Shown here: positions 1-15,537 of the stretch, piece after piece
Layout: each line of letters starts with the position of its first letter
Position numbering within the stretch: the stretch's first letter is position 1
DNA from: a virus
Taxonomy: Duplodnaviria; Heunggongvirae; Uroviricota; Caudoviricetes
Strand: one strand, 5' to 3'
Virus record (IMG/VR): IMGVR_UViG_2690316278_000001
DNA length: 15,537 bases
Translations under genes and position numbers: made by a program
Notes under the pieces: generated by a model
The model's database searches: none
What the model was told of the DNA's origin: nothing
What the model saw: only the letters and a program-made list of their open reading frames with translations

Positions 1-155
1 AACAGATGTCTGGAAATATAGGGGCAAATCCAATCGTCGCCGTATTCCCGTATTAACAGAGACCGTAGCCCGACGGGGAACTCCTTCTGCGCGAGTGTGC
101 GGGAATAATCAAAAACGATGCACACCGGGGTTACCGGGTACACATATTTCATCAT
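1..155 (-). CDS. hypothetical protein, partial (runs off the left edge of the window; start lies next to an assembly gap)
   Basis: Reverse-strand frame is open for 51 codons from ATG-ATG at 150-155 (MMKYVYPVTPVCIVFDYSRTLAQKEFPVGLRSLLIREYGDDWICPYISRHL...) to position 1. The start context is lost in the N-run at 159-222. One + strand frame is also open here, so strand choice is uncertain. Confidence 0.3.
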   Translation of the reverse strand, partial: MMKYVYPVTPVCIVFDYSRTLAQKEFPVGLRSLLIREYGDDWICPYISRHL

Positions 156-158
156 GCC

Positions 159-222
159 NNNNNNNNNNNNNNNNNNNNNNNNNNNNNNNNNNNNNNNNNN
201 NNNNNNNNNNNNNNNNNNNNNN
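159..222. other. assembly gap (N-run)
   Basis: 64 consecutive n characters; true length and content unknown. Confidence 0.95.
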
Positions 223-236
223 CCGGACGTTATGAT

Positions 237-647
237 TTAGTGCGGAAATATTTGTGTAGTGTTCTGTATGTTCTCAGTAAAGAGTAATGAATTATCAAAG
301 GTATAGTAATACCTTTTGTTTTCGTGGATATTTGTAATCCATCTGAAAACCCCTGCTGTAGCAAGATTTTTCCTGTATTCGTAAAATGATAACTCTCCTG
401 ATTTGAATCCTTTTAAGGTGGCTTCTATAAGGCATTTATTTTTTGAAAATCTTACATTTACAACCTTACCCTGTCCTTTTATTAAAACCGTATTATCGTT
501 TTCAAGAACAAGATGAATATTCTCTGTGGCTAAATAGTAAATGTAATGTGAGACATTGTGACGTTTTAGTTCAGAATAAAACCAGTGATAGTTTAAATTA
601 TTTCGCACTTTATCGAATATTTGTTTAAAAATGGCAACCTGAGCCAT
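237..647 (-). CDS. hypothetical protein, AT-rich accessory ORF of unknown function (136 aa)
   Basis: Minus-strand ORF in the six-frame track (237..662). The ATG at 645-647 has a GGAAGG Shine-Dalgarno 7 nt upstream (complement of 655-660); the ATG at 660-662 has none. The DNA is visibly AT-rich compared with the structural genes, and a long ORF in AT-rich DNA is unlikely by chance. It lies 57 bp downstream of the RHH-like ORF on the same strand. No family recognised. Confidence 0.5.
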
Positions 648-704
648 TGTAGTACCTTCCATGTGATATGAGGGGGCGTAGTCTGCACGATTATCTAAAT
701 TGCT

Positions 705-938
705 TCAATCTGGTCTAACCTGTTTTCTGAGCAATTCAGTAATGTCACTCTTTTCTTTGTTTGCTTCAGGCGAAACTCTTTTTTCTGAGCACAGTCTCCG
801 GCGGCAGGCTTCAATGACCCAGGCTGAGAAATTCCCGGACCCTTTTTGAACAAGAGCGATGTTAATTTGTTCAATCATTTGGTTAGGAAAGCGGATGTTG
901 CGGGTTGTTGTTCTGCGGGTTCTGTTCTTCGTTGACAT
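705..938 (-). CDS. small ribbon-helix-helix (Arc/MetJ/CopG-like) putative DNA-binding protein; resembles the short DUF3950/YlcI-type ORFs found next to cos in lambdoid prophages
   Basis: 77-aa minus-strand ORF. The N-terminal pattern RNIRFPNQMIEQINIALVQKGSGNFSAWVIEACRRRL fits strand-helix-loop-helix of an RHH fold and is preceded by a basic tail. It is divergent from Nu1 across the cos region. Family assignment is from memory, not a search. Confidence 0.55.
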   Translation of the reverse strand: MSTKNRTRRTTTRNIRFPNQMIEQINIALVQKGSGNFSAWVIEACRRRLCSEKRVSPEANKEKSDITELLRKQVRPD

Positions 939-1087
939 GAGGTTGCCCTGTATTCAGTGTCGCTGATTTGTATTGTCTGAAGTTGTTTTTACGTTAAGTT
1001 GATGCAGATCAATTAATACGATACCTGCGTCATAATTGATTATTTGACGTGGTTTGATGGCGTAGATGCACGTTGTGACATGTAGAT

Positions 1088-1305
1088 GATAATTATTATC
1101 ATTTTGCGGGTCCTTTCCGGCGATCCGACAGGTTACGGGGCGGAAGGCGCGCGGGTTTTCGCTATTTATGACAATTTTCCGGTTTAAGGCGTTTCCGTTC
1201 TTCTTCGCCGTAACCTAATGTTTTTATTTAAAACACCCCCTGAAAAGAAAGGAAACGACAGGTGCTGAAAACGGGCTTTTTGGCCTCTGTCGTTTCCTTT
1301 CTCTG
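1088..1305 (+). other. cos: cos packaging site region (cosQ-proximal palindrome, cosN, cosB with Nu1-binding R3/R2/R1 elements and an AT-rich IHF-like site)
   Basis: Near-identical to the lambda right-end/left-end junction as I remember it. CGTTTCC-type Nu1 binding elements at 1190-1197 (R3), 1250-1258 (R2, inverted GGAAACGAC) and 1290-1297 (R1). AT-rich tract 1218-1240 between R3 and R2. 13-bp palindrome GATAATtATTATC at 1088-1100. Lies immediately upstream of the terminase small subunit gene. Confidence 0.8.
1138..1149 (+). other. cosN: cosN core (position of the 12-nt cohesive end), variant sequence GGGCGGAAGGCG
   Basis: Flanks ...GGTTACG | and | CGCGGGTTTTCGC match lambda. The 12 nt between them read GGGCGGAAGGCG, against canonical lambda GGGCGGCGACCT (5 substitutions in the 3' half). 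Comparison is from memory. Confidence 0.6.
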
Positions 1306-1326
1306 TTTTTGTCCGTGGAATGAACA

Positions 1327-1846
1327 ATGGAAGTCAACAAAAAGCAGCTGGCTGACATTTTCGGTGCGAGTATCCGTACCATTCAGAACTGGCAGGAACA
1401 GGGAATGCCCGTTCTGCGAGGCGGTGGCAAGGGTAATGAGGTGCTTTATGACTCTGCCGCCGTTATAAGATGGTATGCCGAAAGGGATGCTGAAATTGAG
1501 AACGAAAAGCTGCGCCGGGAAGTTGAAGAACTGCGGCAGGCCAGCGAGACAGATCTCCAGCCAGGGACTATTGAGTACGAACGCCATCGACTTACGCGTG
1601 CGCAGGCCGACGCACAGGAGCTGAAAAATGCCAGAGACTCCGCTGAAGTGGTGGAAACCGCATTCTGTACTTTCGTGCTGTCGCGGATCGCAGGTGAAAT
1701 TGCCAGTATTCTCGACGGGATCCCCCTGTCGGTGCAGCGGCGTTTTCCGGAACTGGAAAACCGACATGTTGATTTCCTGAAACGGGATATCATCAAAGCC
1801 ATGAACAAAGCAGCCGCGCTGGATGAACTGATACCGGGGTTGCTGA

Positions 1847-1872
<26 letters not shown>
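1327..1872 (+). CDS. Nu1: terminase small subunit (gpNu1)
   Basis: 181-aa ORF, MEVNKKQLADIFGASIRTIQNWQEQGMPVLRGG..., essentially the lambda gpNu1 sequence with its N-terminal winged-HTH. Sits directly after cosB and overlaps the start of A. Confidence 0.95.
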
Positions 1873-5553
<3,681 letters not shown>

Positions 5554-5573
<20 letters not shown>

Positions 5574-6873
5574 TCTCCCGCATATTGCCAGCATGGCTTT
5601 TAATGAGCCGCTGATGCTTGAACCCGCCTATGCGCGGGTTTTCTTTTGTGCGCTTGCAGGCCAGCTTGGGATCAGCTGCCTGACGGATGCAGTATCCGGC
5701 GACAGCCTGACTGCCGGAGAGGCACCCGCGGCGCTGGCGTTATCCGGTGATGATGACGGACCACGACAGGCCCGCAGTTATCAGGTAATGAACGGCATCG
5801 CCGTGCTGCCGGTGTCCGGCACGCTGGTCAGCCGGACGCGGGCGCTGCAGCCGTACTCGGGGATGACCGGTTACAACGGCATTATCGCCCGTCTGCAACA
5901 GGCTGCCAGCGACCCGATGGTGGACGGCATTCTGCTCGATATGGACACACCGGGCGGAATGGTGGCGGGAGCATTTGACTGCGCTGACATCATCGCCCGT
6001 GTGCGTGACATAAAGCCGGTATGGGCGCTGGCCAATGACATGAACTGCAGCGCAGGTCAGCTGCTTGCCAGTGCCGCCTCCCGGCGTCTGGTCACGCAGA
6101 CCGCCCGGACAGGCTCCATCGGCGTCATGATGGCTCACAGTAATTACGGCGCTGCACTGGAGAAACAGGGCGTGGAAATCACGCTGATTTACAGCGGCAG
6201 CCATAAGGTGGATGGCAACCCCTACAGCCATCTACCGGATGATGTCCGGGAAACATTGCAGTCCCGGATGGATGCAACCCGCCGGATGTTTGCACAGAAG
6301 GTGTCGGCATATACCGGCCTGTCCGTGCAGGCTGTGCTGGATACCGAGGCTGCAGTGTACAGCGGTCAGGAGGCCATTGATGCCGGACTGGCTGATGAAC
6401 TTGTTAACAGTACCGATGCGATCACCGTCATGCGTGATGCACTGGATGCACGTAAATCCCGTCTCTCAGGAGGGCGAATGACCAAAGAGACTCAATCAAC
6501 AACTGTTTCAGCCACTGCTTCGCAGGCTGACGTTACTGGCGTGGTGCAAGCGACGGAGGGCGAGAACGCCAGCGCGGCGCAGCCGGACGTGAACGCGCAG
6601 ATCACCGCAGCGGTTGCGGCAGAAAACAGTCGCATTATGGGGATCCTCAACTGTGAGGAGGCTCACGGACGCGAAGAACAGGCACGCGTGCTGGCCGAAA
6701 CCCCCGGTATGACCGTGGAAACGGCCCGCCGTATTCTGGCCGCAGCACCACAGAGTGCACAGACGCGCAGTGACACTGCGCTGGATCGTCTGATGCAGGG
6801 GGCACCGGCACCGCTGGCTGCAGGTAACCCGGCATCTGATGCCGTTAACGATTTGCTGAACACACCAGTGTAA
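5554..6873 (+). CDS. C: capsid maturation protease (gpC, ClpP/SppA-like S49 family)
   Basis: GTG at 5554 preceded by GAGGAGGAGAA Shine-Dalgarno; the product begins (M)TAELRNLPHIASMAFNEPLMLEP... as in lambda gpC (439 aa). The track ORF 5419..6873 is the same frame extended upstream into B. Overlaps the B 3' end by 20 nt. Confidence 0.9.
6268..6873 (+). CDS. Nu3: scaffolding protein gpNu3, nested in-frame in the 3' part of C
   Basis: In-frame internal ATG at 6268 (MDATRRMFAQKVSAYTG...) sharing the C stop codon. This matches the lambda C/Nu3 nested arrangement, which I know from the literature. Confidence 0.8.
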   Translation: MDATRRMFAQKVSAYTGLSVQAVLDTEAAVYSGQEAIDAGLADELVNSTDAITVMRDALDARKSRLSGGRMTKETQSTTVSATASQADVTGVVQATEGENASAAQPDVNAQITAAVAAENSRIMGILNCEEAHGREEQARVLAETPGMTVETARRILAAAPQSAQTRSDTALDRLMQGAPAPLAAGNPASDAVNDLLNTPV

Positions 6874-6882
6874 GGGATGTTT

Positions 6883-7326
6883 ATGACGAGCAAAGAAACC
6901 TTTACCCATTACCAGCCGCTGGGCAATAGTGACCCGGCTCATACCGCAACCGCGCCCGGCGGATTGAGTGCGAAAGCGCCTGCAATGACCCCGCTGATGC
7001 TGGACACNNNNNNNNNNNNNNNNNNNNNNNNNNNNNNNNNNNNNNNNNNNNNNNNNNNNNNNNNGCCCGGCGGATTGAGTGCGAAAGCGCCTGCAATGAC
7101 CCCGCTGATGCTGGACACCTCCACCCGTAAGCTGGTTGCGTGGGATGGCACCACCGACGGTGCTGCCGTTGGCATTCTTGCGGTTGCTGCTGACCAGACC
7201 AGCACCACACTGACGTTCTACAAGTCCGGCACGTTCCGTTATGAGGATGTGCTCTGGCCGGAGGCTGCCAGCGACGAGACGAAAAAACGGACCGTGTTTG
7301 CCGGAACGGCAATCAGCATCGTTTAA
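6883..7326 (+). CDS. D: head decoration protein gpD; interrupted in this assembly by an in-frame scaffold artefact (57 N plus a 54-nt duplicated contig end)
   Basis: [41 protein letters not shown]... The ATG at 6883 has an AAGGG Shine-Dalgarno 6 nt upstream; the ATG at 6877 has no spacing. Removing 7008-7118 (111 nt, exactly 37 codons) leaves 110 aa, the length of lambda gpD. Confidence 0.9.
7008..7064. other. assembly gap (N-run) inside D, flanked by a duplicated 54-nt sequence (6954-7007 = 7065-7118)
   Basis: 57 n characters; the 54 nt before and after the gap are identical, the signature of overlapping contig ends joined with a spacer. Confidence 0.9.
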
Positions 7327-7343
7327 CTTTACCCTTCATCACT

Positions 7344-7368
7344 AAAGGCCGCCTGTGCGGCTTTTTTT
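7344..7368 (+). terminator. GC-rich hairpin followed by a T7 run between D and E (intrinsic-terminator-like or mRNA-stability element)
   Basis: AAAGGCCGC ctgt GCGGC TTTTTTT: 8-9 bp stem with a 4-nt loop and a U-tract, read directly from the sequence. It sits inside the late operon, so it is probably read through. Confidence 0.45.
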
Positions 7369-7381
7369 ACGGGATTTTTTT

Positions 7382-8407
7382 ATGTCGATGTACACAACCG
7401 CCCAGCTGCTGGCGGCAAATGAGCAGAAATTTAAGTTTGATCCGCTGTTTCTGCGTCTCTTTTTCCGTGAGAGCTATCCCTTCACTACGGAGAAAGTCTA
7501 TCTCTCACAAATTCCGGGACTGGTAAACATGGCGCTGTACGTTTCGCCGATTGTTTCCGGTGAGGTTATCCGTTCCCGTGGCGGCTCCACCTCTGAATTT
7601 ACGCCGGGATATGTCAAACCCAAGCATGAGGTGAATCCGCAGATGACCCTGCGTCGCCTGCCGGATGAAGATCCGCAGAATCTGGCGGACCCGGCTTACC
7701 GCCGCCGTCGCATCATCATGCAGAACATGCGTGACGAAGAGCTGGCCATTGCTCAGGTCGAAGAGATGCAGGCAGTTTCTGCCGTGCTCAAGGGCAAATA
7801 CACCATGACCGGTGAAGCCTTCGATCCGGTTGAGGTGGATATGGGCCGCAGTGCGGCGAACAACATCACACAGTCCGGCGTCACGGAGTGGAGCAAGCGT
7901 GACAAGTCCACGTATGACCCGACCGACGATATCGAAGCCTACGCGCTGAACGCCAGCGGTGTGGTGAATATCATCGTGTTTGACCCGAAAGGCTGGGCGC
8001 TGTTCCGTTCCTTCAAAGCCGTCAAGGAGAAGCTGGATACCCGTCGCGGCTCTCATTCCGAGCTGGAGACAGCGGTAAAAGACCTGGGCAAAGCGGTGTC
8101 CTATAAGGGAATGTATGGCGATGTGGCCATCGTCGTGTATTCCGGACAGTACGTGGAAAACGGCGTCAAAAAGAACTTCCTGCCGGACAACACGATGGTG
8201 CTGGGGAACACTCAGGCTCGCGGTCTGCGCACCTATGGCTGCATTCAGGATGCGGACGCACAGCGCGAAGGCATTAACGCCTCTGCCCGTTACCCGAAAA
8301 ACTGGGTGACCACCGGCGATCCGGCGCGTGAGTTCACCATGATTCAGTCAGCACCGCTGATGCTGCTGGCTGATCCTGATGAGTTCGTGTCCGTTCAACT
8401 GGCGTAA
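7382..8407 (+). CDS. E: major capsid protein (gpE)
   Basis: 341-aa product starting MSMYTTAQLLAANEQKFKFDPLFLRLFFRESYPFTTEK..., matching lambda gpE. The track ORF starts earlier at a GTG inside the upstream hairpin, which I reject. Confidence 0.95.
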   Translation: MSMYTTAQLLAANEQKFKFDPLFLRLFFRESYPFTTEKVYLSQIPGLVNMALYVSPIVSGEVIRSRGGSTSEFTPGYVKPKHEVNPQMTLRRLPDEDPQNLADPAYRRRRIIMQNMRDEELAIAQVEEMQAVSAVLKGKYTMTGEAFDPVEVDMGRSAANNITQSGVTEWSKRDKSTYDPTDDIEAYALNASGVVNIIVFDPKGWALFRSFKAVKEKLDTRRGSHSELETAVKDLGKAVSYKGMYGDVAIVVYSGQYVENGVKKNFLPDNTMVLGNTQARGLRTYGCIQDADAQREGINASARYPKNWVTTGDPAREFTMIQSAPLMLLADPDEFVSVQLA

Positions 8408-8409
8408 TC

Positions 8410-8431
8410 ATGGCCCTTCGGGGCCATTTTC
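8410..8431 (+). terminator. perfect 7-bp hairpin with UUCG tetraloop plus U-rich tail immediately after E
   Basis: ATGGCCC ttcg GGGCCAT TTTCTCTCT at 8410-8436; the stem is perfectly complementary and UUCG is a very stable tetraloop. Placement after the most abundant structural gene suggests a 3' stability or partial attenuation element. Confidence 0.45.
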
Positions 8432-8448
8432 TCTCTGTGGAGGAGTTC

Positions 8449-8847
8449 ATGACGAAAGATGAACTGATTGCCCGTCTTCAGGAGCTGGGTGAGCAATTGA
8501 ACCGCGATGTCAGTTTGACGGGAACGAAAGAAGAACTGGCGCTTCGTGTGGCAGAGCTGGAAGAAGAGCTTGATGACACGGATGAAACTGCCGGTCAGGA
8601 CACCCCTCTCAGCCGGGAAAATGTGCTGACCGGGCATGAAAATGAGGTGGTATCAGCGCAGCCGGATACCGTGATTCAGGATACGGCTGAACTGGTCACG
8701 GTCGTGGCACTGGTGACGCTGCATACTGATGCACTTCACGCCACGCGGGATAAACCTGTGGCATTTGTGCTGCCGGGAACGGCGTTTCGTGTCTCTGCCG
8801 GTGTGGCAGCCGAAATGACAGAGCGCGGCCTGGCCAGAATGCAATAA
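8449..8847 (+). CDS. FI: DNA-packaging protein gpFI
   Basis: 132-aa product MTKDELIARLQELGEQLNRDVSLTGTKEELALRVAELEEELDD... with GGAGGA Shine-Dalgarno at 8439-8444; matches lambda gpFI. Confidence 0.92.
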   Translation: MTKDELIARLQELGEQLNRDVSLTGTKEELALRVAELEEELDDTDETAGQDTPLSRENVLTGHENEVVSAQPDTVIQDTAELVTVVALVTLHTDALHATRDKPVAFVLPGTAFRVSAGVAAEMTERGLARMQ

Positions 8848-8858
8848 CGGGAGGCGCT

Positions 8859-9212
8859 GTGGCTGATTTCGATAACCTGTTCGATGCTGCCATTGCCCGC
8901 GCCGATGAAACGATACGCGGGTACATGGGAACGTCAGCCACCATGACATCCGGTGAGCAGTCAGGTGCGGTGATACGTGGTGTTTTTGATGACCCTGAAA
9001 ATATCAGCTATGCCGGACAGGGCGTGCGCGTTGAAGGCTCCAGCCCGTCCCTGTTTGTCCGGACTGATGAGGTGCGGCAGCTGCGGCGTGGAGACACGCT
9101 GACCATCGGTGAGGAAAATTTCTGGGTAGATCGGGTTTCGCCGGATGATGGCGGAAGTTGTCATCTCTGGCTTGGACGGGGCGTACCGCCTGCCGTTAAC
9201 CGTCGCCGCTGA
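8859..9212 (+). CDS. FII: head-tail connector protein gpFII
   Basis: 117-aa ORF with GTG start, (M)ADFDNLFDAAIARADETIRGYMGTSATM...; matches lambda gpFII. Confidence 0.92.
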   Translation: MADFDNLFDAAIARADETIRGYMGTSATMTSGEQSGAVIRGVFDDPENISYAGQGVRVEGSSPSLFVRTDEVRQLRRGDTLTIGEENFWVDRVSPDDGGSCHLWLGRGVPPAVNRRR

Positions 9213-9223
9213 AAGGGGGATGT

Positions 9224-9802
9224 ATGGCCATAAAAGGTCTTGAGCAGGCCGTTGAAAACCTCAGCCGTATCAGCAAAACGGCGGTGCCCGGTGCCGCCGC
9301 AATGGCCATTAACCGCGTTGCTTCATCCGCGATATCGCAGTCTGCGTCACAGGTTGCCCGTGAGACAAAGGTACGCCGGAAACTGGTAAAGGAAAGGGCC
9401 AGGCTGAAAAGGGCCACGGTCAAAAATCCGCAGGCCAGAATCAAAGTTAACCGGGGGGATTTGCCCGTAATCAAGCTGGGTAATGCGCGGGTTGTCCTGT
9501 CCCGCCGCAGGCGTCATAAAAAGGGGCAGCGTTCATCCCTGAAAGGTGGCGGCAGCGTGCTTGTGGTGGGTAACCGTCGTATTCCCGGCGCGTTTATTCA
9601 GCAACTGAAAAACGGCCGGTGGCATGTTATGCAGCGTGTGGCCGGGAAAAACCGTTACCCCATTGATGTGGTGAAAATCCCGATGGCGGTGCCGCTGACC
9701 ACGGCGTTTAAACAGAATATTGAACGGATACGGCGTGAACGTCTTCCGAAAGAGCTGGGCTATGCGCTGCAGCATCAACTGAGAATGGTAATAAAGCGAT
9801 GA
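9224..9802 (+). CDS. Z: tail completion protein gpZ
   Basis: 192-aa ORF MAIKGLEQAVENLSRISKTAVPGAAAMAINR... with GGGGGA Shine-Dalgarno; matches lambda gpZ. ATGA overlap with U. Confidence 0.92.
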   Translation: MAIKGLEQAVENLSRISKTAVPGAAAMAINRVASSAISQSASQVARETKVRRKLVKERARLKRATVKNPQARIKVNRGDLPVIKLGNARVVLSRRRRHKKGQRSSLKGGGSVLVVGNRRIPGAFIQQLKNGRWHVMQRVAGKNRYPIDVVKIPMAVPLTTAFKQNIERIRRERLPKELGYALQHQLRMVIKR

Positions 9803-10194
9803 AACATACTGAACTCCGTGCAGCCGTACTGGATGCACTGGAGAAGCATGACACCGGGGCGACGCTTTTTGATGGTCGCCCCGCTGTTTTTGATGAGGAA
9901 GATTTTCCGGCAATTGCCGTTTATCTCACCGGCGCTGAATACACGGGCGAAGAGCTGGACAGCGATACCTGGCAGGCGGAGCTGCATATTGAAGTTTTCC
10001 TGCCTGCTCAGGTGCCGGATTCAGAGCTGGATTCGTGGATGGAGTCCCGGATTTATCCGGTGATGAGCGATATCCCGGCACTGTCAGATTTGATCACCAG
10101 TATGGTGGCCAGCGGCTATGACTACCGGCGCGACGATGATGCGGGCCTGTGGAGTTCAGCCGATCTGACTTATGTCATTATCTATGAAATGTGA
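9799..10194 (+). CDS. U: tail tube terminator protein gpU
   Basis: 131-aa [48 protein letters not shown]... matching lambda gpU. Confidence 0.93.
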
Positions 10195-10201
10195 GGACGC
10201 T

Positions 10202-10942
10202 ATGCCTGTACCAAATCCTACAATGCCGGTGAAAGGTGCCGGGACCACCCTGTGGGTTTATAAGGGGAGCGGTGACCCTTATGCGAACCCGCTTTCAGAC
10301 GTTGACTGGTCGCGTCTGGCAAAAGTTAAAGACCTGACGCCCGGCGAACTGACCGCTGAGTCCTATGACGACAGCTATCTCGATGATGAAGATGCAGACT
10401 GGACTGCGACCGGGCAGGGGCAGAAATCTGCCGGAGATACCAGCTTCACGCTGGCGTGGATGCCCGGAGAGCAGGGGCAGCAGGCGCTGCTGGCGTGGTT
10501 TAATGAAGGTGATACCCGTGCCTATAAAATCCGCTTCCCGAACGGCACGGTCGATGTGTTCCGTGGCTGGGTCAGCAGTATCGGTAAGGCGGTGACGGCG
10601 AAGGAGGTGATTACCCGCACGGTGAAGGTCACCAATGTGGGACGTCCGTCGATGGCAGAAGATCGCAGCACGGTGACGGCGACGACCGGCATGACGGTGA
10701 CACCCGCCAGTGCTTCCGTAGTGAAAGGGCAGAGCACCACGCTGACCGTGGCATTCCAGCCGGATGGCGCAACCGACAAGAGCTTCCGTGCGGTGTCTGC
10801 GGATAAAACAAAAGCCACCGTGTCGGTCAGTGGTATGACCATCACCGTGAAAGGTGTTGCTGCAGGCAAGGTCAACATTCCGGTCGTATCTGGTAATGGT
10901 GAGTTTGCTGCGGTTGCAGAAATCAACGTCACCGCCAGTTAA
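10202..10942 (+). CDS. V: major tail tube protein gpV, with C-terminal Ig-like (Big_2-type) domain
   Basis: 246-aa product [33 protein letters not shown]... with GAGGA Shine-Dalgarno at 10193-10197. The C-terminal ~80 aa ([77 protein letters not shown]) has the Ig-like signature known for lambda gpV. Confidence 0.93.
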
Positions 10943-10957
10943 TCCGGAGAGTCAGCG

Positions 10958-11380
10958 ATGTTCCTGAAAACCGAATCATTTGAACATAACGGTGTGACCG
11001 TCACGCTTTCTGAACTGTCAGCCCTGCAGCGTATTGAGCATCTCGACCTGATGAAACGGCAGGCAGAACAGGCGGAGTCAGACAGCAACCGGAAGTTTAC
11101 TGTGGAAGACGCCATCAGAACCGGCGCTTTTGTGGTTGCGATGTCCCTGTGGCATAACCATCCGAAGAAGACGCAGATGCCGTCCATGAATGAAGCCGTT
11201 AAACAGATTGAGCAGGAAGTGCTTACCACCTGGCCCACAGAGGCAATTTCTCATGCTGAAAACGTGGTGTACCGGCTGTCCGGTATGTATGAGTTTGTGG
11301 TGAATGATGCTCCTGAACAGGCAGAGGACGCCGGGCCTGCAGAGCCTGTTTCTGCGGGAAAGTGTTCGACGGTGAGCTGA
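10958..11380 (+). CDS. G: tail assembly chaperone gpG
   Basis: 140-aa ORF MFLKTESFEHNGVTVTLSELSALQRIEHLDLMKRQAEQAES... matching lambda gpG; contains the slippery site near its 3' end. Confidence 0.92.
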   Translation: MFLKTESFEHNGVTVTLSELSALQRIEHLDLMKRQAEQAESDSNRKFTVEDAIRTGAFVVAMSLWHNHPKKTQMPSMNEAVKQIEQEVLTTWPTEAISHAENVVYRLSGMYEFVVNDAPEQAEDAGPAEPVSAGKCSTVS

Positions 11381-11796
11381 GTTTTGCCCTGAAACTGGCG
11401 CGTGAGATGGGGCGACCCGACTGGCGCGCCATGCTTGCCGGGATGTCATCCACGGAGTATGCCGACTGGCACCGCTTTTACAGTACCCATTATTTTCATG
11501 ATGTTCTGCTGGATATGCACTTTTCCGGGCTGACGTACACCGTGCTCAGCCTGTTTTTCAGCGATCCGGAGATGCATCCGCTGGATTTCAGTCTGCTGAA
11601 CCGGCGCGAGGCTGACGAAGAGCCTGAAGATGATGTGCTGATGCAGAAAGCGGCAGGGCTTGCCGGAGGTGTCCGCTTTGGCCCGGACGGGAATGAAGTT
11701 ATCCCCGCTTCCCCGGATGTGGCGGACATGACGGAGGATGACGTAATGCTGATGACAGTATCAGAAGGGATCGCAGGAGGAGTCCGGTATGGCTGA
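10958..11796 (+). CDS. G-T: tail assembly chaperone gpG-T fusion made by programmed -1 ribosomal frameshift (slippery heptamer G GGA AAG at 11356-11362)
   Basis: The -1 frame ORF 11362..11796 (T segment, 144 codons) begins exactly at the GGGAAAG heptamer in the last codons of G and ends just after the H start. This is the classical lambda G/GT arrangement. Confidence 0.85.
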
Positions 11797-14397
11797 ACCG
11801 GTAGGCGATCTGGTCGTTGATTTGAGTCTGGATGCGGCCAGATTTGACGAGCAGATGGCCAGAGTCAGGCGTCATTTTTCCGGTACGGAAAGTGATGCGA
11901 AAAAAACAGCGGCAGTCGTTGAACAGTCGCTGAGCCGACAGGCGCTGGCTGCACAGAAAGCGGGGATTTCCGTCGGGCAGTATAAAGCCGCCATGCGTAT
12001 GCTGCCTGCACAGTTCAACGACGTGGCCACGCAGCTTGCAGGGGGGCAGAATCCCTGGCTGATCCTGCTGCAACAGGGTGGTCAGGTTAAGGACTCCTTC
12101 GGCGGGATGATCCCCATGTTCAGGGGGCTTGCCGGCGCGATCACCCTGCCGATGGTGGGGGCCACCTCGCTGGCGGTGGCGACCGGTGCGCTGGCGTATG
12201 CCTGGTATCAGGGCAACTCAACCCTGTCCGATTTCAACAAAACGCTGGTCCTTTCCGGTAATCAGGCGGGACTGACGGCAGATCGTATGCTGGTCCTGTC
12301 CAGAGCCGGGCAGGCGGCAGGGCTGACGTTTAACCAGACCAGCGAGTCACTCAGCGCACTGGTTAAGGCGGGGGTAAGCGGTGAGGCTCAGATTGCGTCC
12401 ATCAGCCAGAGTGTGGCGCGTTTCTCCTCTGCATCCGGCGTGGAGGTGGACAAGGTCGCTGAAGCCTTCGGGAAGCTGACCACAGACCCGACGTCGGGGC
12501 TGACGGCGATGGCACGCCAGTTCCATAACGTGACGGCGGANNNNNNNNNNNNNNNNNNNNNNNNNNNNNNNNNNNNNNGACGGCGGAGCAGATTGCGTAT
12601 GTTGCTCAGTTGCAGCGTTCCGGCGATGAAGCCGGGGCATTGCAGGCGGCGAACGAGGCCGCAACGAAAGGGTTTGATGACCAGACCCGCCGCCTGAAAG
12701 AGAACATGGGCACGCTGGAGACCTGGGCAGACAGGACTGCACGTGCATTCAAATCCATGTGGGATGCGGTGCTGGATATTGGTCGTCCTGATACCGCGCA
12801 GGAGATGCTGATTAAGGCAGAGGCTGCGTTTAAGAAAGCAGACGACATCTGGAATCTGCGCAAGGATGATTATTTCGTTAACGATGAAGCACGGGCGCGT
12901 TACTGGGATGATCGTGAAAAAAAACGCCTGGAGCGGGATGCAGCCCAAAAGAGGGTAGATCAACAGCGTCAACAGGACAAAAATGCGCAGCAGCAGAGCG
13001 ATACCGAAGCGTCACGGCTGAAATATACCGAAGAGGCGCAGAAGGCTTACGAACGGCTGCAGACGCCGCTGGAGAAATATACCGCCCGTCAGGAAGAACT
13101 GAACAAGGCACTGAAAGACGGAAAAATCCTGCAGGCAGATTACAACACGCTGATGGCGGCGGCGAAAAAGGATTATGAAGCGACGCTGAAAAAGCCGAAA
13201 CAGTCCGGCGTGAAGGTGTATGCGGGCGATCGTCAGGAAGACAGTGCTCATGCGGCCCTGCTGACGCTTCAGGCAGAACTCCGGACGCTGGAGAAGCATG
13301 CCGGAGCGAATGAGAAAATCAGCCAGCAGCGCCGGGATTTGTGGAAGGCAGAAAGTCAGTTCGCGGTACTGGAGGAGGCGGCACAACGTCGCCAGCTGTC
13401 CGCACAGGAGAAATCCCTGCTGGCGCATAAAGACGAGACGCTGGAGTACAAACGCCAGCTGGCTGCACTTGGTGACAAGGTTACGTATCAGGAGCACCTG
13501 AATGCGCTGGCGCAGCAGGCGGATAAATTCGCACAGCAGCAACGGGCAAAACGGGCAGCCATTGATGCGAAAAACCGGGGGCTGACTGACCGGCAGGCAG
13601 CGCGGGAAGCCACGGAACAGCGCCTGAAGGAACAGTATGGCGATAATCCTCTGGCGCTGAATAACGTCATGTCAGAGCAGAAAAAGACCTGGGCGGCTGA
13701 AGACCAGCTTCGCGGGAGCTGGATGGCAGGCCTGAAGTCCGGCTGGAGTGAGTGGGAAGAGAGCGCCACGGACAGTATGTCACAGGTTAAAAGTGCAGCC
13801 ACGCAGACCTTTGATGGTATTGCACAGAATATGGCGGCGATGCTGACCGGCAGTGAACAGAACTGGCGCAGCTTCACCCGCTCCGTGCTGTCCATGATGA
13901 CAGAAATTCTGCTTAAGCAGGCAATGGTGGGGATTGTCGGGAGTATCGGCAGCGCCATTGGCGGGGCTGTTGGTGGCGGCGCATCCGCGTCAGGTGGTAC
14001 AGCCATTCAGGCCGCTGCGGCGAAATTCCATTTTGCAACCGGGGGATTTACGGGAACCGGCGGCAAATATGAGCCAGCGGGGATTGTTCACCGTGGTGAA
14101 TTTGTCTTCACGAAGGAGGCAACCAGCCGGATTGGCGTGGGGAATCTCTACCGGCTGATGCGCGGCTATGCGGAAGGTGGTTATGTGGGCGGTGCCGGAA
14201 GTCCGGCGCAGATGCGGCGGGCTGAAGGCATTAATTTTAATCAGAACAATCACGTGGTGATTCAGAACGACGGTACGAATGGTCTGCCAGGTCCACAGAT
14301 GATGAAGGCCGTGTATGACATGGCCCGCAAGGGTGCCCGTGATGAAATTCAGACACAGATGCGTGATGGTGGCCAGTTCTCCGGAGGTGGACGATGA
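11789..14397 (+). CDS. H: tail tape measure protein (gpH); reading frame broken in this assembly by a scaffold artefact at 12541-12587
   Basis: Two track ORFs (11789..12697 and 12610..14397) are the N- and C-terminal parts of one gene. Removing the 38-N run plus the 9-nt duplicated GACGGCGGA (47 nt) joins ...ARQFHNVTA to EQIAYVAQLQRSGDEAG... in frame and gives 853 aa, the length of lambda gpH. Long K/R/E/Q-rich helical middle and Gly-rich C-terminal segment are typical of tape measure proteins. Confidence 0.88.
12541..12578. other. assembly gap (N-run) inside H, flanked by duplicated GACGGCGGA
   Basis: 38 n characters with 9 nt repeated on both sides (12532-12540 and 12579-12587); produces an apparent frameshift. 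Confidence 0.85.
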
Positions 14398-14723
14398 AAA
14401 CCTTCCGCTGGAAAGTGAAACCCGGTATGGATGTGGCTTCGGCCCCTTCTGTAAGAAAGGTGCGCTTTGGTGATGGTTATTCCCAGCGAGCGCCTGCCGG
14501 GCTGAATGCCAACCTGAAAACGTACAGCGTGACGCTTTCTGTCCCCCGTGAGGAGGCCATGGTACTGGAGTCGTTTCTGGAAGAGCACGGGGGCTGGAAA
14601 GCCTTTCTGTGGACGCCGCCTTATGAGTGGCGGCAGATAAAGGTGACCTGCGCAAAATGGTCGTCGCGGGTCAGTATGCTGCGTGTTGAGTTCAGCGCAG
14701 AGTTTGAACAGGTGGTGAACTGA
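14394..14723 (+). CDS. M: tail tip protein gpM
   Basis: 109-aa ORF MKTFRWKVKPGMDVASAPSVRKVRFGDGYSQRAPAGLNANLKTYSVTLS... matching lambda gpM. GGAGGTGG Shine-Dalgarno; ATGA overlap with the H stop. Confidence 0.93.
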   Translation: MKTFRWKVKPGMDVASAPSVRKVRFGDGYSQRAPAGLNANLKTYSVTLSVPREEAMVLESFLEEHGGWKAFLWTPPYEWRQIKVTCAKWSSRVSMLRVEFSAEFEQVVN

Positions 14724-15421
14724 TGCAGGATATCCGGCAGGAAACACTGAATGAATGCACCCGTGCGGAGCAGTCGGCCAGCGTGGTGCTCTGGGAAATC
14801 GATCTGACAGAGGTCGGTGGAGAACGTTATTTTTTCTGTAATGAGCAGAACGAAAAAGGTGAGCCGGTCACCTGGCAGGGGCGACAGTATCAGCCGTATC
14901 CCATTCAGGGGAGTGGTTTTGAACTGAATGGCAAAGGCACCAGTACGCGCCCCACGCTGATGGTTTCTAACCTGTACGGTATGGTCACCGGGATGGCGGA
15001 AGATCTACAGAGTCTGGTCGGCGGAACGGTGGTCCGGCGTAAGGTTTACGCCCGTTTTCTGGATGCGGTGAACTTCGTCAACGGAAACAGTGACGCCGAT
15101 CCGGAGCAGGAGGTGATCAGCCGCTGGCGCATTGAGCAGTGCAGCGAACTGAGCGCGGTGAGTGCCTCTTTTGTACTGTCCACGCCGACGGAAACAGATG
15201 GCGCTGTTTTTCCGGGACGTATCATGCTGGCCAACACCTGCACCTGGACCTATCGCGGCGATGAGTGCGGTTATCACGGTCCGGCGGTCGCGGATGAATA
15301 TGACCAGCCAACGTCCGACATCACGAAGGATAAATGCAGCAAATGCCTGAGTGGCTGTAAGTTTCGCAATAACGTCGGCAACTTTGGCGGCTTCCTTTCC
15401 ATTAACAAACTTTCGCAGTAA
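14723..15421 (+). CDS. L: tail tip protein gpL (C-terminal cysteine cluster consistent with the reported Fe-S domain)
   Basis: 232-aa ORF MQDIRQETLNECTRAEQSASVVLWEIDLTEVGGERYFFCNEQNEKGEP... matching lambda gpL. C-terminal Cys residues in CTWTYRGDECGY...CSKCLSGC. TGATG overlap with M. Confidence 0.93.
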   Translation: MQDIRQETLNECTRAEQSASVVLWEIDLTEVGGERYFFCNEQNEKGEPVTWQGRQYQPYPIQGSGFELNGKGTSTRPTLMVSNLYGMVTGMAEDLQSLVGGTVVRRKVYARFLDAVNFVNGNSDADPEQEVISRWRIEQCSELSAVSASFVLSTPTETDGAVFPGRIMLANTCTWTYRGDECGYHGPAVADEYDQPTSDITKDKCSKCLSGCKFRNNVGNFGGFLSINKLSQ

Positions 15422-15426
15422 ATCCC

Positions 15427-15537
15427 ATGACAGAGACAGAATCAGCGATTCTGGCGCACGCCCGGCGATGTGCTCCAGCGGAGTCGTGCGGCTTCGTGGT
15501 AAGAACGCCGGAGGGGGAAAGATATTTCCCCTGCGTG
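15427..15537 (+). CDS. K: tail tip assembly protein gpK, 5' partial (continues beyond the window)
   Basis: ATG at 15427 opens a frame that runs to the window end: MTETESAILAHARRCAPAESCGFVVRTPEGERYFPCV, the N-terminal region of lambda-type gpK as I remember it. No strong Shine-Dalgarno; the true start could be a downstream in-frame codon. Confidence 0.6.
   Translation, partial: MTETESAILAHARRCAPAESCGFVVRTPEGERYFPCV

Follow-up and report, generated by a model that had tools for sequence, protein, structure and literature searches.

Two separable accessory genes of the DUF3950 and DUF1398 families between the lysis genes and cos of a lambda-like prophage

Two small genes lie between the lysis cassette and cos of a lambda-like prophage, both on the minus strand and thus antisense to the late operon. 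We are fairly confident that they are two separate, non-essential genes of the moron type, one encoding a putative Arc-like regulator of the DUF3950 family and the other a soluble DUF1398 protein that would be expressed from its own PdhR-linked promoter. The window, by which we mean the whole stretch of viral DNA analyzed here (IMGVR_UViG_2690316278_000001; 15,537 nucleotides), is the right end of such a prophage genome and continues past cos into the Nu1/A morphogenesis genes, with the Nu1 homologue starting at position 1327 and the gene for the large terminase subunit at 1847. The pair itself is already known: both genes belong to widely annotated lambdoid prophage families and are counterparts of ynfO and ydfO in Escherichia coli K-12 and of genes at the right end of lambda.

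The DUF3950 (YlcI-YnfO) gene occupies positions 705..938 of the window on the minus strand as a 77-aa open reading frame (ORF). The DUF1398 gene, a homologue of ydfO, ybcV, and lambdap78, lies on the same strand at 237..647 and encodes 136 aa, or 141 aa if translation starts at an alternative upstream ATG at 662. These are the two minus-strand ORFs that an earlier, sequence-only reading of the same DNA had described, and its account of a 57-bp gap with a good Shine-Dalgarno sequence was accurate. The spacer (648..704, minus strand) measures 57 bp from the stop codon of the 77-aa ORF (705-707) to the ATG at 647. The minus strand before this ATG reads ATGGAAGGTACTACAATGGCT, with the Shine-Dalgarno sequence GGAAGG (652-657) placed 7 nt upstream of the start codon and a −10-like GATAAT at 695-690, both positioned to serve the DUF1398 gene. 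RefSeq uses the 136-aa form (ATG 647) in an E. coli locus that is 99.2% identical to the window (locus L001), and it likewise annotates the 77-aa form of the DUF3950 gene there.

The base composition of the two genes also sets them apart. The 136-aa ORF had been called markedly AT-rich, and indeed its GC content (237-647) is 0.314, compared to 0.570 in the rest of the window, which holds the morphogenesis genes. The corresponding values are 0.444 for the DUF3950 gene (705-938) and 0.527 for Nu1. Together with the antisense orientation between the lysis side and cos, a moron-like layout of the kind seen for lambda bor, this bears out the earlier description of an accessory, nonmorphogenetic pair. 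A masked run of Ns at 159-222, located 14 nt past the stop codon of DUF1398, renders the 3′ flank of that gene, any terminator included, unreadable in the window.

The sequence-only reading could assign no motif to the 136-aa product and suggested that it might be uncharacterized. The first part of that description did not stand, since the profile search it had proposed identified a textbook DUF1398 protein; the second part survives in that the family, despite a solved structure, has no assigned biochemical function. The match to Pfam PF07166 had an E value of 3.3e-43 (147 bits against a cut-off of 22) and spanned profile positions 1-119 of 119, and the 136/141-aa product matched PDB entry 2HH8, the NMR structure of YdfO, with an E value of 1.4e-69, which assigns it to the YdfO fold. 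On the protein level it is 75 to 78% identical to YdfO (Qin) and YbcV (DLP12) of K-12 and to lambdap78 of lambda. The frame evolves under coding constraint: when the copies in the window and in locus L001 were compared with those of lambda, ybcV, and ydfO, pairwise dN/dS was 0.18 to 0.39 at a dS of 0.34 to 0.67.

Several features of the DUF1398 protein bear on what it might do. Among distant homologues, the conserved positions are chiefly aromatic or hydrophobic, along with R15, T41, N43, R112, and N119, and none of the conserved residues is acidic, His, or Cys. Since no such residue is strictly conserved, partner binding is more likely than an enzymatic function. The two halves of the protein show a weak alignment with one another (hhalign P of 0.0037), a hint of an internal alpha-beta(3) duplication. 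We found no hydrophobic segment in the protein, the maximum 19-residue Kyte-Doolittle average being 0.39, and a label of “envelope protein” is therefore unsupported. AlphaFold2 yielded a poor model (pLDDT of 54), and a structural search returned no informative neighbors; given the quality of the model, this is weak evidence.

For the 77-aa product, the profile search placed it above both family cut-offs, matching Pfam PF13132 (DUF3950) with an E value of 2e-20 (72.8 bits against 25) and NCBIfam NF041551 (YlcI-YnfO) with 35.2 bits against 30. It is 97% identical to K-12 YnfO and consists of a basic N-terminal arm, a conserved core (residues 1-50), and a variable C-terminal tail. Over 48 codons of the core, the window's gene and a copy from a Stx phage differ at 11 codons synonymously and at 5 nonsynonymously. 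Given these matches to curated families far above threshold, and the purifying selection, both ORFs are real genes and not chance ORFs.

An RHH-like (ribbon-helix-helix) signature had been claimed for the 77-aa ORF, and on this point the outcome was divided. What speaks for it is the predicted architecture: AlphaFold2 modeled an extended, unassigned N terminus (residues 1-18) followed by two helices (19-32 and 34-54), with a pLDDT of 88 to 90 over residues 20-50. In addition, hhalign and Smith-Waterman alignment gave a register that places N14-I-R16-F-P18 of YnfO on N11-L-R13-W-P15 of the phage repressor Arc, in which N11 and R13 contact bases. Against it, no significant similarity to Arc or to RHH proteins in general emerged. 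The Arc comparison was not significant (hhalign probability of 1.8%, P of 0.027; shuffle p of ∼0.02 to 0.035), BLASTP produced no alignment between the DUF3950 protein and Arc, no RHH family in Pfam matched at E values up to 1, and a Foldseek comparison with the predicted model, which had also been suggested, found nothing. We regard a ribbon-helix-helix fold of the DUF3950 protein as plausible.

Upstream of the DUF3950 gene, the conserved noncoding stretch from its start codon to cosN (939..1135) is near-identical in lambda, Qin, and phage 2H10. It contains palindromes at 1008-1040 and 1086-1102 (inverted repeats I4 and I8 in our search). The palindromes were considered as an operator for the DUF3950 protein and rejected, since the DNA upstream of the Stx-phage copy does not preserve them. 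Indeed the whole 939..1135 stretch was not found upstream of the Stx-phage DUF3950 gene, so it holds no obligatory operator for this protein. Further along, an inverted repeat at 1246-1302 pairs Nu1-site-like repeats; an Rfam scan of window positions 1-1500 gave only chance matches to miRNA models, located on this repeat.

Both genes are common in E. coli. The 1.1-kb region was matched in 4,480 of 5,426 complete genomes, a full-length DUF1398 gene was present in 3,011 of them, and the DUF3950 core was present in 4,162, where a single genome can carry as many as 12 copies. The window's own DUF1398 allele (at least 99% identity) was found in 1,063 records. A tblastn search of a phage collection returned 43 records for DUF1398 and 155 for DUF3950, approximately 70 of the latter being Stx-converting phages. 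A single-protein search for DUF1398 in genome contigs returned mostly contamination with lambda control DNA.

Conserved co-occurrence of the two genes, a check that the sequence-only reading had proposed, did not hold up beyond close relatives. Of the IMG/VR loci, 77 of 80 and 78 of 79 have the two side by side, but adjacency in such near-identical loci reflects close relatedness only. A functional link between the two genes may exist in this lineage. Each of them, though, commonly occurs without the other. In the Stx phage Stx2a_WGPS8, the DUF3950 gene sits between the lysis genes and a module of HNH endonuclease and terminase, and the stretch around it carries no DUF1398 annotation. Conversely, a dozen E. 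coli prophage loci combine DUF1398 with a Nu1 homologue, usually ∼750 bp apart, with no detectable DUF3950 and no recognizable domain in between. At locus L227, DUF1398 is followed by bor, ∼750 bp from Nu1. More distant DUF1398 genes (33 to 37% identical) also occur without DUF3950, both in a Salmonella-type locus, where the gene adjoins one for a SopE-family effector, and in K-12 as the stand-alone paralogue ycgX, which lies beside bluR. Finally, ∼610 bp with a gene on the opposite strand come between the two in lambda and DLP12. A diverged pair at locus L042 was discarded as evidence owing to stop codons in its DUF3950 frame.

The DUF1398 gene is accompanied by a conserved, promoter-like module of its own. 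The block that extends from GGTCAGACC to the DUF1398 ATG is conserved in the window, lambda, DLP12, and Qin. In lambda and DLP12, similarity ends immediately upstream of this block, indicating that the block and the DUF1398 gene move together; in these two genomes, which have no DUF3950 gene directly upstream, DUF1398 is still accompanied by the spacer and by the adjoining sequence as far as ∼725. Within the module we identified a promoter-like site on the minus strand (TAGACC-16-GATAAT, 717..690, 9/12 matches), although shuffled sequence would be expected to yield as many such sites as the region holds, which makes the site weak on its own. An element resembling a PdhR box, ATCTGGTCTAACCTGTT, lies at 708..724 and overlaps both the last DUF3950 codons and the −35 region of the promoter-like site.

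In K-12, genomic SELEX has identified PdhR boxes upstream of ybcV (AtcTGGTctgACCtcTT) and at ydfO (AAcaGGTcagACCAgaT), and ybcV mRNA was down 10-fold in a pdhR mutant (PMC7660256). By visual comparison with the DNA upstream of ybcV and ydfO, we located these boxes at the position homologous to 708-724 of the window, inside the conserved DUF1398 upstream block. The window's element differs from the K-12 boxes only in the nonconsensus 3-nt spacer (GGTtagACC versus GGTcagACC). In the distance from the box to the −10 element, ynfO-type and ybcV-type arrangements are 3 nt apart. These comparisons suggest that, in the lysogen, the DUF1398 gene probably has a transcript of its own from the candidate promoter module, and by analogy with K-12 we infer that it is under PdhR control in this particular prophage. 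Other reports on the K-12 homologues concern expression as well: ydfO was induced 116-fold by an ionic liquid as measured by qPCR (PMC4077768), and ybcW and ylcI show convergent, overlapping transcription (PMC12288877). Overexpressed ybcV alters glycogen accumulation (PMC2853380). A claim that overexpression of YdfO raises H2O2 resistance (PMC4077768) was set aside: its likely source, a paper on cryptic prophages (PMC3105296), names YfdK, YfdO, and YfdS of CPS-53 in its main text, and not YdfO.

In the reading that we favor, the two are separate accessory genes; many lambdoid prophages have them at this site, between the lysis cassette and cos and running counter to the late operon. The DUF3950 protein, which is small and very basic, would most likely form an Arc-like RHH DNA-binding dimer through its first 50 residues, and such a dimer would presumably act as a transcription regulator. 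The DUF1398 product would be a soluble alpha/beta protein of the 2HH8 fold, which is known but offers no informative structural neighbor, and it more likely binds a partner. The candidate promoter of its gene extends over the 57-bp spacer and the 3′ terminus of the DUF3950 gene and includes the PdhR box, and through this box, which in K-12 is bound by the host pyruvate sensor PdhR, expression of DUF1398 could be coupled to the carbon status of the host.

Of the other explanations, the one that survives best, though we hold it to be improbable, ties the DUF3950 gene to the lysis/packaging junction itself, for example as a small DNA-binding regulator of the transcription entering or leaving the cos-terminase region, and treats the adjacency of DUF1398 as an accident of mosaicism. 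The DUF3950 gene occupies the slot divergent from terminase next to two unrelated modules, namely, Nu1/A in lambda and the HNH endonuclease and terminase of Stx2a_WGPS8. Its first ∼48 codons are ∼85% identical in DNA across those phages while the flanks cannot be aligned, and it is much more common than DUF1398 in the phage records (155 versus 43). These observations would fit a junction role. We found no conserved binding site, however, the lambda-type upstream palindromes being missing in the Stx phage; nor is any DUF3950 phenotype on record. Minimal lambda cos fragments are packaged without the DUF3950 gene, which also counts against it.

Slightly less probable still is a more specific proposal, in which DUF1398 is a PdhR-controlled lysogenic-conversion factor and DUF3950 an Arc-like regulator common to unrelated packaging modules. 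The DUF1398 protein would then bind a host protein and thereby alter the host's central carbon metabolism, glycogen metabolism, or tolerance of stress. Were this true, the roles of conversion factor and shared regulator would be new for the DUF1398 and DUF3950 families.

We consider it unlikely that one or both genes serve an unrecognized antiphage or superinfection-exclusion function that the prophage expresses. The two genes are placed and oriented as lysogen-expressed morons typically are, they are AT-rich, and loss of ydfO is listed once among the changes in phage-resistant APEC mutants, in a gene-loss table that comes without a functional test (PMC8711792). Against this, PADLOC returned no significant match, with Csx23 (E value of 0.025, 12.6 bits) as the best hit for DUF1398 and none for DUF3950, and Pfam showed no enzymatic or sensor domain in either protein. 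Retention of the genes in the decayed prophages DLP12 and Qin, and of DUF1398 beside a Salmonella effector gene, fits morons of general benefit to the host as well as it fits defense.

The layout had also led the sequence-only reading to suggest a type II toxin-antitoxin module. In such a module the RHH-like 77-aa protein would be antitoxin and autorepressor and the DUF1398 protein the toxin, which we judge very unlikely. A small gene does lie upstream of a slightly larger one on the same strand, 57 bp apart, and the pair stays together in nearly all close relatives. The separability described above does not support the suggestion, however: DUF1398 is intact without detectable DUF3950 in the dozen Nu1-bearing prophage loci, the Salmonella-type locus, and ycgX, and DUF3950, which is ∼2.5 to 3.6 times as common as DUF1398, stands alone in Stx phages, while in lambda and DLP12 the would-be partners are not even contiguous. 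The conserved upstream module that belongs to DUF1398 alone is at odds with a single autoregulated bicistronic operon, and neither protein matches a toxin or defense profile in Pfam or PADLOC. Furthermore, the ASKA clone that overexpresses ybcV was recovered alive in a glycogen screen (PMC2853380); YdfO was produced alone for the 2HH8 structure, from which we infer that it is not toxic.

A structural role for the 136-aa product can be dismissed, for although “head protein” (PHROG 413, RefSeq) and “putative envelope protein” (lambda records) stand as labels in PHROGs and GenBank/RefSeq, they carry no experimental note and are contradicted by the position of the gene on the strand opposite the late operon, by the nonessentiality of lambdap78 for plaque formation (PMC10695390), and by the lack of a hydrophobic segment, and DUF1398 moreover persists in cryptic prophages without head genes and in nonphage contexts.

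As a discovery, the pair is small: annotations of both already exist for K-12, for lambda, and for thousands of E. coli genomes, and one structure has been solved. Still, these genes rank among the most widespread of lambdoid prophages and occur in lambda itself. The comparative data narrow the hypotheses, in that the genes are separable, DUF1398 comes with a promoter-like module that contains a PdhR box, and DUF3950 is found across terminase types, and they argue against spending effort on the toxin-antitoxin model.

The closest counterpart among well-studied genomes is the ynfO (b4533)-ydfO (b1549) pair of the Qin prophage in K-12, which shows the same arrangement, with DUF3950 (77 aa) and DUF1398 (136 aa) genes on either side of a 57-bp spacer. 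As in the window, the Qin pair is divergent from a Nu1 homologue (nohA in Qin) across a cos-like region, and Qin shares the conserved upstream module with its PdhR box. The proteins of the two loci are 97% (YnfO) and 75% (YdfO) identical. The window's DUF1398 allele is nonetheless distinct from Qin ydfO, at a dS of 0.67, and it resides in an apparently intact morphogenesis region, whereas Qin is a decayed cryptic prophage.

Lambda, with lambdap78 and an unnamed ylcI-like ORF, and DLP12, with borD-ybcV-ybcW-ylcI-nohD, carry the same two families on the same strands as the window and in the same position, between Rz/bor and cos, and their cos-proximal DNA is 95% identical to that of the window. 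They differ in the ∼610 extra bp, bearing the plus-strand gene lambdap79/ybcW, that separate the two genes and that the window does not have. Their DUF3950 protein is also shorter (64 aa) with a different C-terminal tail, while the window has the YnfO-type tail; the mosaic joint between the window and lambda/DLP12 falls inside this tail, near positions 725-776. CRISPRi knockdown of lambdap78 gave an efficiency of plating of 1.9, and the gene was scored as nonessential (PMC10695390). In locus L001, the closest annotated relative, no bor is annotated next to DUF1398, unlike the situation in lambda and DLP12, and a KilA-N gene and a hypothetical gene are found upstream.

At the protein level, the repressors Arc and Mnt of P22 and the wider MetJ/Arc/CopG group resemble the DUF3950 protein in being small, in having a basic N-terminal arm, and in combining an extended segment with two helices, which in DUF3950 are predicted; the likeness does not extend to significant sequence similarity or to a passing RHH family in Pfam.

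The two genes also compare well with morons as Hendrix and colleagues defined them. The presence of each varies among lambdoid phages at the lysis-cos junction, and the GC contents of 0.314 and 0.444 contrast with 0.57 in the morphogenesis genes. As for a promoter of their own, there is the weak promoter-like site with the PdhR box, next to a gene whose 3′ flank is masked and whose expression is documented through its K-12 homologues only. Like lambda bor and lom, the window's genes are nonessential, nonmorphogenetic members of the late region or its borders. DUF1398 is carried on the minus strand, as is bor, and lies directly beside bor in lambda, DLP12, and locus L227. Unlike Bor and Lom, which are envelope proteins whose phenotypes are known, the DUF1398 protein is soluble.

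The DUF1398 gene (window 237-647, minus strand, 136 aa) is filed under structural names in several databases. It is labeled "head protein" in PHROGs (PHROG 413) and in the RefSeq phage re-annotation, and "putative envelope protein" in lambda records; examples of phage records with such labels are NC_001416, NC_019711, and KT232076. Neither name was supported by the gene's strand, by essentiality data, or by sequence features, and both look like propagated annotation errors. For ydfO, a K-12 homologue of this gene, the published statement that YdfO over-expression raises H2O2 resistance (PMC4077768, citing its reference 32) appears to be a gene-name mix-up. The cryptic prophage study PMC3105296, consulted as the probable origin of the statement, reported on YfdK, YfdO, and YfdS of CPS-53, and ydfO is not mentioned in the main text of that study.

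The DUF1398 gene and its DUF3950 neighbor (the gene pair) also occur in non-enterobacterial "genomes," but in most of these the pair was carried by lambda-identical DNA on contigs of ∼3.5 kb or ∼48.5 kb (loci L014-L041 and many "ena" contigs of ∼3.5 kb). Carriers of this kind included Pedobacter, Flavobacterium, Cohnella, Arcanobacterium, and Brevibacillus "plasmids." These contigs are most likely lambda control or spike-in DNA left in assemblies, such as the nanopore control strand, rather than evidence of real hosts. The same lambda-DNA artifact seems to account for a "Campylobacter phage CJLB-4" record and for proteins whose labels name Staphylococcus aureus or Bacillus as the source.

Within the DUF1398 protein itself, residues 16 to 48 align with residues 84 to 124 as a weak internal repeat (hhalign P value of 0.0037), each half of which consists of a helix plus strands. 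This repeat suggests that an ancestral alpha-beta(3) unit was duplicated to give the domain. In the DUF3950 gene (window 705-938, minus strand), the first ∼48 codons share ∼85% DNA identity between lambda-type and Stx-type phages (window 795-938 compared to 2501-2728 of L239, an Stx-type phage locus). The mosaic boundary in this comparison falls exactly at the DUF3950 start codon, and the DNA upstream is wholly unalignable.

Three runs of masked N positions interrupt the window, at 159-222, 7008-7064, and 12541-12578. The first comprises 64 N, compared to only 28 nt at the matching place (3973-4000) in L001, a 99%-identical E. coli locus, implying either that the masked stretch has another length than its counterpart or that the N run is not drawn to scale.

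To the right of the gene pair, the cosN cohesive-end sequence at window 1136-1147 reads GGGCGGAAGGCG where lambda has GGGCGGCGACCT. The variant was present in 13 of the 240 retrieved loci, a count that takes in overlapping fetches of the same contigs, and the lambda type was present in 126. The variant is a recurrent minority cos type among otherwise lambda-like Nu1/A prophages. We also observed a 17-nt inverted repeat (82% complementary) in which the left half of cosN (1130-1146) pairs with the segment directly past the first Nu1-site-like repeat (1200-1216). The inverted repeat contains CTTCTTCGCCGTAACCT where lambda has CTTCTTCGTCATAACTT, and these substitutions, together with the variant cohesive end, increase its complementarity.

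About 35 bp to the left of cosN, the top-scoring promoter-like site in the region, GTGACA-16-TATCAT (window 1073-1102, plus strand; 10/12 matches), lies inside the palindrome ATGATAAT/ATTATCAT and is oriented rightward, toward Nu1. Both the palindrome and the hexamers are near-identical in lambda and in the cryptic K-12 prophage Qin, with three substitutions.

Follow-up and report, generated by a model that had tools for sequence, protein, structure and literature searches.

A widespread natural cohesive-end allele in the tolerated half of cosN at a lambda-type cos site

In a 15,537-nt viral sequence (IMG/VR record IMGVR_UViG_2690316278_000001, Caudoviricetes), the whole of which is referred to here as the window, the 12 bases that form the cohesive ends of phage lambda are replaced by a different 12-mer. 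This change is a real and widespread natural allele, and it lies in the half of cosN that tolerates variation. The explanation that best fits the evidence, to which we give a probability of roughly 85%, is a working lambda-type cos site carrying a common alternative cohesive-end allele. The changed 12-mer is ordinary, being neither an error nor the mark of a dead prophage.

The cosN 12-mer of the window (positions 1138-1149) reads GGGCGGAAGGCG, the lambda counterpart being GGGCGGCGACCT, and is bordered by AGGTTACG (1130-1137) and CGCGGGTTTTCGC (1150-1162). We aligned the window cos with those of lambda/DE3, 2H10, Turner, PhiR70_1 and an Stx1 phage, and compared it column by column with lambda NC_001416. 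The cosN region is collinear with, and equal in length to, that of all these relatives. Seven of the 12 cohesive-end positions are the same in window and lambda (1-6 and 11), and the other five differ (7 C>A, 8 G>A, 9 A>G, 10 C>G, 12 T>G), so that all differences fall in bp 7-12; the changed block stops exactly at the bottom-strand nick. In the adjacent 5.86 kb, 119 of 5859 positions are unlike lambda (2.0%), a rate at which five changes within six adjacent bases have a binomial probability of ~2e-8; the cluster is therefore real and not a chance accumulation. The first-pass annotation of this DNA had described an altered 12-mer between conserved cosQ-side and cosB flanks, with five changes in the 3' half of the overhang, and the window letters and the lambda alignment bear this description out; the flanks are lambda-like in cosQ, the CG pairs and R3, R2 and R1. 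The variant allele also makes a GCGCGC across the nick, which was considered as a meaningful motif and dropped for want of evidence of function.

Table 1. Features of the cos region and the terminase genes, in window coordinates.
Feature	Position	Strand	Remarks
cosQ heptamer GGGTCCT, packaging-termination signal	1108..1114	+	at lambda bp 48473-48479, lambda register
cosN, 16-bp nicking site (CG pair, 12 bp between staggered nicks, CG pair)	1136..1151		
cosN left half GGGCGG	1138..1143	+	identical to lambda
cosN right half AAGGCG	1144..1149	+	holds the five changed bases (lambda CGACCT)
cosN-cosB spacer CGCGGGTTTTCGCTATTTATGA, 22 bp	1150..1171	+	invariant in all contexts listed, with any cosB type
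cosB R3 AGGCGTTTCCGTTCTT	1187..1202	+	equals lambda bp 50-65 (16/16), nick distance unchanged
cosB R2, inverted copy of 16-mer CTGTCGTTTCCTTTCT	1246..1261	-	
cosB R1, 16-mer CTGTCGTTTCCTTTCT	1287..1302	+	
nu1, terminase small subunit, 181 aa	1327..1872	+	98.3% identical to lambda Nu1
A, terminase large subunit, cosN-nicking nuclease, 641 aa	1847..3772	+	99.5% identical to lambda gpA

The elements around the cohesive end (Table 1) are arranged as in lambda. The cosQ heptamer sits ~30 bp upstream of the top-strand nick, and a cosQ was found upstream of each variant-allele site inspected. When cosN is defined as the 12 bp plus two flanking bp on either side (PMC9026076), the CG pairs at both nick sites are kept (1136-1137 and 1150-1151), and within R3, placed by its published lambda coordinates (PMC9026076), the critical bp 56, 58 and 59 are as in lambda. 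Beyond the cohesive end, bp 13-190 depart from lambda by eight substitutions and a 1-bp indel, and the R3-R2 interval holds five bases unlike lambda (lambda bp 71, 73, 78, 97 and 102). For the IHF site I1, a strict WATCAANNNNTTR pattern, which is uncalibrated on lambda itself, had no match in 1138-1337. Lambda (NC_001416) and the window thus share cosQ, the spacing, the CG flanks, GGGCGG, the spacer, R3, the R2 and R1 16-mers and the nu1 start, and are set apart by the right half of cosN. With cosQ, the CG pairs, GGGCGG and cosB in place, the site holds all the elements known to matter and differs only where a difference is tolerated. Judged by its sequence, and leaving I1 aside, it would be classed as a lambda-like cos of lambda packaging specificity.

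A separate small difference lies near window position 1275, between R2 and R1 (lambda bp 134-140), where the window reads AACGGGCTTTTT, one base fewer than the GCGAGGCTTTTT of NC_001416. The five other aligned sequences, including prophage DE3, are likewise one base short here, and the R2-R1 spacing is thereby 1 bp different in many natural lambda-like phages.

The tolerance of the right half is well documented. Published genetics shows cosN to be functionally asymmetric, with mutations of bp 7-12 having minor effects and symmetric changes of bp 1-6 being harmful (PMC4669245, Feiss lab); the asymmetry arises from R3-bound TerS, which anchors TerL for the bottom-strand nick (PMC4669245). Natural variation in bp 7-12 is common, as in N15 and phiD326 (positions 9 and 12) and in Gifsy-1 (positions 8, 9 and 11), and cosQ and the nick-flanking CG pairs are conserved among natural cos sites (PMC4669245). 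Moreover, lambda TerL gives equal phage yields whether the site is cosN-lambda or cosN-N15, and the lambda and N15 terminases are without cosN specificity (PMC4669245). Right-half variation of cosN is an established phenomenon. The window changes five of the six right-half bases, which exceeds every experimentally tested variant in the literature covered (N15 has two).

We searched viral contigs for other alleles with degenerate-base scans, which produce chance matches in GC-rich contigs and from which we kept only sites with an upstream cosQ or the downstream conserved spacer. These scans show the published asymmetry again. When the right half was fixed as AAGGCG and the left half left free, every contig recovered (78/78) read GGGCGG. 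With the left half fixed instead, cosQ-bearing sites carried the right halves CAGGCG, CAGACG, CTGGCG, CAGCGG and GAGCGG, and further ones read CGCACG, CGACCG, AGACCT and TGACCT; CAGGCG, CGACCG and AGACCT are near-intermediate. Rare alleles included GGGCGGCAGGCG, one step from that of the window, as well as GGGCGGCGACCG, GGGCGGTGACCT, GGGCGACGACCT and GGGCGTCAGGCG, the last two of which reveal some variation in the left half too. PhiR70_1 (L002, PV340577) has the cosN GGGCGGAGACCT, with a single change, C7>A, in common with the window allele. The searchable literature, to which a dedicated survey of natural cosN sequences reportedly made by Vahanian et al. in 2017 (Virology 509:140) does not belong, makes no mention of the window allele, and full-text matches to the 12-mer and its reverse complement came from unrelated plant and Streptomyces papers only.

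Several characterized systems resemble the window in varying the right half of cosN. In N15 and phiD326 (cosN GGGCGGCGTCCG; N15 end from NC_001901), the left half and CG flanks are conserved and T12>G is as in the window, whereas the changes number only two (9 and 12), and in N15 itself the cosB is simple, its R3 is different and the TerS is distinct. The cosN of mEp213/LLS, GGGCGGCGCGCT (PMC12315714), and that of Gifsy-1 (PMC4669245) are likewise documented right-half variants; unlike the window, they have other bases, fewer changes and different head and terminase modules.

Taken with this genetics, the window suggests a simple account of how the site would work. Nu1 would bind R3, R2 and R1 of the lambda-type cosB and set gpA at a fixed distance, and gpA would cut at the conserved CG steps, placing its two nicks 12 bp from each other. 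The left end would then have the 5' overhang GGGCGGAAGGCG and the right end CGCCTTCCGCCC, and the two should anneal about as stably as those of lambda and circularize the injected genome. The five changes would fall in the cosB-proximal half, bp 7-12, where the TerS anchor rather than base identity would govern nicking, so that the right half would be free to vary and the variant allele would require no change in terminase. Predicted self-annealing is -18.6 kcal/mol for the variant and -19.0 kcal/mol for lambda, the predicted melting temperatures are 51.2 and 52.8 °C, respectively, and the ends of both have a G+C content of 10/12. From sequence, we infer that the site would be cut at these positions and that this prophage would be inducible.

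The allele is found well beyond the window. With minimal flanks it was present in 78 IMG/VR contigs, and the exact 32-mer in 14. Among complete E. coli genomes, ~106 of 3488 matching records (~3%) were at least 95% identical to an 81-mer, a band that only the variant allele can reach and from which three records were confirmed by direct reading. In the plasmid collection, 21 of 40 matches carry the variant, mostly ~46-kb non-mobilizable, lambda-headed N15-like phage-plasmids, and the hosts of such phage-plasmids are E. coli, Shigella sonnei, E. albertii and E. fergusonii. The variant is the second most frequent cohesive-end type among the sites found. These IMG/VR allele frequencies are inexact, and the counts of the canonical allele are lower bounds. 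The variant was absent among the 120 matches listed from an N12 scan of IMG/VR with strict lambda flanks, which roughly limits its share of sites with such flanks to a few percent at most, and the exact 32-mer had no match in the GTDB species-representative genomes, among which the lineage of the window is not represented.

Two deposited phages carry the variant 12-mer, PhiR46_1 (PV340565) and YDC107_1 (CP025712), the latter classed in Ravinvirus. PhiR46_1 has telL/telR, ParAB and a full lambda head and tail set, and its standing as a plaque-forming phage is taken from the GenBank host field, which gives ECOR13; the likely source of the PhiR phages is Brenes & Laub 2025 (Cell Host Microbe), as cited by PMC13190303. 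Both phages share with the window GGGCGGAAGGCG and a lambda-type cosB, their Nu1 and gpA being ~93% and ~99% identical to those of lambda. They differ from it in being linear plasmid prophages (telL/telR, ParAB), N15-like with lambda-type heads and tails, and in their cosQ-cosN spacer, GGCAGGCTACG, which is two bases apart from the GACAGGTTACG of the window. The first-pass annotation had held that its doubts about the site would fall if related functional phages carried the same variant, and, as far as the records show, they do. Both phage records are written in plasmid-prophage order, and none of the phage records in the collection has a terminus at a variant cosN.

The surroundings of the allele are diverse. 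In the 78 contigs it adjoins at least 24 different cosQ-cosN spacers. At ~60 sites the cosB and TerS are of lambda type (Nu1 92-100% identical); at 18 sites cosB begins with CCGGGGAAAATCATGTCGG and the TerS is ~82% identical to Nu1, with a TerL of just 65% identity to gpA at two of these; and at four sites cosB is Monarch/N15-like, with a TerS ~34% identical to Nu1. The canonical allele was found on the same spacers and cosB types. The left flank of the window is that of 2H10 and Turner, both with the canonical 12-mer, and its right flank matches, but for two bases, that of Stx1 phages, which also carry the canonical 12-mer. The window element is nearest to integrated lambda-like prophages, and its closest complete-genome relative, in E. 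coli PSS-07 (99.0% over 6.8 kb), belongs to a prophage that seems complete, running from an integrase to tail fibres, and has the canonical allele. Since the same flanks occur with either allele and PSS-07 is canonical, the alleles have therefore been shuffled among near-identical phages.

Three other explanations, all raised by the first-pass annotation, were weighed against a natural allele at a working site. If the five changes were artefacts of a poor draft, the true sequence would be GGGCGGCGACCT. The annotation was right that there are scaffold artefacts elsewhere in the window, which has three N runs (159-222, 7008-7064 and 12541-12578); these are scaffold joins, not masked sequence, and their flanks are duplicated over 54 bp around 7008-7064 and 7 bp around 12541-12578, for which reason gene D seems 37 codons too long and H appears split and frame-shifted. 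However, more than 900 bases separate cosN, which sits within the unbroken contig 223-7007, from the nearest join, and five independent, near-identical assemblies (L010, L015, L018, L013 and L007; 99.7-100% over shared stretches) have the same 12-mer. The join at 7008-7064 is crossed uninterrupted by L010 and L015 and that at 12541-12578 by L010, and at 159-222 the 64 N stand for ~28 bases of L015. As the exact allele also recurs in independent IMG/VR contigs, complete E. coli chromosomes, plasmids and two phage records, we reject an error, the probability of which is practically nil. A packaging-defective, decaying cryptic prophage whose cos is no longer cut by terminase is also hard to reconcile with the data and is, in our view, very unlikely. 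E. coli prophages are mostly defective to some degree, the window shows only part of the element, and two other prophages with the variant cosN (L141 and L160) have lost head genes to an inserted element. Nonetheless, nu1, A, W, B, C, D, E, FI, FII, Z, U, V, G, H, M and L, after which the window stops, are all full length, with 93-100% amino-acid identity to lambda for the 16 of 16 genes tested and with breaks at the scaffold N runs only. Among IMG/VR loci with a lambda-type cosB and enough sequence, Nu1 and A are intact at 29/29 variant loci, compared with 37/53 of the canonical loci listed, in a non-random sample. Flanks of very different kinds, and phage-plasmids of four species, also carry the allele unaltered, a pattern unlike that of a dead site, and right-half changes in cosN leave cleavage unimpaired (PMC4669245).

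TerL could have co-evolved with the changed right half and gained a new specificity to suit it, since TerL makes the nicks and the partial twofold symmetry of cosN suggests base contacts in both halves. The terminase genes, however, make this extremely improbable. Nu1 differs from that of lambda by K48R, A75T and L132I only, all outside the recognition helix (residues 17-24) and the wing (31-39; limits from PMC9026076), and gpA by T151S, D185E and T466I (3/641 residues). When full-length, lambda-type gpA proteins from 26 variant loci and the 38 canonical loci listed were compared, no column separated the two groups, each of the three gpA changes occurred in both, and two gpA proteins were identical between them. 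The variant also occurs with the TerL that is 65% identical to gpA, and the altered nicking that the annotation had suggested is further opposed by the ability of lambda TerL to cut a right-half variant cosN equally well (PMC4669245). The natural allele at a working lambda-type cos site is hence the reading that we retain.

The insertions in L141 and L160 have some features of their own. In L141 (22167-31524; E. coli APEC E14033) and L160 (reverse complement, 6012-14640), the head genes of a variant-cosN prophage are cut off, the truncated gene being E in one, whereas the other loses B at residue 279. In L141 the stretch that begins right behind the truncation encodes an integrase, a primase and an SSB, and has capsid and decoration genes of its own; L160 has 2.7 kb of this inserted stretch at 94% identity, together with E-like (42% identical) and D-like genes of its own. 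The insert looks like a capsid-encoding satellite inside a helper-type prophage. A further cos in L160 combines the canonical GGGCGGCGACCT with a Monarch/N15-like cosB, and thus both cosN alleles lie 12.3 kb apart on one contig. As for the terminase genes of the IMG/VR loci with a lambda-type cosB, in the same non-random sample broken copies of A or nu1 were commoner at the canonical loci listed (16/53) than at variant loci (0/29), for which old defective lambdoid prophages with a canonical site may account.

Although the variant ends are predicted to pair well with each other, annealing of a lambda end to a window end is predicted to involve the 6-bp left half only, at -9.5 kcal/mol versus -18.6 to -19.0 kcal/mol for matched ends; the corresponding prediction for lambda and N15 is ~-15.2 kcal/mol, and such mixed ends still circularize with a fourfold loss of yield (PMC4669245). 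It is therefore plausible, on these predictions, that the window ends are poorly compatible with lambda-type ends, incompatible ends having been a further suggestion of the first-pass annotation. A more elaborate, and rather doubtful, reading builds on this incompatibility: the 12 bases between the nicks would be an exchangeable cassette, swapped via heteroduplex ends after packaging from mixed concatemers, with GGGCGGAAGGCG and GGGCGGCGACCT as selected compatibility types in E. coli lambdoid phages and phage-plasmids, the selection arising from mismatched ends that lower the viability of inter-type recombinants. The changed block does end exactly at a nick, between flanks identical on both sides to those of canonical-allele phages, and the two alleles are found with the same spacers and cosB types. 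Furthermore, two alleles are frequent and many are rare, the 5/6 divergence greatly exceeds that of the flanks, predicted cross-annealing is halved, a mismatch of two bases already has its cost in yield, and one infected cell can release both alleles (PMC4669245). However, the near-intermediate right halves described above are what drift at an unconstrained site would give, and five mismatches may anneal too weakly for the proposed exchange. In addition, the conserved bases that flank the block hide breakpoints, so that ordinary recombination explains the same pattern. If a selected cassette were nevertheless at work, genomes packaged across unlike cos sites would pair over 6 bp and rarely circularize, which would place a small post-recombination barrier between phages that otherwise mix freely.

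Recognition of the alternative allele has practical and mechanistic consequences. Cos finders and phage-end predictors keyed to GGGCGGCGACCT miss an allele carried by ~3% of matching complete E. coli records and about half of matching plasmid-collection records, with the risk that prophages bearing it are wrongly called defective. For the cosB-proximal half of cosN, the tolerance on record grows from two or three changes to five of six, which fits a model in which the bottom-strand nick is positioned by TerS anchoring rather than by base identity. A second common type of cohesive end, predicted to anneal poorly with lambda ends, also bears on compatibility in cosmid work and in vitro packaging, and cohesive-end types bear on the extent of lambdoid gene exchange across cos.

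Canonical lambda-type cos sites also appeared in records from unrelated hosts, namely a Bacillus thuringiensis plasmid (H259, HM037272.1), a 15.7-kb Klebsiella oxytoca plasmid (H247) and one 'Campylobacter' phage record, most likely through contamination with lambda or a cosmid vector. Lastly, one 56,122-bp contig (IMGVR_UViG_3300045988_113976) holds two variant cos copies on opposite strands (L166 and L174), a pair that may be an inverted duplication read round the hairpin telomere of a linear N15-like phage-plasmid or else an assembly artefact.

Follow-up and report, generated by a model that had tools for sequence, protein, structure and literature searches.

An apparent 37-codon insertion in the head decoration gene D of a lambda-like prophage scaffold is almost certainly an assembly artefact

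The DNA analysed in this work, referred to as the window, is the whole 15,537-nt stretch of the IMG/VR record IMGVR_UViG_2690316278_000001, which covers the head-tail module of a lambda-like prophage. In the annotation of collinear complete E. coli genomes, the genes follow the order of terminase small and large subunits, head-tail joining protein, portal, S49 peptidase (C/Nu3), head decoration protein, major capsid protein and FI, followed by tail proteins, G/T, tape measure, M and L. The position of the head decoration gene D was taken from this reference annotation together with the feature names found under the matches to phage records. All of the head and tail frames in the window are intact except for two genes that are cut by runs of N, and apparent gene defects are present only at the N runs. 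Three such runs were found, at 159-222 (64 N), 7008-7064 (57 N) and 12541-12578 (38 N). The features considered below are as follows.

6883-7326, plus strand: head decoration gene D as written in the scaffold, 147 codons and a stop codon with a poly-X stretch, from the translation
6883-7007 joined to 7119-7326, plus strand: the D gene in what is almost certainly its true form, 333 nt, 110 codons and a stop codon
6954-7007, no strand: left 54-nt copy, interpreted as the 3' terminus of the upstream contig, from the repeat search and the reference alignments
7008-7064, no strand: N run in D, 57 N, read as scaffold filler; the true gap is -54 nt by the reference alignments
7065-7118, no strand: right 54-nt copy, interpreted as the 5' terminus of the downstream contig; in the alignments it falls on the reference bases of the left copy
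159-222, no strand: N run 1, 64 N in place of 28 real bases (AGCGAGTCCGGTTCTGGCACGGAAGAAA), from the alignments
12532-12587, no strand: N run 3 (38 N at 12541-12578) with its flanking 9-nt overlap (GACGGCGGA), out of frame
11789-14397, plus strand: tape-measure gene H, split into two frames by N run 3 and intact when the overlap is collapsed

As written in the scaffold, the D frame starts at a canonical ATG at 6883 (MTSKETF...) and ends at a stop codon at 7324-7326, giving 147 codons, while the ORF list reports it as 6877-7326 (149 aa), begun at an upstream ATG. The extent of the 57-N run inside this frame was established by direct reading and by a script check. The string GCCCGGCGGATTGAGTGCGAAAGCGCCTGCAATGACCCCGCTGATGCTGGACAC is present at both 6954-7007 and 7065-7118 with 54 of 54 positions identical, and the sequence-only reading had given these coordinates exactly. 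The inner side of each copy abuts the N run directly; on the outer sides the counterpart bases are N, so the extent of the repeat is not comparable any further. One copy and the N run together contribute 54 + 57 = 111 nt, or 37 codons, of extra length. In the resulting translation an 18-residue peptide is present twice, along with a poly-X stretch of 19 X codons (20 if ACN is also counted as X), in agreement with the earlier description of a frame that reads through a duplicated segment. No other direct repeat in the window comes close to the length of the 54-nt pair: the next family is only 29 nt long at 86% identity, and the pair is therefore not a chance repeat. Apart from the N run, the composition profile around the site showed nothing unusual.

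The alignments to references and relatives place both copies on the same bases. In the complete genome of E. coli A38 (L001), window 223-7007 corresponds to 2824-9608 and window 7065-12540 to 9555-15030, hence the two pieces overlap by 54 reference bases and the left and right copies both align to 9555-9608. The same 54-nt overlap was found in the complete genome of E. coli ECCHD184 (L149), where the left piece ends at 7585 and the right piece begins at 7532; the single 54-mer lies at 7532-7585 of the reverse complement of this locus. The closest relative was an IMG/VR contig, L153, which matches the left piece of the window at 99.7% identity and the right piece at 99.98% in an uninterrupted, N-free sequence where the 54-mer is present once (6900-6953). 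Window 7007 is equivalent to 6953 in L153 and window 7065 to 6900. A38, ECCHD184 and L153 are collinear with the window only when D is in the collapsed form. The single-copy form is therefore present in what is effectively the same prophage of the same lineage.

When the N run and one 54-nt copy were removed, an intact D gene of 333 nt was recovered, with 110 codons and a stop codon. The translated 110-aa protein has an exact match in a collection of 15 billion proteins, where it is named "head decoration protein [Shigella sonnei]" and "MULTISPECIES: head decoration protein [Shigella]"; at least 1000 contigs carry it. The Pfam family PF02924 (HDPD) matched residues 3-106 of the collapsed protein to profile positions 2-112 of 116, with a score of 75.8 bits against a cut-off of 29.1. 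Compared with lambda gpD (PDB 7vii_H), 107 of the 110 residues are identical (E = 2.6e-67). The gene in this prophage is an ordinary lambda-type D of 110 codons.

The other two N runs also differ in length from what they replace. At run 1, the flanks are separated by 28 nt in ECCHD184 and in five contigs that share the IS junction of the window (L150-L154), in place of the 64 N written. At run 3, the 9-mer GACGGCGGA at 12532-12540 is repeated at 12579-12587, and both A38 and ECCHD184 put the two sides 9 nt past each other. Once collapsed, the junction would read continuously as AACGTGACGGCGGAGCAGATT, and this collapsed junction was found exactly in at least 120 viral contigs. As written, H gives 302 aa to the first stop codon and is present in the ORF list as two pieces, 11789-12697 and 12610-14397; removal of the N and one 9-mer restores a frame of 853 codons, equal in length to lambda gpH. 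The excess of N over the true gap is 36, 111 and 47 nt for runs 1, 2 and 3, respectively. As all three exceed the true gaps, the N counts are imprecise estimates and not masked real sequence. Overlapping ends are present at two of the three gaps of the scaffold, and the overlap artefact is systematic in this record.

A similar picture would result if D really carried an in-frame tandem duplication of 111 nt (approximately codons 24-61), with its middle left as N by the assembler, but this is very improbable. The added length is exactly 111 nt and the frame is kept, as a selected duplication would show, and the repeat would be a perfect tandem one if the hidden 57 nt were the same as 7119-7175. 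If true, gpD would have a natural variant in which a core segment (approximately residues 24-61) is duplicated. However, the novel junction that such a duplication would create is hidden by N in the window and was absent from the collections searched. With a 50-nt query there was no match to the repeat junction in 5,426 complete E. coli genomes; this query took 25 nt from each side, so that neither half was long enough to seed a match alone, whereas an earlier 111-nt junction query against E. coli genomes was uninformative, as normal genes match it in two pieces. Two 19-nt flanks placed 57 nt apart were found in no contig of the three large collections searched (genome, viral and metagenome), while, as a positive control, this pattern of two flanks separated by any 57 bases did match the window itself. 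The hypothetical 147-aa protein carrying the duplication was likewise absent from the approximately 15 billion proteins. All 80 phage records matching window 6500-7500 cover the 1001-nt query in 890 nt, which is 111 fewer. The 54-mer was single-copy in all 149 loci fetched to that point. Where D could be read from start to stop (146 loci), it had 110 codons in 143, and the other three carried frame-disrupting changes, giving 0, 83 and 116 codons; no D of approximately 147 codons was found among these loci. The same-lineage contig L153 is also single-copy. As N counts are off by 36 and 47 nt elsewhere in the scaffold, an exact 57 would be a coincidence for a real duplication too. Since gap mis-sizing is systematic here and the chance is one in three, the fact that 57 completes a multiple of three loses its significance. 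Gap 3 has the same overlap signature in a place where a frameshift would result. Furthermore, from a de Bruijn assembler one would expect a second break where the repeat unit ends (approximately 7175), while the right-hand contig is unbroken for 5.4 kb past the D gap; this last argument is our own reasoning.

Another possibility is that the N run masks real bases one-for-one, such that 57 nt lie between two real 54-nt copies. The description of one of the collections does mention that a few stretches are masked as N, but this reading is extremely unlikely. In six independent relatives, of which five have exactly the IS junction of the window, just 28 nt stand where run 1 has 64 N, so the N runs in this scaffold are not length-preserving. 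The 57-nt spacing was also present in no public contig searched. An insertion with a long target duplication would be one example of such masked sequence, and we know of no mobile element that fits a 57-nt insert with a 54-nt target duplication. There is also a very slight chance that the join is an artefact of a different kind, in which the contigs came from two lambdoid prophages of the same genome and the collapsed D is a hybrid that exists nowhere. The region is multi-copy in many E. coli genomes, in up to 6 places per genome, multi-copy repeats are a common reason for contig breaks, and the sites just to the right of the 54-mer are polymorphic among alleles. Against this, L153, an uninterrupted contig that also has the IS junction, is 99.7-99.98% identical to the two sides, and the exact collapsed protein, including the rarer V101, is the one found on the at least 1000 contigs mentioned above.

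The explanation we favour, with a probability of approximately 0.96, is that the 37-codon insertion in D arose when two contigs with overlapping ends were joined through filler N, and that the real D has 110 codons. Two contigs whose ends overlap by 54 nt would have been joined at 7008-7064 by a scaffolding or gap-filling step. The contigs could have been linked by read-pair distance with the 54-nt overlap going undetected, and the length of the N run would have been set by an over-estimated, imprecise distance, resulting in the same 54 nt being written twice with 57 N between them. As 54 + 57 is a multiple of three, a one-in-three coincidence, the D frame is not interrupted and looks as if it had gained 37 codons. 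We infer this assembly process from its product, namely the anatomy of the site, the collinearity with references, the absence of a long form and the mis-sized gaps, which were themselves observed. If the join is an artefact, the sequencing reads should be without the GTTGGCAT|GCCCGGCG junction, and should run continuously from 6953 through one 54-mer to 7119. The site has the features of a scaffold gap with an overlap: the N lie between abutting copies, the suffix of one side equals the prefix of the other at 54 of 54 positions, the collapse restores both collinearity and an intact gene, and the other gaps are mis-sized or overlapping. The sequence-only reading had proposed both overlapping contig ends joined with a spacer and an intact 110-codon D. 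The first proposal is supported by the alignments to A38, ECCHD184 and L153, by the lack of any long form in the searches and by the mis-sized gaps; the second was borne out when the overlap was collapsed and re-translated, giving the 110 aa of the exact Shigella protein match.

The reason for the contig break at this position was also considered. The 54-mer could be a k-1 node shared by two co-resident D alleles, a cause which is half supported by our comparison. The D alleles vary right after the 54-mer (window 7119-7125, codons 43-44), where the variants TSTRK, TSSRK and TATRK were observed, therefore the contig end in D adjoins a polymorphic spot. The 54-mer itself does not vary among the loci compared, but these had been chosen for carrying it exactly, so that its invariance is by construction. 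Polymorphic sites were found at +1, +2 and +6 to the right of the 54-mer, while there was no polymorphic site within 8 nt to its left. A fixed k-1 is also at odds with the overlap of 9 nt at gap 3.

The most probable source of the scaffold is Shigella or a closely related E. coli. Window 1-32 is the end of a multi-copy IS element, which is IS2 by the annotation under one match, and which is inserted beside the prophage region upstream of a DUF1398 (ydfO-like) gene in the references. An identical IS junction was found by a pattern search in five IMG/VR contigs (L150-L154), of which L153 reaches through D. This shared junction marks a specific lineage, which is probably Shigella, judging by the names on the exact D protein.

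Several other observations were made on these relatives and on the sequences surrounding D. At approximately position 5794, L153 is without 19 nt (CAGCCGGACGCGGGCGCTG) that the window has at 5829-5847 in gene C/Nu3. The length of window 223-7007 is equal to that of A38 and within 1 nt of that of ECCHD184, and from this overall length the 19 nt are presumably present in both genomes. The loss of 19 nt may frameshift the protease/scaffold gene of L153, or it may be an assembly error in L153. Between D and E, at window 7337-7366, a GC-rich hairpin is present with a T run after it (aaaggccgcctgtgcggcttttttt); related phage records (HK629) have a terminator annotated within the stretch that the query spans.

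The exact lambda-type 54-mer of D was also present on short contigs of unrelated taxa (L002, L006, L007, L008, L011, L014, L016 and others), including Pseudoxanthomonas, Neobacillus, Kitasatospora, Paenibacillus, an Akkermansia MAG, Enterococcus and others. Several of these contigs have a coverage of approximately 1-2x according to their names. The occurrence of the 54-mer in these taxa is most likely due to contamination of the assemblies with lambda DNA. Similarly, record MW057783.1, named 'Campylobacter phage CJLB-4' (48,361 bp), is 98.5% identical to the query over C-D-E, the same as lambda, and has a lambda-style annotation, which suggests a lambda contaminant or a mislabelled record.

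No biological feature underlies the insertion in D, and it brings no new biology. The finding serves only as a data-quality flag, as the overlaps at 7008-7064 and 12541-12578 need to be collapsed before annotation or comparison. Without this, D would be taken for a split gene or for a poly-X variant of 147 codons and H would look frameshifted, so that an apparently intact prophage head-tail module would look defective. It had also been predicted that annotation pipelines would miscall D. This found no confirmation in the 15-billion-protein collection, from which four possible X-containing translations were absent.

In comparison with known systems, the collapsed D differs from bacteriophage lambda gpD (PDB 1C5E, 1VD0, 7VII) at Q13L, S44T and A101V. 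Its location is the same as in lambda, with the C/Nu3 protease-scaffold gene on one side and the major capsid gene E on the other. No functional difference from lambda gpD is indicated, the 37 extra codons of the scaffold not being real. With regard to the assembly, scaffolders that insert a gap between contigs that truly overlap have been described to leave features fragmented or duplicated (ARBitR preprint, 10.1101/2020.04.29.065847), and a phrase search of Ko et al. 2022 (PMC9516828) returned no wording on duplications beside gaps. The D site shares with this negative-gap scaffolding artefact, a false local duplication, an N run between identical sequences and the restoration of genes upon collapse. 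Unlike the negative-gap artefact in general, the length added here is a multiple of three, so that D resembles an insertion variant and not a broken gene.
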